Numbered from the stretch's first letter, positions 1 through 64,000 are shown. The stretch: 64,000 nucleotides of DNA from Polyangiaceae bacterium (GCA_050287085.1 JBNKBE010000015.1:96001-160000), one strand, 5' to 3'. Notes: a model not told the origin generated them from the letters alone. Made by a program: numbers and translations.

Positions 1-39
1 TGGGTTCCACGACCGCAGCTTTCGTGTCAAGACGGAGCC

Positions 40-390
40 ATGCAGTTGATTGTTTCCTGGCTGACCCTTTCGCTGGGCCTATGGGCCTCGCACAAGCTCA
101 TCTCCGGATTTCGTATTGATGGCGACTGGCCAAGCTTCTTGCTCATCGGAGCTCTCGTGAAGTTGCTGCACTTCTTTTTCGGCTGGCTGCTATTCTTCAT
201 CTTCGGCATCGCAACGCTGGGTATCGGTTTCATTCTAGGCTTCTTGACGCGGCTCCTCGCAACCGCGGTCGTGTTGAAGCTAGCAGACCGCATGAGCGAT
301 CGTTTTCGGATCAAAGGCTTTACCCCGGCTTTGCTGTCCGCGGCTGTGCTTGCGGTCGTGAGCGCCGCGTCCGACCTCATCATGCGTTGA
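40..390 (+). CDS. YvlD-like / 4-TM phage holin superfamily IV membrane protein
   Basis: 116 aa, four hydrophobic segments, 'TLGIGF' and 'FRIKGFTPALLSA' patterns typical of the YvlD family; GGAG RBS upstream. Confidence 0.7.
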   Translation: MQLIVSWLTLSLGLWASHKLISGFRIDGDWPSFLLIGALVKLLHFFFGWLLFFIFGIATLGIGFILGFLTRLLATAVVLKLADRMSDRFRIKGFTPALLSAAVLAVVSAASDLIMR

Positions 391-1187
391 CTCGGACGGG
401 GCGTCGAACCACTGGCCACGAGACGCGACTTTCCTCGCAGCGTAAAAACGGGCATGTTGTGCTCGTGTCGGAAGCACTGGACCAAGAACTCACGAAGTTG
501 GCTGCAGAGGGTCTCAACTGGCTAGCCTTCGTGCCGAGCGAGTTAGGGCCCACGCCCGCAGGCTGCCAGGCAAACGCAGACAACGGCCTACTGCTCTTGC
601 TTTCGCTGGGACCTGTCTTCGGCCGTCAGACTGCGTTCCGCGGCGGCACTGAGAACCCTTTCGACCAGCGCGCGCGGAGCTTGACGCAAGACTTCGTTGC
701 GAGGCACTTGACCCCACACGACCCGGCTGTCGAACTGCTCTATCCCGGACCCGCGCAGCTGGATCTGCGCGCGTGGCTGCAAGCGGGCGCCGTACAGTTC
801 CCGTCTCGACTGGGCATTGGGATTCGCCCCGACTGTGGAACCTGGCTTGCGGTGCGCTCGGCAGTATGGGTGACGCCCCCGGTTGAACTCCGTCGCTTGT
901 TGATCAGGCGCTATCCGCCACTGAAGGGTGAGTCGCCCTGCGATAGCTGCACAGAGAAGCCGTGTTTGGACGCCTGCCCAGTGGACGCACAGCGTCTCGA
1001 AACGGGCCGGCTCGAGCGCTGCATCGAGCAGCGCTTGGTAGAGGCTACCCCCTGTGCGGAGCGCTGCGGGTCCCGGAGCGCATGTCCGGTTGGAACGGAG
1101 TATCGCTACGGCGAAGCCCAGATGCGCTACCACTATGGCGTTTCGCTGCGCGTTATCCGTGAATGGAAAGCATCGTCACGGGGCTGA
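387..1187 (+). CDS. 4Fe-4S dicluster protein, QueG/CblC-like fold
   Basis: CDSCTEKPCLDACP and CAERCGSRSACP Cys motifs; 'LGIGIRPDCGTWLAVR' resembles the cobalamin-binding region of QueG/MMACHC; start uncertain. Confidence 0.6.
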   Translation: MTRTGRRTTGHETRLSSQRKNGHVVLVSEALDQELTKLAAEGLNWLAFVPSELGPTPAGCQANADNGLLLLLSLGPVFGRQTAFRGGTENPFDQRARSLTQDFVARHLTPHDPAVELLYPGPAQLDLRAWLQAGAVQFPSRLGIGIRPDCGTWLAVRSAVWVTPPVELRRLLIRRYPPLKGESPCDSCTEKPCLDACPVDAQRLETGRLERCIEQRLVEATPCAERCGSRSACPVGTEYRYGEAQMRYHYGVSLRVIREWKASSRG

Positions 1188-1588
1188 GGAGGGCGCCCAC
1201 CGCGCGAGTACTACTCGCTGCCGCCAGCCTACCCGCAAGACGTGGTGGGACGGCAGGGCTGAGTAGCCCACCAGCACCGGTGTCTGACGCCCAGTCTTCA
1301 TGGGATGCGGCCTACCGATACCGAGCTCAGCCTTGATCTATGCTTGATAATGCAACTACATTGGTTGCTTGAAGAGGCACAGTCGAGCGAGGCACTCATC
1401 CGGGAATGGCTCAAAGGAGCGGCACTGGTTCACCCGGCGCCGTCGTCCGGCATCGTCAGGCCATCCCCGTACCTTCGTCTCTGGCGTTGATGTGGTGATT
1501 CGAGCCATCAGGACTTGGTCACCTGCAGCGGGTTTTCGGCCATCGCAACCCGGGTGTGTAGGTACTTCGGCGGAGATTGAAAAACCGG

Positions 1589-3004
1589 ATGAATAACAAG
1601 ACCACGAACCATGCGACCAGCGGCACGCAGAACGGCAAACTGAGCTACGCGGAACGCGCAGCTTACTCCGCCGGCGACTTTGCATCCAACTTCTATTGGA
1701 AGCTCATCGACTACTACTTGCTCATCTTCTACACAGATGTCTTCGGCATCTCAGGTATGGCCGCTGGCACCATGCTGCTTGTCACCAAGACCTGGGACGC
1801 CATCAACGACCCGTTGATGGGTCTCATTGCAGATCGAACCCAGACCCGTTGGGGCAAGTTTCGTCCCTATTTGCTGTGGGGTGCTATTCCGTTGGGGGCA
1901 GCCGGCGTTCTCACCTTCACCACCCCGGACCTGAGCGACAACGGCAAACTCGTTTGGGCCTACGTTACATACACCCTCATGATGACGGCGTACACGTTCG
2001 TTAATCTCCCCTACTCTAGCCTGCTCGGGGTCATCACACCCAATACACAAGAGCGAACGACTCTCGCGAGCTGGCGCTTCATCGGCGCGTTCAGCGGTGG
2101 CATTCTAACGACTCAATTCACTCTGAAGTTGGTTGAGTACTTTGGGTCCAGCAGCCCCCAACTGGGCTGGCAACTCACCGCGCTCTTCTGGGCGGTGTGC
2201 GCAGCGCTACTGTTCATCTGGAGCTTCCTCGGCACGCGGGAGCGAGTGAGCCCCCCTGCAACACAACAACCTGACTTCAAGCGGGACGTCAAAGACCTTC
2301 TGCGAAACAAGCCCTGGGTCGTCCTCGCTGCTCTGGCGATACTAGTCATGCTCAACATGTCGATTCGCGCTCAGATCACCGCCTACTACATGAAGTACTA
2401 CGCCAACGCAGAGGAATTGATTGGGCCTTTCATCTCTAGCAGTCTGGTTGCATCCCTGCTTGGCGCGGCCAGCACGCCGTTTTGGACAAAGCTCTGGGGC
2501 AAGAAGAAGCTCTTCCTCATTCTAATGGCTCTGCTGACGGCCCTATCAATGTCATTCTTCATCATTCCTCGCGACGCGATTTGGGCGATGTTTGCCGTGA
2601 ATCTGATGATCAACTTTGTCATGGGTCCCAAGGCGCCGTTGGTCTTTGCGATGTACGCCGACGCGGCCGACTACGGCGAATGGAAGTTCGGACGACGAGC
2701 AACCGGCTTCGTATTCGCCGCTGCTTCATTTGCCCAGAAGTTCGGCGGCGCGCTGGCCGGCTACTGCATTGGGTTGATGTTCGCCTCCATGGGGTACGAA
2801 GCCAACGTCCCCCAGACCGAAGACTCGCTGCTCGGGATATTGCTCTTGATGAGCGTCATTCCGTCGCTGTTCTCGTTCATCGCGCTATTCGTGGTAACCC
2901 GCTATCCGCTCAGCGACCGAGAGCTGCTCCAAGTAGGCCATGACCTGGCCACAAGACACGAGGCCGCAAGACACGAGGCCCCCAGCGCGACGACCGTCGA
3001 ATGA
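1589..3004 (+). CDS. Glycoside-pentoside-hexuronide (GPH, MelB/XynT-like) cation symporter
   Basis: WDAINDPLMG...DRTQTRWGKFRPY signature, ~12 TM segments, 'DAADYGEWKFGRR'. Confidence 0.92.
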   Translation: MNNKTTNHATSGTQNGKLSYAERAAYSAGDFASNFYWKLIDYYLLIFYTDVFGISGMAAGTMLLVTKTWDAINDPLMGLIADRTQTRWGKFRPYLLWGAIPLGAAGVLTFTTPDLSDNGKLVWAYVTYTLMMTAYTFVNLPYSSLLGVITPNTQERTTLASWRFIGAFSGGILTTQFTLKLVEYFGSSSPQLGWQLTALFWAVCAALLFIWSFLGTRERVSPPATQQPDFKRDVKDLLRNKPWVVLAALAILVMLNMSIRAQITAYYMKYYANAEELIGPFISSSLVASLLGAASTPFWTKLWGKKKLFLILMALLTALSMSFFIIPRDAIWAMFAVNLMINFVMGPKAPLVFAMYADAADYGEWKFGRRATGFVFAAASFAQKFGGALAGYCIGLMFASMGYEANVPQTEDSLLGILLLMSVIPSLFSFIALFVVTRYPLSDRELLQVGHDLATRHEAARHEAPSATTVE

Positions 3005-3012
3005 AACGCGAC

Positions 3013-3042
3013 CAGGAGGGGCCCGAACAGCGGCCCCTCCTG
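3013..3042. terminator. GC-rich hairpin between convergent genes (terminator or REP-like)
   Basis: Perfect 11-bp inverted repeat caggaggggcc / ggcccctcctg with an 8-nt loop just after the transporter stop; no U-tract. Confidence 0.5.
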
Positions 3043-3101
3043 ACGTCGCTACGCGACCGCCCCCGCCCAGGGGGCGCGGGCTGCGGCAGACTCTCGCTCG
3101 C

Positions 3102-3761
3102 TCAACTCCAGGTGCCTTCCATCACGACCGCGTCCCCTTCGTCATCCCCACCTGAGATGATGCGACACCTCGGATTCTTCACGCCGCTCAGCTGGATCAT
3201 TCGTTCCGTCGCGCCCAGCAGATCGAGATACATCAGATGATCGAAGCCGCGACAGTCACGCACGGAAACCCGGAGAAGCCCTTTGGATTCAGCTTCTACA
3301 ATCAGTCGTCCGTGCGCGTAGTAGCGCGGAAACAGCAACTTGAAGAACGCGACCAGCGTGCCAGGAGTCATGAGTTTAAATAAGGTTCGGTAGACGCCAT
3401 TGAGATCGAGCTCGATCCCACGGCGGCCTAGCTCGCGTGCCATGCCCTTGCGTCCCCCCTCACCGGCGACCACGGCAGCCAGCAGCTCGCGGTACCAACC
3501 GATCGGATACCAGCCGCCGGCGACGACCCGATGATATCGCAGCGCGTCTTGTACCTCCCCGCTACAGCGTTCAATGGCCCGTCCCAATGCGTCTTCTCCC
3601 CGCAGGTCGACGAAGGCTCGCATGGTGGCTCGGAACGCGACTCCCTTGACCTTGTTGTCTAGTGCGGTGCCCGCACGAGGTCTCTCACCAGCGACGGCCG
3701 CCTCCACGACCCGCGCTTCCTCATCGCCCTGTAGACGCGAATTTCCAGATTCATGGTCCAT
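3102..3761 (-). CDS. Conserved myxobacterial hypothetical protein (DUF2378/V4R-like)
   Basis: 'KVKGVAF', 'GGWYPIGWY', 'FPRYYAHG' and C-terminal 'GTWS' pattern; start uncertain (3761 or 3815). Confidence 0.55.
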   Translation of the reverse strand: MDHESGNSRLQGDEEARVVEAAVAGERPRAGTALDNKVKGVAFRATMRAFVDLRGEDALGRAIERCSGEVQDALRYHRVVAGGWYPIGWYRELLAAVVAGEGGRKGMARELGRRGIELDLNGVYRTLFKLMTPGTLVAFFKLLFPRYYAHGRLIVEAESKGLLRVSVRDCRGFDHLMYLDLLGATERMIQLSGVKNPRCRIISGGDDEGDAVVMEGTWS

Positions 3762-4185
3762 ACTTGGAACGACCCACCAAAACACCCCCACGTCTGCAAC
3801 CGAAGAGCGCGCCACGCGGGGCTCGCGACCTTCCGCTTGAACTCGTGCTCTTCAACCGTCGCGATGACCTTCCTCAAAGGTACCAGCAGCGTTGACCTTC
3901 GCCAGTGGTCAGGGCAAGCCAACGGGCTGTAGCGCACGGGATGACCTACGTGCTCGGCGTGTAACCCCCACGTAGGCATCGCCGGACCGCATCAGCTCAT
4001 GAACGTCCCGAATTGCGACTCCTACTGACCCGTGAAAGCACAGCTCCGCTCCCTCGCGCGGGAAGCCGGCAGATACCGCATGATAGATGCCCCCTCGCGT
4101 AGAAATTGCGCAAAAGGCTAACCTTGTGGCGTCACTGACGCCTTGAACCCTTCAAGTTTTCTCGGCTCGCTACCTGACTGATTTG

Positions 4186-4201
4186 CGGCACACAAGTTGC
4201 A
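4186..4201 (+). promoter_or_regulatory. Sigma-54 (-24/-12) promoter
   Basis: cGGCACacaagTTGCa with exact GG-N10-GC spacing, ~110 nt upstream of the DUF2934 gene. Confidence 0.6.
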
Positions 4202-4309
4202 CTGGGTCGTGCGTGGGGACAATGCCGGGGCAATTCACCTTGCCCCGCCCGGGGCGGTTCCCCATCGCGAGCGGTGCTCAACTTGTTCCGGGAGAATAGG
4301 AGTTTAGCC

Positions 4310-4528
4310 ATGGCCCACATTCACTACCCTTCTGAAGCACAAGTGAGAGCGCTTGCCTACGAGCTATGGGTCTGTCGCGGTCGACCCGCGGGGGACGCAG
4401 AGGTCGATTGGTTCAACGCTCAAGCTCAACTGACTGCGGAGCTGGCTCTCCGCGCCGCGTGCGAAAACCTTCACCCCCCCGTCAGCCGACTCAGAAGGCC
4501 TACCAGCTACCATCCGTCAGCCAAGTAG
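4310..4528 (+). CDS. DUF2934 domain small protein
   Basis: 'VRALAYELWVCRGRPAGDAEVDWFNAQAQL' matches the family pattern; AGGAG RBS at 4298-4302. Confidence 0.85.
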   Translation: MAHIHYPSEAQVRALAYELWVCRGRPAGDAEVDWFNAQAQLTAELALRAACENLHPPVSRLRRPTSYHPSAK

Positions 4529-4663
4529 GTGCTTCCGCGCTACGTCCCCAGCTGGGCAGCTCGCAGCGAGAAAGCGATACACTTGCTGCACGCAACAGGG
4601 TCCCTCGGTGTTGAAGCCGCCGTCGAGCCGTGACACCCAGGTCCCCGCGAGCTACCATGGTGG

Positions 4664-6070
4664 TTGATGCAGTTTGCGCAGGCTTTCGTCTCCGTAGCCG
4701 TTCTTTGTACGGTCGTTGGGTGTTCCGATCCGGATGACGAAGGCCCCCCCCTCGGCGGCGGAGGGGAGGCAACGTCTGACGGAGGACAAGCGGGCGGAGA
4801 CGAGGCACCGACTGCCGGAGGACAAGCACCCACTGCCGGAGGACAGGCACCGACTGCCGGGGGACAGGCACCGACTGCCGGAGGACAAGCAGGCGGAGGG
4901 CCGGCGCCGAGCGCCGGAGGCGCCGGCCCTCTAGAAACGGGGGGCACTGGCCCGACTGACGAGCCCAACCCCACGGCGGCCGGCGCGGGAGGCTCCGGCG
5001 GCGCCCCGTCGGACGACGAGGGCCAGCAGGACGAAGACGCAAACTCAGCGGGTCGTAGCCTACCAACCCCGGATTGTCCGCAACCTGCTGAGCTTGGCGT
5101 ACACATTGTCGGACGCCACGACGGATGCCAGGCGGGAGCAGTCCGCTACTCGTGGTCGGGCTCTGGGTTTGTTGCGCGCTTTGAAGGAACCGGCTTGCGC
5201 TTCACGCAGAGCGGCAACTCGGTGGAATACACGGTGATCGTTGATGGCACTCAACAGCCCAAGTTGCTCACCACCAGCGGCGAAGGAACCTACGCAGTCG
5301 CGAGCGAGCTGTCCCCTGGTGAGCACACGGTCGAGGTCTATCGCCGCGGGGAGGCCTCTTTTGGAGCCAGCGTGCTGCTCTCCGTGGAGGCGATCGAGGG
5401 TCAGTTGCTGACGCCCCCACCCGCTCCCGAACGACGCATCGAGATCTTTGGCGATTCCATCACCTGCGGCTATGGCAATGAAGGCATTGACGCCAGCTGC
5501 AGCTTTACGGCCGATACGGAGAACCACTACTTGACCTATGGAGCCATACTCGCGCGCCATTTCGAGGCGGAGCTTTCGACCGTCGCGTGGTCCGGCAAGG
5601 GTGCAGTCGTGAACTACAACGGCGACATGGGTACAACTCTGACAGATATGGTCGACCGCGCTGAGCCTAATTCCGCATCGAGCGTCTGGGACTATCGCCT
5701 CGCGCAGCCCGCCGATCTCGTCATTGTCAACTTGGGCACCAACGACTACAGCACCGATCACGATCCAAGCTCGGCCGAATTTCAATCAGGCTACGAACAG
5801 TTGCTGTCGACCCTGCGCGCCCGCTATCCGGATGCGTATATTCTGTGCACGCTTGGGCCACTTCTGGGTGGGAGCGATTTGGATACAGCCCGAGCAAACA
5901 TTGCTGCCGCAGTCGCCGCCCGCAACGACGCCGGGGACGCACGGGTTCAGACCTACGAGCTGGCGCCGAACAACCCGGACCCAGGCTGCGATTGGCATCC
6001 AAGCCTCGCCACGCACGAAGCAATGGCAGACGAATTGAAACCGGTAGTAGCGACGGCCCTGGGCTGGTAG
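4664..6070 (+). CDS. SGNH/GDSL carbohydrate esterase (CE2-like acetylxylan esterase) lipoprotein
   Basis: Lipobox VVGC, Gly/Pro linker, GDSITCGYG, AWSGKG, NLGTND, CDWHPS. Confidence 0.88.
   Translation: MMQFAQAFVSVAVLCTVVGCSDPDDEGPPLGGGGEATSDGGQAGGDEAPTAGGQAPTAGGQAPTAGGQAPTAGGQAGGGPAPSAGGAGPLETGGTGPTDEPNPTAAGAGGSGGAPSDDEGQQDEDANSAGRSLPTPDCPQPAELGVHIVGRHDGCQAGAVRYSWSGSGFVARFEGTGLRFTQSGNSVEYTVIVDGTQQPKLLTTSGEGTYAVASELSPGEHTVEVYRRGEASFGASVLLSVEAIEGQLLTPPPAPERRIEIFGDSITCGYGNEGIDASCSFTADTENHYLTYGAILARHFEAELSTVAWSGKGAVVNYNGDMGTTLTDMVDRAEPNSASSVWDYRLAQPADLVIVNLGTNDYSTDHDPSSAEFQSGYEQLLSTLRARYPDAYILCTLGPLLGGSDLDTARANIAAAVAARNDAGDARVQTYELAPNNPDPGCDWHPSLATHEAMADELKPVVATALGW
4805..4888 (+). repeat. In-frame 21-bp tandem repeat x4 (APTAGGQ)
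   Basis: Unit gcaccgactgccggaggacaa, four near-identical copies. Confidence 0.9.
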
Positions 6071-6095
6071 TAGGCGCCCACGCAAGGGCCTTTTC

Positions 6096-7805
6096 TCAGA
6101 ACCAACGCAGCTCAAACGGTACTCTGGCCCACACCCTTTCGTGGCCGAAAGCCAGGGTGTCACTGAGCAATCCGGGCAAGCTCTCATGCACTTGTTCGCT
6201 CAAGTGACCAGCCACGTCGAATCTTGCTCGCAACGCGCGCCAGAAGCCGGGACGGTCGGCTATCAGCAACTGAATGGGGGCATCAACGGCCAGCCCAAGG
6301 CTCCCTCGGACTTCACCCAATGCGGCACCCAGTCCACCGAGTTCATCAACCAGTGCATGGCCCTGCGCTTGCGCCCCAGTCCAGACGCGCCCCTGCGCCA
6401 CAGCATCGATCTGCTCAACGGTCCGGCCCCGCGCCTGCGCCATCTTTTCTACGAATTCATCATAGTGGGCGTCGATCTCTTGCTCCAGTTTCTCGAGCTC
6501 GTCCGTACTCCAACTTGATGCAGGTCGGTGAAAATCGGCGAATCTCCCCTGCTTGACCACGGCCCGCTGGATGCCCAGCTTCTCGTACAATCCGGCCACC
6601 TCGATCTTGCCCCCCACAACTCCGATGGACCCCGTCAGCGTCGGAGAATTGGCGAAGATGCGAGCGCCTTGCACGCCACTGACGTAGTAGCCCCCCGAAG
6701 CCGCAACATCCACCATGCTGACGACCAAAGGGCGGTGCTTCTTGGCTTGCGCTATCGCGTGCCACATCAGATCGCTGGCCAGTACGCTGCCCCCTGGGGA
6801 GTTCACCCGCAACACTATGGCTTCGACCCGCGGGTTGTCCGCGATGGCCTTCAGGCTACGGACAAAGCGACGACTTCCGGTTGCTCTACGCCCACGCGGA
6901 CCGAACCCATCCTCACCGGTGCGGATGCTACCGTCAACGCACACCAGCGCAACCACAGGCCCGCGCGTTGGCAACCAACGCCTCGAGCGCCGTTCCAAGT
7001 AGCGGCGCAAGCCCAGCATGCGCGAAGGCTTGTGTTCGTCAATCCCCTTTCGGAGTTCGTCGTAATACCCCAATTCGTCAACGAGGCCGCAACCTTTGGC
7101 AACACTCGAGCGAAATGGCCCACTATCAAGAGCCGTTCGCACTTGAGCGGGCTCAATGCCTCGCCCCTCGGCGACACGCTCAACGAGCTGTTCGTATAGG
7201 TCCGCGGTGAGGCTCTCAAGCATCTCACGATTGGCATCGCTCATCTGCTCGGCGGCAAACGCCTCACGCATGCTCTTATAACGTCCGCGCGCCGCCAGCT
7301 GCGCCCGCACGCCCGCCTTGTCCAGTAGCCCCTTGAACAGCGTAAACTCACTTGCAATGCCCGCTACATCAAGGGCTCCGGCGGGACTGAGCACCACACG
7401 ACTGGCACAGGACGAAAGCCAGTAGCTCACCAGGTTGAGACTGTCAGCGTGCACGACAACCTCTTTGCCCGCGGCACGAAGCGCAGCTAGGCCTTGGCGC
7501 AGCTCCTCGGCCTTGCCGAGGCCGAATTGGGGCTCGTCGATCCGAATCAGCACGGTGCGTAACTTCGGATCCCTGCGCGCATGCTCCAAAGCGAGTAGCA
7601 GGGGCAGGAACGGGAGCTGTGGACTCGCAAACACCCCGCGCGACGAAGACACGTCGGGCAGCGAGCCCGCCACCTTCAGTTCGAGTGCAGTCGCGGGTCG
7701 GTAGCGATCTCGTGCCGCCCCATACAATAGAAACGGGAAGCGGAGAGGGAGAAGAAGCAACCAGACCAGCCAGCGGAGTATCACCCAGCTGACATAGGGC
7801 AACAC
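6096..7805 (-). CDS. sppA: Signal peptide peptidase SppA (protease IV, S49, 67K type)
   Basis: GRYKS, LRVNSPGGS, AASGGYY, TGSIGV, AQGRVWTG; N-terminal TM segment. Confidence 0.9.
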   Translation of the reverse strand: MLPYVSWVILRWLVWLLLLPLRFPFLLYGAARDRYRPATALELKVAGSLPDVSSSRGVFASPQLPFLPLLLALEHARRDPKLRTVLIRIDEPQFGLGKAEELRQGLAALRAAGKEVVVHADSLNLVSYWLSSCASRVVLSPAGALDVAGIASEFTLFKGLLDKAGVRAQLAARGRYKSMREAFAAEQMSDANREMLESLTADLYEQLVERVAEGRGIEPAQVRTALDSGPFRSSVAKGCGLVDELGYYDELRKGIDEHKPSRMLGLRRYLERRSRRWLPTRGPVVALVCVDGSIRTGEDGFGPRGRRATGSRRFVRSLKAIADNPRVEAIVLRVNSPGGSVLASDLMWHAIAQAKKHRPLVVSMVDVAASGGYYVSGVQGARIFANSPTLTGSIGVVGGKIEVAGLYEKLGIQRAVVKQGRFADFHRPASSWSTDELEKLEQEIDAHYDEFVEKMAQARGRTVEQIDAVAQGRVWTGAQAQGHALVDELGGLGAALGEVRGSLGLAVDAPIQLLIADRPGFWRALRARFDVAGHLSEQVHESLPGLLSDTLAFGHERVWARVPFELRWF

Positions 7806-7987
7806 CGTCTCATTTCAAAGCACTCATGATCCTGCGGCTGGCCGAGCGCGGACTCGCTGCGCGGGCAGCTCTGCTTGATCGAAGAGAGCATCGTCGAATT
7901 GGAGAGCCAGGTGCAATCCACAAGGCGGCTTCCATACGCCGCCGAGCTTCACATCAACCAGACCGCCACGCCCCATCCGCCTTCGCC

Positions 7988-8989
7988 TCAATGCGCTACA
8001 ACGGAGTCCGGGTAGTGAATCTCGCGAGCCAGCCTGCAACTGGTCAAGTCGCGAGCGTGTCGGTGGCGGCGACTCTCACTGATCCAGGCGGGATCCACCA
8101 GTCTTCGTACGCTCAGCAGCACAGCTGCCTTCTTCATATCGATAACGAAAACGCGCACGAAGTGGCGATTCGTTCCGTCGAACTCACTGGGGCCGTCCCC
8201 GAGTTTCGGCTCGTCGAGAGCCAAGATGAATAGATCAGCCAGGGCGGCTCTGCGGGCGTCCGCCAGCGGCGCCGCCTCCACCATTCGTCTCAATTCCCGG
8301 ACGTCGTCGATGAACTCAGCCCGCTCAACACGCTCTTGCCACGAGGGCGCCAGGAGCGGCAAGCCTACGAGGCCGGTAAGAAGACGCTGGACATGCGCCG
8401 CTCGCTCTCCCGCAATGCCTCCGCTCAGTTTCGGCAGCATGGCGCTTTCCGTAGCCTCCGCGGGTGGACTGAGAAGACAGAATAGAAGGGCGTCTTTGCG
8501 CGATTCGGAAGCAACGCGCCGCAGCGAGCGCTCATCTTGAAGGTCGATCAGAGGGCCGCGGAGATAGACAGCGTCTTGGCTGAGCAGCTCCGCCAAGACG
8601 TCCGAACGTCCTGACTCCGTGGGACGCTCGTCGCCTAGGTATTCAGCCGTTGCAGTCCTTATCCATGGCCGTACGCGGCTCTCTAGCTGGAAGGCCGTCG
8701 GGGAAAGATCCCTCCGTGCCGCACGCAGCTCTCGGCTCAGCCCCCGCTTCGCCTGCGTGAGTTCATCTTGAACATGGTGCTGCATCCACGACCAGGCAGC
8801 TACGCTACCCAGGATCCCCGCCAAAGCGGCGAAGCGAAGCAGGGCAATGGCCCTGGGGCCCACACGCGCATGGCCGGCGGGCACTCCCAAACTGCGAAGC
8901 ACCCGGCTACGCAGCTCTGGGGACATCTTGTCGTTGAGGAGCCACGACGGCACGTTACGCCGCTCCGCCACTTCGAGTGTTACGCTCAA
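7988..8989 (-). CDS. Hypothetical single-TM membrane protein
   Basis: 333-aa ORF with one hydrophobic segment then coiled-coil-like sequence; overlaps the end of the upstream gene. Confidence 0.6.
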   Translation of the reverse strand: MSVTLEVAERRNVPSWLLNDKMSPELRSRVLRSLGVPAGHARVGPRAIALLRFAALAGILGSVAAWSWMQHHVQDELTQAKRGLSRELRAARRDLSPTAFQLESRVRPWIRTATAEYLGDERPTESGRSDVLAELLSQDAVYLRGPLIDLQDERSLRRVASESRKDALLFCLLSPPAEATESAMLPKLSGGIAGERAAHVQRLLTGLVGLPLLAPSWQERVERAEFIDDVRELRRMVEAAPLADARRAALADLFILALDEPKLGDGPSEFDGTNRHFVRVFVIDMKKAAVLLSVRRLVDPAWISESRRHRHARDLTSCRLAREIHYPDSVVAH

Positions 8990-10592
8990 TCAGCCCTAGC
9001 AACTGCTCACCCGTGACCCCCAAACGCGCTGCAGCGTGTGCGGCGAGTGACGTCTTTGCCACCCCAGGGCCAAACTGATAGGTCGGCTCTTGACGCGGAC
9101 CCAGCAGGACCTGCAAGAAGCGTAAGCTGCCAATCGCGCCCGCGGCCTGCAGCCGACTTGCAAAGTCGAGAAAGTGCGTGGTGATGAACGCCTGGGGCGC
9201 CAGCTTCTCGAGCATGCGCACCACGAGCTCGAAAATCTCTTCCCCTTCGGAAGGGTTGGTACCCGAGCAGAGTTCGTCCAAAATGACCATCGCCCCTGGG
9301 GGCAAGCACTCAAACAACTGCCGAATACGCATCAACTCCATACCGAGACGTCCCTCCGTTTGGTCAACGTGTGTTTCCTGAATCAGGGATACAACCATCC
9401 CCGGACACGGCGCAAGCTGTGCCGCGCGGGCTGGCACGAAGAGTCCAACCTGCGCCAAGAGCTGGGTTAGTCCAATCGCCTGCAATAGGCGCGTCTTGCC
9501 GCCACTGTTGGGCCCGGTAATGAGCGTGGTGGCCACGTTTCTGTCACACTCCAAATCGCAGGGCACCGGAATCTGTTTACCCATCAACAATGGATTGAAC
9601 AATCCAACGACCTGCCTTGGCGCGCCGGACTCAACAAATTCCGGCAGGCAAACCTCCAGGCCCGACGCACGCGCACGCTCCGCAAAGCCGAGCGCCCCCA
9701 GGTAGAATTCGAGATCACCCAGTACTTGCACCAAAACGACAAACTGCGGGCGTACCCCCTCGAAGACCGCGTCCAGCAAACGTGCCATCACCTCCCCGTC
9801 CCCGAACCGGAAGCCTCTCAAGAACAACTCTAGCTTGGCAAGCCACCGCTTCCACGGAGCCGCTAGAAACATATTGTCGGTCTCTTCATGCGCCTCAACG
9901 AGCTCTAAGCGCCGCACGCGCCCGTCAGCCCCGATTGCAACTTTGAAACTCAGGCTGGCCATCTGTTCGTCGTACGCGAGCAACTCGACGAGAGCGCGAT
10001 AGCCCTCACTACCCCGCACAGAGTCCGCGTAGCGGGTGAGACGCTGGAGTCCCGAAGTTGCGCCGGCAAAGCCCTCGGCTAAAAGCTCGATCAGCGTCCG
10101 AAAACTCTCGAGAATGCTCAGCTGGCGCCGGTTGGAATCAAGGGTACTGTGCCCAGACGTTCCCTCAAGCAAGGCACGCAACTGACTGAGACGCTGGTAG
10201 ACGCGCTTGAGATTGTTCGCGAGTGCTGGCGCTTGATCCAGCTCCGACAATATCTCGCGGCGTAGCTGCACTGATGCAAAGTCCTTGGGTGGAGAACACA
10301 AGAGACGAGACAGATGCTCGGTGCACACCTCCGGCGTTTGACCTCCGATACTGGGACGCAGGCATTGGGCCACGAAGGTGCTCAGAAACAGATCTCGTGC
10401 AAAGGCCCCGGGCTGAAACGACGAAGGGGCGTGGGGAGCGCGGCCCAACGCGTCGAAGAACAGACCACCGGAACTACCTGCAAAAGCCAGCACCAGCGCC
10501 AGATCAGTCGCTTCGGCGTCGATCCGCAGCGCGGGACCCGCATGCAGTAGATCCAGAATGGCGACGGAAGGGGGATCGGAGAAGACGTTCAT
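8955..10592 (-). CDS. MutS-related protein (MutS domain V ATPase)
   Basis: ITGPNSGGKT Walker A, ILDELCSGTN Walker B, TTHF, GRLGMEL; no recognisable mismatch-binding or Smr domain. Confidence 0.85.
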   Translation of the reverse strand: MNVFSDPPSVAILDLLHAGPALRIDAEATDLALVLAFAGSSGGLFFDALGRAPHAPSSFQPGAFARDLFLSTFVAQCLRPSIGGQTPEVCTEHLSRLLCSPPKDFASVQLRREILSELDQAPALANNLKRVYQRLSQLRALLEGTSGHSTLDSNRRQLSILESFRTLIELLAEGFAGATSGLQRLTRYADSVRGSEGYRALVELLAYDEQMASLSFKVAIGADGRVRRLELVEAHEETDNMFLAAPWKRWLAKLELFLRGFRFGDGEVMARLLDAVFEGVRPQFVVLVQVLGDLEFYLGALGFAERARASGLEVCLPEFVESGAPRQVVGLFNPLLMGKQIPVPCDLECDRNVATTLITGPNSGGKTRLLQAIGLTQLLAQVGLFVPARAAQLAPCPGMVVSLIQETHVDQTEGRLGMELMRIRQLFECLPPGAMVILDELCSGTNPSEGEEIFELVVRMLEKLAPQAFITTHFLDFASRLQAAGAIGSLRFLQVLLGPRQEPTYQFGPGVAKTSLAAHAAARLGVTGEQLLGLIERNTRSGGAA

Positions 10593-10734
10593 GGGTATCC
10601 TTGGACTCCCATCCCTACCATCAAATTGGGCTCCAGCGCTCACCAGACTGCGGGCTGGCCAGCCCCTTGCTTCCGTTGCCTCCTGGGTCGCTCATCACTC
10701 GCATCGAAGAACGCGTTCACGCTAGCCTGCACGG

Positions 10735-11232
10735 GTGAAGACCAACGCCATTCGGATTCTCGAGCAGCACGGGGTGGCCCACCGGCTGCTTCACTACGAG
10801 GTCGATCCTGACGACCTGACGGCAACAACCGTAGCCGAAAAAGTGGGCATGCTGCCGAGCGCCGTATTCAAGACGCTCGTGTGCCGCTCGGAGCACTCCA
10901 AGATTTGCTTTGCGATCGTGCCCGGTGACCGCGAACTGGACCTGAAGGTGCTGGCGAAGTCGGCCAACGCGCGGAAAGTACAGCCGGTTGCCCTCAAAGA
11001 CGTGCAGCCGTTGACCGGCTATGTGCGCGGAGGTGTCACTGTCTTGGGTGCAAGGAAAGCATTCCCCGTCTACTTGGACAAGAGCGCATTCGATTGGGAC
11101 GAAATCGCGGTATCGGCCGGCGTCCGGGGTACTCAGGTCCTACTCGCGCCCACCTGCTACGCGCGGGTAACCCGCGCCCAGGTCGTCGCAGCGCTGGCGC
11201 GATCGAGCTCGGCCCCACTCGCCCACCACTGA
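10735..11232 (+). CDS. ybaK: Cys-tRNA(Pro) deacylase YbaK
   Basis: KTNAIRIL, VFKTLV, TGYVRGG, VSAGVRG. Confidence 0.93.
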   Translation: MKTNAIRILEQHGVAHRLLHYEVDPDDLTATTVAEKVGMLPSAVFKTLVCRSEHSKICFAIVPGDRELDLKVLAKSANARKVQPVALKDVQPLTGYVRGGVTVLGARKAFPVYLDKSAFDWDEIAVSAGVRGTQVLLAPTCYARVTRAQVVAALARSSSAPLAHH

Positions 11233-11270
11233 AGCAGGCGCGTCGACCCGACCGGTGATATCGTGTCGCT

Positions 11271-12419
<1,149 letters not shown>

Positions 12420-12547
12420 ACGCTGTCCACTCAAACGCCGTCCCACCAGCGCGGCCCACACCGCATATCGGAGTGCCGACCTGCCGCTGTCAGACGCGCG
12501 ACTGGAAGGTCCCAGCAAATGGTTGCCGTCGATATTCAATTCGTCCA

Positions 12548-12978
12548 TGAAACCCACGCCCCCCGGTTGGCCCCGCATCTCGTCGGCCATCTACTACGAA
12601 GACCCGGCTCACGCGATCGACTGGTTGTGCCAAGCGTTTGGCTTTGAGGTGCAACTGAGGGTGAAGGCGACGGCGGGCGCATCGAGCATTCTGAGCTTGT
12701 CTACGGCGGCGGCTTGATCATGGTCGTCGGCGGAAAGCGCCCGGGCTGCAAGCCCCCTGCTGGCGGCCTCAACACGCAGAATATGATGGTCTATGTCGAC
12801 GACGCTGACGCGCATTGTGAGCGGGCCCGCGCCTGCGGAGCCACCATTACGTCAGAGCCCACGACCACCGACTATGGCGGTGACTACTGGACAGATCGCG
12901 GCTACGAGTGCAAAGACATTGGGGGTCACACTTGGTGTGTTCTGCCAAAGACTCAGTGCCGAGAGCAAACCAGCTTGA
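12548..12978 (+). pseudogene. VOC/glyoxalase/bleomycin-resistance family gene with two frameshifts
   Basis: 'YEDPAHAIDWLCQAFGF' shifts frame near 12665 into 'GRIEHSEL...VYVDDADAHCERA...DIGGHTW', and again near 12938 into 'FCQRL'. Confidence 0.8.
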
Positions 12979-13060
12979 CGACAACTGCAACTGCACGGCT
13001 GGACCGCACGCTGAGCGCCCTCGCGGACCCCACCCCTCGCTCCGTGAGCGAGCTACTCTG
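12975..13060 (+). pseudogene. ArsR-family regulator N-terminal remnant
   Basis: 'LDRTLSALADPTPRSVSELL', TTG start overlapping the VOC stop; HTH region missing. Confidence 0.6.
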
Positions 13061-13092
13061 TTGGTCACCGGACCCCAATACGTATGCGGCGA

Positions 13093-14253
13093 TCAGAAGC
13101 CGGAGAAGAAACTCCAAATGGCCTCGGGCTCCTCATTCCACGGCGCGTGCCCCCCGGAAAACTCACACCAGAAGGTCGGGGCATCGCAATCCTGGTATTC
13201 CACGCATGGCGCCGGACTAACAGGCATGGTCTGCTGACCGCAGTTGTTGCGTTCCAGGTATTGCTCGAGGGCATCGTGACCACTCTGAGTCGTCACAAAG
13301 GTGTCCGCGTCTCCATGAAAAGCCATGATGGGAAGCGGTGAATGATTGTTCTTATCGTGCGGGATAACCGTGAGGTTTCCAGAACAAGGCGCAATGGCGC
13401 GAAAGACGTCGAATTGGAACCCCACCGTGTAGGACATCATTCCGCCAAAGCTGAAGCCCGTGGAGAAGATGCGCTCCTGATCGATGCACAGCCCGTCGTT
13501 GAAGCGCTCGAGGAGGGTCGTGAAGAACTGCATATCGTCGCCCCCCTCATTCCACCAGCCCTTGCCATTCACCATTTCGTTCGAGCCGCTCAGGCCGTCC
13601 GGGGCAACGAAGATTGCACTGCCATTCGATAGCGGCTTCAGTCCGTTGTAATTGCCTGCGACCTGTTGTGCGTTGCCCCCCAACGGGTGCCACACAAAGA
13701 CCAGACGGTACGCCTCGTCTGGGTCGTAGTCCGCTGGCACGTCTAGAATATAGGTACGCATCGTTCCGTTGATGTCGACAGTGAAGGTACCGCTCTGGAG
13801 CGGCGACGCGGAGCCGCAGCCCGGGCTGCGAACAGTGCTCATCGAGTCATCGTCGTCATCACCCAGGCCAGAGCCCGCCGTACCGGCATCCCCCTCTGGA
13901 ACCTCCGTCTCAGCAGCCCCGCCCACGCCAGCCGACGCCATGTCCGCGTCGGCTCCGGCCATTCCGGAGTTCGCCATACCAGAACCACCTTGGCCAGCCA
14001 CGCCAGCACGGCTCGCATCATCCCCCGCGTCGCCCGCAGCGGCCCCGCCCCCACCGGATACGGTGTCGGCTCCGCCGCTTCCGCCGGAAACCGCACTCGC
14101 TCCCCCGGGCAGGCCCCCACCACCGGATTCGCCTAGCGACGTCATGCCACCATTGTCTCCGACGGGCACGCTCGTGTCCTCCGCGCACCCCGCGGCAAGG
14201 ATCAAACTCAAGAACACTACGCGGACGTCTGTTGCAGCATTGCAGGTCATCAT
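13093..14253 (-). CDS. Alpha/beta-hydrolase lipoprotein (PHB depolymerase/LpqP/feruloyl esterase-like)
   Basis: Lipobox AAGC, Gly-rich linker, TGFSFGG nucleophile elbow, HGDAD, GGH. Confidence 0.85.
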   Translation of the reverse strand: MMTCNAATDVRVVFLSLILAAGCAEDTSVPVGDNGGMTSLGESGGGGLPGGASAVSGGSGGADTVSGGGGAAAGDAGDDASRAGVAGQGGSGMANSGMAGADADMASAGVGGAAETEVPEGDAGTAGSGLGDDDDDSMSTVRSPGCGSASPLQSGTFTVDINGTMRTYILDVPADYDPDEAYRLVFVWHPLGGNAQQVAGNYNGLKPLSNGSAIFVAPDGLSGSNEMVNGKGWWNEGGDDMQFFTTLLERFNDGLCIDQERIFSTGFSFGGMMSYTVGFQFDVFRAIAPCSGNLTVIPHDKNNHSPLPIMAFHGDADTFVTTQSGHDALEQYLERNNCGQQTMPVSPAPCVEYQDCDAPTFWCEFSGGHAPWNEEPEAIWSFFSGF

Positions 14254-15067
14254 GATCGTTCCCCTCGCTCGTCGATGCGGTCTCTCCTTCGCGTGAGGAC
14301 TCGCATGATCTCATTACCTGAGTGGTCCATATCATGGCGCTTGCGCTGGCGGGAACTTGAGCACAGCGTGACCTTCTCGATGGGCTCTAGACGCAGCCAC
14401 CCAGACAAGACTCTTTCCGCGCTGCTGGATGGCCCCATTCGTCGTGTACCCGTTCTTTTCTGACCGGTTCTGCACGAGTCGTGCGGCGCTCCTGAAATGC
14501 GGGTGATTCCGCGCTCTTTGAGCGGCACGGCTAGACAACGCTGTTGTCGGGAACACCTTCGCCACCCTTGAAGAAGGACAGCTGGCACAGCAACCGCTCA
14601 CTTTTTCCAGCTACACGAGACCCTCGTAGGCGACGATATGGACAACTGCTAAGACGTAGAACGCAAACATTCCTAGCCTGATCTGCAAATCACCAGTGCT
14701 ATACGAACCGCCACATGGGGAACAAGCCTGTCCACCGAAGCGACCAAGTCCGGGAGTCGCCGGGCTGGAGGAGGAACTAGGTGGTAAGAAGGCAACGCTT
14801 GCGCTTCCAGCGTCTTCCCGGTGGCCATCGTTTACCCGGCGCACCCACCTTCGGAGCGCACGCTTCTTGATCCTGTCTGACTCAACCGTGACGGCCGCGA
14901 ATCCACTGCGGCCTTGGGCAGAGCGCCAGGACACGTGGGACAACATTTCGCGCTCCGAGATGCGGCTCGCTGCGGACTCAGCGCACGTCGCGGATTTCAA
15001 TGAGGAACCCGTGGCATCTTGTCTTGGCCAGACGTCGTGTCCGGTTGAAACACCCAGGAGAGTACCA

Positions 15068-16429
15068 GTGCCCGATCGTTCCCTCTACCCGTTGACTCGT
15101 ATCGCCGCCTTTGCGACCACAACTCTCGCCGCCGCGCTCATCGCGCCGCAGGCATCCGCCAGGGCGCCGGTAACGCTCGACGATGCGTTCCTGGAAGTTG
15201 CCCGGCAGGCACCCGAGTTTGCGGGGGCGTACTATAGCGATGGCGGTAACCTGACCATCAATGTCGCGACTCCTGAAAAGACACCCAACGCGAAACAGCG
15301 GACGTCCACGCTGGACGCGTTCATACGCGTCTTCGGTAAGGCCGCGCTTCAACCGAAGCCCTCTCACCGACGACCGAACCAACGCAGCTATGACGTGAAT
15401 TTCCGCAGCGTGCGCTACCCCTTCGCCACCCTATCGACGTGGTACAATCGCAACGTACGCCCGCTGCTGCGCATCAAGGGAGTCACGTTCAGCGACATAG
15501 ACGAGCGGCGCAACCAGTTGGTCCTCGGCGTCAGCGACAAGCAGGTGATGCTCGAAGTGTGGAAGGCTATCGAGTCCGCCGGACTCGCACCAGACTCCGT
15601 GGTGTTGGATGACGGTCGAGAGCTGGTCTACCAATACTCAGGCTCCATCGTCGGCTCGGAACAGCGCCCTACCATTGCCGGCATCGAGCTCGGTACGGAG
15701 AGCGGTGGCCGGTGTACGCTGGGCATGAACGCGGAGTTCCCCGAATGGTGGTGGACAAGCCCTGGGTTCGTGACCGCCGGGCACTGCACGGGCGATTGGG
15801 ACCTCTTTGGCAACTCACTCGCGCAGCCCGCAGGCGGAGACATCATTGCCTGGGAGTTCTTCAAGCCGGCCTTCGTACCCTCCGCGGACTGCAACTTCGA
15901 CGGCTGTCGTTACAGCGACACGGTGGCGGCCAAGTACAACAGCGATGTGGCGTTCGAGGATGACCCAAGCATCATCCGCACCCGAGACCGCGAAGGTGAC
16001 GTCAACGTAGATGTAGACGCCCAAACGTTTGACGTCACCAGCGCCAGCACATGGCTCCTCAGCGGTGATGAGGTGCAGAAGGTAGGCGTCGCAGCGGGCT
16101 GGCGGGACGCCGCCATCAATCAGACGTGCGTCGACTTCGAAGCGCCAGACTCCACCGGCGGCGAGCGGGGCTTCTTATGTCAGTTCACCGCGGCGACCAT
16201 GACCGATCTGGACGTCTCCTGCCCGGGTGACAGTGGGGCCCCGGTGTTCTTCTGGCACGAAACGCTGGCGCCCAACGCGCTGCTTGCTGGGTTCCTTTGG
16301 GGAGGATTTCTGGAAAGTGGTACATCGTCGCCGTGCGCACCGGAGTACGTGTTCAGCCCCATGTCAGGCGTCGCGGCCGACCTGGGACCGATGTCCATCG
16401 GTCACCTACCGATGGCTAGCTGGTACTGA
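15068..16429 (+). CDS. Secreted S1 (chymotrypsin-like, alpha-lytic type) serine protease with propeptide
   Basis: Signal peptide ending ASA, RCTLG, VTAGHC, YSD, CPGDSGAP; AGGAG RBS before GTG 15068. Confidence 0.85.
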   Translation: MPDRSLYPLTRIAAFATTTLAAALIAPQASARAPVTLDDAFLEVARQAPEFAGAYYSDGGNLTINVATPEKTPNAKQRTSTLDAFIRVFGKAALQPKPSHRRPNQRSYDVNFRSVRYPFATLSTWYNRNVRPLLRIKGVTFSDIDERRNQLVLGVSDKQVMLEVWKAIESAGLAPDSVVLDDGRELVYQYSGSIVGSEQRPTIAGIELGTESGGRCTLGMNAEFPEWWWTSPGFVTAGHCTGDWDLFGNSLAQPAGGDIIAWEFFKPAFVPSADCNFDGCRYSDTVAAKYNSDVAFEDDPSIIRTRDREGDVNVDVDAQTFDVTSASTWLLSGDEVQKVGVAAGWRDAAINQTCVDFEAPDSTGGERGFLCQFTAATMTDLDVSCPGDSGAPVFFWHETLAPNALLAGFLWGGFLESGTSSPCAPEYVFSPMSGVAADLGPMSIGHLPMASWY

Positions 16430-16581
16430 CTCAGAAGCCGCGCTGGCCCGCCCGTCGTGGGTCCTGAACGCATCCGGACGCCACCCAACCGGCTGAGCGG
16501 TGCGACAGTAAAGAGCCTGCCCGGCAATTCTACACTCGGAAGTGTAACCAATCCTCCACTGCCGCTCACTAAGGCAGCCGT

Positions 16582-18189
16582 ATGCGCTCACGATACCTCG
16601 TGCATGTCGGACTGGTTTGCTGCCTGGCGGGGTGCGGTGATTCGTCATCCGACGACCCAAGCGGCCATGTGGGGGGGAGCGGTGGCGACGCTTCGGCGCT
16701 TGCTGGAGCCACGAGCGCCGGGGAGACGGGGGCCTCCGGTGCACACGCAGGTGGCGCAGGCGGTGCTGTTGAAACCGCCGGCGCGAGCAACGGCGGAGCG
16801 TCGGGAGGGTTGAATTCGGCTGGCGCGGGAGGCACCGTGGGGGATCCTGGGGGTGCGAGCGGTTGCGGTGGAGGAAGCACTAGCGCCGAGTGTGGCGGCG
16901 CTGGCGCTGGCGGTGCTGGCGCTGGCGGCGACGGCACCGCAGGAACGGGAGTTGGTGGCGCCGGGGTGGACGAGCCCACGCCGGCGTTTGCCGCTGACCT
17001 GGACAAGTTTAGGTATGAGTGTCCGTGCTTACCGGGCGCGGCAAATCACACGGGTGACGGCAATTGCAATATGGCTCCTGAGGTCGACCGGCAAACGACG
17101 GTCAAGACCATGGATGGGGACCCGGATACGCTCTACGACGTGACGTTTCGGGTACGCGGCATCGCCGAGCCAAACACCTACACCGGCGGAACGCTAGAGG
17201 GGGAGCGCTTCTACACCGGCGGAACGACAACCACCGCTGGTTATACTTCCTACATGCTGACGGTTGCGGAGCCGGCACAACACTACTTCTTCAACTACAG
17301 TCCAACCACCGGTCACTTCAACTTCCTGCTGGACTACGAGGTCACCATCAGGATTCGCGGCGGAAGTGAAGTGACCTTCGACGTCAATGGCGACGGCTCG
17401 GTTCCTGATGGGCACGGCGTGTCCAACGACGGCCAGACCATTGTGCCCGATGTCCCGCCCGCCCCGGATTGGTACGACGGTCAGTTCGTTCAACTGGACG
17501 TGGTGTCGGTAGAGCCGGTGGCTACTCAGAGCGGACTCCTCGCCGTTGCGGCAGAGCTCAACTCGTCCGCGGGCTTCAAGCTGGAAGCGCCTTGTGGCGC
17601 GCTCGATCCCCGGCAAAGAAGCTGTGATCACAACCCCAGAGACAATTGCGGGAGCGGCTCTACGACATTCCTGCGAACGGACGGCACTGTGGCCGGGGAA
17701 GCCGGGACGTTCTACAACGTCACCTTGCACTTTCGGGGTATCGTTGAGGCCAACCAATACGATGGCGGCACCTCCGAGCACAACGGGTTCTATGTTGGCG
17801 GACGAGCGAGCAATGCCAACGGCCTAGACGGTGGAGAGCAGTACAACCAATACGTGCTTGAGGTAGCCTCGCCCCCAGGCGTCTACCATCTCAACAACAT
17901 CGATCAGGAGCAGCGCGACACGTACCGTCAGGGCCTCGCGGGCTCCTCCGGGGTTCATCACTTTGGCTTCGTCTTGGACTATAGCGCCACCATTCGGGTT
18001 GAAGGCGGCACCACCGTAAGCCTGTATCTGTTGGACAACGATTGCTTGTTTGGCCGCAACTGTGAGCCGCCCGCTGACGACTTTGGTAGCTGTCAGGCGC
18101 TCTCACTCCCCGACGTCTCTGAAATCCAACAGCCGTTCGACGGCAACTTCATTTGGGTGGATGTGGAGGACGTCGCGCTAGCTCCTTGA
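16582..18189 (+). CDS. Lipoprotein with Gly-rich linker and two tandem unknown beta-rich domains
   Basis: Lipobox LAGC; internal duplication YDVTFRVRGIAE / YNVTLHFRGIVE ... YDGQF / FDGNF. Confidence 0.75.
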   Translation: MRSRYLVHVGLVCCLAGCGDSSSDDPSGHVGGSGGDASALAGATSAGETGASGAHAGGAGGAVETAGASNGGASGGLNSAGAGGTVGDPGGASGCGGGSTSAECGGAGAGGAGAGGDGTAGTGVGGAGVDEPTPAFAADLDKFRYECPCLPGAANHTGDGNCNMAPEVDRQTTVKTMDGDPDTLYDVTFRVRGIAEPNTYTGGTLEGERFYTGGTTTTAGYTSYMLTVAEPAQHYFFNYSPTTGHFNFLLDYEVTIRIRGGSEVTFDVNGDGSVPDGHGVSNDGQTIVPDVPPAPDWYDGQFVQLDVVSVEPVATQSGLLAVAAELNSSAGFKLEAPCGALDPRQRSCDHNPRDNCGSGSTTFLRTDGTVAGEAGTFYNVTLHFRGIVEANQYDGGTSEHNGFYVGGRASNANGLDGGEQYNQYVLEVASPPGVYHLNNIDQEQRDTYRQGLAGSSGVHHFGFVLDYSATIRVEGGTTVSLYLLDNDCLFGRNCEPPADDFGSCQALSLPDVSEIQQPFDGNFIWVDVEDVALAP

Positions 18190-18353
18190 CCGGCACGCCG
18201 CTGGGCCCTCATGAGCGACCGTTGCTCGTCCTATGTCGCAAATGGCGGGCTGCACTGCTTCCTCCCGATCGTGGCGATTTCAACCCACTGGGCGGTGGCG
18301 AGCGGCCAGTGCAGGACTTGTTCCCACAGATTTTCGCGATACGGTATGAGCTG

Positions 18354-19190
18354 ATGCCGCTGCGATGGACCGTCCACGAACCGTCTGTTCCCCCGCAACT
18401 GCAACGAGACGTGCACCACGTCAGGCTCTTCGACAACCGAAGCCCGAAGCCCTATTGCGTCAAAGTTGCTCCGGTCGCGTTGCCCGGCATTGTCCTGCAC
18501 CACCGCGGACGCTCAGGGGCGATTCGAAATATCGAAACCCCGCTCGGACTCACAAGCCGCTTGCCGTTGATATTCGTATACGGGGCAGGAACGACGCCCA
18601 GCACCATGCGTTTTCATGGCGGACCGCACACCACCATTCAGATCATTCTCAAACCTCATGGTCTTCGCTCCCTTCTGGGCTTGAACGCGGCTTCGCTACG
18701 CAACAATTTCTTGCCACTCTCCCAGCTTCCAAGAGCTCCGCTACAGCGAGACGTGCTCGCCTTGTCGCCCTCGGAAGCTAAGCTGAGCGCTCTGCTTCAA
18801 TATTTGGAAGCCGAGTCCACGCTGCACAACACCCACGACCCCTTGGTGGTCCTAGCGCTCGAGTGGATGGACGAACAGATTTGCGACCTACGGCTACCCC
18901 GCCTCTTGAAGGATCTCGGTGTCACTGAACGTCAACTCCAACGCAGATTCTTGGCCTCCGTAGGCGTTACCCCAAAGACCTATATTAGGATTCGACGCTT
19001 CAATGAAGCCCTCCGAATGATGAAGGGTCGCCGGCACGCTACTTTGGCTAGTATCGCCTACGAGCTCAACTTCGCTGACCAATCTCATTTCATCCGTGAT
19101 CTGAAGGCATTTTCCCTAGTCACCCCACGCGGTCTCTCTGAGCGTGCCGACCACTTCCACGAATTGGCGGGGTTTTCCTACGCGGACTGA
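18354..19190 (+). CDS. AraC-family transcriptional regulator
   Basis: 'ERQLQRRFLASVGVTPK...RF', 'FADQSHFIRDLKAF'; start uncertain. Confidence 0.9.
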   Translation: MPLRWTVHEPSVPPQLQRDVHHVRLFDNRSPKPYCVKVAPVALPGIVLHHRGRSGAIRNIETPLGLTSRLPLIFVYGAGTTPSTMRFHGGPHTTIQIILKPHGLRSLLGLNAASLRNNFLPLSQLPRAPLQRDVLALSPSEAKLSALLQYLEAESTLHNTHDPLVVLALEWMDEQICDLRLPRLLKDLGVTERQLQRRFLASVGVTPKTYIRIRRFNEALRMMKGRRHATLASIAYELNFADQSHFIRDLKAFSLVTPRGLSERADHFHELAGFSYAD

Positions 19191-19242
19191 GTTTGTCGGA
19201 AATGTCCAATTCACCACGATGCCGCGTTGCTAAACGCAACCC

Positions 19243-19830
19243 ATGAAGAAAATTGTCGTCTTTAACAATCTGAGCGTGGACGGGATGTTTTGCGATGCGA
19301 TGGGTGGCGTGAACTGGTCCAAACGCGACGACGGCGAACTCACGGAGTATGTCAGACAGACCGGCAGCGAAATCGGAGCGTATGTTTTTGGCAGAGTGAC
19401 ATACGAGATGTTCGCGGGCTTCTGGCCGACACCAGCGGGCAAGTCTGCAAACCCCTACTTCGCCAAGCTCCTCACCGAAGGTAAGAAGGTGGTGTTTTCC
19501 AGTAAGCTGAAGAAAGCATCATGGGAACGCACCGTCATCGAAACCCAGGCAGACGCCGCCTCCATCGCCCGACTGAAGGCATCAACGGATGGTGATTGCT
19601 TGGTTTTCGGCAGCGGGACTCTGGTGCGTGACTTGACCAACAAGGGCTTGATTGACGAGTACCAGGTTGTTCTCAATCCCGTGCTCCTCGGCGGCGGACG
19701 ACCCTTGTTCGGCCCAATGCCGTCACAGGTCGAGCTAGAATTCCTCGAGTCCAAACCCTTCAGCAACGGCACCGTGCTTCTGCGCTTCGCACGCAAGTAT
19801 TTCGGCCCGCAAAGCGATTCCAAGCTTTGA
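19243..19830 (+). CDS. Dihydrofolate reductase family (RibD C-terminal) protein
   Basis: 'SVDG', 'FGRVTYE', 'FGSGTLV', 'LIDEY...PVLLGGG'. Confidence 0.9.
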   Translation: MKKIVVFNNLSVDGMFCDAMGGVNWSKRDDGELTEYVRQTGSEIGAYVFGRVTYEMFAGFWPTPAGKSANPYFAKLLTEGKKVVFSSKLKKASWERTVIETQADAASIARLKASTDGDCLVFGSGTLVRDLTNKGLIDEYQVVLNPVLLGGGRPLFGPMPSQVELEFLESKPFSNGTVLLRFARKYFGPQSDSKL

Positions 19831-20112
19831 TGTTTAGCGGAGGCCATCCACAAAACACCCCTACCCTGGTAGTCTGGCACGAGCACGAGCTCGTACATGA
19901 GGCACGGACTTGTTTGACTCTCGTCACGACTTGGCGAACGTTCGACGAACCCGCTTGCTCGATCCGCACCGCCGTCAGCAACGGGACGTAGGCTTGAAGG
20001 ATGAGCTAGAGCCCTTTGCCAACGCGGCTCTCCGGATCCAAGTCCCACTCGCGGTTCAGCTGCGGATAGAGCTCTCCAAGAGATAACCCCTTCACGGCGC
20101 AAGGGGTCCCAC

Positions 20113-21222
20113 CTACTGGATCTCAGCGAGAAAGGCTGCGGCTGCCTGCGCCGCCGCAGCGTTGCCCTGGGCGGTTAAGTGAGGACCGCCCCCCCGCATA
20201 TCATCACACGACCGAGCCTCCCAGCCGGGCGCCAAGAACACTAGCCCTGGGTATTCGGCCGCTACCTCCATCATGGCGGCCTGAAGCTCAGGCGAAACCA
20301 CGATCGTCTCTCCTGGCGTCGGTTGCGTCGGGCAGAGCCCGTTGTTGGGACCCCGAATCTGAGTCATGAAGTCGAGTCTTCGAAGACCCGGGTACTTGGA
20401 TTTGAAACTCTCTACGGCCTGCATGATGTTGCTACGCCACTCGTCCTGTTCATGGATGCTCCAACTGAAGATCATGAATACGACCCGATCGGGCGACGCG
20501 GTGCCGCTGGCACAAGGAGACTCGATAGCCGCGTCCCAGAAGGCACTCTCCGGCTCGGCCCAAGCGTCCACGAAGCCGCCATCTTGCCACTTGAGCTGCC
20601 AGCGACTGTCGTCAAGCATGCTCTCCAACCCGGCGCTGAAGAACTCCTTTGTCAAAGTACCCCCAGTTACCTGATTGCAGGTGAACGGACCCGAGTCCCC
20701 GCCACCGGCACCACCGCGATCCTCAAGTCCGCCTGAGCCGCCGAGCAGATCGCCCGCTCCCCCCGTATCGTCGAGTCCGCCAGAGCCACCGGGCATGCCA
20801 TCGGTGCCCCACCCGCCGACCTGTCCACCCGCACCGCCCTCGTCAGCCCCCGCTCCGCCGCTGTCAGCCAGGCCGCCGGGTGCAGCCTCAATTCCGGCGC
20901 CGCCAGACGCTCCGGCGCCGGTACCCGTATTCCCCCCGAGGGAACCTCCCGAAGCCGAGCTGCCGCCGGTGCCAGCTACGATTTGGGATGCTCCGGAGCC
21001 GCCGGAGTCGACCGCACCTGCGCCCCCAGGCATCGGCGTTCCTCCCTGCCCCGGAGCTCCAGCCTCTTCCGCCGAACAAGACCAGAGCCCAGCCGCGCCC
21101 AGCCAGATGAAGCCACCGATAGCCCAGCGCGCGACCGCTGCGTTGAAAGCTGGGTCAACCCTTGAACAGTTCGTCTTGGATGTGCGCCCTACGCACGCGG
21201 GATGCCTTGTCGCTGAGTTCAC
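20113..21222 (-). CDS. Hypothetical lipoprotein with Gly-rich linker
   Basis: Hydrophobic leader ending LWSC, ~120-aa Gly-rich tract, ~190-aa Cys/Trp-containing C-terminal domain. Confidence 0.65.
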   Translation of the reverse strand: MNSATRHPACVGRTSKTNCSRVDPAFNAAVARWAIGGFIWLGAAGLWSCSAEEAGAPGQGGTPMPGGAGAVDSGGSGASQIVAGTGGSSASGGSLGGNTGTGAGASGGAGIEAAPGGLADSGGAGADEGGAGGQVGGWGTDGMPGGSGGLDDTGGAGDLLGGSGGLEDRGGAGGGDSGPFTCNQVTGGTLTKEFFSAGLESMLDDSRWQLKWQDGGFVDAWAEPESAFWDAAIESPCASGTASPDRVVFMIFSWSIHEQDEWRSNIMQAVESFKSKYPGLRRLDFMTQIRGPNNGLCPTQPTPGETIVVSPELQAAMMEVAAEYPGLVFLAPGWEARSCDDMRGGGPHLTAQGNAAAAQAAAAFLAEIQ

Positions 21223-21314
21223 TACTGGGTTCCTTCCGTTGGTAGACTATGCCACGTGTTCGACGCCGCATGGCCGGCAAGCGTCGGTGGTTTGGCTGCA
21301 AGTTACTGCCTGAG

Positions 21315-21823
21315 CTAAGCCCCGTAGAGCTCTCGCAGGTGCCCCTGGATGTCGCGGGTGGTCATGCCGCGGGCGTAGAGGGCCAGGACCTTCTCGTCGA
21401 AGCCCTCTAGCCGTCGCTGGTGCTTCTTCACCAGCTGGGACTCAAAGGTGCCATCCCGGTCCCGCGGCACGGCGATGGAGACGGGGCCTGAATCCGTCGT
21501 GACGGTCTTGCGTGAGTGACCGTTGCGGGCGTTGCCTCCCTTGCTCCGCTCGTGGGGCTCTCGGCCCAGATGCGTGCTCATCTCCGCCTCCAGCAGGCGC
21601 TCCATCACCTGCCCCTTCAGCTGCGTGAAAACGCCCTCTGGCCCGAACAGGTCGCCCTCTGTGGCGCATTCCGACAGCAGCGCCTCCAGCAGCTCCTGCT
21701 TGCGCTCAGACCGCTCCCGGTTGCTGAGCTTCTGCCCCATCTTCTTGATACCTTGCTCTTCCATAAGTGACTCCTTTCAAGTCACCCGGATTGGTCAAGT
21801 TACACAAGTTTGCTGACACCCTC
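21315..21823 (-). mobile_element. IS256-family remnant: left end plus truncated transposase (21315-21764)
   Basis: 'LEAEMSTHLG','RNGH','VPRDRDGTFE','LYARGMTTRDI'; stops before the DDE domain; terminal GAGGGTGTCAGCAAACTTGTGTA starting at 21823 on the minus strand. Confidence 0.88.
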
Positions 21824-22525
21824 GCTTGGTACGTACAAGGGTACCGCCGTCGTCGATGGGTTTGCCTCCTACCCGCCTGTTGCGCTAGCGAATCCGGATA
21901 TCAAGTTTGCGCACTGCTGGGGGCATGCGCGCAGGGAACTGCTTCCGTATGAACACCTCAGGATCCCGGCGCGAGCGCTGCGAGTGATCCAGCGCATGTA
22001 TCGGCTCGAGGCCCTCGCGAAGGAGCGAGGGTTGGCCGCAGACGAACTGCTTCGTCTGCGGCAGCGCAAGACCAAGCCGCTACTGAAAGCGCTCTTGAAG
22101 TGGGCCAAGACGCTCTACATCCCTGAGCCCGAGTCGCTCGTGAAGGCGTTTCGCTCCATCATCGAGCGGGAAGACGGACTTCTGCGCTTCGTGGATGATC
22201 CGTTGTTGTCGCCAGACAACAACGACACTGAGCGTGCCGTCCGCGGCGTCGCCGTGGGGCGCAAGAATCATTACGGCTCACGGTCGGTGGAGGGAACCAA
22301 AACCGCCGCGCTCATGTACAACCTGGTGGAGTCCGCTCAGCTTGCCGGGGTCGACCCGGGACGCTACCAGCGCGTCACGCTCGCAGCCGCGCTGGACGGT
22401 CAAGAGATCCCGCTCCCTCACGAGCTCGTCCCGGCCCCTCAGCTCGCTGACGATTGAGCCCCGCTTTCGGCAGCTCCCTCACCAGAAAGCCCAGAAAAGG
22501 GGCGCGGCGAGTGGGTACCCCTTAC
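21824..22525 (+). mobile_element. tnpC: IS66-family remnant: TnpC C-terminal part (to 22457) plus probable right end
   Basis: 'VVDGFASY','CWGHARR','DNNDTERAVR','GRKN','LVESA'; CTTAC at 22521-22525 fits IS66 GTAA termini. Confidence 0.88.
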
Positions 22526-22587
22526 GTGCCCCACGCGGTGATGCTAAGTTCTGCAGGCTGGCCCGAGCTTGCTGAACGAGGTTACCA

Positions 22588-23199
22588 ATGAAGTCCTTTT
22601 CAACAGCGCAGGTCGATCTGTTGCTTGTCCTCATATCGCTGCCGGTTGTGTCCTGCAGTGGCGAGGCTCGCCAGCTCGGCACTACGACTACATCCAATTC
22701 CATGCCCACTGCTAGCGTCCTCAACCCGCTAGACGCGGGAGAGCCACGAGATTTCTCGGTGGCCGATGGGTCCGTCACACGCCCGCGTGTCGACCCCCCT
22801 GAGGTCCCGCTCAGTCTCGGGCCTGGCTGCGTCTGGGTCGGCTACGGCATCGGCGCTCCCCCAAACCAGCAGCTCGACTCTCAGCACCTCTCCTCACACG
22901 CATATGGGGCCTGCGCAGACCTAGGCGGTGTTCCGGGAGAGCAGCTGCTGGTCGCAGAAGACGACGAAGCCCGAATAGAATGCTGCACGGACGGCGCTCC
23001 ACTCGCCTCGCCCGAGCAAGACTCGGTCTCTGACGTCGACTCCGTGGTCAACACGTCCAGCGACGGCAACACGCGACAGGCGCTCGTTGCGGAGGCGTCC
23101 GCCATGTGTTCTGAGACGGGACAGCAGCTCGGGGACTGGGTTGCCGTGTACACTGAGGACGGCGTCACCGTCGAACGACTCCACTTCGAGTGTGGATAG
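22588..23199 (+). CDS. Hypothetical Cys-containing lipoprotein
   Basis: Lipobox VVSC; acidic, several Cys. Confidence 0.6.
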   Translation: MKSFSTAQVDLLLVLISLPVVSCSGEARQLGTTTTSNSMPTASVLNPLDAGEPRDFSVADGSVTRPRVDPPEVPLSLGPGCVWVGYGIGAPPNQQLDSQHLSSHAYGACADLGGVPGEQLLVAEDDEARIECCTDGAPLASPEQDSVSDVDSVVNTSSDGNTRQALVAEASAMCSETGQQLGDWVAVYTEDGVTVERLHFECG

Positions 23200-23212
23200 G
23201 AGCCGACAGCGG

Positions 23213-24067
23213 CTACGGTTCCTGAGCAACGGTCCAGCCCGCGGCGGTCCAGCGCAGCACGGTTGCAGACGTCCCTCTTGGGGACTTCGTGAACACCTCA
23301 TGCGCCCGAGCAGAAAGTGCTCTCACCACTGAAGGTGACAGCTCCTGCGCGTAGAGCAATACGTCCGGTGCCGGCACCGCAACCAGCAGCTTGTCATCAA
23401 AGGATCGTGCAACATCCTTCCACACCGAGTGAGGCAGCAGCAGGCTCGAAGTGTAGTAGTTGTCGAGCCTGACCTCGCCGATAGCTTGACCGTCGCCCGG
23501 GCGGATCAAGGTGGACAGCTTGGGCAGTTGCTCTCCAAGGTTTCGGAAAGCCCGAGTCTTGACTTGTTCCGGGCTCAGACCAAGCTCCGCCACCGTCTTG
23601 CCATCCACGACACGCGCCGACTTCGGGGAGTCCACCATGTACACGACGAACAGTTCGCCGGCGATTGGCTCCTCGAGTATACCTTCCGCCCGCTCCCGGT
23701 AGGACTCGACGTCCGCTCGATTCCGCACCGCTGGAACCAGCTGGCTTGGCTCGGGCTTCGTGGCGCCGCTTTCAGCTGCTGCCTGAACAACCCCAGCGAG
23801 GTACTCGCCGGCCATTCGCTCGCAATCGCCAGCATTGTTTCTGCAATACTCGTAAGGACGCCCCAACCACACTTCGAGATGCTGGTCACCTCGGTTCAGC
23901 GTCAGCACCAACGGGTCCGCGCCGCCTTCGATGGTCCATTGTGGCAGTTGCTCCTGCAGCGCGCTCTGCGCCCAGGCGCGCATCTCGTCTGGTGAGCTCG
24001 AAAAGGATGGTGCCCCGGTCCGCGAACATGCGACGAGCATCAGCGCAGCGAGTATCTGAAAGCGCAT
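23213..24067 (-). CDS. DUF1444-like lipoprotein
   Basis: Lipobox LVAC; 'VYMVD', 'AFRNL', 'DNYYTSSLLL', 'LVAVPAPDVL'. Confidence 0.7.
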   Translation of the reverse strand: MRFQILAALMLVACSRTGAPSFSSSPDEMRAWAQSALQEQLPQWTIEGGADPLVLTLNRGDQHLEVWLGRPYEYCRNNAGDCERMAGEYLAGVVQAAAESGATKPEPSQLVPAVRNRADVESYRERAEGILEEPIAGELFVVYMVDSPKSARVVDGKTVAELGLSPEQVKTRAFRNLGEQLPKLSTLIRPGDGQAIGEVRLDNYYTSSLLLPHSVWKDVARSFDDKLLVAVPAPDVLLYAQELSPSVVRALSARAHEVFTKSPRGTSATVLRWTAAGWTVAQEP

Positions 24068-24263
24068 GACGATCAGCGTAACAGGCACCCCTTGGTCTGG
24101 CCACGCCATTGAGGTTGCGGTCTTTCTCCGCAGCTCTCGTGTGGGGAATGATGTTCCTTCGAAGTCAACGGTCCAGAGCTCCGCATCACGCGTCCACAAG
24201 AACAGCCTCTGGTTAGAGGAGTCCACGCGGGCTAGACTCCACTAGGCCCGCATCCCGAAAGTC

Positions 24264-24800
24264 TCAGCGCAGGTGATAGCCGAGGTGAATCGCAGGGAAC
24301 ACGGAGACCGATTGTGCTTCGAAGCGCTGGCCGTCCAGCACGATGTCTTCGGCGCTGAAGGCGTAGCCAAGTCCCAACCAGGCCGTGGCGTAGAAGTCCG
24401 CGGGTAAGTCGAAGCGCCAGCCGAAGTTCACCCCAGCCGTGTATTGGCGGTGTTTGCCAGCTCTGTCCCCTTCAACGCGACGCGCGCACGAATCACACCG
24501 CCATCGACTCCGACGAAGCCCCCCGTCTGAGGTTTGAACAAGAAGCACTGGAGCGTCGCGCCATACCCGTCGAAGGAAAGGTCGAACCCATCCTGCCCGT
24601 GGACGGCTTCGGGCACTGTCATGCCAAACACGCCGAGGTCGACTCGCCAATGCCCGGTACCGAGTCCTGAGTGCAGCGAGAAGCCGTCGAGCACGAACGC
24701 GGTCGGGTCGATCTCGACGTCAGCGCGAAGGAGAGCCAAGGCCAATCGAAGTGGCAAGAGCGACGTGCTGCGAACATGGAACCCCGCGCCGGGAGTGCCA
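24264..24800 (-). pseudogene. Frameshifted small outer-membrane beta-barrel-like protein
   Basis: 'DVEIDPTAFVLDGFSLH...LKGTELA' continues in another frame near 24455 as 'HRQYTAGVNFGWRF...IHLGYHLR'; start unclear. Confidence 0.65.
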
Positions 24801-25435
24801 TTGGAGATGTCGTGACGCGAATTTCTGGCGCCAGCGTGCCCCATCGCTCGTCGACAGCGCCTTCAAGCAGGCAGAAGCCCTCGAGAAGACGGACCAGTCC
24901 ACCCCCGCGAACATCTCGAAGGACAGGTCAGCCTCGGCGAGAGCGCCGTTCAGTTCCCGAACTGCAGACTCCGCTGACCGAGCGGAGTCGCTGGTGTGGC
25001 GGGCCCTCGACGAATCCTCTTCCGAAGGCAAGGATACGAGTGCGGGGCGAGATAGCTCAGCGGTTCGGTAGAACTCGCGGGGGACAAGGCGACCTTGGAG
25101 GAGCAAGTGAAAACCACCAAGGACAGCGTCTGCGACGGCGTCTGGCTGAGCGTGCCGGTCAACGTTCGCTTCGCCACGGGGGATGGGGCGTTCGATGAGG
25201 CTCTTGGGGGGGGCAGCTCGTCTACGATACGAGGACCGAGGGCACGACGTGGCTTCCCGATACGTTGCCTTTGAGGGCATTTCCACGGAGACCTGGACGC
25301 CAGCCCATGGGGGGCAGCGCTCGGCTCCGGGTCAGGGTCGAGACGCGGAGCGGCGCGGCGTCCGCGTCTCGACCCAGCCAGCCGGGAGTCTGACATATGG
25401 GCGTTACGGGAGAACGAATACCGAAAGGCGCAGCC

Positions 25436-25548
25436 GCACCCGCCTCGTCACGGCACCGCTTCGTCACGGCACCGCTTCGTCACCGCACCGCTTCGTCACC
25501 GCACCGCCTCGTCACGGCACCGCTTCGTCACGGCACCGACACGTCGCG
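25436..25548. repeat. Intergenic 16-bp tandem array, ~7 copies (GCACCGCTTCGTCACG)
   Basis: Regular copies at 25453, 25469, 25485, 25501, 25517; degenerate copies at 25436 and 25533. Confidence 0.9.
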
Positions 25549-25594
25549 GCCGCCGGACGGAGCGGACAATCGCTGGACCCGCTGGTCGCTGGCG

Positions 25595-26998
25595 CTACCA
25601 CAGTCTCACTACCACTTGGCCAGTGAAGGGATTGGCAGCCAGGTATTCGTACCGCCACCCCTCGCGCGCTACCGCCTCTCGAAACGCGCGGTATTCGTCC
25701 TGGCGCCAGCTCTTGTGACCGAAGTATTCGTCGAATACGATGACGGCGCCGGGGAGGAGCCGCGGAGCGAGGTGCGTCAGGCCGCACTTGGCGCTCTCGT
25801 ATAGGTCGCTGTCGACATGCAGTAGCGCGAGGGGCTGCTCGTGCGCCTGCAGGTAACGGGGCAGCTGCTCCGCGAATGGTCCCACCCAGTACCTGCAATC
25901 GATGCCTTCCGGCGTCCTGCCGGCCGTAGTGAACGTCCCCTCGGGTACCGGATGCCAAGCGCTCGGCAGCCCTTCGAAGCTGTCGAAGCCGTGCACCCGC
26001 CCTGGCTTCAGCTCTACCAGCCAGCGCAAGGAAACTCCGTGGAACACACCGAGCTCGACCACGTCGCCCGTTCGCGGCGCGCGAGCTGCCGCGAAGCGCA
26101 GCGTCTCCCGCGCGCTCGCGAACAGGCGCGCTGCCGTCATGTGCTCGCGGACGTAGTGCGCTGCATCCGCAAGGGCTTCGAGCGCGGGCGTGGCTGGTGC
26201 AGACGCGGCCGGCGACGAACGTCGCTCACGGCCCCCGAGCAGCCAGTGAAACACAGGGGCTTCCGCATGCCCCAATTGGGTCGCCCGGGCGAGTGACTCC
26301 AGGGCTGGGTCGCGCCGCGCATCGTCGAAGACGGCGCGCGCCAGCGAGAAGTGAACGGAGGCGTTGTCCGGCCGGAGCTCCACGGCACGGCGCGCCGCGT
26401 CGGCCGCCAGCTCGCCAAGCTCGAGGCGCAGCTGCGCCAGATGAAGCCAAGCTCCGACCAGCGCAGGCTCACGCGCCACCGCACCCTCGAGCGCCGCGCT
26501 GGCCTCGGCGAGTCTCCCGACGCCCTTGAGCCCGATGCCGATATCGCGCAGGACGCGGCCGTTGCCCGGCGCGAGCGTCGCGGCGCGCTCGAAGGCGAGA
26601 GCCGCTTCAGCGGCGCGTCCCGCGCGCGCCTCCAGGGCGCCTAGATTCATCCAGGCGTCGACGCGTTCGGGCTCTATCTCGATGCACCGCGTGTACAGCG
26701 CGATGGCAGCCTCGGCGCGTCCAGCGCGCTGGGCACGCAGCGCGTCGTCCAGCAGCGCACACTGACCGGGCGAGCTCGTGTAGCGAACAGGAACCTTCCG
26801 GGAACCCCCGGCACGAGACAAGCGCGACAACGCCGGAGCAGGACCACGTTTGGCGCCGTGAGGCAAGTCCGATTTGGCATGACTCCGGAAGTCCGATATG
26901 GCCGTTGGCGATCGCGAGCTCCTCGCGTGTGTCCCTATCGAGGTCAAGGAGGCGCGTGCGCCACTAGCAAGACGACTCGAAACCCCAAGCGCGCTCAA
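25595..26998 (-). CDS. TPR-repeat plus TylF/MycF-like class I SAM methyltransferase
   Basis: N-terminal TPRs; VELGVFHG, GFDSFEGLP, LHVDSDLYES, IVFDEY; true start probably near 26790. Confidence 0.85.
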   Translation of the reverse strand: MSALGVSSRLASGARASLTSIGTHARSSRSPTAISDFRSHAKSDLPHGAKRGPAPALSRLSRAGGSRKVPVRYTSSPGQCALLDDALRAQRAGRAEAAIALYTRCIEIEPERVDAWMNLGALEARAGRAAEAALAFERAATLAPGNGRVLRDIGIGLKGVGRLAEASAALEGAVAREPALVGAWLHLAQLRLELGELAADAARRAVELRPDNASVHFSLARAVFDDARRDPALESLARATQLGHAEAPVFHWLLGGRERRSSPAASAPATPALEALADAAHYVREHMTAARLFASARETLRFAAARAPRTGDVVELGVFHGVSLRWLVELKPGRVHGFDSFEGLPSAWHPVPEGTFTTAGRTPEGIDCRYWVGPFAEQLPRYLQAHEQPLALLHVDSDLYESAKCGLTHLAPRLLPGAVIVFDEYFGHKSWRQDEYRAFREAVAREGWRYEYLAANPFTGQVVVRLW

Positions 26999-27137
26999 CT
27001 CGAGCCGGCTATGCGCATCGAGACACCTCGCGCTCCAACGCGCAGCTCACCTTCCCCCAAGCCCCGCGACAACCCACGCGCCCACGCGAGCGAGAGCACG
27101 TGTGCCTGTGTACCGTCATGAACACGGCTCGTGCGGC

Positions 27138-28151
27138 TCAGGGCAGTCGCAGCAACCAGCGGGCGCATACGGTAGGGCTACAACCATGCCCAAAAATGCT
27201 CTTGCCGTCTCCCGACGAGTGATTCGCTGAGAACAGCGTCCAGCCTCCTGCCAGGCCTAGGTCACCCAACAGCTCCTGAACCTCTTCTAGCCTGGGAAAC
27301 TTGCCGTAGGCTGAACGCACATCGTCTTCGCCGCGTGTATCGAGCACCCCGTCACGCCAAACCACCTCATACGGCTGTGAGCCGTCCGCCGGCTCCACAT
27401 CGCCGAAGATAAGGGTCCCGTCCTTATTGACCCCGCTGGCTTTGGTTGGCCCGGCGGGATCTTGCGGAAGGATCTCCAACCCCCCATCCAGCGTCCATTT
27501 GACGGGTACCGGTATCGTCGATTCCGGTGCGTAACGGGGAACGTGGGTCCCCACAATGGTGCTACCGTCATAGCTCATCGTCGTCAGAAGCAGCTCGCTG
27601 TTGCTTCTCGCCGGGCCGATCTCACGGAACAATGGGAGCTCGCACTTGGGCAAGGACTCAACGGCACAATCGCAAAGCGTGCCGTACGTGACGTCAATAC
27701 ACGCGCCGTGGTCGACGCAAGCTTCCACCGAGCAGGGCGAACCCGCATCGCCACCCGCCCGGCCTGCGTCGCCCGTGGAGTTGCCGTCCGGCTTGTCCGC
27801 GCCCGCGTCTGGCGTGACCCCGACCGCAGTCGGAGCGTCGTCAGAATCGGTAGCGCCGGCGTCAAGAGGAACGTCAGGCTTGGGTGCTGGGTCCTCTGGC
27901 GAGGTGTCCTTGACCTCCGACGGCTTCTCGGAGCCAGCTTCTATGACATCGCCGACGGGCGTCTGGGGGTCGGTATCGTCGGCGGACCCCTGCGCCCCGG
28001 AGCGGCCGCTCTGAGAGGCCTCGGTTGCGCGGATGTCGTGCACCGGGCCTTGGTTGCACGCCACAAGGGCAAGGCAGACGATGCCGACAGGAGTCGGACC
28101 AACACTCGAAAGCACGCGGCTAGGCCGGAGGAGACGCTGGGGCTTCAACAT
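27138..28151 (-). CDS. Lipoprotein with Cys-rich (EGF-like) module and HAF-like repeats
   Basis: Lipobox LVAC; 'CVDHGACIDVTYGTLCDC'; SYDGSTIVG / NKDGTLIFG / SGDGKSIFG repeats. Confidence 0.65.
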   Translation of the reverse strand: MLKPQRLLRPSRVLSSVGPTPVGIVCLALVACNQGPVHDIRATEASQSGRSGAQGSADDTDPQTPVGDVIEAGSEKPSEVKDTSPEDPAPKPDVPLDAGATDSDDAPTAVGVTPDAGADKPDGNSTGDAGRAGGDAGSPCSVEACVDHGACIDVTYGTLCDCAVESLPKCELPLFREIGPARSNSELLLTTMSYDGSTIVGTHVPRYAPESTIPVPVKWTLDGGLEILPQDPAGPTKASGVNKDGTLIFGDVEPADGSQPYEVVWRDGVLDTRGEDDVRSAYGKFPRLEEVQELLGDLGLAGGWTLFSANHSSGDGKSIFGHGCSPTVCARWLLRLP

Positions 28152-28661
28152 GACGGAAGCTTGGCATAAGAGGCGAGCGTAGTCTCCAGTCATGCGCACG
28201 AGCCACGATGACTGGGCCTGCGCGTGCAGCCACACGCAGATTGTTCTTCCGCGACGATTTCGTCGGGGAGACAGCAGGATTCTGTGATCGTTCGCCGGCT
28301 GCCAGTTCTGGCTGCGCGCCCCGCCGCGAGCTGAACGCGGTGACACGCCGCCCGTACCACCGCCGAACACCCAGCCGCACCACGGCCCAGCCGTACCGCC
28401 GACACCTGACCTCAGCGGGACGGCTCGTCGTGTCGCGACGGACCCGTGTTTCACTTTCCATCTTCCGGCCCGATCAAGAGCGCCTGAAGCATCCGGGCGG
28501 CGCCCGCTCGTCCGTATTCGCCGCACTGCCTTCGCGAGAGGCCGCAGCGCCGGGACGGCGTCCGCACTCCGGCCCAACCGGCGGAGACAGATCGTACGTA
28601 GGCTGCGACACCCAGCGCTGGGCGCTCGATCGCTAGAATATCGACAACTGGCAGTTGAGCC

Positions 28662-29558
28662 CTAGCAGACCTGGGAGGACAACGGCCTGCCTCCTAGGTA
28701 GGTCAAGGCACGGTCCAACCACCGCCCCCAGGGGTAGGCCAGGAGCGTTAGAATGTAGATGTTCTGGCCGAAGTAGATGCTCAGACATAACTCTACTCCC
28801 AAATGCATGCCGATGAGAGCGGTCATCACGTATGGACGAGGCTTCTCATACCAAATGGCAACGCCCGCAAGCTCCGCCAGAAGTCCAAAAGTCAGAGCCA
28901 AGGTACCCACCCACGGTTTGCTCAGGACTAGCCGCTGGAGAAAATTGGGCTCAAACGCTCCGAACGACGACGTGACGTCGACTGAACGCTCCCCCACCCA
29001 CAGAGCCATATGTTCACCCATAGGCCACGACAGGCCGCTGGCCACCAACTTACACACCCCAGCGCTGGCGTAGCCCACGCCGTATAGGAAGAAGAGCAGG
29101 CCGAAGACGAATCGATACATCGAAGCAGACGTCCTGAACCGCCAGGCCCCCAGCGCCAGCGCCACGAGCGCGAGGCCGACGAAGTTCGATCCGTGCGAGA
29201 TTTCACCCAGCGAGTAGCGTGAAGCGTAGAGCAGATGAAGGGCCACGAGGGCCCCTGCGTAGCCGAAGCGCCAGACGCGGGTGAAGCCGAGTACGACAAA
29301 GAGGGTAAGCGCTGCGACGAGCCCGTAGGCAGGAACTGGCGCAAAGAACACCGTCAGGTCGAAGTAGTTCGCCAGCCCCAGTGGCAAGACCACGACCCGA
29401 TGGCGAAGCATGGTCTCGGCCCAAGTCCACCCAGCCTGGAGCGCCCACCCCCCAATGAGGAACTCAAAGAAGCGAAAGAACAGCAACTCTCCGCGAGTTG
29501 GCGTGCGCTCGTAGGGAAATAGGTTGGCCGCAAGCCCCTGGATCCAGCGCTCAAGCAT
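28662..29558 (-). CDS. HTTM-like multi-pass membrane protein
   Basis: ~7 TM segments; 'GEISH', 'YASAGVCKL...W..G', 'AEL', 'MHLG...IYF'. Confidence 0.65.
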   Translation of the reverse strand: MLERWIQGLAANLFPYERTPTRGELLFFRFFEFLIGGWALQAGWTWAETMLRHRVVVLPLGLANYFDLTVFFAPVPAYGLVAALTLFVVLGFTRVWRFGYAGALVALHLLYASRYSLGEISHGSNFVGLALVALALGAWRFRTSASMYRFVFGLLFFLYGVGYASAGVCKLVASGLSWPMGEHMALWVGERSVDVTSSFGAFEPNFLQRLVLSKPWVGTLALTFGLLAELAGVAIWYEKPRPYVMTALIGMHLGVELCLSIYFGQNIYILTLLAYPWGRWLDRALTYLGGRPLSSQVC

Positions 29559-30072
29559 CAGAATGGGCCTTCTTCAAAGCGGGATTGATTCGAGAGCTCT
29601 CCTGGCTCATGCGAACGAGGCCGGTGAGACCTATTTCTACGCCGCCGTTGTCCGATGATCGGCCATCTGCCGACAACAACATGAGCCGACGACCGCTCGC
29701 CAGCGGAGCCTCATACAATGCTCGCAGGGCGGACAAGCGCTCCTCGTTCCAAACACGGGTCAGCTGCACGAACTTCGACAGATCGTTCGTGTTGACTCCG
29801 ACCTCCCGCGTAGGAAGCGGTTTGCCGGGCAATGCCTGCAGCGACCACGGCCCCCAATCGAGGGGCGTCGCTGACGACGCGGAATCCTCATCGGGAGAAA
29901 GCTCCACCATCAGAGCTCGCCGCCACGGGCGCCCTGCACGGGAAAACATCGGGAAGATACTGAAGGGCCAGAACTCCCCCTGATGCGTGGCAACACTCAC
30001 GGTGTAAACAGCCAACACCCCCCCCAAGGTCAGCATCGAACGCCGGCGTAGATGGCCCCATTGCTCAGACAT
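29551..30072 (-). CDS. Single-TM partner protein with EFWPFSIFPMFS motif
   Basis: One N-terminal TM; stop overlaps the HTTM-like gene start. Confidence 0.65.
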   Translation of the reverse strand: MSEQWGHLRRRSMLTLGGVLAVYTVSVATHQGEFWPFSIFPMFSRAGRPWRRALMVELSPDEDSASSATPLDWGPWSLQALPGKPLPTREVGVNTNDLSKFVQLTRVWNEERLSALRALYEAPLASGRRLMLLSADGRSSDNGGVEIGLTGLVRMSQESSRINPALKKAHSDA

Positions 30073-30266
30073 CCGCCGCCGTATAGTCCCGGTCTGGGCA
30101 TGCGCAAGTGCGCGCGCCGTAGGCCGCAACCAAGTGGGCCTCCCACGCAGAAACTTCGCGGATATTGACCCGCTGCTCTGAACACTGAAGAGCGAAGCTG
30201 CATTATCGTTCCAGCCATGGCAGATTCGGCCCTGTGACATCACATGCCCACCCTGGATATCGTCGA

Positions 30267-31844
30267 ATGGCCTTGAAGCTCAGCCGGGTGTTTGGTGCGT
30301 GCGCGGCAGGCGATGGGCGGCATGTTTGGTCAGCCACGGCGCTCCTATGCGGCTTCGCTTGGCTTAGCACCGCCTGCTCGAGGGACGCGACGAGCTGCAC
30401 CACCGGCGAAGAGCGGTGCGCCTGCTTTGGGAATCAAACGTGCAACGTCGGGCTCGTATGCCTTTCTAATCGCTGCGTGTCCCGCTCTGACGCATCCGCC
30501 GACGCCAGCGCAGATCAAAGGCCAGACGCCAGGCGTCGTACCCAGCCGACCAAGATGGACGCCTCCGCTCCCACAGCCGACTCCTCCCCCGCGGACGACT
30601 CCGCTCCCACAGCCGACTCCTCCCCCGCGGACGACAACTCGCCACCCGACGACAACTCGCCACCCGACGACAACTCGCCACCCGACGACAACTCGCCGCC
30701 CGACGACGACGGTTGGACACATTTGCCCCCGCGAGCGCCCGACGCGCTCGCCGCGAGCACGGAATCCGTTCCCCCCTCAGAGGTCTGTGACCCCGTGATC
30801 GACACCGGTGCGTTATGCCGCGTTGAAGCATCGTGTGAAGCCCCTCCTTGCCTCGCACGCTTCGAATGGATGTGGGCTGAGGCGGCAGCCGACGGCGCAA
30901 CCAATACCCTCGTGCCCAACGATCTGAGCGGCGATGGGAGCACCCTGCTCGGCAATTTTCGCTCCGAAGGCAACACCACGGCTCGGCGCGGATTCGTCTG
31001 GCGCTGGGGCACCCAAGCGCTGACGGAACTGCCAGGGGTTACGGACAGCGCCGCCAACGCCATCAACCGCGACGGAACGGTCGCCGTCGGATATTCACTC
31101 GACTGTAGCGCGGCTGGCTGCGATAGCTCCCCGGTGCGCTGGAGCGGAGAGAGCGGAACCACCGTTGAGAACGCACCCAGCGACGCCTCTCCTTACGACA
31201 TCAGCGACGAACGAGCGGTCATTGGCTACCTGCGCTCTGGCGGGACCTTGCAGAGCGCGTTGTGGGGGATCGGAGCCGGCCTCCGCTTGATACCTGGCGT
31301 CGCCTGCAACGCACTCAGCGGTGATGGAACAGCGGCTGGATGCGGCGCAGATGACGGAGTCATGAAACACTGGAGCATGGCATCCGGCGTGCGTTCAATG
31401 CCAGCGCAAGGCGGATTTACCTCGAGCAATGCCAGCGCTATCAGCCACAACGGGCAGCTGGTTGGCGGCTGGGGCTGGAACGCACAGCAGCTCCAAGAAC
31501 AAGGCCTACTGTGGAACGCAAGCGGCAGTCAGGTGCGGGTGCTAGTAGGCGAGCCTGGCTATGGCTTTGCTCCGACTTGCGCGGGGGATGCTGGGGATGT
31601 CGTGCTAGGAGTCTCACGACCCCAGTCGGCATCTCCGGGACCCGATGAAAAAGCCCACGCCGTGTATTGGGATGTCGCCTTTGGCCGTCGAACTCTAGTC
31701 GAAGAACTCTTGGCTCGCGGGATCCGAGTCCCCGCGGACATCACCCTCGAAATCCCCCGATGTTCAGCAGACCTCCATACGCTGGTCGGCTCTGGGACAA
31801 AAGGTACTACGCCTATTATCTGGCGAGCGCAACTGAAGCCATAG
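30267..31844 (+). CDS. Lipoprotein with Cys-rich module, Asp/Pro linker and HAF-like beta-propeller repeats
   Basis: Lipobox STAC; 'CTTGEERCACFGNQTCNVGLVCLSNRCV'; SGDGSTLLG, NRDGTVAVG, SHNGQLVGG repeats. Confidence 0.75.
   Translation: MALKLSRVFGACAAGDGRHVWSATALLCGFAWLSTACSRDATSCTTGEERCACFGNQTCNVGLVCLSNRCVSRSDASADASADQRPDARRRTQPTKMDASAPTADSSPADDSAPTADSSPADDNSPPDDNSPPDDNSPPDDNSPPDDDGWTHLPPRAPDALAASTESVPPSEVCDPVIDTGALCRVEASCEAPPCLARFEWMWAEAAADGATNTLVPNDLSGDGSTLLGNFRSEGNTTARRGFVWRWGTQALTELPGVTDSAANAINRDGTVAVGYSLDCSAAGCDSSPVRWSGESGTTVENAPSDASPYDISDERAVIGYLRSGGTLQSALWGIGAGLRLIPGVACNALSGDGTAAGCGADDGVMKHWSMASGVRSMPAQGGFTSSNASAISHNGQLVGGWGWNAQQLQEQGLLWNASGSQVRVLVGEPGYGFAPTCAGDAGDVVLGVSRPQSASPGPDEKAHAVYWDVAFGRRTLVEELLARGIRVPADITLEIPRCSADLHTLVGSGTKGTTPIIWRAQLKP
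30564..30707 (+). repeat. In-frame repeats: 36 bp x2 (SAPTADSSPADD) then 18 bp x4 (NSPPDD)
   Basis: Directly visible near-perfect tandem copies. Confidence 0.9.
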
Positions 31845-31913
31845 CCAGCGCCAGGCGAGGCTCGCATCTGAGGATCGCCCAACCCCAATGGGAGCGGTGA
31901 CCGTACGCCCCAT

Positions 31914-33020
31914 TCATTCATGCCGATGTTCCAGTAGCCAGGCGAATACGTCGTTTCCGGCGCTGAGGTCATAGGTCTTAGTCCACGCGTCGTGCTCGGT
32001 AGCCCCCGGATAGATCGTCAATTTCACGTCGGCCGCGGGTTCACATTGCATCAGAGCCTCAATGGGGGCGATCGTCCCCTGGGACGAAACGCTGCGATCG
32101 TTCTCATTGTGGAGTCCCCAAATCGGGACGCGACCGAGCTCACAGCCCGCTTGTTCAAACGCATCTCGCCCGTCCCCCGAAATCAACACGGCGGCGGCTA
32201 CGAATTCGTCCCCGTGGGCCGCTAGATAGTTCCACGCGCCGATGGCGCCACAGCTCTGCCCGGTGTGGTAGATCCGCGACGGATCAACCTCGTAGCGCTC
32301 AAGGGCGTAGCGGTAGAACGCGTCGATGTCTCCAGGGTCGAAGCACCCGGCCCTCGGATTCTGGGGAGACAAGACGATGAAGGGACGTTCATTCGGCCAG
32401 GCATCAGCCGCAATGAGCGCCGGGGGACCCACTTCAAGCAGTCGTGGCAGCGTCACGTCGCTCCCTTCGCCCTGCCACGAGGCGCCATGGGTGAACACCA
32501 GCAAGGGCTTCGGCTCGGCGTCGTAGTCCGACGGCAGATACTCCCAGTAGCCGAGACCGGCCTCGGTTGTTCCGACGGGCCTCATCGTCATGCGCGCCGA
32601 AGAGGGTTCGTCGCCTTCGGTCACGGCCGTCGTATTGCCCCCGGCATCTGCGCCGCCAGCATCTGCGCCGCCAGCATCTGCGCCCCCAGCACCTGCGCCC
32701 CCAGCATCTGCGCCCCCAGCATCTGTCCCCGCGCCCGAGGGGCCCCCTGTGGCGCCGTCACCCAGAGCCCCACCGGTCCCAGCCGTGTCATTGGCCGTGG
32801 TCATGCCCGCAGCTCCGAAGCTCCCCGCCTGGCCATCGTCGTGGGGGTTCGACGTAGTCCCCGCCACATAGGCGGGCCCATCAGCCCCCGAACCTCCGCT
32901 GGTCTCTGCCCCGGACGCGGCACACTCGCCATCGCAAGGGTCCTCGAGCTGACTCGGTGAACACGCTGACAGAAGAAGTACGCTCGCAATCACTCCCCGT
33001 GCGCTTTGGCTCTCCATCAT
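31914..33020 (-). CDS. Alpha/beta-hydrolase lipoprotein (predicted peptidase/esterase)
   Basis: Lipobox LSAC; 'YWEYLP','PLLVFTHG','VLSPQ','TGQSCG','HNEND','HDAW'. Confidence 0.8.
   Translation of the reverse strand: MMESQSARGVIASVLLLSACSPSQLEDPCDGECAASGAETSGGSGADGPAYVAGTTSNPHDDGQAGSFGAAGMTTANDTAGTGGALGDGATGGPSGAGTDAGGADAGGAGAGGADAGGADAGGADAGGNTTAVTEGDEPSSARMTMRPVGTTEAGLGYWEYLPSDYDAEPKPLLVFTHGASWQGEGSDVTLPRLLEVGPPALIAADAWPNERPFIVLSPQNPRAGCFDPGDIDAFYRYALERYEVDPSRIYHTGQSCGAIGAWNYLAAHGDEFVAAAVLISGDGRDAFEQAGCELGRVPIWGLHNENDRSVSSQGTIAPIEALMQCEPAADVKLTIYPGATEHDAWTKTYDLSAGNDVFAWLLEHRHE
32641..32730 (-). repeat. In-frame 15-bp tandem repeat ~x6 (GGADA)
   Basis: Unit ccagcatctgcgccc on the + strand. 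Confidence 0.85.
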
Positions 33021-33274
33021 AGGCACCATTGTATGCATCGAGACACAGTTGGGGGCCGCCGCTGCGCCCCGCGCGCAAAACGCCAAGCCCCGTGCACAAT
33101 TCGACTGAGGCAAGAGCCGTAGCGGGAGGGAAATCAGTGTCGGCACAAACGTCACTCACCGATCGTCTCGCTGAATGCTCTCAGATGACCCGATTTCAGG
33201 GCCGGTGGCTGACACTGAGCCGCAAGCTCGCTCCCCAAGCTCTGCTCAGAATTGTTGCTGCCGCGGCTTTCTGC

Positions 33275-33301
33275 TCAAGCCTAGTGCGTTGCGGTCGTTC
33301 A
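33275..33301 (+). promoter_or_regulatory. Possible sigma-28 (FliA)-type promoter
   Basis: TCAA-N15-GTCGTTCA versus consensus TAAA-N15-GCCGATAA, immediately upstream of the YjfB-like gene. Confidence 0.3.
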
Positions 33302-33311
33302 AGGGTGTACC

Positions 33312-33494
33312 ATGAATGTATCCTCGGCAGGCCTTCCCGTCGGTGTCCAGCTCGAAGCAGCGATGGCACAAAAGCAACTCCAATCCACCCAAGTAGAAGG
33401 GCAACAGAAGCTGCAGCTCATCCAAGCAAGCGAAGAGCCAGCGGCCCGCGCTCCCGAGGGTGCACCTGGCCACCACCTTGATGTCCGAGCTTGA
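33312..33494 (+). CDS. YjfB-like (putative motility) small protein
   Basis: 60 aa: MNVSS..., 'MAQKQL...EGQQKLQLIQ', C-terminal 'GHHLDVRA'. Confidence 0.65.
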   Translation: MNVSSAGLPVGVQLEAAMAQKQLQSTQVEGQQKLQLIQASEEPAARAPEGAPGHHLDVRA

Positions 33495-33549
33495 AAGTCC
33501 TGCGGGCAGCCCCCGTCGATAGGAGCAAAAGGGATTGTGCGTCCCCACT

Positions 33550-36159
33550 TCAGGCCGAGTCCGCTAGGGGCTCTGGCTCGACAAGTTCTTTCAAGCGGTT
33601 GAGGTTGGCGCCCGACTGAACCGATCTGAGAACAAGCGCCAAGAAGGGCGCCATGTTCAGCAGCAACAGTAAGCCAGAGTCCGCATCTCCGAGGGGCGGA
33701 CGGATGACGCCTCGGACGCACTCAACGTTGTCGTTGACCGCCACCCGAGCCTCGAGCTCTATGCTACTGAGAGGAACGTCGGCTACGTCGCCGAGTTCGT
33801 CCACGACCAGGCCTACGTATCCAGCGCCGTGCTTGACAACGACAACTTGAGAAGGAGTGGCGGTTGAAGTGCGGTCAAAGCCTAGCTCCAGAGCGGCGTC
33901 GAGAACAACCGCCGTGGTATTGCGATAACGCATCACGCCTCGCACCGTCTTGGGACAAGTAGGAAGCAGCGTGATATGCGGGGTGGCTATCGCCTCCACC
34001 ACGTCCTCCGCCGGCAAGCTAAGCCAAAGATGTCCGATGGCAAATGAGGCGACCGCGAGGGTCGGCTCCCCGTCAACGGGTAGCCTCAGCCGCCCTTTGC
34101 TGCGTCGCTCAGCGACCGAAACACTCGTGACGTCCTCGGCGAGATCAAAAAACGTGATCGCAATGATGTCGTTCTTGTAGCTGTCGCTGCTCGACTTGTA
34201 CTCCCGATAGCCTGCAGAGCACGTTGCAGCGACCGAATACAATCTGCCCTGGAAAGGGATAATGTCATCGCAAGTGGCTCCTGGCGCCACTCCGAAGAAT
34301 GACCGATCCAGCTCCAGCTCGCTCCCCACCGCAATACGTTCATTCGAACAGGCTAAGACTCTTCGGTCACGCCCAACAAACACCGCAAAGTTCCGGCTTG
34401 CCCCGCGCGCTGCCTTCGGCAGGGCATCCCGGAGCATCTGCTTGAACTGGGGACCGCTGTCGAAAACCAGCCCGATTCCGCCCACGACCTGGCCCGATTG
34501 CGACAGAACTGCAGCTCCGTAGACGTAGGTGGACTCCCCGCCGTAGAGAGGCGTCGGCTGAAACGCCGAGACCGCGTAGCACTGCGGATCTCGAAGCCGC
34601 AGCACCTGCGCGACGTCGCGCCCCTCTAGTACCGTACCGACGAACGCCTGGAGCTCGGGCGTGGACACAGAAACCACCGTGCCGTGGGCGTCGTAGAGCA
34701 CAAGCGCCGTGTAGACGGTGTACAAGCCGTTTATGTAGGCCAACGTCTTGTCGAGAAGCGCCACGTCGGCGCGACTCAGCGAGCCTGCCGCCAGAAGCTC
34801 TCGAAACGACGTCGTTAAGGCCCACCAACGGCAGTCGTTGGCTCGCTCGTAGAGGTTGCGATCCATGATGTCGATCGCGAGGGCAGAAGTCGCCCTGGCG
34901 TCCTCGATGACGCCGCCAAGCACGGTCTGATAGAGGTCCCCTATCGCGTTTTCGAATACACCCTTGGTTCGACCGCCCGTCGCCGAGATCTCCCGAAGCA
35001 ATACCCTCGTCGCGGTATCGGTGCTCGTCCCCACGGCGGCCCCAGGCCTCACGAGATGCCCGTTCCACACGGTGCGATCGAGCTCCTTCTGAACCCCTTC
35101 GGCCTTGCCGGCAATCTCGCGCAAAGTCACCGAGAAAAGCTCGTCACTATGAGAGATGAGCTCCATGGTTCGCTCGTCCACAGAGCGGGCGCCCCGCGCA
35201 TGCTCGAGGAAAGCGTGCTCGATGGGAACCAGTGCGCACCCCATCCATCCGGGACCCTCGTATCCCTGGTAGCCCGTCGTCCGGCGCGCCCCGACCAGGT
35301 ACAGGCGCCCGCCGAGTCGGACGGTATGGTCAGCGCCATCGACGTCCAGACGAGTCCCAGTCGGGAGCTGCAGCGGATCACTGGTAGCCACCACATGTCC
35401 CTCTCGCGAAACCAAACACAAGAGCGTCCAGTCTCGGGGCGCTCTTAGATTTCTGAAAACGCCTGCCAGCTCGTCTTGAAATCGAAATACCAAGCACAAT
35501 ACCCCAACGCGCCCCTCCGGACCGACCACTCGATAGGCGTAGATGAGCGACTCGATTTCGTCGGGGGCAAGCACGCTCGGGCCAAAGTACTCCACATAAG
35601 GCTCGCTCGTGCATCGTGCCTCGTGCACGTAGGGATCCTGGCACGTGTCCAAGGGTCGGTCGCTACGTGATCTGCAAAGCACCTCCCCCTCCGTGCCCAG
35701 CAATACCACATCGCTATAGACCGAATACTTGGCTCGATAGGCGCGAAATCGCTCGGCCAACGCTTCCCGTTCCGGTGCTGCCTGCTGGACATCTCGATGC
35801 CGCAGGAAGGAGCATGTCTCCACGTCTGTCGCCAAGAACCCGATGTCTGCCGTGCGTTCGAAGAGATTCCGAATGACGATATCGATCGCCACCTGGGCCT
35901 TGAATTGGAGCAGCCGCTCGTACTTGCGGAGGCTTTCGAGTGCCAGGTTGGAAATCAGCTGATGCGAGAGCGTCGCAAACTCCTCCCGCGTCGCGGTCAT
36001 GTCAGCGCCACTTCCGCAAACCTGGCCCAGAATGGTGAGCAAGTCCCACTGCTGACCAAGAACGGCGAGGCGCTCTCGCACCAGTTCAACGTCCAGCATG
36101 TAGGGAATGACCGCCCGCAGTTGCTCGGGGATCTGGATACCTTTGTAGTCGACGTTCAT
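33550..36159 (-). CDS. Soluble double-Cache-like plus C-terminal CheW domain protein
   Basis: Two repeats (AIDIVIRNLFERTAD / AIDIMDRNLYERAND); CheW signature 'VVEA...LP...VRGVMRYR...VLD...GLVVDELGDV'; no TM seen. Confidence 0.8.
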   Translation of the reverse strand: MNVDYKGIQIPEQLRAVIPYMLDVELVRERLAVLGQQWDLLTILGQVCGSGADMTATREEFATLSHQLISNLALESLRKYERLLQFKAQVAIDIVIRNLFERTADIGFLATDVETCSFLRHRDVQQAAPEREALAERFRAYRAKYSVYSDVVLLGTEGEVLCRSRSDRPLDTCQDPYVHEARCTSEPYVEYFGPSVLAPDEIESLIYAYRVVGPEGRVGVLCLVFRFQDELAGVFRNLRAPRDWTLLCLVSREGHVVATSDPLQLPTGTRLDVDGADHTVRLGGRLYLVGARRTTGYQGYEGPGWMGCALVPIEHAFLEHARGARSVDERTMELISHSDELFSVTLREIAGKAEGVQKELDRTVWNGHLVRPGAAVGTSTDTATRVLLREISATGGRTKGVFENAIGDLYQTVLGGVIEDARATSALAIDIMDRNLYERANDCRWWALTTSFRELLAAGSLSRADVALLDKTLAYINGLYTVYTALVLYDAHGTVVSVSTPELQAFVGTVLEGRDVAQVLRLRDPQCYAVSAFQPTPLYGGESTYVYGAAVLSQSGQVVGGIGLVFDSGPQFKQMLRDALPKAARGASRNFAVFVGRDRRVLACSNERIAVGSELELDRSFFGVAPGATCDDIIPFQGRLYSVAATCSAGYREYKSSSDSYKNDIIAITFFDLAEDVTSVSVAERRSKGRLRLPVDGEPTLAVASFAIGHLWLSLPAEDVVEAIATPHITLLPTCPKTVRGVMRYRNTTAVVLDAALELGFDRTSTATPSQVVVVKHGAGYVGLVVDELGDVADVPLSSIELEARVAVNDNVECVRGVIRPPLGDADSGLLLLLNMAPFLALVLRSVQSGANLNRLKELVEPEPLADSA

Positions 36160-36350
36160 GTCCAGCCTGCCGCGGTTCATCCCTGACGCGTGAACACGAT
36201 AACGGTCGCTTGCGGAGGCAAGATTAGATGGCTAGAAGCGACATCACCCCGGCTCGCCAACAGCCAGCGCCCAGCGGAGCCCGCCCTTGGGCCGCCGATC
36301 TGGCGGCCCCGACTTACCTTGCCCGACAGGTCCCCTCCTGAATAGGCTCG

Positions 36351-37877
36351 TTAATACATATAGCCGAAACCCGCATTCAGCTGGAGTTCGTCAAGTCCAC
36401 GCTTGCGATCGCGCAACTGGATATCCGTCTTGAATGCAACCTGTCGCGCGGGGCGATAGGTGAGCCCGGTCGTCAATTCATTGACGCGCAGCGCCAGATT
36501 GCGGCGATAGCCCCGCGGAACCGCCGCCTGATTGTCAACGCGCTCAAGCCGGGCAAAAGGCACCAGTTGGTGCTGCGTCTTGAGCGGGTGCAGGACGTCG
36601 TAGCCCAGCTCTAGGTAGCCACCTTGCATCCGCATAGGCACCGCCCCGGTCCGCCCAACGTTGGGAAAGAGCGCTATGCCATCCGCCCGCCGGGCGTTGA
36701 GCAGCGCGCCGGCTTCGGGCATCCAGAACGCTACCGCCAGCGCCTTTGCCTCCCATCCTCGCCGGAGCACGCGCGCATGGAACGACGCCCCGTAGATGGG
36801 AAAGAATAGGTCGACGGGCTTTCCCCGACTCGTGAAGAAGTCACCGTTGCCCCCCGCATCTCCGGCATAACCCGAGGCCCCCACAATGACCCCAAGAGTC
36901 GGTTCGTAGTCCAAGCGCCCTGTCAGGGCTCCCGCATTGGCCGGGGCGAAGGAACCCATGCTCCTCCCGCCGACAAAGCCGTCCGGTCCGAGTGCCTGAG
37001 GTGAGACCGTCGTGACCCAATAAGCCGTGTACTCCAACTGATCGCCGATGTGCCCGGTGAACCCGACTCCGAGCTCGCGCCACGTGGTCGGAATCAGATT
37101 CCGATCCAGATTGGGTCGCTCAACACCGTGAAATACCGGCGGCTCGTGCCACTGATTGATGAGCCCAATCGGCATCAGCACCAACCCAGCGCGCAGCGTA
37201 AGATACTGCTCCACAAGCGACCAGTCCAGATAGGCCTGCTCCACCTCAACCGAGCCTCGACAGGAAGCGCACGCGATTGCATTTTCCCATTCCAGCTCAG
37301 CGGAAGTCAGAATGTCCTTGGTTAGCTGGTGGGTGACCAGCAAGACCAATCTCCGAACGGTAGCGGTCGTATCAAAGTCCCCGTCAGCCCCCCGCCGCAA
37401 AGAGGTGAGGTTCAGCTGCGCGTAGCCGCCCAAGACGGTGTTCTCACCTTCCACCCGCCGCGTCATGCGCAAGATGCGAGCGCGTTCCTGCTCCCGCGTC
37501 TCGACAGCTGCAACTTCGTCGGGTAGCTCGATGCTCGGCCCCGCTCCGCCCGATTCGGCGACTTCAACCGACAGCCCGTCGCCCTCGGACTCAGCCAACT
37601 CGATGATCGGACCGTCTGCAGGTGGCTCGTCCGCAACAGCCGCCTCGGCGGAGACGGCCTCGGCGGAGGTGGCATCCGCAGAGGCGGCATCGACAGCGTT
37701 GTCGTCCGCACCGGATGATCCATCGCTAGCGGCGTTGATGGCCGCTGCATCCCCAGTGTTCTCCTCGGAAGGGGCGGGTTGCTGCTCGTTGGACCCAAGG
37801 GTCTCCGCCATCAGAGCCGCCGGCGCTACCAGCTCCCAAACGAACGCAACCAGGATAACGCGAATCAATGACAACAT
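36351..37877 (-). CDS. Outer-membrane porin (OprO/OprP-like)
   Basis: Signal peptide, acidic linker, 'LGGYAQL','ELEWE','VEQAYLD','HEPPVFHGVERP','IPTTWRELG', C-terminal GFGYMY. Confidence 0.8.
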   Translation of the reverse strand: MLSLIRVILVAFVWELVAPAALMAETLGSNEQQPAPSEENTGDAAAINAASDGSSGADDNAVDAASADATSAEAVSAEAAVADEPPADGPIIELAESEGDGLSVEVAESGGAGPSIELPDEVAAVETREQERARILRMTRRVEGENTVLGGYAQLNLTSLRRGADGDFDTTATVRRLVLLVTHQLTKDILTSAELEWENAIACASCRGSVEVEQAYLDWSLVEQYLTLRAGLVLMPIGLINQWHEPPVFHGVERPNLDRNLIPTTWRELGVGFTGHIGDQLEYTAYWVTTVSPQALGPDGFVGGRSMGSFAPANAGALTGRLDYEPTLGVIVGASGYAGDAGGNGDFFTSRGKPVDLFFPIYGASFHARVLRRGWEAKALAVAFWMPEAGALLNARRADGIALFPNVGRTGAVPMRMQGGYLELGYDVLHPLKTQHQLVPFARLERVDNQAAVPRGYRRNLALRVNELTTGLTYRPARQVAFKTDIQLRDRKRGLDELQLNAGFGYMY

Positions 37878-38554
37878 CAGAATGAATCCAAATTCAGCAC
37901 CTTAGACAAGACCGCGTCGTTGGCGGCGCTGCGGTGGCAATCGTTGCAATCCTGTTCCAGGATTTCCTCGCTACCATCGGCGGCAACAATAGCTGTGCGA
38001 TAGCTTTCGCCGTCGGGCGCGTGTTCGCCCCCCCACAGCAGCGTCACATCCCCGCTCTTATCCAGCGCCAATTCGAAAAACTGCCATTCGAAAGCGCCAC
38101 TTGCATTGAACCCCGCACCGCGCTTGGCCATCGCGTGCACCTGCCACGAGGTCATATTTGTATTTGGCGCAACGGTCTTTACGATGATGGTTCCTACTGG
38201 GAACGTATCCTGCCCCGGCTTTGGCAGAGCATTGATGTAGATGCGCTTCTCGCCGGCACTCTCAGGATGAAGATGATCCCCCTTGCCCAGGGACGCGCTC
38301 GGCCAGGAGCGAAAGTCGAGAAAGTTGCTCTGCAAGGCGATGAAGGCCGAGAGCTCCCCGAGCTCCACGCTCTCGCCCTTGCTAAACGCCGCCCGACCTG
38401 TTTTGCCGACTCCCGCATCGGAGGACGAGGAATCCGGCCTCGCGGTGACTTGCTCTGAGAGGACGAAGCTTCCTTCAGTATCGAGCTGATCGTCCAAACA
38501 CCCGCTAGCAAGGCCCATTATTAGGAGCGACGAAACAAGTCGTGAATGGGTCAT
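37877..38554 (-). CDS. Monoheme c-type cytochrome lipoprotein, P460/c'-beta-like
   Basis: Lipobox ASGC; 'FPVGTIIVK','MAKR','WQF'; C-terminal CNDCH. Confidence 0.65.
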   Translation of the reverse strand: MTHSRLVSSLLIMGLASGCLDDQLDTEGSFVLSEQVTARPDSSSSDAGVGKTGRAAFSKGESVELGELSAFIALQSNFLDFRSWPSASLGKGDHLHPESAGEKRIYINALPKPGQDTFPVGTIIVKTVAPNTNMTSWQVHAMAKRGAGFNASGAFEWQFFELALDKSGDVTLLWGGEHAPDGESYRTAIVAADGSEEILEQDCNDCHRSAANDAVLSKVLNLDSF

Positions 38555-38566
38555 AATCGAGCGTCC

Positions 38567-39679
38567 TTACTCCGGCAGACTCGCAATACCGAGTAGTTCT
38601 GCCGCGGCCAACATACTGGCCGCCAGCGAGCCCTTGCTCGCGCCGTCCGCCTCGTACGACAGTCGTGAAAACAACTTTCCATACGGAGTGTCGAGATCGT
38701 CGGGGCTGGGGTCTTCCGGGTCCCAGCCTTCGGGCACGGAAGGGATCGCATCGCCTTCAAATCCGTCATAGAAAGCGCTCACGCTATCAAAGCCGTCCAA
38801 TATGTCCTCCGCCAACGATTTGCCAGCTTTCTTCGCCTCCAGCCACGGGACGAATGCCTCGAAGACCTGGCGCCCCCCCACCAGATTCGATCGCATGTCG
38901 CCGAGCGTATGCCCCGCGTAGCGGGATTCATCTTCCCCTGTCGCGGCCAACGCAACCTTCTCCACTTGCTCTTCGACCGAACCGATCACGCCACGAAATG
39001 CCGCCGGAGCATCCAACGCCAGTGGCTCGAATTGGTCCACCATCGCAGCTGCATCGTCGACCAGGCGTTGGACGAGCTCGTCGCGAAAGCGCTGGGCCTC
39101 TTCCTTGTCCTGAGGAAATGCCGCCGCCACGTAGTTCGGTAGCACACTCTCAAACGCGACCACCTGCTCCGGGTGAGCATCCGCCCACAGAATTCGCTCG
39201 ATCGCGTGTATTCCGATCACGCCCTTGCCGTCGAAGAGATCATCATCCGCCTTCTCTTCGATGAAGCCATCGTAGCGTTCGTCGGTCGAGGCGTCGTAGT
39301 TGGGAAAGAGCACGGCGATCGCCCCCTCCGACTTTTCGTACGCCGCACGCGCGTCCCGCCACGCGTCCCGCATAGCCGCGACAGCTTTCTTATCGTCGCT
39401 GGCGTTCCAACCATCATCGTCGGGCTCCGGAGCTGCGTCCTGCAGCGCCACTGCGGCGGCGTGCAGGGCTGCAAGCTGGTCTGCGATGTAAGTCTTGACG
39501 TCAACGATGGCCGCCTCTTTGAGCTCGCTCTCGCCCCCCGTCGGGCCAGCTTTCGGCTCGTCCTGGCTCCCACCGGCGTCTGCGGTATCGATACCCAAAT
39601 CCTCGTTAGAATTGCCGCAGCCCGTCAGCAGCAGGCCTAAGGCAAACGTGGGAACCGTGAACTTGATTATTACTTTCAT
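38567..39679 (-). CDS. Imelysin/EfeO-EfeM (peptidase M75 family) iron-binding lipoprotein
   Basis: Lipobox LTGC; 'ARAAYEKSE','GIHAIERILW' (GxHxxE), 'TGEDESRYA'; ATG at 39679 with AGGA RBS. Confidence 0.88.
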   Translation of the reverse strand: MKVIIKFTVPTFALGLLLTGCGNSNEDLGIDTADAGGSQDEPKAGPTGGESELKEAAIVDVKTYIADQLAALHAAAVALQDAAPEPDDDGWNASDDKKAVAAMRDAWRDARAAYEKSEGAIAVLFPNYDASTDERYDGFIEEKADDDLFDGKGVIGIHAIERILWADAHPEQVVAFESVLPNYVAAAFPQDKEEAQRFRDELVQRLVDDAAAMVDQFEPLALDAPAAFRGVIGSVEEQVEKVALAATGEDESRYAGHTLGDMRSNLVGGRQVFEAFVPWLEAKKAGKSLAEDILDGFDSVSAFYDGFEGDAIPSVPEGWDPEDPSPDDLDTPYGKLFSRLSYEADGASKGSLAASMLAAAELLGIASLPE

Positions 39680-39683
39680 TTTC
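39665..39683 (-). promoter_or_regulatory. Fur-box-like site overlapping the imelysin start codon
   Basis: GAAAATGAAAGTAATAATC, 14/19 to GATAATGATAATCATTATC by manual count. Confidence 0.55.
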
Positions 39684-39728
39684 AATTCCTAGCTGGATAG
39701 TGCGTCTTGTCTTGAACGAAAGCCCTGC

Positions 39729-41021
39729 TCAGAGAGTCTCGACGAAACGGATGAGCGTTTGCTGCTCTGCGTCAGACAATGCTTCGAAGGCCCGCACGGA
39801 CCCGTTGGCTTCTGAGCCTTCTGACGCATGGGCAGCGATGGCCTGACGTACGGTCTCTGCGCGCCCGTCGTGCATGAAGCTCTTGAGCAAACGGATCCCC
39901 ATCAAAGGCGCGGTTCGCCACTCATCACCGCGGGCACTTCCGTCTTCCATCCCGTCGGCGAGGTCAACGCCCATCGAATGAAGCAACATGTCGGTGTAGA
40001 TGGCAACTGGACCGGCAGCCCAGGCCGCGATCGGGTAGTCGGGATCGGTGGCCAACTCGGGCACGTGGCACACCGCGCACTTGGTCTCCGCAAAGAGCTT
40101 CGCGCCGTCGTCGCTTGCTGGACCGCGACTGGGGATCCGGAGCAGCCTGGTGTAGTCCCCAATGTCATTGACGAGCTTCAAGTCGACGTCGACGCCAGTC
40201 CGCTCGTCGTCCTCTGCGCCCGCTGGATTGGGCAGCTCTTCCGGCCGGAGCGGCGAGGTCATCCCCATGTCCCCCTGCAGAGCGTCTGCCGCAAACTCGT
40301 CCAGAGTCGCAATGCGCGCTTTGAGACCGAATCGCCCGATCAGTCCCTCTTGCCCTGGCTTGAAGTGCTGAAACTCCGAGTCCGTATTGGCTTCCGAGGC
40401 GTAGCGGACGCGATTGATACGTCCGGAAATCCCGTCGCTGCGCTTCGCCTGCTCTGCTTCGAGCCGTTCTATCTCCTCGGCGGCCACCGCCTCCATCGCG
40501 CCGCGGCCGAATACGGCGGGCCCTAGCCTTGACGTCACCAGCAAGCCGGGAACATCGTCCTCCGGTAGATCGATACCCGCGTAGACCTCGGGTGCAATCG
40601 ACTGCGGGCGTACGGTATGGCCAAATGGAAACGCGCTTTGATCCGCCGCGGGCGTCCATCCGTCGTCGTCAACTCGAATCATCTTGCGGACGGCGCCGGG
40701 CCCGCGGGCGTCGTCTGCGTGACAGGACGCACACGAATGACGAATGTAGACCGGACCGAGCCCCTGCGCCGGCCGAAATACCGTCTCGAACCCAACGTCA
40801 CCCGCGTCAAAACGCTTCATCCACTCGCCGCTCAACGCCGGAAGCGGATTGTCCGACGGATCCTCCGATACCAAGGTGATCCCGTCGAGAGCGCTCGACC
40901 CGGCATCCGGGCCAGCGTCCGCGTTTCCGGTGCCGGTGGGGGCCCCGAGCGGGCCAGACGCGTTGCAGGCCGCGAGCAAGTGACAGGCGGATAGAGAGAG
41001 CGTTAGCCCCAATCGGGTCAT
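39729..41021 (-). CDS. Di-heme oxidoreductase (DHOR) family lipoprotein
   Basis: Lipobox LAAC; GLGP..SCASCH, GRFGLKA, CAVCH, YTDMLLH, EWRTAPLMG, HDGRA. Confidence 0.9.
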   Translation of the reverse strand: MTRLGLTLSLSACHLLAACNASGPLGAPTGTGNADAGPDAGSSALDGITLVSEDPSDNPLPALSGEWMKRFDAGDVGFETVFRPAQGLGPVYIRHSCASCHADDARGPGAVRKMIRVDDDGWTPAADQSAFPFGHTVRPQSIAPEVYAGIDLPEDDVPGLLVTSRLGPAVFGRGAMEAVAAEEIERLEAEQAKRSDGISGRINRVRYASEANTDSEFQHFKPGQEGLIGRFGLKARIATLDEFAADALQGDMGMTSPLRPEELPNPAGAEDDERTGVDVDLKLVNDIGDYTRLLRIPSRGPASDDGAKLFAETKCAVCHVPELATDPDYPIAAWAAGPVAIYTDMLLHSMGVDLADGMEDGSARGDEWRTAPLMGIRLLKSFMHDGRAETVRQAIAAHASEGSEANGSVRAFEALSDAEQQTLIRFVETL

Positions 41022-41099
41022 AGCGGTTTCTTTGCGGGGACGGAGCAGTATTGCAGAAGTTGGGTTGGCCATGGATCTCACTCAGAGCTTATTGTTCTT

Positions 41100-41118
41100 G
41101 CGAAGCACTTTCAATAAC
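41100..41118 (-). promoter_or_regulatory. Weak Fur-box-like site in the divergent intergenic region
   Basis: GTTATTGAAAGTGCTTCGC, 11/19; shares the TGAAAGT core with the 39665 site. Confidence 0.3.
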
Positions 41119-41245
41119 GCCATACGAGTGGTGTGGCTGTCAAGGACGAGAAAGAACTCGGCAGATTCTGCGCATGTCAGGCGTACTGTTACCGTGTAAG
41201 CTCCAATTCGAGCTTCTCGGCGCCGAGCTGATTCGGCCCCTTGAG

Positions 41246-41264
41246 GAAAATGCAAATCATGAGA
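41246..41264 (+). promoter_or_regulatory. Fur-box-like site overlapping the FMN-binding gene start
   Basis: GAAAATGCAAATCATGAGA, 13/19. Confidence 0.4.
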
Positions 41265-41807
41265 CGGAACCTTCTTGTTGTCCTATTGCTCACCTGCGTT
41301 GGACTTAGCTCGCCCGCTTTCGGCAAGGTGTACTTCACGGTCAAGCAGCTGTTAGGGCAGCACTTTCACGATGCCAGTCGCGTCACATTCCGGCGCATTC
41401 CGGTGACTGGAGCCCTCAAAGCCACCCTGGAGCGACGCTTGGCTCGGACGGGATTGAAGAACGAGTACGTCGTCTATGTGGCCCTGCGCGGTGATGATGC
41501 TCTCGGATACGCCGTATTCGATCAGGAACTGGGTTTGCACGAGAAGATCGACTTCGCGACTTTCTTCGATGAGCGTGGCGTGATCACGCGAGCCGAGGTT
41601 GTCGCCTATCGCGAGGGACACGGTGCTGAGATTCGTCGCGACAGCTTCCGGCGCCAATTCGTAGGACGAAGCGCGAAATCGGGCTTTCGGGTGGGAACCG
41701 ACATCGACTCCATCAGTGGCGCCACCATCTCCTCCGAGTCGATGAGTCGCGCCGTCGAGCGCGCGGCCGTGCTGCTCGAAGTGGGGGTGCTAGCCGAGCA
41801 ACCATGA
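41259..41807 (+). CDS. Exported FMN-binding protein (RnfG/NqrC-type flavinylation motif)
   Basis: Signal peptide; 'YREGHGAEI...FRRQF', 'IDSISGATISS'. Confidence 0.88.
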   Translation: MRRNLLVVLLLTCVGLSSPAFGKVYFTVKQLLGQHFHDASRVTFRRIPVTGALKATLERRLARTGLKNEYVVYVALRGDDALGYAVFDQELGLHEKIDFATFFDERGVITRAEVVAYREGHGAEIRRDSFRRQFVGRSAKSGFRVGTDIDSISGATISSESMSRAVERAAVLLEVGVLAEQP

Positions 41808-42382
41808 GAGACTTCGAACGGTCGAGTCGACTGAGCCGGCTCCCCACCACCGCCCGGCTCGTCTATTCTGGTTTTCTTGTCTACACGCTCGCGGCGTTGG
41901 CCGTCACGGTGTGGTTGACGGATAGCGTCGTCGGTTTGCGTCTCGAGCGCGTCTCCGAATACTACGCGGGCGCGGCGCCCGCCTCCGGACCGACGCCAAG
42001 GGATACAACGGAGGAGGCCGGCCCCACCCTAGACCTCCCGGAAGACGTCGCCTCGACAGCAACGCCAGCGGTAGAGCCCAAGCCATTGCGCTCCGTTCTA
42101 GAGGTAACGCATTTTCACCTGTTTACTATGCCGCTCTATTGGATGGTCTTAGCCCATCTCTACGCGCTTGCGCGTGCTCACCGTGGCCAGGCGTGGGTCA
42201 TCACGATAGCGGGCCTATCCGTTGGCGCGCATCTGCTTGCGCCGTGGTTCGCGCGTAGCGCCCTGCCAGGCGCCAAGCTCTACTACGCCGCAAGCGGGCT
42301 ATGCCTGGGGGTGAGCTTCTTGTGGATGGCGGTGGTCGCGCTGGCTGACCTCTGGCGTCCTACTAGCAAAGCGCGCACTTGA
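41804..42382 (+). CDS. 4-TM His-rich membrane protein of unknown function
   Basis: ATGA overlap with the FMN-binding gene; 'LEVTHFHLFTMP','LAHL','GAHLL'. Confidence 0.7.
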   Translation: MRDFERSSRLSRLPTTARLVYSGFLVYTLAALAVTVWLTDSVVGLRLERVSEYYAGAAPASGPTPRDTTEEAGPTLDLPEDVASTATPAVEPKPLRSVLEVTHFHLFTMPLYWMVLAHLYALARAHRGQAWVITIAGLSVGAHLLAPWFARSALPGAKLYYAASGLCLGVSFLWMAVVALADLWRPTSKART

Positions 42383-42412
42383 TGCCCTGGGTGCCGCGCT
42401 AGCACTTCGGCG

Positions 42413-43828
42413 CTAACCCCAAAGCCGACGTAGCCCCTGTGACAATTGCTCGCGACTCGCCCCGGCGACGCTCAGGCGCACAAAAGCTCCGGGGGCCTCG
42501 GCTGGAAACCAAAGCCGACCGGGCGTCAACGCCACCCCGGAAGCCAGCGCCGCCTGTACAAAAGTCGCTTCATCCATTTCCGGCGCAAGCTCGAGCCACA
42601 AGCTGAAACCTCCGCTTGGACGACTTTGTAGATGGACCGGCGTTTCGTGCGTTCGCAAATATCGAACGACAAGGTCCGTGCGAGCAGCGAGCTCCTGTTG
42701 CACTCGCTGCAGGTGGCGAAGGTATGACCCCCGCGAAACGAACTCAAGCGCAGCCCATTGCATCGGTCCGGCAACGAAAAAGTCCTCGAGCAAGCGGGCT
42801 CGCTTCAGGCGCGTCATGATGGGACCACGCGCCACGATCGCCGCCACCCGCAGGCTGGGAGCCGCTGCCTTGGTCAGCGAGCGTACGTAGATCACGTGTC
42901 CGTCGTCAGCGTGGCAGAGCGGGGGCGGCGGCTGCCCCTCATGCGACAGTTCACGCGCGTAGTCGTCCTCGATGATGAACGCACCAAACTCGCGCGCGAT
43001 ACTGAGCAGCTCCTCGCGCCGCTGCAGTGCCATACTCACACCGGTAGGATTGCTGTAGGTCGGCTGGCAATAGATGACGCGCGCGCCTGAATCGAGCAAT
43101 AGAGCCCGCAGAAGATCGGTGCGCATTCCTTTGCGATCACACGGCAACGGAAATAGCTGCAGGCCCAGCGCTTCCCCCAGGGATAGCGCTCCGACATAGG
43201 TCGGGGACTCCACGATCAGACCGTCTCCGGGCTGCAGGAGCCCACGAAATATCGCACTGAGTGCCGATTGCCCCCCGGGAACGATCAATACGTCCGACTC
43301 CGAATAACTCGGGCCGAGAGCACGCGCAAACCACTGCCGCAGTGCCGGAATGCCTTCCGTTGGCACGCGCTCCCAAACGTCGCGCCGGGAGAGCGCCCGA
43401 CGCATCGCCAGGGCCAGTTCAGCATGAGCTTGCAGCGCTGAATCTGGATAACCACTACCCAATGGTAGAACCCCCGCGTGCGGCTCGCTCACCAGTTGCG
43501 CCAGATCGCGCGCCGGACTGCGCGGCCCCAGAAGCAGCGCTTGCCAGTCCAGATCGGCCGCGGAAACCGCCCTGGGAGGCGCAGCCACAAAGGTACCCCG
43601 CCCGGGTTGGGTCACGATATGCCCTTCCCCCTTGAGCTTCAGCAGCACCCGGGAAACGGTAACGGGACTTGCTCCGTAGCGGCCCACCAACTCGCGCACC
43701 GAAGGCAGGCGCTCGCCCTCCTGCGAACCGTCAATCAGTTCGCGCAGCGCCTTCTCCACTCGTTGCGCATTCGACCCTTCGGAAACGGACTCAGAACGGG
43801 CGCGTGAAGAACGTGTGGGTGGCGTCAT
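42413..43828 (-). CDS. MocR/GabR-type GntR regulator (HTH plus PLP aminotransferase-like domain)
   Basis: 'ERLPSVREL','PGRGTFV','VESPTY','NPTG','IEDD','SLTK...LRV'. Confidence 0.93.
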   Translation of the reverse strand: MTPPTRSSRARSESVSEGSNAQRVEKALRELIDGSQEGERLPSVRELVGRYGASPVTVSRVLLKLKGEGHIVTQPGRGTFVAAPPRAVSAADLDWQALLLGPRSPARDLAQLVSEPHAGVLPLGSGYPDSALQAHAELALAMRRALSRRDVWERVPTEGIPALRQWFARALGPSYSESDVLIVPGGQSALSAIFRGLLQPGDGLIVESPTYVGALSLGEALGLQLFPLPCDRKGMRTDLLRALLLDSGARVIYCQPTYSNPTGVSMALQRREELLSIAREFGAFIIEDDYARELSHEGQPPPPLCHADDGHVIYVRSLTKAAAPSLRVAAIVARGPIMTRLKRARLLEDFFVAGPMQWAALEFVSRGSYLRHLQRVQQELAARTDLVVRYLRTHETPVHLQSRPSGGFSLWLELAPEMDEATFVQAALASGVALTPGRLWFPAEAPGAFVRLSVAGASREQLSQGLRRLWG

Positions 43829-43853
43829 CGGTCAACCTGTGTTATCTGTATTT

Positions 43854-44810
43854 GTGAAAGAACATGATAACGTTATCGCAGCGCGCCGCAAAGCGTTTTC
43901 CTTGGCTGCTCTCGGAGTACTTGGCTTCAGCGGTACCATTGTCGCAACCAAGTTTGCTCTCGATAGCTACAGTCCCTGGCAGCTGACCTTCTACCGGGCT
44001 GCGCTGGCGGGGCTGCTGGCGACGATATACCTCCTGGTGCGGCCTCCAAAGGTGTGGCCTGTACGCCGCGAATGGGTGTCGCTGGCGTTCACCGCAGCGG
44101 CGATCGTGTTGGGGTTTCCGGCTCTTTCCAGCTGGGCGCTGCTCAGCGCACCGGCATCTCACGCGGCAGTCATTTTTGCGCTCATCCCCCCTTTCACCGC
44201 TGCCTTCGGAGCGCTCCGTGCCCGCGAACGCCCGACGACGCGCTTTTGGGTGGCCTCTCTCTTGGGGGCTGCTTGCGTGGCCGCCTTTTCGGTGACCCGT
44301 CACGCAGACGTTCCTAGCGCCGTGGAGCTGCAAGCTCGCCCGGGGCCGCTCGCAGCCGACCTGGTCCTCATAGCGGCGGTCTGCGTGGCCGCCTTCGGCT
44401 ACGCGGAAGGCGCTCGGGTCGCCCGCCGATTGAGCGGCGCGACAGTCATCAGCTTGTGCTTGGTACTCAGTGCTCCAATAGCCTTGGTGATCAGCGCCAT
44501 GACCCCGGAACCCCTGTTCCACCCCGACCACGTCGAGGCAATGCTCGGTCTGCTGTACGTCGGTGCTGTCAGCATGTTCGTCGCTTTCATCGCCTGGTAC
44601 AGCGGGCTCTCCGGCGCGGGTATTGCACGAGCCAGTCAGCTTCAGCTTGCACAACCTCTCCTCAGCCTGCTCTGGGCCGCGCTGCTCTTGGACGAAGCGG
44701 TTCCGCCTACGGCGTGGCTGACAACGGGCGCCGTCGTTGCCTGCATCGCAGTTTGCCTGCGGAGCACAGCTGCGTCGCCGGCCGCAGCAAGAGTGCCAGA
44801 CCCCCGCTAG
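43854..44810 (+). CDS. DMT/EamA-family transporter
   Basis: ~10 TM segments, 'LGVLGFS', 'GYAEG', 'ASQLQLAQP'; divergent from mocR. Confidence 0.9.
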   Translation: MKEHDNVIAARRKAFSLAALGVLGFSGTIVATKFALDSYSPWQLTFYRAALAGLLATIYLLVRPPKVWPVRREWVSLAFTAAAIVLGFPALSSWALLSAPASHAAVIFALIPPFTAAFGALRARERPTTRFWVASLLGAACVAAFSVTRHADVPSAVELQARPGPLAADLVLIAAVCVAAFGYAEGARVARRLSGATVISLCLVLSAPIALVISAMTPEPLFHPDHVEAMLGLLYVGAVSMFVAFIAWYSGLSGAGIARASQLQLAQPLLSLLWAALLLDEAVPPTAWLTTGAVVACIAVCLRSTAASPAAARVPDPR

Positions 44811-44860
44811 CTCGCAGGCGGGGACCCTGGGCGGCCGAAACGCTGACTGCTCAGGGCCGC

Positions 44861-45838
44861 TCAGTCATGGGCACCATCGATCCGGTAGCGCGCCAGATCT
44901 AGATGAAAGTGGTCCAGATGTCGGTTGTCGAAGTAGGGCGTCAGGACGCTTGAAAAGACGTTTTCTTCGTACGCGCGTCTAGCCAGCTCTCGCAGAAACC
45001 GGCTCTCGCGGCTGCGAGGGATCACCCGGGGAGAAAGGAAGTGTCGCCCGACACTGACGATCCGGCGGTCCTTCAGCTTGAGCGTCGCAATATCGATGGC
45101 GTTGGCATAACTATGCTCGCTGATGACCGTGCCGCCTCGTGCACGGCGGCAGCTGTAGGTTCCCAACTGCCGAATCGTCGCAACCTGGGTACCAAAGTAC
45201 TTGCTGGCAAGTTCCTGCGCCAATGCCTCAAAGCGGGCCAGCGCGAAGGCCATCCGACAGGTCACGACTGGCCGCTCGTCGTAACTTATGCCAGCGGAAC
45301 TTCCCTCGTACACGACGACCTGAGGCGCGCCGCAAAGGAAATCGTCCCCCTGTTTGCGCGTGAGCGGGAGCAACATGCGCTGAAATCGGATATTCGCAGC
45401 CTCTAGCTTCTGAAGACAGTGCTCAACCGCCGTCGGAGGCGCCACTTCCAGATCATTTCGAGGATCCAGATCTGCGAGCGTCACGCCCGGCTCCCGGACT
45501 GCCCCACTTCTAGAGTCGTCAAAGCTTCGTGGCTTGCTCGCTGCAATCGAGGCACTCGTCCCCGAAGGCCCGAGCGGTGCCCATGCAGGCGCGTGCGGAG
45601 CCTCGAAAGCCCCGCGCGAGGCGACCGCAACCACAGCGGCGGGGCCCGCTTCGCGTACTCCCAACATGCATCCAGCGAGCGGCAAGACGACCAGAAGCAT
45701 TCCGGAAAGCCGCCAGCACCACCGCTCTTGGAGCTGCCCGAGGGCGCCCTGCCGGGGACCGAAGATCGACATCATCAAACCCCTAGACCCTATCGGCCCG
45801 AACGGGGCACGTAAATGCGTGGAGGACCGTTCCACCAC
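44861..45838 (-). CDS. Extensin-like C-terminal family protein (M15-like Zn motif), probable lipoprotein
   Basis: 'GTYSCR','SEHSYANAIDI','VLTP','HLDHFHLD'; LAGC lipobox; start uncertain. Confidence 0.85.
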   Translation of the reverse strand: MVERSSTHLRAPFGPIGSRGLMMSIFGPRQGALGQLQERWCWRLSGMLLVVLPLAGCMLGVREAGPAAVVAVASRGAFEAPHAPAWAPLGPSGTSASIAASKPRSFDDSRSGAVREPGVTLADLDPRNDLEVAPPTAVEHCLQKLEAANIRFQRMLLPLTRKQGDDFLCGAPQVVVYEGSSAGISYDERPVVTCRMAFALARFEALAQELASKYFGTQVATIRQLGTYSCRRARGGTVISEHSYANAIDIATLKLKDRRIVSVGRHFLSPRVIPRSRESRFLRELARRAYEENVFSSVLTPYFDNRHLDHFHLDLARYRIDGAHD

Positions 45839-45904
45839 GTTTCACCGCGGGGTGGCCAACACTCAAACCGCCAGGCATTGCGGGCGCCACTCGCCCTGAC
45901 CCAA

Positions 45905-46405
45905 TTAGGGCCGGCGCTGACAACGAATGAGCTGCTTCGAATCGTCGCGGCAGTCGTACGTCGCGCTCCTGGCGCAGCCAGAGACCCGTACGGCGCCTGC
46001 TTTCTCCACCGCCTCGATACCCTCGCGCTTGCAGCCCACGTCGTTACTGAACTGACGAATCGCTAGCAGGCGACGGGAGCGGCACTTGGCGCCGATGCAA
46101 CGAAACGTCTCCGTGGCCCCGCAACCCTCGGTCTGCACGTAATCCACCCCCTCGATTGTGACGGGACTGGAGGTGACGTCCTCGGACGCACAGCCGTGAA
46201 ACGAAGCGTGTTTCTCCCGCGCCACGCTCTGCAGCGCGCAGCCTGACGCGCCCAACAAGAGACCCAAGACAACCCAGCGCGACTTAGCGTTGAGCCCTAG
46301 CCGCAGAAGACCGCCCCGGGCGCGAAGGCTTTGACCACGCCGCGACAACAGGTAGCGCGACGACCCATGCGCCGAATCCATACCTTGCGAAACAAGTTGC
46401 GTCAT
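45905..46405 (-). CDS. Small Cys-rich hypothetical lipoprotein
   Basis: ASGC lipobox; two repeats of C..E.....GC...T(F/Y).C. Confidence 0.6.
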   Translation of the reverse strand: MTQLVSQGMDSAHGSSRYLLSRRGQSLRARGGLLRLGLNAKSRWVVLGLLLGASGCALQSVAREKHASFHGCASEDVTSSPVTIEGVDYVQTEGCGATETFRCIGAKCRSRRLLAIRQFSNDVGCKREGIEAVEKAGAVRVSGCARSATYDCRDDSKQLIRCQRRP

Positions 46406-46817
46406 GCCTCGAGCCTAGCCCAGCGGCGCGAGATCTCGAACTCCTATTCCCAGGGGTTCACAAGGGCGCCCGAGGGCCCGCGGATGGGAAAGTCGTACTA
46501 CGCCGGTCGAGACTGACGTTCCCATCCGCGAGCCTCTACGCGGAGGTCGGCGAGGGCGCCGCAACAAGCTTCGCGAGCGAGAGCAACAAACGTCGCACCC
46601 TGGCGGACCGTCTCCCCGCAAGAACACACGTTGTCGCGGACGTTTCATGCGGGCAACGACGAAGGCCCGCGCGACGTAGCGTCGCTGCACCGGACCAACG
46701 GCGTTTCCAACAACAGCGAAGCGCCCTCGAGAAACTTTGCCCACCGCGACCACCGCGTTCAAGGTCCCGTCAACGATTTTTCGCCGTTTTCCGTATTCGT
46801 TCCCAATAGGAGTCATC

Positions 46818-47516
46818 ATGAACGCTCACTCACTGCGCCTAGTTTCAAAAGGCATTCCACTCTCTGCTCCTCAGGTGGCCTCACCCCAGTCGAATAGTGA
46901 CAACAAGAAGGCCGTACCCCGACGCGATGAGTCAGACGACAAGCTCGACTCGAGAAAAGGCGGAACTGCCAAACGAAATCCGACCTCAGACAGCGAAGCG
47001 CCAAAGAAGCCGCGCGGCCGCGCCGCAAGCGTCCACTCGAAGCGAAGCGCCGTAGTAGCAGACCTCATGACGCAGAAAGTGGTCACGTGCCGAGTTGATG
47101 ACTCGCTAAACACGGCGGCACAGCTGATGTGGGAGCACAATCTGGGTGCGCTTGTCGTGGTCGACAACGCCGGAGTCCCCGTTAGCATGCTGACCGATCG
47201 GGATATCTGTTTTGCAGCCTACACTCAAGGCGTACCGCTATGGCAAAGCGGCGTGGTCAGCGCGATGGCTCGACGGCTCACAACCTGCCGCAGCCACGAC
47301 ACAATCGAAGAGATTCGCAAGCGGATGTGTGACGCGCGGCTCCGACGTATACCCGTGGTGGACGACGACGGAGCCCTGGTCGGCATCATCTCCGTCGGTG
47401 ATCTAGCGCGAGAACTGACTGCGCCCGTCAGTCGAAGCTTCAAGCGAGCAAGCAGCGCCCAGGAGCTGGCCACGGTGGTAAGAGCCATCCATACCGCCGA
47501 AGCGAAGACGCCCTAG
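46818..47516 (+). CDS. CBS-domain pair protein with charged N-terminal extension
   Basis: 'VADLMT','AAQLMWEHNLGALVVVD','LTDRDI','RRIPVVD...GIISVGDL'; AGGAG RBS. Confidence 0.9.
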   Translation: MNAHSLRLVSKGIPLSAPQVASPQSNSDNKKAVPRRDESDDKLDSRKGGTAKRNPTSDSEAPKKPRGRAASVHSKRSAVVADLMTQKVVTCRVDDSLNTAAQLMWEHNLGALVVVDNAGVPVSMLTDRDICFAAYTQGVPLWQSGVVSAMARRLTTCRSHDTIEEIRKRMCDARLRRIPVVDDDGALVGIISVGDLARELTAPVSRSFKRASSAQELATVVRAIHTAEAKTP

Positions 47517-47648
47517 CCAACGCTGCTTTCGAACGCCTCGCTTCCGGGGTCCGCATGCCGGACTGGAGCGCGCCCGTGCCGGCGCTCGGCTCCCCCATGA
47601 GAGTCTGCTCACTTTCTTTCCCCGTTCCGATCGGGCAGACTGCGCTGC

Positions 47649-48278
47649 ATGCAGCTCCGACTCTATGGTTCACTCACGTCGCCCTATGTCCGCCGCATAC
47701 GCATCTATCTGCACGAGCGGAGTCTCGCCTATGACTGGGTCGATGCGACAACCGACGACGGGCAGGCGCAACTCCGAGCGCTGACCCCCCTCTGGAAGAT
47801 CCCAGCGCTCGAACTCGATGGTACTCCGGTCTGGGATTCGGGCGTCATTCTACAAACGCTTGAAGACGCGCTGGGACCAGGACCCCTCGGCAAGCTACCA
47901 ACCGCGCCTTCAGAGCGCAACCTGTTGACTGCCATCGACGGCGCGACGGACGCGCTCATCAACACGATGTACCTGGAGCGCGATGGAGTCAGCAGCACGG
48001 ATATCCCCTATCTGATGAAGCAGAAGGCGCGCGCCAAAGCCGCACTCGAGTGGCTGAGCGCAGGTCTAGCGACCCGCTCCAACGCCGCTTTCGGTTGGCC
48101 GGAGCTGCACGCCTGCACGGCGCTGGAATGGATGCTCTTCCGAGGCGCGTTTCCGGTAGAAAACCATGTCGACCTCCTGCGCTGTGTTCAGCGTCACGCC
48201 GCTCGGGCGAGCCTGATCGACACACGGCCTCCTGGACTGGAGCTGCAAAGCCTCGGGCTCACTGCCGTAGACTCTTGA
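47649..48278 (+). CDS. Glutathione S-transferase family protein
   Basis: 'SLTSPYVRRIR','PLWKIPAL','DSGVI'. Confidence 0.88.
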   Translation: MQLRLYGSLTSPYVRRIRIYLHERSLAYDWVDATTDDGQAQLRALTPLWKIPALELDGTPVWDSGVILQTLEDALGPGPLGKLPTAPSERNLLTAIDGATDALINTMYLERDGVSSTDIPYLMKQKARAKAALEWLSAGLATRSNAAFGWPELHACTALEWMLFRGAFPVENHVDLLRCVQRHAARASLIDTRPPGLELQSLGLTAVDS

Positions 48279-49309
48279 TGCGTCGAATCACCATCACACG
48301 CCCAGGTGGGCACGAGCAGCTCCAGCTCGAACATACGAGCGACCCAACCCCCGGGCCCGAGGACGTGGTCATCGACACCCGGGCCATAGGTGTCAACTAC
48401 GCAGATTGCGCCGTGCGTATGGGCCTCTACGCTTCCGCGGAAAAGTACGTGGGGTGGCCTATCACCCCCGGCTTCGAGTTTGCCGGCCGCGTTCGGGAAA
48501 CGGGGACCCACGTAAGCGACCTAGAGCCGGGGCAGGCCGTCTTCGGTCTGAGCCGCTTTGGTGCCTATGCGAGCTGCGTCTGTGTGCCGAGGCGGCAAGT
48601 ATTCCCCCTGCCCCCCTCCTTGAACCAGCTCGAAGGAGGTACGTTCCTTGTCGCCTTCTTGACAGCCTGGTACGCGCTCTTCGAGTGCGGAGCGCTCGCG
48701 CCAGGCAAGAAGGTGTTGGTTCATTCCGCAGCCGGCGGCGTGGGCGGCGCGGCGCTCCAACTGGCAAGGGCTGCCGGGGCCTACGTGATCGGCGTAGTCG
48801 GGGCGCCCCACAAGCTGGAGACAGCGCGCGCGCTGGGCGCGGACGTCGTCATAGACAAGAGCCGCTCCAAGTTGTGGCAGCAGGTCGCCCTAGCAGCGCC
48901 GGAAGGACTCGACATAGTCCTGGATCCAAACGGCATCGAAACGCTGCAGGCAAGCTACAACCACCTACGCCCCACGGGTCGCCTGATTGTATATGGCTTT
49001 CACACCATGCTCCGCCGGGGGGCTGCGCGAGCCAATTGGCCACAACTTGCTCTAAACTACCTGCGCACGCCCCGCTTCAACCCGCTGAGAATGACCAACG
49101 ACAACAAGAGCGTTTTGGCGTTCAATCTCTCGTACTTATTCGACGAACAATCTGCGCTCGAACGCGGGGTTGCATACTTGTCGGAGCAGCTCGAGGAAGG
49201 CTGCATTCGGCCTCTGCCCGTTGCTTCCCTGCCTCTGGCTGACGTCGCGAGCGCTCATCGGACCCTCGAATCTGGAGCGTCGACGGGCAAGCTTGCGCTT
49301 ATACCCTAG
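48278..49309 (+). CDS. MDR-family NADPH:quinone oxidoreductase (VAT-1-like)
   Basis: 'GVNYAD','PGFEFAG','VLVHSAAGGVG','STGKL'; TGATG coupling to the GST gene. Confidence 0.9.
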   Translation: MRRITITRPGGHEQLQLEHTSDPTPGPEDVVIDTRAIGVNYADCAVRMGLYASAEKYVGWPITPGFEFAGRVRETGTHVSDLEPGQAVFGLSRFGAYASCVCVPRRQVFPLPPSLNQLEGGTFLVAFLTAWYALFECGALAPGKKVLVHSAAGGVGGAALQLARAAGAYVIGVVGAPHKLETARALGADVVIDKSRSKLWQQVALAAPEGLDIVLDPNGIETLQASYNHLRPTGRLIVYGFHTMLRRGAARANWPQLALNYLRTPRFNPLRMTNDNKSVLAFNLSYLFDEQSALERGVAYLSEQLEEGCIRPLPVASLPLADVASAHRTLESGASTGKLALIP

Positions 49310-49366
49310 CCCCCACCCCATCCCATCGCACGCTTTCGCTGGGCCCCACCCAAGACAGTTCACCCC

Positions 49367-50503
49367 ATGTACCTACTCCTCACCGGTGCAAAGAAGAATT
49401 CCGGCGATTTTCTCATCACCGAGCGCGCCACAGAATTGATTCGCCACTTTCATCCAGGCGAAGAACTCATCACCGCCCCGTCGTGGCAGCCCCTAGATAT
49501 CGATCTAGCCAATGAAGCACGCGCCGTGATCATCCTCGGTGGCCCCGGATACCAGCCCGATCTGTACCCGAAGGTCTACCCGCTCTGCTCGCCATTGAAA
49601 CGCCTGCGCACGCCACTCGTCATGCTGGGCATGGGCTGGAAAGGGATCCCTGGGGATTCCGCAACGGTCGAGAGCTACCGCTTCTCCGACTCGGCGCGGC
49701 AAGCGCTCGACTTTGCGAGCCATACCTCCAGTTGGCTAGGGTGCCGTGACCCGCAAAGCGTGAAGGTGTTGGAGCGTCACGGCTACCACAACTCGCTTCT
49801 TACCGGATGCCCCGTCTGGTATCACCTACCGTCTCTGGGTCAGTCGATGCGCCTCCCCGAACGAGTGTCGCGCCTGGTGGTAACTCCTGCCCAGCACCCA
49901 ACGTATCGCGAACAATCGGTCGGGTTGCTCAAGCTGCTGGTCGACTTGTTTCCGGACGCTCTGCGCCTGTGCTCGTTTCACCGCGGTATTGATGAAGCCA
50001 GCGTCTGGACAACCGCCAACGAACGCCAGCATCATCGCTCAATCGCCGACGCCGCCACGGAATTGGGATACGAGGTGCGCAATGTCAGCGGGGACGCCAG
50101 CAGAACCAGCATCTACGAGCAGTATGAGCTGCATGTTGGCTACCGAGTCCATGCGCACCTGCAGTTCCTGAGCGAACGACGGTTGAGTCTGTTGTTGCAT
50201 GAAGACGGCCGCGGCCGCGGAGCTTCGGACGCTCTTGAGCTACGCGGCGTGGACGCCTTCCAGCGCTCGCGACCGGGCACGGTGCGGCAGTGGCTTCCGA
50301 GCCACGGGGCGCTCAGTCCCGCGCGAGGGTGGATGGCGCGTCTCGGTCCCGACTACGTTGCGTGCCCCGCGGCTCTCTCACACGTACGCGACCTGCTACA
50401 GCTCGATCGCAAGACAGGCTTCGCACGCTACGCTGGCGTTGCAGCGCGCATCGACCGCCATTTTGGCGTCATGAAGCAGTTCATGAACGCTATCCCCTCC
50501 TGA
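49367..50503 (+). CDS. Polysaccharide pyruvyl transferase family protein
   Basis: 'NSGDFLI','LGGPG','CRD..S','TGCP','GYRVHA'. Confidence 0.78.
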   Translation: MYLLLTGAKKNSGDFLITERATELIRHFHPGEELITAPSWQPLDIDLANEARAVIILGGPGYQPDLYPKVYPLCSPLKRLRTPLVMLGMGWKGIPGDSATVESYRFSDSARQALDFASHTSSWLGCRDPQSVKVLERHGYHNSLLTGCPVWYHLPSLGQSMRLPERVSRLVVTPAQHPTYREQSVGLLKLLVDLFPDALRLCSFHRGIDEASVWTTANERQHHRSIADAATELGYEVRNVSGDASRTSIYEQYELHVGYRVHAHLQFLSERRLSLLLHEDGRGRGASDALELRGVDAFQRSRPGTVRQWLPSHGALSPARGWMARLGPDYVACPAALSHVRDLLQLDRKTGFARYAGVAARIDRHFGVMKQFMNAIPS

Positions 50504-50553
50504 GTTCATGGCGCTGGGCTCGTCTGGTTGCGCATTTCTGCTAGCGTTCATGG

Positions 50554-51087
50554 GTGGCTACGGTCGATGAAATCCACACGCGCTGGCTCGCGCTTCCCGC
50601 AAGTCCCACACGCTGCGGGAGCGTCGTCGGAATCACGCGGCGGCTGGGCGCGGAGCGCCACGAGGCATTGCAACGCGCCGAGGTGTCCGCGCAGCTCGGC
50701 CTGGAAGGTGACCGTTGGTTGCAGGGCCCAAGACAGCGCAGTCGGCAAGTCTCGCTGGTATCGGTGCGAACCCTGGCAGCACTAACCCCGATTTCCCCCG
50801 CTTGGATACGCTGTGGCGACAACTTGCTCGTCGACTACTCACTGCTTGAAGAAGGTCTTCCAACTGGTGCGGAGCTGCTCATTGGCGGACTGCATCTCCG
50901 GGTCAGCGAAACGCCCCATCTAGGATGCAACCGCTTTGCACATCGCTTTGGCGAGGCTGCACGCACATGGGTCAATGCGGCAGCCTACCGCCACCTACGA
51001 TTGCGGGGTATCTACTGCGAAGTCCTACAAGGAGGCCTTGTCCAAACGGGAATGCCCGTGCGACGACTGGGTGCCCTCGGGCCCTAG
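50554..51087 (+). CDS. MOSC domain protein
   Basis: 'GLEGDRW','GDNLLVD','PHLGCNRFAHRFG','LRGIY..V..GG.V'. Confidence 0.82.
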   Translation: MATVDEIHTRWLALPASPTRCGSVVGITRRLGAERHEALQRAEVSAQLGLEGDRWLQGPRQRSRQVSLVSVRTLAALTPISPAWIRCGDNLLVDYSLLEEGLPTGAELLIGGLHLRVSETPHLGCNRFAHRFGEAARTWVNAAAYRHLRLRGIYCEVLQGGLVQTGMPVRRLGALGP

Positions 51088-51359
51088 GATCGGTGAGCTA
51101 GCAACTACAGAAAGAGCCGATCACCGGTACGCAAGCGCAGGGGCCCCGGGCGGCCTCATCCCTTGGCGTCGATACGACGCTGCTGCGTTTCCAGGATCGG
51201 TCCTCAGCGTCGGTTTTTTTCGCCCTAATGCTTCAAGAGCGACCGTCACATGCCGCATTGAATGCTGAGCGGGGGCGTCGGATACGATTCGCGGCTCCAA
51301 GCTCGCCGTTCGCCGGCGCGCCGCGCGCCAGTTGCGCGGCGCGCAGGCACGAGGTTGGG

Positions 51360-52613
51360 ATGAAGCCAGAAGAACTCTCACTCGACAGCCCTTTCGCCAT
51401 CAGCGACCTGCTCTTCGGCCTGTCGTCCCTACGTGATAGCGAAGGGCGCCCGGTAGGCGAAAGGCGCGCTCCGAGCGACGCCAAGGCGGGTGTGGAGATG
51501 GTGCTCAAGCCCTGCCCCTATCACGACTCCCGCAAGGGTGAAGCGATGAACGTCTCGGCGCTGGCGCAGATCACACGTCACCTTGGCTCGGTCCTCGATG
51601 ACATTGCGGCCTTTCGCCAAGCTCAGCCAGCCCCGGCATCCAACTGGCGCGCAGCATTCGGCGCCGTCATCGACCAACTCTTCGCCCCGGGACGAGACGC
51701 CCTCGACAGTCTGCGGGTGGAGGGCCACGTCCGGCCGACGCCGGCCCCGCTTGCAGTCGGTCACAAGCTCGCGGCTGGCTACTTCGGCGTGGTATCCGCC
51801 CTCCTGAAGGACGAGCTGAGCGGCCAATCTCACCCATTTTCCGTCGACCACTTCCTGGAATATGTGACTGCGACACGCGCTTTGCATGGTGCCAGCGAGG
51901 TATGTGGCGGCCCCCCCAACATGATTGAACGCGCAACGGTAACGTTGCTCACACCAGACTCGTCGAACCACTGCGCCGCGGACTATGCCGACCGCATCGC
52001 GGTTGCGGACTTGCTCGCGGAACAGATCATCTGCGGTTTGGAATACCAGCTACTCGACCACACTCTCGAATACCGCCTTTTCGAGTTGCTGGGCAGCGAA
52101 GTGCACTGTCGCAATCACTTCATCGCTGAACAATACCAATGCCGTCAGCGAGAACTTGAACACGCTCGTAGTCTCGGTCAGCGCCCCGCGCTTCCCGCTG
52201 CGGGGCGTCGGAAAGACGCGCTGGAATCACCGTCTCTGGAGCATCTCCCCAATATGCTCGAACCGCTGCTATCGGATGGTCGAGGCGTGTTGCTCGTCAG
52301 CAGCGAGCGTGCACCTGGTGTTGTTCATATTGCACGCACACTATTAATCGGCTACCAGCGAGCTGTTCTCGCTCAAGAGGCCTTGGAAGCGGACCTGAGA
52401 GCCAGGCTGGGGCTGCCGACCACTACTGGCCGTCCATGCAATAGCTTGCTCTTACCCCATGGCCGAACTCAGCGCTGGCTAGAAGCATTGGCGGGAGCAT
52501 CCCTGCGGACCGGGCCTGCGCTCGAGTTGACGCTCAATCGCATCCAGCAGCCAAGCGTTGTGCTCACCCCGGACCTCTGCGATGACGTCCCCGAGCCAGC
52601 CGTCGCGAGCTGA
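51360..52613 (+). CDS. Hypothetical protein
   Basis: ~417-aa ORF with motif-like segments RDSEGRPVGE, CPYHDSR, MNVSAL, EVCGGPPNMI. Confidence 0.65.
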   Translation: MKPEELSLDSPFAISDLLFGLSSLRDSEGRPVGERRAPSDAKAGVEMVLKPCPYHDSRKGEAMNVSALAQITRHLGSVLDDIAAFRQAQPAPASNWRAAFGAVIDQLFAPGRDALDSLRVEGHVRPTPAPLAVGHKLAAGYFGVVSALLKDELSGQSHPFSVDHFLEYVTATRALHGASEVCGGPPNMIERATVTLLTPDSSNHCAADYADRIAVADLLAEQIICGLEYQLLDHTLEYRLFELLGSEVHCRNHFIAEQYQCRQRELEHARSLGQRPALPAAGRRKDALESPSLEHLPNMLEPLLSDGRGVLLVSSERAPGVVHIARTLLIGYQRAVLAQEALEADLRARLGLPTTTGRPCNSLLLPHGRTQRWLEALAGASLRTGPALELTLNRIQQPSVVLTPDLCDDVPEPAVAS

Positions 52614-52674
52614 CGCGACCCCTTCGCCGCGTCCAAGTGACCACCTCAGTATGGGCAGGTCCCCCGCGGCCGGC

Positions 52675-53097
52675 TCACGCCTCCATCAGCCACGACTGCA
52701 TCATGGCCGCTGATGCCAGGCCAGCTTGTTGCCGCACGATCTGCCCCTGGTTGATGACGAGAAAGTTGGGGATACCGCGCACGCCAAACTCCGCGGCGAG
52801 CCCCGGGTATTTCTCCGTATCAACCTTGAGCACCAAGGCCCGACCGCTCATGTTGGCGGCGACCTTCTCGAGCTCGGGGGCCGCCCGCTGGCAGGGCCCA
52901 CACCAGGCCGCCCAGAAGTCGACCAGCACCGGAACTCGAGCGCTCGCGCGAATCGCTTGAAATGTAGCTGGATCGACAGCAAGCGGTCGGTCCACGGGGG
53001 CGAGCTCGTGTTTGCAGCGACCACATTTGCCACGGTCGGCAAGGTGTTCAGGCGCCACTCGATTCTTTTGCTGACAACTTGGACACGTACGGATCAT
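52675..53097 (-). CDS. trxC: Thioredoxin 2 (zinc-finger thioredoxin)
   Basis: CPSC...CGRC zinc finger; VDFWAAWCGPC; 'VRGIP'. Confidence 0.92.
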   Translation of the reverse strand: MIRTCPSCQQKNRVAPEHLADRGKCGRCKHELAPVDRPLAVDPATFQAIRASARVPVLVDFWAAWCGPCQRAAPELEKVAANMSGRALVLKVDTEKYPGLAAEFGVRGIPNFLVINQGQIVRQQAGLASAAMMQSWLMEA

Positions 53098-53228
53098 GAC
53101 AGCTCCTGGCGAACAAGGCGCAGACCAGACCTGACCGGGGGCTAGTGGCCTTGCCCACAGCAACCTGCGAATGCCAACGCGACCTGGCAAGGCCCAACAC
53201 TGAAATGAGGAAACGCGGCCCCAAAGCG

Positions 53229-53684
53229 CTACGCGACGCGGGGCCCCCGCCCGAGTCGCAGCAGACGCACAACAGCCTTTCGCTTGCCGCGCAGCAGATC
53301 TTCCAGCGTGTGCTCGTCCAACGCGGCGATGAAGCGTCCTGTGGCGTCGTCTAGCACGTCTTTCAGTGTACAAATCGGCTCAACAGCACACCCCTCGTGG
53401 TGTGGCTTGAGGCAGGCGACAACACCGAGCTCGGGCTCGACTTGCCGGACGATCTGACCGATGCGGATCTGCGCCGGCTCCGCGCGCAGCCGAACCCCGC
53501 CGCTCTTACCGCGCACCGTTTCGACCAGCTCGAGCGCCGCAAGGGTCTGAACCACTTTGAGCAAATGGTTGGAAGAGATCCCATACGCCTCACTGATCTC
53601 AGCCACTGTGAGCTTCTCGGGAGCGACAGAGCCGAGCGCCAACAAGGTGCGCAACGCGTAGTCCGTATGTTGAGTGAGCTGCAT
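53229..53684 (-). CDS. Rrf2-family regulator, NsrR-like
   Basis: MQLTQHTDYALR, 'HLLKV','RGKSGG'; three Cys (C-x7-C-x5-C). Confidence 0.88.
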   Translation of the reverse strand: MQLTQHTDYALRTLLALGSVAPEKLTVAEISEAYGISSNHLLKVVQTLAALELVETVRGKSGGVRLRAEPAQIRIGQIVRQVEPELGVVACLKPHHEGCAVEPICTLKDVLDDATGRFIAALDEHTLEDLLRGKRKAVVRLLRLGRGPRVA

Positions 53685-54082
53685 GAGGGCTCGGCGCCCA
53701 AACGCCTGTACCAAGCTGTAGCGACTGCAACGGCTCTCCGCAACCACCACGCTCAGGAGCGAGCGTATGGGCGGGCACGGCGATCGCCCTTGCGCCCGCA
53801 ATTGCGGACAAAATATGTCATTGATACGAATACTTAAGCGTATCGCCCCAGGTCGCAAGGGTCCGACCGGAGGACAGATACGTCTGGGGCCAGAGCTCGG
53901 CCGAACGGCGCCCAACTCGACGACAACACCCGTCGCTGCGGCTGCAAGTGCCCCCACGGCAACGCAGAGCCACGGCCCCGAACCGCGAAGGACCACGAGC
54001 ACGACACGTCTCCCGCCAACGCGCCGCTCGTCAGCGGGCAGACCCCTGGTCCGGTCTTGCCCCGGAAGCGGCGGAATGCTTG

Positions 54083-54167
54083 CGGAGAGGGCGGGATTCG
54101 AACCCGCGGTAGGTTGCCCTACGCCCGCTTAGCAAGCGGGTACCATCGGCCACTCGGTCACCTCTCC
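54083..54167 (-). tRNA. tRNA-Ser (GCT)
   Basis: GGAGAGG/CCTCTCC acceptor stem, CCCGC-TTGCTAA-GCGGG anticodon arm, long variable arm, GGTTCGAATCC T-loop; CCA not encoded. Confidence 0.97.
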
Positions 54168-54184
54168 AGGTTTTGGGAACGTGG

Positions 54185-54212
54185 AAACTACTTAGCCCAC
54201 GACAATCGTCAA
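54185..54212 (-). promoter_or_regulatory. Sigma-70-type promoter for tRNA-Ser
   Basis: TTGACG-N16-TAGTTT on the minus strand just upstream of the tRNA. Confidence 0.5.
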
Positions 54213-54216
54213 GGGG

Positions 54217-56067
54217 TTACTTCGACTCCAAAACAAAAGGCAGTGATGTGACAACCGTTTCCGGGCCTGCCAGCGGGGAGAAGCTCGCGAGAAAGGCCCG
54301 TTGCGCAGGAGAAAGCAGCTGGAGGAGGCTTGGTCGAACTGCCAGGCGGCGCAGCAACGCCCCCTCGGCTTGTCCGTCTGCCCCCTCATCGTCGCGCAAT
54401 CCGAAGAGCTCGAGCAGAGACGGCACCGTGCTAAACACCCTTGCCGGCACGTCCGGGGGCAAACTCGCCAGGCTGCGTGCGCGCTCGATGGCCAGCTCAA
54501 GGCCCCCGAGGTGATCGACCAGACCGTTCTCACGGCCTTGGGCTCCAGACCAGACACGCCCTTCGGCCACCACTCGGACGTCGTCTGGGGTCATCTTGCG
54601 CCCCATCGCAACGCGCTCAAGAAAGAGCTCGTAGGTCGTTGCCATATGCTGCCGCACCCGCTCACGGGTGCCTTCGTCCCAGGGCGTCAGCAGGCTGCCG
54701 TAGGTTGCACGCTCGGCGGCCCCGGGTGCCTCGCTGGCCGCAAAGGTATGGACGCTGATCCCGAGATCAGCCAGGGCTTCGCTAAAAGTGAACTTTCCGC
54801 CGACCACCCCGATGGAACCGATCAGACTCGTGGCCTCGGACACTACTTCGGAGCCGGCGCAGGCGAGATAATACCCCCCGCTGGCCGCCACGCTACCAAG
54901 CGACGCCACCACCGGCTTCTCACCGCGCAAGCGCAAGATCTCATGCCACAGCAGATCGCTAGCAAGCGCCGAGCCGCCAGGTGATTCGATGCGCAATACT
55001 ACGGCCCGCACCGAGTCGTCCTCGCGCAAACGGGTCAGGGTGCGTCGCAGCTCACCGAGAAAGATCCCGCCGTCGCCCAAGGGGCTGGACTCGCCCATGG
55101 CGATCGCGCCCTGCACGGGGAGCACGGCGATATGCGGCTCGGTCGTTTCCTCATCGTCACCGAGCAGCAGATGAACGAGCATGGAAAGATCACCCGCCGA
55201 CTCCTGCTGGCCAAGCGCTTGACTCGGCGAGACAAAGCGATCGAGTGATAGGCGCTCAGTGAGCGCGGCTCGCGCCTCCGATTCGTAGCCCACCTGCTCA
55301 ACGAGCCCAAGGGAGCGAGCCGCCTGGGCGTCATAGGGGCCGAGCTCGATAGTCTGAGCCAGTTCTGGCTTGTTCTTGGCTGTGACAATGCCATCGCGCC
55401 AATGAGCGCGCTGCGACGCAAGCAATGCGCGCATACTCTCGATGGCGGGCTCACTAGGACCGCTTCGGGTGAACATCTCGCCTGCGCTCTTGTATTCGCC
55501 GACGTGAAGGAACTCTGCTGAAACATCGATCCGTTCCAGCAGTCCGGCGAGATAGACAGCCTGGCCTGCTATGCCGATAGCGTCTACCCCTCCTGCGGGG
55601 CTGAGCCACGTCTCGTCGCAAGCCCTTGCCGCGAGCCAGAGCGTGCCGTTATCGAGGCCATCAGCATGGCAATACACCGGGATACCTGCACCCCGCGCCT
55701 GCTGAAAGAGGCGCCCCAACTCCTCGATCTGCGCAAATGCCAAGTGCGTCGAGCCAAAGCGCAGAAAGATCCCCCGGGTGCTGTCCTGCGCCATCACGGC
55801 TTGAGCCGCAAGCACCGTTCCCGAAAAACTCGGCGCGTGCTCAGACAACGTGATGCCAGCGCCTCCGGGTTGCTCAGGAGCCGCCCGCGCTAGGTCAAAG
55901 ACCACAACCTGCGCGTTGCTGCCAAAGGGAAAGGGCTTCTTCTTCTCGCTGCGGAGCGAATCGCAGCTACAACGGCAAGACGCGAGGGCCATCAAGACGC
56001 AAACAAAGTGCAAGCCCGAAGGGGCCATGCGGCGCACAATGGCCGCGAGAGATGGCAAGGTCTTCAT
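54217..56067 (-). CDS. sppA: Second signal peptide peptidase SppA (S49), probable lipoprotein
   Basis: GEYKSA, LRIESPGGSALAS, AASGGYY, GSIGV, AEGRVWSG; LASC lipobox-like. Confidence 0.9.
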   Translation of the reverse strand: MKTLPSLAAIVRRMAPSGLHFVCVLMALASCRCSCDSLRSEKKKPFPFGSNAQVVVFDLARAAPEQPGGAGITLSEHAPSFSGTVLAAQAVMAQDSTRGIFLRFGSTHLAFAQIEELGRLFQQARGAGIPVYCHADGLDNGTLWLAARACDETWLSPAGGVDAIGIAGQAVYLAGLLERIDVSAEFLHVGEYKSAGEMFTRSGPSEPAIESMRALLASQRAHWRDGIVTAKNKPELAQTIELGPYDAQAARSLGLVEQVGYESEARAALTERLSLDRFVSPSQALGQQESAGDLSMLVHLLLGDDEETTEPHIAVLPVQGAIAMGESSPLGDGGIFLGELRRTLTRLREDDSVRAVVLRIESPGGSALASDLLWHEILRLRGEKPVVASLGSVAASGGYYLACAGSEVVSEATSLIGSIGVVGGKFTFSEALADLGISVHTFAASEAPGAAERATYGSLLTPWDEGTRERVRQHMATTYELFLERVAMGRKMTPDDVRVVAEGRVWSGAQGRENGLVDHLGGLELAIERARSLASLPPDVPARVFSTVPSLLELFGLRDDEGADGQAEGALLRRLAVRPSLLQLLSPAQRAFLASFSPLAGPETVVTSLPFVLESK

Positions 56068-56113
56068 CAGCGGTCTTCAGCCCCAGCAGACAGTGTATTG
56101 AACTGGACCGACC

Positions 56114-58651
56114 TCATGGCAAGTCCGAATCGTCCGGCGAAGGCGGGGGTCCGGGACGGGGTCCCGGCGGCGCCGCGCGCGGTGGTTCGAGGGATGGTTG
56201 GGACTCGACCTCAGGGGCTGGCGGGGCCTGAGCGGAAGGGTTCGCTTCGCCCTCTTCGACCGGCTCGGGCTCGTCAGCTCCAGGCTCCTGCTCTCCCGTT
56301 GAGCTCGCCGTGGAGTCATCCTTTCCGACGCTGCCGGGCGACTCTTCCGCGCCAGCTCCACGCTCGGTAGCCGGCCTATCCCCCGCCGCTGGCGACGCGG
56401 CTCCCTCGAATTCCGCGACTCGCTCCTTTTCCTGCGCGGTCGCGGCGCCCTCGGCGATCAGCTGCCGGTAGAGCTTGACTGCCTCTGAGCGGTGACCCTG
56501 ACTCCATGCAATATCGGCATACCCATGCTGTGCTGGGGCATAGTTGCCCTGCATCCGCAACACGGCCCCAAAGTGGCTCCGCGCCTCTGCCATGGAGCCG
56601 AGCGCGCGCGCTGCCTGACCGAGGCCCGTGAGCGCTTCTAGATCTCTCGGATTGCTCTGCACCGCCGCCTGAAAATAGCGGCGCGCCGTCGGCCAATCGC
56701 CGGCCTGCCGCGCTTCGCGCGCCAGCTCCAGCGCCGAACGCGTTGCCGCCGCACCTCGCGCTGGCGAAGGTGCCTCTTTTGCGCTTGGACTGGACTCGAT
56801 CGCATCCGCTGGGCCTTGCGAAGCTTCACCCGGGAGCTGCTTCAGCCAAAGCGACAGCTCGGACGCCATCGGATGCGCGGGAGGCGTCGCAAGTTGGGCC
56901 GCCAGCAGATTGGCCTCGGACATCTCCCCCAGACGCTGCAGCGCCACCACCAGCGCGGGAGCGGCGCGCCCCAACTTACCTTCCGCCGCCATCGCTGCGC
57001 GCAGGCGCCGAACAACGAGCTGGAAGTCAGGAGCCCCGTCGGCCATGTCCAGCGCAGCCAGGGAGTAGTCGTGCTCCGACTCGGCAACGGCCCCGACGTT
57101 GGCGAGTGCGGCGCGGGCCTCCGGAATCTTGCCCGCCATGCGCAGGCTATCCACCTCCACGGCGGCGCGCTTGCCGCGGGGTACCTCGGCGCCACTCGCC
57201 GCGCCCATCACCTCTGCCAACGCGCCAAGTCGGCGCTCGAGTTCTGTCTGAGCCCGTTTCCAAAGCGGTCCGTCCTGCTCCGGCAGCAGCTGAGTCCGCA
57301 GCCACTCGCGCTCCGCTAGCAGCAGGGCTACGTCGAGCTGCGCCTCAGCCACCAGCGGATGACCTTCCGCGAGGCCGCTCGCCCGATCGAATTGCGCCTT
57401 GGCCGCCTCCAACTCCCCCTCATGAAGCTGCTCCCGCCCCTGCCGGAGATACTCGGCGAGGCGCCGGTCCGTCACCGACTCTGTTTCGCGCGAAGCGAAT
57501 TGGGTCAAGTAACTGCGCCCCAGCGTGACGCCCACGAGCACAAGTGCTCCCAACAATAACAGCCCCACGACCCACCGGAACCCACCGCTTCTGGGCGGAG
57601 GAATCGACGACGGGATCATCCGGCTGCTGAGCGCCTCGTAAGAACTGTCCTGGGACGCTACCTCCTCGCTGCCCCACAACCTCCCTTCCGCTGCACTCAA
57701 GGACGGCGCCGGCACCACCGGCGTCGGGCGGATCTCGAGGGGCGGAGATGAGAGCGGACCAAAGGCTGAAGACGAGGCTCCCGATGCCGCGCGCTCCTCT
57801 GGCACGTGCATCAGAGGCGGGGGCGCAGGCGCGGGAAGCAATGGCGCAGGCGCCGCAGGCGCAGAGCCGCGGCGCCTACCACGACGCTGAAGCCCCCCGC
57901 TCTCCGCGGCCGCAGCCGTGGCACCGCCCGAGGCCGCTTGCGCCGCGCCGGTCCGCGCTAAGCCACCCTCCGAACCAGAGCCACTCCGCTCCGAACCGGA
58001 CGCACTCCAGTGCGAACCCGATGCACTCCGCTCTTTCGGCAAAGGTGGCGGCGCCAGGTCCGGCGTAATGCGATCCAGCAGGTCGGCGCTGAACAACTCC
58101 GCCCGATGGTCTGGACGCGGACGCGCGCTAATACGTGCTGGCGTCCGAGGCCCAGCCCCTGAAGTCGGCGCCGAAACCGTTCGCTCGGCGCGTGTGCTCC
58201 GGGGCGGTGGCGGCTCAGCGTGCCGCTCCGGCGACGAAAGCGGAACCACGTCCGATGCCGGGCGCGGCATCCTACCAGCACTGTCGCCCGCAACCGCGGT
58301 CAGCACTTCCCCTCGCCCGGGCTGTAACGAAGCCCGTCCGAAGAATGAACTCAACTCCTCAACGTCACCCAAGCGGCGAAACCGCCGCCCATCGCGCGAA
58401 AAGTGATCAGCGGGCTGAACGTGCCCACCCCCTATTGCCAACTGCAAGTCCCGCAAGCTCGAGAACGTTAGCTTGGTGCCATCCGCCTTGTGGACATACC
58501 AGCGATCGTCCTGGGCTGGCCCCAAGGGCCCGAGCGCCCGCACTCGGAACTGATGACCGCAGTGAGTGCATTTCACCGTCGTGCCACGCCGAGACACGAG
58601 TGCGTCGTCAAACTCGTACTGGGCCGAGCATCGATTGCAGACTACGTTCAC
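56114..58651 (-). CDS. Zinc-ribbon (MJ0042-type) / GYF-like / TM / TPR protein
   Basis: CNRC...VKCTHC, 'RWYV...F.SL..L', Pro-rich linker, one TM, C-terminal TPRs. Confidence 0.8.
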   Translation of the reverse strand: MNVVCNRCSAQYEFDDALVSRRGTTVKCTHCGHQFRVRALGPLGPAQDDRWYVHKADGTKLTFSSLRDLQLAIGGGHVQPADHFSRDGRRFRRLGDVEELSSFFGRASLQPGRGEVLTAVAGDSAGRMPRPASDVVPLSSPERHAEPPPPRSTRAERTVSAPTSGAGPRTPARISARPRPDHRAELFSADLLDRITPDLAPPPLPKERSASGSHWSASGSERSGSGSEGGLARTGAAQAASGGATAAAAESGGLQRRGRRRGSAPAAPAPLLPAPAPPPLMHVPEERAASGASSSAFGPLSSPPLEIRPTPVVPAPSLSAAEGRLWGSEEVASQDSSYEALSSRMIPSSIPPPRSGGFRWVVGLLLLGALVLVGVTLGRSYLTQFASRETESVTDRRLAEYLRQGREQLHEGELEAAKAQFDRASGLAEGHPLVAEAQLDVALLLAEREWLRTQLLPEQDGPLWKRAQTELERRLGALAEVMGAASGAEVPRGKRAAVEVDSLRMAGKIPEARAALANVGAVAESEHDYSLAALDMADGAPDFQLVVRRLRAAMAAEGKLGRAAPALVVALQRLGEMSEANLLAAQLATPPAHPMASELSLWLKQLPGEASQGPADAIESSPSAKEAPSPARGAAATRSALELAREARQAGDWPTARRYFQAAVQSNPRDLEALTGLGQAARALGSMAEARSHFGAVLRMQGNYAPAQHGYADIAWSQGHRSEAVKLYRQLIAEGAATAQEKERVAEFEGAASPAAGDRPATERGAGAEESPGSVGKDDSTASSTGEQEPGADEPEPVEEGEANPSAQAPPAPEVESQPSLEPPRAAPPGPRPGPPPSPDDSDLP

Positions 58652-58924
58652 TTGGCAACCATACTGCGTTTCGGACTGCTCAAAGTACAGGCAGCACAAC
58701 GCGACCACGACAATAAACGACCAGCTCGCGAGAAATCACGCGGGGCAACGGAACGCCAGCATACACGACCCGCCGAACGCATAGGACTTTCACTGCAGGT
58801 TAGACGCCACCCCGCGCCCCCAAACAACGCCCGCCGCCACACCGCTTGCGATACGACTGACCGGTTCAAGGCTCTGCAACACACCGAGGGCCGCTGGCGC
58901 CCCCACACAGGCGCCTCCAGGACC

Positions 58925-59542
58925 TCACTTGACCAGGCGCAGGTGCGGGCGCGCAGCGGGGCGGTTCCCCCCGGAGGTACTGCCACCGGCGCGGGTCTTG
59001 TCTCCCGGCAGGGCCACCAAACGCGGCGGCTGAGAGGCCGGAGTCGAACGCTGGGCGCCGGGGCTCGGCGCCTCGACGCTCTCCTGCTCCTGTTGGCGTT
59101 GCGCCAGGGTCAGCGCCTGCTCTCGCGCTCGACGCTGGGCCTGGCGAGCGCGCTTAGCGTCGACAGCGTCGAGCGAGCGGATGGCCGGAGGCTGTTGCGA
59201 CTGGGCAGCCACTTCCGAAGGGATGTCATCGGGCCAGATCATCCCACGACCGTCTTCACCCACGAGAGCGTAGATAGCGCCCCACGGGACGTGGCAGTAG
59301 TGGGGTCTGCGACTGAAACTCAGCGTGCAGCTGATCCCTTCCTCACCTACGTCGAGGTCCGGAATGTTGACGGCCATATTCAGTCCCACCTGGAGCACCA
59401 GCTGCGATTGATTCTTCAGCCAGTTGGGCACCATCACGCCCTCCGAGCGCGGGTCCATATGAATGAAGACCGAAGCCCGTTCGAGCAGGGCTAGAGCCAC
59501 GTCTCTCTTCGGTGGGAGAACGACTGACATGGGCCTTTTCAT
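58925..59542 (-). CDS. sspB: ClpXP adaptor SspB (stringent starvation protein B)
   Basis: 'GVMVP','LVLQVG','LSFSRRPHYCHVPWGAIYA'; C-terminal 'PHLRLVK' ClpX-binding tail. Confidence 0.85.
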   Translation of the reverse strand: MKRPMSVVLPPKRDVALALLERASVFIHMDPRSEGVMVPNWLKNQSQLVLQVGLNMAVNIPDLDVGEEGISCTLSFSRRPHYCHVPWGAIYALVGEDGRGMIWPDDIPSEVAAQSQQPPAIRSLDAVDAKRARQAQRRAREQALTLAQRQQEQESVEAPSPGAQRSTPASQPPRLVALPGDKTRAGGSTSGGNRPAARPHLRLVK

Positions 59543-59759
59543 AACTCCATAGCGGGTGATGTGGCCAGGTGATGTGTGGACGGTGCATCTTTCGCGAAGC
59601 CCCGCGGCCCAAAAGAGCCCGTTTCTGCTCGCGGGCGGAAACCCCTATTGACACATTCACCGATTAATCGTTGCGATTCGGCACAGATCTGGCCCTAGCT
59701 CCGCCAAGTCCCACCGCTCCCAATGGGAACCCAGCGCGCCGAGCTCAAGCATCATCGAC

Positions 59760-60470
59760 ATGTCGGACTCTGCACCCCCTGAAGCACAACCCGCTTTGCC
59801 TGAACCGGCTGATACGATCCTAATTGTCGAAGACGAGCCGGCGTTGGCCGAGTCGGTGGCGTATGCCCTGCGGCGCGCGGGATTTCGAGCGGAGGTCGCC
59901 TGCAATCTCCGCTCGGCCCACGACCATCTCGATTCCGCAGCGCTGGTGTTGCTCGACCTGATGCTTCCCGATGGCAGCGGCATATCGCTGCTTCAAGCGC
60001 TGCGACACACGGGTCGAACGCTCCCCGTCATCGTCGTCTCCAGTCGGGACGCCGAAGAGGATCGTATCACCGCACTCGAGCTGGGCGCCGACGACTACGT
60101 GACCAAGCCGTTTTCTCCGCGAGAGGTCTTGGCCCGTGTTCGCGCCGTGCTGCGACGGGTCCGAGGCGGCCTCGGCGGCGTTGGACTCTCGCTCAACAGC
60201 GAACAACGGCGCGCCCACTACGGCGAGCAACTGCTCGCACTGACCCGCGTGGAGTTTGATCTCATCGTGGAGCTCTCCTCCGCCCCCGGGAAGGTCTTCG
60301 CTCGCCCCGAGTTGATCGCCAGGATCTGGGGCGAGAACTTCGCCATCACCGACCGCACCATCGACAGTCATATTAAGTCGCTGCGCCGCAAGTTGGTCGA
60401 GGCAGGGGGCTCCGCCGACGCCATCGAGACCGTGCGTGGCGTCGGATACCGTCTTAACGTGGGGATTTGA
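59760..60470 (+). CDS. OmpR/PhoB-family response regulator (CreB-like)
   Basis: IVEDE, LLDLMLPD, GADDYVTKPFSPRE, DRTIDSHIK, TVRGVGY. Confidence 0.95.
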   Translation: MSDSAPPEAQPALPEPADTILIVEDEPALAESVAYALRRAGFRAEVACNLRSAHDHLDSAALVLLDLMLPDGSGISLLQALRHTGRTLPVIVVSSRDAEEDRITALELGADDYVTKPFSPREVLARVRAVLRRVRGGLGGVGLSLNSEQRRAHYGEQLLALTRVEFDLIVELSSAPGKVFARPELIARIWGENFAITDRTIDSHIKSLRRKLVEAGGSADAIETVRGVGYRLNVGI

Positions 60471-60473
60471 GCG

Positions 60474-61862
60474 ATGCTCCGCCTCATCGTTGTTGCAGCT
60501 GCGTCCATCGGTTTGATCCTATTGGTCGCTTTCATTGCGGCACGCGTCGTTCAAAGCCGCCGTCGCGGCCTATCGATCCGCATGCAGGTGTTCATCGCCC
60601 TGGGCACCATCATTTTCGCTTTCGCCCTCGGCCTCGGCCTGATGGTCATCGACCGCATCCAAGCACGCGCAACCCGCTTCGCCGTCGCCGCCACGCAAGA
60701 AAAGGCACAGGTGGTCGCAAAGCTGCTTGGGGGTGAAATCGAACGACACGGGGTATCACTCGTGTCCGTCTCTCGTGCGCTGCCCAAGCGGGCCGCCGAG
60801 GACGAGCTGGTCGGCGTCGAACTATTCGGTCCGGGCCAAGAATTGCTGTTCGCCTCCCCCAACACCACTCCGCGCAAGCCGGGGGACGGATGGGTGACCG
60901 CGGAGGCGGCGATCTTCGCCCACGAGCGTCTGCAGGGACGAGTCCGCGTTGGCAAGGCAACCATCGCAATGGAACAGCTGCTTGCAGACTTCGCTCCGAC
61001 GGTGCTTGTCATAAGCCTGGTGCTCGGCGCGGCCGCCGCGCTGGCCGCCGCATGGATCGGACGCACCATCGCCGGACCGATAGAAGCGCTCAGCGCGTTC
61101 GCCCAGAATGTGAGCAGCGGCGATGAACGTCGCGTGCTTCCTCCCGTTCCGTGGGGGAGAGAGGTCACGCGCTTGACCGAGGCCATCGACTCGATGCGCC
61201 GCCAGCTGGAGGGGCGTCCTTTTGTCGAAACCTTCGCCGCTGACCTATCCCACGAGCTCAAGAACCCTGTCGCCGCCATTCGCGCAAGCTCAGAGATCCT
61301 TGCGGAAGGCGCGCTCGACGAGCCGGCGGAGGCGCGCCGCTTCGTGGCTCGCATCCGGGAGTCCACTGAGCGCATCGAGCGCTTGCTCGCGGAGCTGCTG
61401 GGCCTGGCGCGGATCGAAACCCACGGGCTCGCCGCCACCGAGCGCATTGCGATGGCACCCCTGCTGCAGCGCGTAGCTGAACAGTCCACAACCCCAACTC
61501 GCGTCGGCGTGCACATCACCCACGAAGCAAGTGTGCGCGGCGACCCCCTGTGGATCACGCGCGCGATTGCCAACCTGCTAGACAACGCCTTGCTGCATTC
61601 TCCCGCGACCAGCCAGGTCCGCATCTCGATGCGGACCGACGGCCCGTTGGTGAAGATCGCCGTCGCGAACGCCGGACGTGTCCCCTCCCACGCCCGCGCC
61701 CAGTTGTTTCGCCGCTTCTTCACGACGCGAGCCGACAAAGGCGGGACCGGCCTCGGCCTACCGATCGTCCGCGCGATAGCGGAAGCGCATCGAGGGAGAA
61801 TTGAGCTGGCCAAAGCCGGTCCGCCTGAGGTGTTGTTTGAGCTGACTCTTCCTCGCTACTAG
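60474..61862 (+). CDS. HAMP sensor histidine kinase (CreC-like)
   Basis: TM segments, HAMP, SHELKNP, NLLDNA, FFTT, GTGLGL. Confidence 0.93.
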   Translation: MLRLIVVAAASIGLILLVAFIAARVVQSRRRGLSIRMQVFIALGTIIFAFALGLGLMVIDRIQARATRFAVAATQEKAQVVAKLLGGEIERHGVSLVSVSRALPKRAAEDELVGVELFGPGQELLFASPNTTPRKPGDGWVTAEAAIFAHERLQGRVRVGKATIAMEQLLADFAPTVLVISLVLGAAAALAAAWIGRTIAGPIEALSAFAQNVSSGDERRVLPPVPWGREVTRLTEAIDSMRRQLEGRPFVETFAADLSHELKNPVAAIRASSEILAEGALDEPAEARRFVARIRESTERIERLLAELLGLARIETHGLAATERIAMAPLLQRVAEQSTTPTRVGVHITHEASVRGDPLWITRAIANLLDNALLHSPATSQVRISMRTDGPLVKIAVANAGRVPSHARAQLFRRFFTTRADKGGTGLGLPIVRAIAEAHRGRIELAKAGPPEVLFELTLPRY

Positions 61863-62004
61863 CCTCTGGGCCCTACTCTGGGCCCCCTGTGTCAAAGTGA
61901 TGCACTCTGGTCATCAGGCCGGGAGACCGCGTTGAGATGGCGATCGCGGCGGATTCCTTGAAACCTCCACAGACACGAGCCCGCTCTGGAGGGAAGGTCG
62001 TCTG

Positions 62005-62820
62005 GTGAAGTCAAGTCTCGGAAATCCGCCTCGTCACGTCGCTATCATCATGGATGGCAACGGACGTTGGGCAGAGCAACGTGGCCTAGCGCGCACCGCC
62101 GGACATCGGGCAGGCGCTGATTCGGTGCGCGAGGTGGTACGAACCTGCCGCGCCGAGGGAGTCCGCTATCTGACGCTCTACGCCTTCAGTGTGGCCAACT
62201 GGCATCGTCCGCCGCAGGAGGTCGGTGCGCTGATGGTGCTGCTGGCTCACTTCGCGCAGCAAGAACGGGACGAGCTAATCGAAAAGGGGATCCGACTCGA
62301 AGTCGTCGGAGACGTGTCAGCCCTGCCAGCCAGCGCGCGACAACCGCTCGAAGACACGATGCGCAGCACCGCACACGGACAAGACATGGTGCTTAGCTTG
62401 GCCCTGTCCTACGGCGGGCGTCGTGACATGGTCCTCGCCGCAAGAACACTGGCCGAACGCGTGCGTCTGGGGTTGATGAGCGCAGACCAAATCGACGAGA
62501 CAGCGTTCGCGGAAGCGATGAGCACCCACCGACTCCCTCCAGTCGATCTCCTGATTCGCACGGGGGGTGAGTCCCGGATCAGCGACTTTCTCTTGTACGA
62601 GTCGGCTTATGCGGAGCTGCTATTCCTGCCGGTGATGTGGCCTGACTTCGGCGCCTCCGAAATGCGAGCGGCCATCACACACTTCCAAGGACGCGAACGG
62701 CGTTTCGGACTGACTTCCGCACAGGTGGCGCCATGCCCCGTACGTAAGCCGATAACCCCAAGCGACGAGGTCCCCAAAGCTCGAGAGCTGAGCCAACCTA
62801 GCTCCGAACGAGCCCCCTAG
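62005..62820 (+). CDS. uppS: Polyprenyl (undecaprenyl) diphosphate synthase
   Basis: HVAIIMDGNGRWA, LYAFSVANW.RP, SYGGR, DLLIRTGGE.RISDF. Confidence 0.95.
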   Translation: MKSSLGNPPRHVAIIMDGNGRWAEQRGLARTAGHRAGADSVREVVRTCRAEGVRYLTLYAFSVANWHRPPQEVGALMVLLAHFAQQERDELIEKGIRLEVVGDVSALPASARQPLEDTMRSTAHGQDMVLSLALSYGGRRDMVLAARTLAERVRLGLMSADQIDETAFAEAMSTHRLPPVDLLIRTGGESRISDFLLYESAYAELLFLPVMWPDFGASEMRAAITHFQGRERRFGLTSAQVAPCPVRKPITPSDEVPKARELSQPSSERAP

Positions 62821-62865
62821 GGCTCGCGCGGGCCTCCGAAGCCAACGTCCGAGGGAGCCACTAAT

Positions 62866-63486
62866 CTAGAAGGAGTATTCCACGGTGTTGATGGATTGCA
62901 CCTTCTCCTTGTACTCAAGCCCCCTGACAACGCCGTCAACGCAGCGTTCGACCTGCTTGTTCGGCGACTGGACATCGGCGCCGACCACGCGCCCGTCCCA
63001 CACCGCAATCCTCACCTGGAAGTGGTGGTAGGAGGTCACGTTGCACGCCTTGTAAGTGGCAAGATCTTGAAGCGGCTTGGCCAACACTTCGGCGTCAATC
63101 CCGACGAAGTCATAGTCGGAGGGCACGGCGGCAATAGCCTCGTTGACACTCATTCCTGGCTTGAACTCGGGCGCTCTAGGCGTCTTGATGGGATTGGCTT
63201 CGGCGACCTTTTCCGGCGCGACGTCTCGGTCCCTTCCCGTATCCCAAGACTGATCCGGCGCCTCTTCGGTCGCAGGCGGCTCATCCGGGGGAAAATCGGA
63301 CGCTGGAGGGCCGCCGCAGCCCGCCAACAAGAGGCACCCCACAACCCCCGCACTGCCTAGCGCAAGGCGTCCTTCCCCCACACGCCGACGGCGCCCGTCG
63401 CTGAGAGCACAGCGGCCCGCGGCAACGGCCCGTCCGAAATTCCAAGAGCGGTACGTCCGCCTCGCGATATCCATAGCCGCCAGCAT
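62866..63486 (-). CDS. Hypothetical lipoprotein
   Basis: LAGC lipobox; C-terminal domain with two Cys; start uncertain. Confidence 0.6.
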   Translation of the reverse strand: MLAAMDIARRTYRSWNFGRAVAAGRCALSDGRRRRVGEGRLALGSAGVVGCLLLAGCGGPPASDFPPDEPPATEEAPDQSWDTGRDRDVAPEKVAEANPIKTPRAPEFKPGMSVNEAIAAVPSDYDFVGIDAEVLAKPLQDLATYKACNVTSYHHFQVRIAVWDGRVVGADVQSPNKQVERCVDGVVRGLEYKEKVQSINTVEYSF

Positions 63487-63618
63487 ACGCCCATCGCCGC
63501 AGCTTCGTCCACCCTGGGCAATAGAGTCGAGCAGCGACGTTTGAGCGCACCTCTGGGCGATGTTGATGGGGCTATTGCCAAGCAGCGCTGGGCTGGTGAT
63601 TCATCTCGGAGCCGCCGT

Positions 63619-64000
63619 TCACGACGCCACGGCGCCCGACTTGCCCGCGATGGGAAGGCCCGCCGAAGCCACGGCGCTGGGAGCCGAAGGGGTCTCCGCC
63701 GTCTGCGGGCTCGCCTCCGTACCTGAACGCGGACCGCCCAAGGTCACCACGGCCCGTTCGATATCCCAGAAGAAGCGCTCGGGTCCAACCAACTCCCACA
63801 AGCCCGAGCGTTGCATCACTCGCCGAACCGGTCCTTTCACGTTAGCAAAGGCCATATCCCGTCCTTCGCCGCGCAGTCGCCTTACGGTGTGCCGGAGTGC
63901 GTCTTCGGCAGACGAATCCAGGTCGTTGATGCTACTTGCATCGATCAACACCGTGTGAACCCCAGCCGGAGCGTCTCGCAAAAAGGCCTCTAGGCGATCT
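63619..64000 (-). CDS. STAS-domain C-terminus, probably SulP anion transporter (partial, runs off the window)
   Basis: 'VLIDASSINDLDSSA','FANVKGPVRRVM.RSG'; frame open to the window edge. Confidence 0.8.
   Translation of the reverse strand, partial: DRLEAFLRDAPAGVHTVLIDASSINDLDSSAEDALRHTVRRLRGEGRDMAFANVKGPVRRVMQRSGLWELVGPERFFWDIERAVVTLGGPRSGTEASPQTAETPSAPSAVASAGLPIAGKSGAVAS

Follow-up and report, generated by a model that had tools for sequence, protein, structure and literature searches.

The window, a stretch of 64,000 nucleotides from a Polyangiaceae bacterium whose 6.2 Mb genome is 96.8% complete, contains a compact group of six open reading frames, four on the minus strand and two running divergently on the plus strand. 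These genes, and the shorter features discussed below, are as follows, with the basis of each assignment in brackets:

36351..37877, minus strand: outer-membrane porin (AF2 model, Foldseek, alignment)
37521..37613, minus strand: GPx[IL]E[LI][AP], twice, in the porin N-terminal extension (GPIIELA, residues 89-95; GPSIELP, 113-119)
37877..38554, minus strand: cytochrome P460-family monohaem lipoprotein (weak PF16694, homologues, structure profile search)
38567..39685, minus strand: imelysin (M75-only) lipoprotein (PF09375 and GxHxxE)
39664..39678, no strand: weak Fur-type box TGATTATTACTTTCA in the imelysin start region (PWM 15.8, third-best in the 6.2-Mb genome)
39729..41081, minus strand: DHOR (DUF1111) di-haem lipoprotein (PF06537 and two CxxCH)
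41099..41113, no strand: degenerate Fur-type palindrome TGCGAAGCACTTTCA in the divergent intergenic region (PWM 14.2, fifth-best in the genome)
41241..41807, plus strand: exported FMN_bind protein (PF04205 and SGAT)
41804..42382, plus strand: 4-TM inner-membrane protein, Aq_1264_TM, PF27139 (family assignment; model with four helices)
42020..42040, plus strand: GPTLDLP in the 4-TM periplasmic loop, residues 73-79 (sequence)

The identities originally predicted for these genes, a DHOR, an imelysin, a P460-type protein and a porin facing an SGAT-bearing FMN protein with its 4-TM partner, were borne out. The minus-strand genes had been described as lying less than 50 nt apart; the measured gaps between consecutive genes are 43, 12 and -1 bases, and the FMN_bind gene overlaps the 4-TM gene by 4 bases. 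The window is, as foreseen, without FTR1, EfeB, a TonB receptor or ApbE. Profile search found no match to FTR1 (PF03239) or DyP (PF04261) anywhere in the 96.8%-complete genome, which does contain nine TonB-dependent receptors, none of them within the window. Both apbE and feoAB were duly located in trans: apbE (C1:304971-305816) is part of an nqrABCDEF-apbE operon on a contig other than the window's, and feoAB lies elsewhere in the genome. There is one FUR-family gene.

What do the first three minus-strand genes encode? The DHOR matches PF06537 at 161 bits (cut-off 22, E 4.8e-47), carries haem sites at residues 117 (CASCH) and 335 (CAVCH) behind an LSAC lipobox, and likely starts at Met21, near 41021; such proteins are annotated as putative peroxidases. 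The imelysin, with an LTGC lipobox and a likely ATG start at 39679, matches PF09375 at 58.2 bits (cut-off 23.5), and its functional-site GxHxxE motif (Xu et al. 2011) reads GIHAIE at residue 158. Its identification as an EfeO was considered and rejected, since it reaches 52.3 bits with the NCBIfam model NF041757, whose cut-off is 270, and Pfam returns the M75 domain alone. The third lipoprotein has a single CNDCH at residue 203, near its C-terminus. It falls below the PF16694 cut-off (16.5 bits against 27; E 0.012), but 14 of its 43 homologues carry that domain and, in a search of solved structures with the profile of its family, nine of the 11 matches were P460 entries (best E 3.5e-4). On these three grounds we assign it to the P460 family. 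Its invariant K126, within GTIIVK, takes the alignment position of K61 in 9hrk (Lys78 as numbered in 6HIU), where the 7ead chain carries Phe. Lys78 of the Methylococcus capsulatus enzyme is the haem-crosslinking residue (PMC12352625). The activity for which P460 enzymes are known is hydroxylamine oxidation rather than iron chemistry, which counts against the reading that we prefer below. A C-terminal CxxCH together with a lysine at the crosslink position would, from the sequence, place the protein with P460 rather than with cytochrome c'-beta. It shares with both the fold family, the position of the CxxCH and, with M. capsulatus P460, the aligned Lys78; it differs from them in being a lipoprotein with a long N-terminal linker and a sub-cut-off Pfam score, encoded with a DHOR and an imelysin.

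The FMN_bind protein scores 37.5 bits against PF04205 (cut-off 22), and its signal peptide, read from the sequence, ends at SPAFG|K. Nucleotides 41715-41726 encode the flavinylation motif S159-G-A-T162; in the alignment S159, G160, T162 and S164 are invariant among 39 homologues. An FMN_bind domain, an export signal, an [S/T]GA[S/T] site and an ApbE in the genome are all present, and the protein is predicted to be flavinylated. Among 13 distant FMN-like proteins, seven have xG[AS]T in place of [ST]GA[ST], which counts against the reading that we prefer below.

The model of the 4-TM protein has four helices, and the charge distribution suggests the topology. The protein contains five histidines: TM2 holds the motif LEVTHFHLF..MP..H (H103, H105, H118) and TM3 holds H143. 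The three histidines of TM2 are invariant and E100 is also kept throughout the family, while H143 is invariant only in the subfamily of the window's protein, the distant subfamily having Asp or Glu at this position. Such a set of histidines and carboxylates would suit a metal site as well as haem ligation. We found no Pfam match at E<=10, although the precomputed family is PF27139, Aq_1264_TM, a name that does not occur in the literature searched. Foldseek returned no known fold at E<=0.001 and VIA-align only generic four-helix bundles (best Z 8.6), and no sequence or fold relation was detectable to the PepSY-like, MsrQ-like, DUF4405 or FezC membrane cytochromes.

The porin likewise has no Pfam match, even at E<=10, but its Atlas features lead to Porin_O_P-like clusters. 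Behind the signal peptide, residues ~25-145 form an N-terminal extension that is acidic and disordered; a 16-strand barrel (147-507) follows, modelled at a pLDDT mostly of 80-96. Foldseek matches the model to PorB, OmpC, OmpU and OprP (E ~1e-12, TMt 0.6-0.67). The loop between strands 5 and 6 (INQWHEPP..GVERP..IPTTWRE) is strongly conserved and in the model is directed inward; this loop and the 16 strands together mark the protein as a probable general diffusion porin.

The N-terminal tail of the porin and the periplasmic loop of the 4-TM protein have a motif in common, GPxΦ[D/E]ΦP. In its strict form it is carried by 23 of the 64 4-TM ORFs and by nine of the 21 porin ORFs. Only three of the 1055 other ORFs in related loci contain it and all three are mis-called FMN/4-TM ORFs, so that none was found in the unrelated ORFs scanned (about 1050). 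In the 45 loci with both a porin and a 4-TM gene, the motif is present in both proteins (22), in neither (15) or in the 4-TM protein only (8), and never in the porin only; its variant spellings agree between the two proteins of one genome. This co-varying motif is a new finding.

Are the six genes a single system? The original prediction held that they are co-conserved as one, and this failed: all six occur together only in the window and in two genomes of the same genus (L001 and L002). The locus is instead two conserved modules joined. Module A is the triad of DHOR, imelysin and P460, a variant of the known imelysin/DUF1111 operons; module B is the porin, the FMN_bind protein and the 4-TM protein, and recurs across the phylum (apparently Myxococcota, judged from related loci). 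Of 80 loci reached with the 4-TM profile, 77 have the 4-TM gene next to an FMN_bind gene, and the other three end at a contig edge. A porin homologue is present in 32 of the 80 and directly beside the pair in 26, in three gene orders; the order porin, FMN-like, 4-TM holds in 12 of 13 distant loci. Among 251 sampled genomes of the phylum, the 4-TM protein was found in 71 and the porin in 95. By hand tally, 65 of those 71 genomes have both, and in 52 of the 71 the two lie within 5 kb. The triad stands alone in 8 of the 11 loci reached through P460, or in 9 of the 11 when the count is of loci with no FMN, 4-TM or porin hit nearby; conversely, the FMN/4-TM(/porin) set is without the triad in 77 of the 80 4-TM loci and accompanied by it in three. 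A porin of the module B family directly follows the P460 gene in the window, L001, L002 and a fourth genome, L014. In this genus module A has been inserted so that the FMN gene lies on one side of it and the porin gene on the other. The predicted link between the two arms thus stands: the porin that ends the DHOR operon belongs to the family found elsewhere beside the FMN_bind/4-TM pair, with the same operator.

That operator is the palindrome TGAAA-N5-TTTCA, of which there are 60 copies in 1,313,921 bases of related loci, against a chance count that we estimate at ~0.1. Fifty-four lie at FMN gene starts, six at porin gene starts and none elsewhere, and porins 8-9 kb distant from the FMN/4-TM pair are marked as well. 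We report this distribution for the first time. The sites include the AT-rich rare codons AAA, GTT and AAT, which indicates that the constraint acts on the DNA and not on the protein. Five other genomes have one to four operator sites each, compared with 0-1 for a control pattern; in three genomes the extra sites precede multihaem cytochrome operons, and in one the operator is flanked by a FUR-family gene and a cytochrome c::FTR1 fusion. The extended consensus, AATTGAAAATCATTTTCAATT, differs from the classical Fur 7-1-7 core at one symmetric position. The box has the spelling of the actinobacterial Zur box, and the regulator that it serves might be a different member of the Fur family.

How well is the window itself served by this operator? 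'Fur-like boxes' had been claimed for both arms. With a matrix built from the lineage's own sites, in which training sites score at least 24, degenerate boxes do appear at 41099-41113 and 39664-39678, but the match at the FMN start (41246), which fits the E. coli consensus at 13 of 19 positions, scores -1.2. Moreover, the box at 39664-39678 covers AT-rich first codons and may be compositional. Since 14.2 and 15.8 are below the training scores, iron regulation of the window's locus leans mostly on its orthologues, whose divergent regions score 25.4 (L001, TGAAATCGACTTTCA) and 25.6 (L002, TGAAAGTCATGTTCA). Triad-only loci have only weak boxes (1.2 to 9.3). In the window's genome the best match of all (20.4) lies ahead of a beta-propeller/imelysin/HTTM cluster, and a match of 15.9 is located 20 bp ahead of feoA-feoB; these matches, with the two in the locus, are also new. 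We predict that TGAAAAnnnTTTTCA is a Fur target sequence and that both modules are repressed by Fur. The original link of the locus to iron is to this extent upheld, as a prediction from a Fur-type operator.

The system had also been called a candidate undescribed one. The imelysin/DHOR pairing is already in print: Xu et al. (2011; PMC3143127) describe the Fur-regulated imelysin/DUF1111 operons PA4370-PA4373 of P. aeruginosa and VC1264-VC1266 of V. cholerae. Like these, module A combines an imelysin lipoprotein with a DUF1111 di-haem protein and lacks EfeU. Unlike the operons as described there, its third gene encodes a P460-family haem lipoprotein where those have a second imelysin, the operon ends with a porin gene, and the FMN_bind/4-TM pair diverges behind the same box. 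With EfeUOB/M the locus shares an M75 protein with GxHxxE and a periplasmic haem enzyme that would act on iron; it differs in that no EfeU/FTR1 or DyP-type EfeB was detected in the genome, and in its imelysin (52 bits against 270 for EfeO).

Module B can be compared with the flavinylation-associated assimilatory iron reductases, which comprise PepSY-like/DUF2271, MsrQ-like/FMN_bind, DUF4405 and FezC classes (PMC8238504, PMC11334425). There, flavinylated extracytosolic proteins pair with cytochromes of these kinds and iron reduction is predicted. The resemblance lies in an exported ApbE-type flavoprotein beside a small His-bearing membrane protein, and in the iron link. Here, unlike in those classes as presented, the membrane partner is Aq_1264_TM, the unit has a dedicated porin, and ApbE is encoded outside the cluster. 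We found no mention of a porin in the searched passages of the two papers, and none of imelysin or DHOR in those of the 2021 flavinylation paper.

Our preferred reading, to which we give a probability of about 45%, is that two conserved envelope modules, both predicted to be Fur-repressed, likely act jointly on iron. The cluster is probably induced by iron shortage, and it likely alters the redox state of envelope iron ahead of uptake. Module B would serve assimilatory ferric reduction. Its 4-TM protein would move electrons over the inner membrane, probably by a b-haem on the conserved TM2 histidines, and the FMN protein, flavinylated by the ApbE of the nqr operon, would accept them. The FMN protein may dock on the GPxΦ[D/E]ΦP of the 4-TM loop and of the porin's periplasmic tail, which would put the reductant at the mouth of the porin channel, the presumed entry path of the iron species. 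Module A would share the porin and likely the electron supply with module B, its imelysin binding iron and its haems altering the redox state of that metal. Fe(II) could then be imported by FeoAB, whose genes lie at another site in the genome and have a box of this type ahead of them. It counts against such a scheme that a reductase would work alongside a putative peroxidase/ferroxidase, which is no obvious combination. A more elaborate version, which we regard as speculative and rather unlikely, is a trans-envelope flavin relay: one periplasmic flavoprotein would sit between a dedicated outer-membrane porin and an inner-membrane haem protein belonging to a new class, held there by a single co-evolving motif that both membrane partners carry. 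It would thereby bring electrons from the respiratory chain to the channel mouth and, in this genus, also to the DHOR and P460 haems and to imelysin-bound iron.

Could the 4-TM protein be the inner-membrane metal permease and carry no electrons? In that case the trio would make up a complete route of uptake: after entry by the porin, iron would be reduced or passed on by the FMN protein and would traverse the inner membrane in a 4-TM oligomer, along a path lined by the conserved Glu100, His103, His105 and His118 of TM2. We consider this improbable, a little more so than the relay. Retention of these four residues, with Asp or Glu replacing H143, gives a ligand set typical of metal sites; the absence of a detected relation to known b-cytochromes and of an FTR1 family gene in the genome points the same way, and the box ahead of the FTR1 fusion in one genome makes iron permeases part of the regulon. 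Yet a flavinylated periplasmic protein requires an electron source, and the conserved trio encodes no other. With four helices and ligands on essentially one of them, a pore requires oligomerisation, and FeoAB, with its own box, already serves Fe(II). The 13 to 15-residue spacing of the histidines on that helix presumably resembles that of bis-haem helices. It is about equally improbable that the arms are independent neighbours whose adjacency in one genus is incidental, the triad dealing with periplasmic peroxide or reactive nitrogen (hydroxylamine, NO) and the FMN/4-TM pair with some other redox task. The occurrence of either alone in most of its loci would fit, as would the lysine aligned with the crosslinking residue of true P460 enzymes, the peroxidase annotation of DHOR and the weak boxes of triad-only loci. 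What speaks for joint action is that a porin of the FMN/4-TM operon and regulon has been relocated to the triad operon in four genomes, that L001 and L002 have a good Fur-type box in the common divergent region, that a second imelysin cluster bears the genome's best box, and that imelysin/DUF1111 operons elsewhere are iron-regulated (PMC3143127).

Least probable by some distance is that module B is a dissimilatory or extracellular electron-transfer conduit, a flavoprotein counterpart of the porin-cytochrome complexes, with electrons leaving through the barrel to multihaem cytochromes at the surface. The only further boxes in three genomes precede operons for MtrC/MtrF-like multihaem lipoproteins with a cytochrome b, and the common motif ties inner- and outer-membrane parts together. 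As with MtrCAB-type conduits, the parts span the envelope and, in some genomes, the regulon is common with multihaem cytochromes, but the barrel is a 16-strand one of diffusion type and the periplasmic carrier a flavoprotein, not a decahaem protein. The MtrB barrel sheathes a protein; one of 16 strands with an L3-like inward loop, as in diffusion porins, is too narrow to do so. In addition, the boxes of the window's genome lie at feoAB and the imelysin clusters, which are assimilatory genes.

To our knowledge, few systems are known for extracytoplasmic electron supply, or for iron uptake without siderophore receptors or FTR1-type permeases. A conserved unit of porin, flavoprotein and small His-bearing membrane protein occurs in roughly one in four of the phylum's sampled genomes, and its operator and peptide motif are directly testable features. 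In the window's genus the poorly understood imelysin/DHOR pair is coupled with a defined porin and with a likely source of electrons, which gives a handle on the role of the pair. If the flavin relay is true, membrane electron transfer linked to flavinylation would gain a sixth class, the first to include a porin of its own.

What do the six genes encode? They lie in the window as follows.

36351-37877, minus strand: outer-membrane porin of 508 residues (AF2 model and Foldseek)
37877-38554, minus strand: 225-residue lipoprotein with a single CNDCH, predicted cytochrome P460/c'-beta superfamily
38567-39685, minus strand: M75-only imelysin lipoprotein (PF09375, 58 bits; motif GIHAIE)
39729-41081, minus strand: DHOR/DUF1111 di-haem lipoprotein (PF06537, E 4.8e-47; haem sites CASCH and CAVCH)
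41241-41807, plus strand: exported FMN_bind protein (PF04205; SGAT at residue 159)
41804-42382, plus strand: 4-TM membrane protein of 192 residues (Pfam family PF27139, Aq_1264_TM)

The intergenic spacing of the four minus-strand genes was measured at 43, 12 and -1 bases, in accord with the gaps of under 50 nt in the original prediction; the domain match and the two haem sites likewise bear out its di-haem DHOR lipoprotein. Its EfeO/imelysin survives in part: PF09375 and GIHAIE identify an imelysin, but at 52, far under the cut-off of 270, the score against the NCBIfam EfeO profile argues against EfeO. The monohaem lipoprotein scores 16.5 bits against PF16694, under the Pfam cut-off. PF16694 is present in 14 of 43 homologues, and when a profile of the 33-member family was compared with solved structures, nine of the 11 matches were P460 entries (best E 3.5e-4). 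The invariant Lys126 (GTIIVK) aligns with K61 of 9hrk, that is, Lys78 in 6HIU numbering, described in passages of PMC12352625 as the haem-crosslinking lysine of P460; in the c'-beta-type chain 7ead this position is occupied by Phe. Profile and alignment place the protein in the cytochrome P460/c'-beta superfamily, P460-like as had been proposed. Elsewhere in the genome (L111 5357-7699, on contig C11) a 780-residue protein with four CxxCH sites is built from two DHOR-like halves; an ECF sigma factor and an EF-hand protein are encoded nearby.

For the porin, the alignment used as a profile against solved structures gave nothing useful; the fold search was informative instead. AF2 predicts a 16-strand barrel over residues 147-507 (pLDDT mostly 80-96 there, mean 73.7 for the whole model), preceded by an acidic disordered extension (residues 15-143). 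Foldseek matched the model to PorB, OmpC, OmpU and OprP, with E near 1e-12 and target TM-scores of 0.6-0.67. The best-conserved stretch, INQWHEPPxFxGVERPxxDxxIIPTTWRE, is the loop joining strands 5 and 6; the equivalent loop in classical porins is the channel constriction. On this model the outer-membrane protein of the locus is a porin, as predicted. Directly downstream of its gene (33550-36180, minus strand) is that of an 876-residue protein in which a weak Cache-like region accompanies a C-terminal CheW domain.

The FMN_bind and 4-TM genes overlap by four bases and are divergent from the minus-strand genes. PF04205 and SGAT confirm the exported SGAT-motif FMN protein, and the flavinylation site is invariant in an alignment of FMN_bind homologues. 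Seven of the 13 FMN-like proteins of distant trio loci (L113-L125) carry AGST, AGAT or VGST, retaining the threonine, the canonical site being [S/T]GA[S/T]. The family of the 4-TM protein is small, unstudied and new in Pfam, with 611 representatives (E<=0.001) among 1.84 billion proteins; no paper on the name Aq_1264 was found in the literature searched. Its model is a four-helix bundle (pLDDT 86), with which fold searches returned only generic helical bundles and no specific structural relative; among solved structures its profile found no match. Invariant in the window's subfamily are R96, E100, H103, H105, P110, H118, H143, P147 and W148; distant members keep E100, H103, H105 and H118 and have Asp or Glu for H143. 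Convergent with the 4-TM gene lies a MocR/PdxR-like GntR-aminotransferase regulator (42413-43828, minus strand), not conserved next to the module in other loci.

Are the six genes one co-conserved system, as originally predicted? Their distribution speaks against it. Starting from the P460-like gene, we searched 40 relatives and found it in 11 of 41 genomes. DHOR, imelysin and P460 stand together in 10 of the 11 loci so fetched; FMN_bind, 4-TM and porin are also present in only two, both from the window's genus and in its arrangement. A 4-TM profile scan of 185,579 species, one genome each, found 201 relatives, nearly all titled as Myxococcota/Polyangia MAGs, and 80 loci were kept. In 77 of these the 4-TM gene follows FMN_bind; the remaining three end at a contig edge. 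A porin homologue is present in 32 and directly adjoins the pair in 26, in three gene orders (porin>FMN>4TM, FMN>porin>4TM and FMN>4TM>porin). Just three of the 80 hold the DHOR triad: two are the same contigs as in the P460-based search, and in the third, L014, the porin stands behind the triad, 6 kb from the FMN/4-TM pair. Since it recurs with the pair and rarely with the triad, the porin of the DHOR operon really belongs to the FMN/4-TM unit.

In a phylum sample of 251 genomes, each at least 85% complete, whose counts are descriptive because related genomes are non-independent, the 4-TM protein was found in 71 and the porin (E<=1e-10) in 95. By hand tally, 65 of the 71 have both, at a distance of at most 5 kb in 52 genomes and of 10-15 kb on the same contig in five more; of the 180 that lack the 4-TM protein, 30 have a porin match, mostly a weaker one. 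The order porin > FMN-like > 4-TM was found in 12 of 13 distant loci fetched. Among cultured relatives, Sorangium sp. So ce176 (L091) and Byssovorax cruenta (L062) have the trio. We conclude that the FMN/4-TM/porin trio is a well-supported genomic unit. In the largest FMN/4-TM clade (L021-L059) an ECF sigma factor, a zf-HC2 anti-sigma factor and DedA/VTT lie divergently upstream of the FMN gene, with an unknown protein of 121 residues and one of the GFA family downstream.

How might this unit be controlled? The FMN proteins seem to share an N-terminus, MKxVFN. The DNA under it is a palindrome, TGAAA-N5-TTTCA, in AT-rich codons rare for these GC-rich genomes, and in several loci the palindrome stands in non-coding DNA; both observations rule out MKxVFN as a protein feature and place the constraint on the DNA. 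Against about 0.1 copies expected from base composition by our own estimate, 1,313,921 bases of related loci hold 60: 54 at FMN gene starts, six at porin gene starts, among them porins 8-9 kb away from the FMN/4-TM pair, and none elsewhere. The extended consensus is GAAATTGAAAATCATTTTCAATTTC. Its 7-1-7 core differs at one symmetric position only from the classical Fur core, TGATAATnATTATCA, and is identical with the actinobacterial Zur box.

Five other genomes have one to four copies each, versus none or one for a control pattern. Apart from the copies at FMN and porin starts, in three genomes (G045, G046 and G047) the palindrome precedes MtrC/MtrF-like multihaem lipoprotein operons with cytochrome b, by some 60-80 bases at L104 1-9742, L105 3459-9923 and G047:C34:2179; the lipoproteins have 10, 8, 7 and 9 CxxCH sites, with the cytochrome b gene among them in L104. 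At L106 7939-10651 (G042) the palindrome stands after a FUR-family gene (PF01475, E 5e-34) and before a cytochrome c::FTR1 fusion, and at L107 8556-9965 (G045:C6) two M16 peptidase genes form a pair, the first of which has the palindrome across its start (MKRIF..).

The E. coli Fur 19-mer reaches at best 14/19 anywhere in the genome of the window; its matches at the locus overlap start codons, and as a search model it was replaced by the lineage's own palindrome. Nowhere in this genome are both 6-base half-sites, TGAAAA..TTTTCA, complete (best 11/12), and the regulon was inferred from weaker matches to a matrix built on the palindrome sites.

Predicted boxes in the window's genome
Rank 1, C26:49793, score 20.4: upstream of genes for a beta-propeller lipoprotein, another imelysin and an HTTM protein
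Rank 2, C2:202968, score 15.9: 20 bases before feoA-feoB
Rank 3, window 39664-39678, score 15.8: imelysin start
Rank 5, window 41099-41113, score 14.2: DHOR/FMN intergenic region

The genome has one FUR-family gene. The Fur-like boxes claimed for both arms stand as weak boxes at 39664 and 41099, but not as complete palindromes; both are degenerate. In two same-genus loci with all six genes (L001 and L002) the orthologous intergenic region has a good box (25.4 and 25.6), and triad-only loci have only weak candidates (1.2-9.3). We predict Fur control for the trio wherever it occurs and, in this genus, for the joined locus as well. A promoter and terminator scan of the locus gave no more matches than shuffled sequence. 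At the best box (L108 4994-9761, from G000:C26:49793 on; also C26:55847-56719) the lipoprotein is of the DUF5122 type, the imelysin has 463 residues and the membrane protein is HTTM/vitamin-K-carboxylase-like; a TonB-dependent receptor follows. No paper on imelysin together with HTTM was found in the literature searched.

What else might tie the porin to the 4-TM protein? The motif GPxΦ[D/E]ΦP, with acidic residues after it, occurs in the N-terminal extension of the former and the TM1-TM2 loop of the latter (in the window, GPIIELA and GPSIELP in the porin, GPTLDLP in the 4-TM protein). In strict form it is found in 23 of 64 4-TM ORFs, 9 of 21 porin ORFs and 3 of 1055 others, all three being mis-called FMN/4-TM ORFs. 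Among 45 loci with both proteins, 22 have it in both, 15 in neither, eight in the 4-TM protein only and none in the porin only. Unusual spellings agree within a genome: LLLP with ILLA in L026 and L039, IDLA in both proteins of L072, IEVPPE in both of L080. By its charge distribution the 4-TM loop would face the periplasm, like the porin tail. On the simplest reading both copies may dock one periplasmic partner, probably the FMN protein, the third and last constant member of the unit.

How might the observed parts, with their localisation signals, co-occurrence, common operator, common motif and invariant flavinylation site, work together? Of the genes to be sought in trans, apbE lies within an nqrABCDEF-apbE operon and feoAB on C2 behind a Fur-type box; no FTR1 or DyP gene was found in the genome. 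Under iron limitation the FMN/4-TM/porin unit would be derepressed. Electrons would pass from the 4-TM protein to the flavinylated FMN protein which, docked at the porin tail, would reduce incoming ferric species, and the resulting Fe(II) would enter via FeoB. The first transfer is suggested by precedent: PepSY-like, MsrQ-like, DUF4405 and FezC haem proteins accompany flavinylated proteins, the haem binding of DUF4405 and FezC having biochemical support (passages of PMC8238504 and PMC11334425). In this genus the DHOR/imelysin/P460 triad would use the same porin, and probably the same electron supply, to bind iron and change its redox state. To this ferric-reduction relay as a whole, induced by iron limitation and with the triad sharing its porin, we give a tentative probability of about 0.45.

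The 4-TM protein could instead be a permease, which we think unlikely, a flavinylated periplasmic protein needing an electron source and the trio encoding no other. The separate distributions of the two modules could mean that the arms are independent neighbours, the triad having a peroxide or nitrogen-oxide role; we doubt this too, given the good boxes in the shared intergenic regions of L001 and L002. The palindromes before MtrC/MtrF-like operons are compatible with a dissimilatory electron conduit, a reading that seems improbable indeed beside the box at feoAB.

How does the proposed relay compare with known systems? The pairing of imelysin with DUF1111 and its Fur control are already described in passages of PMC3143127, with which the predicted imelysin and DHOR pairs in iron-regulated loci agree; in contrast to those operons, here the DHOR/imelysin/P460 triad is joined to a porin/FMN/4-TM unit. 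Passages of PMC8238504 and PMC11334425 already predict iron reduction by flavinylated proteins together with membrane cytochromes. In the literature searched, neither the Aq_1264_TM partner nor a dedicated porin nor the operator and motif together were found, and the search returned no paper on imelysin together with P460. The present locus adds the triad joined to the trio, the operator consensus and the co-varying motif.
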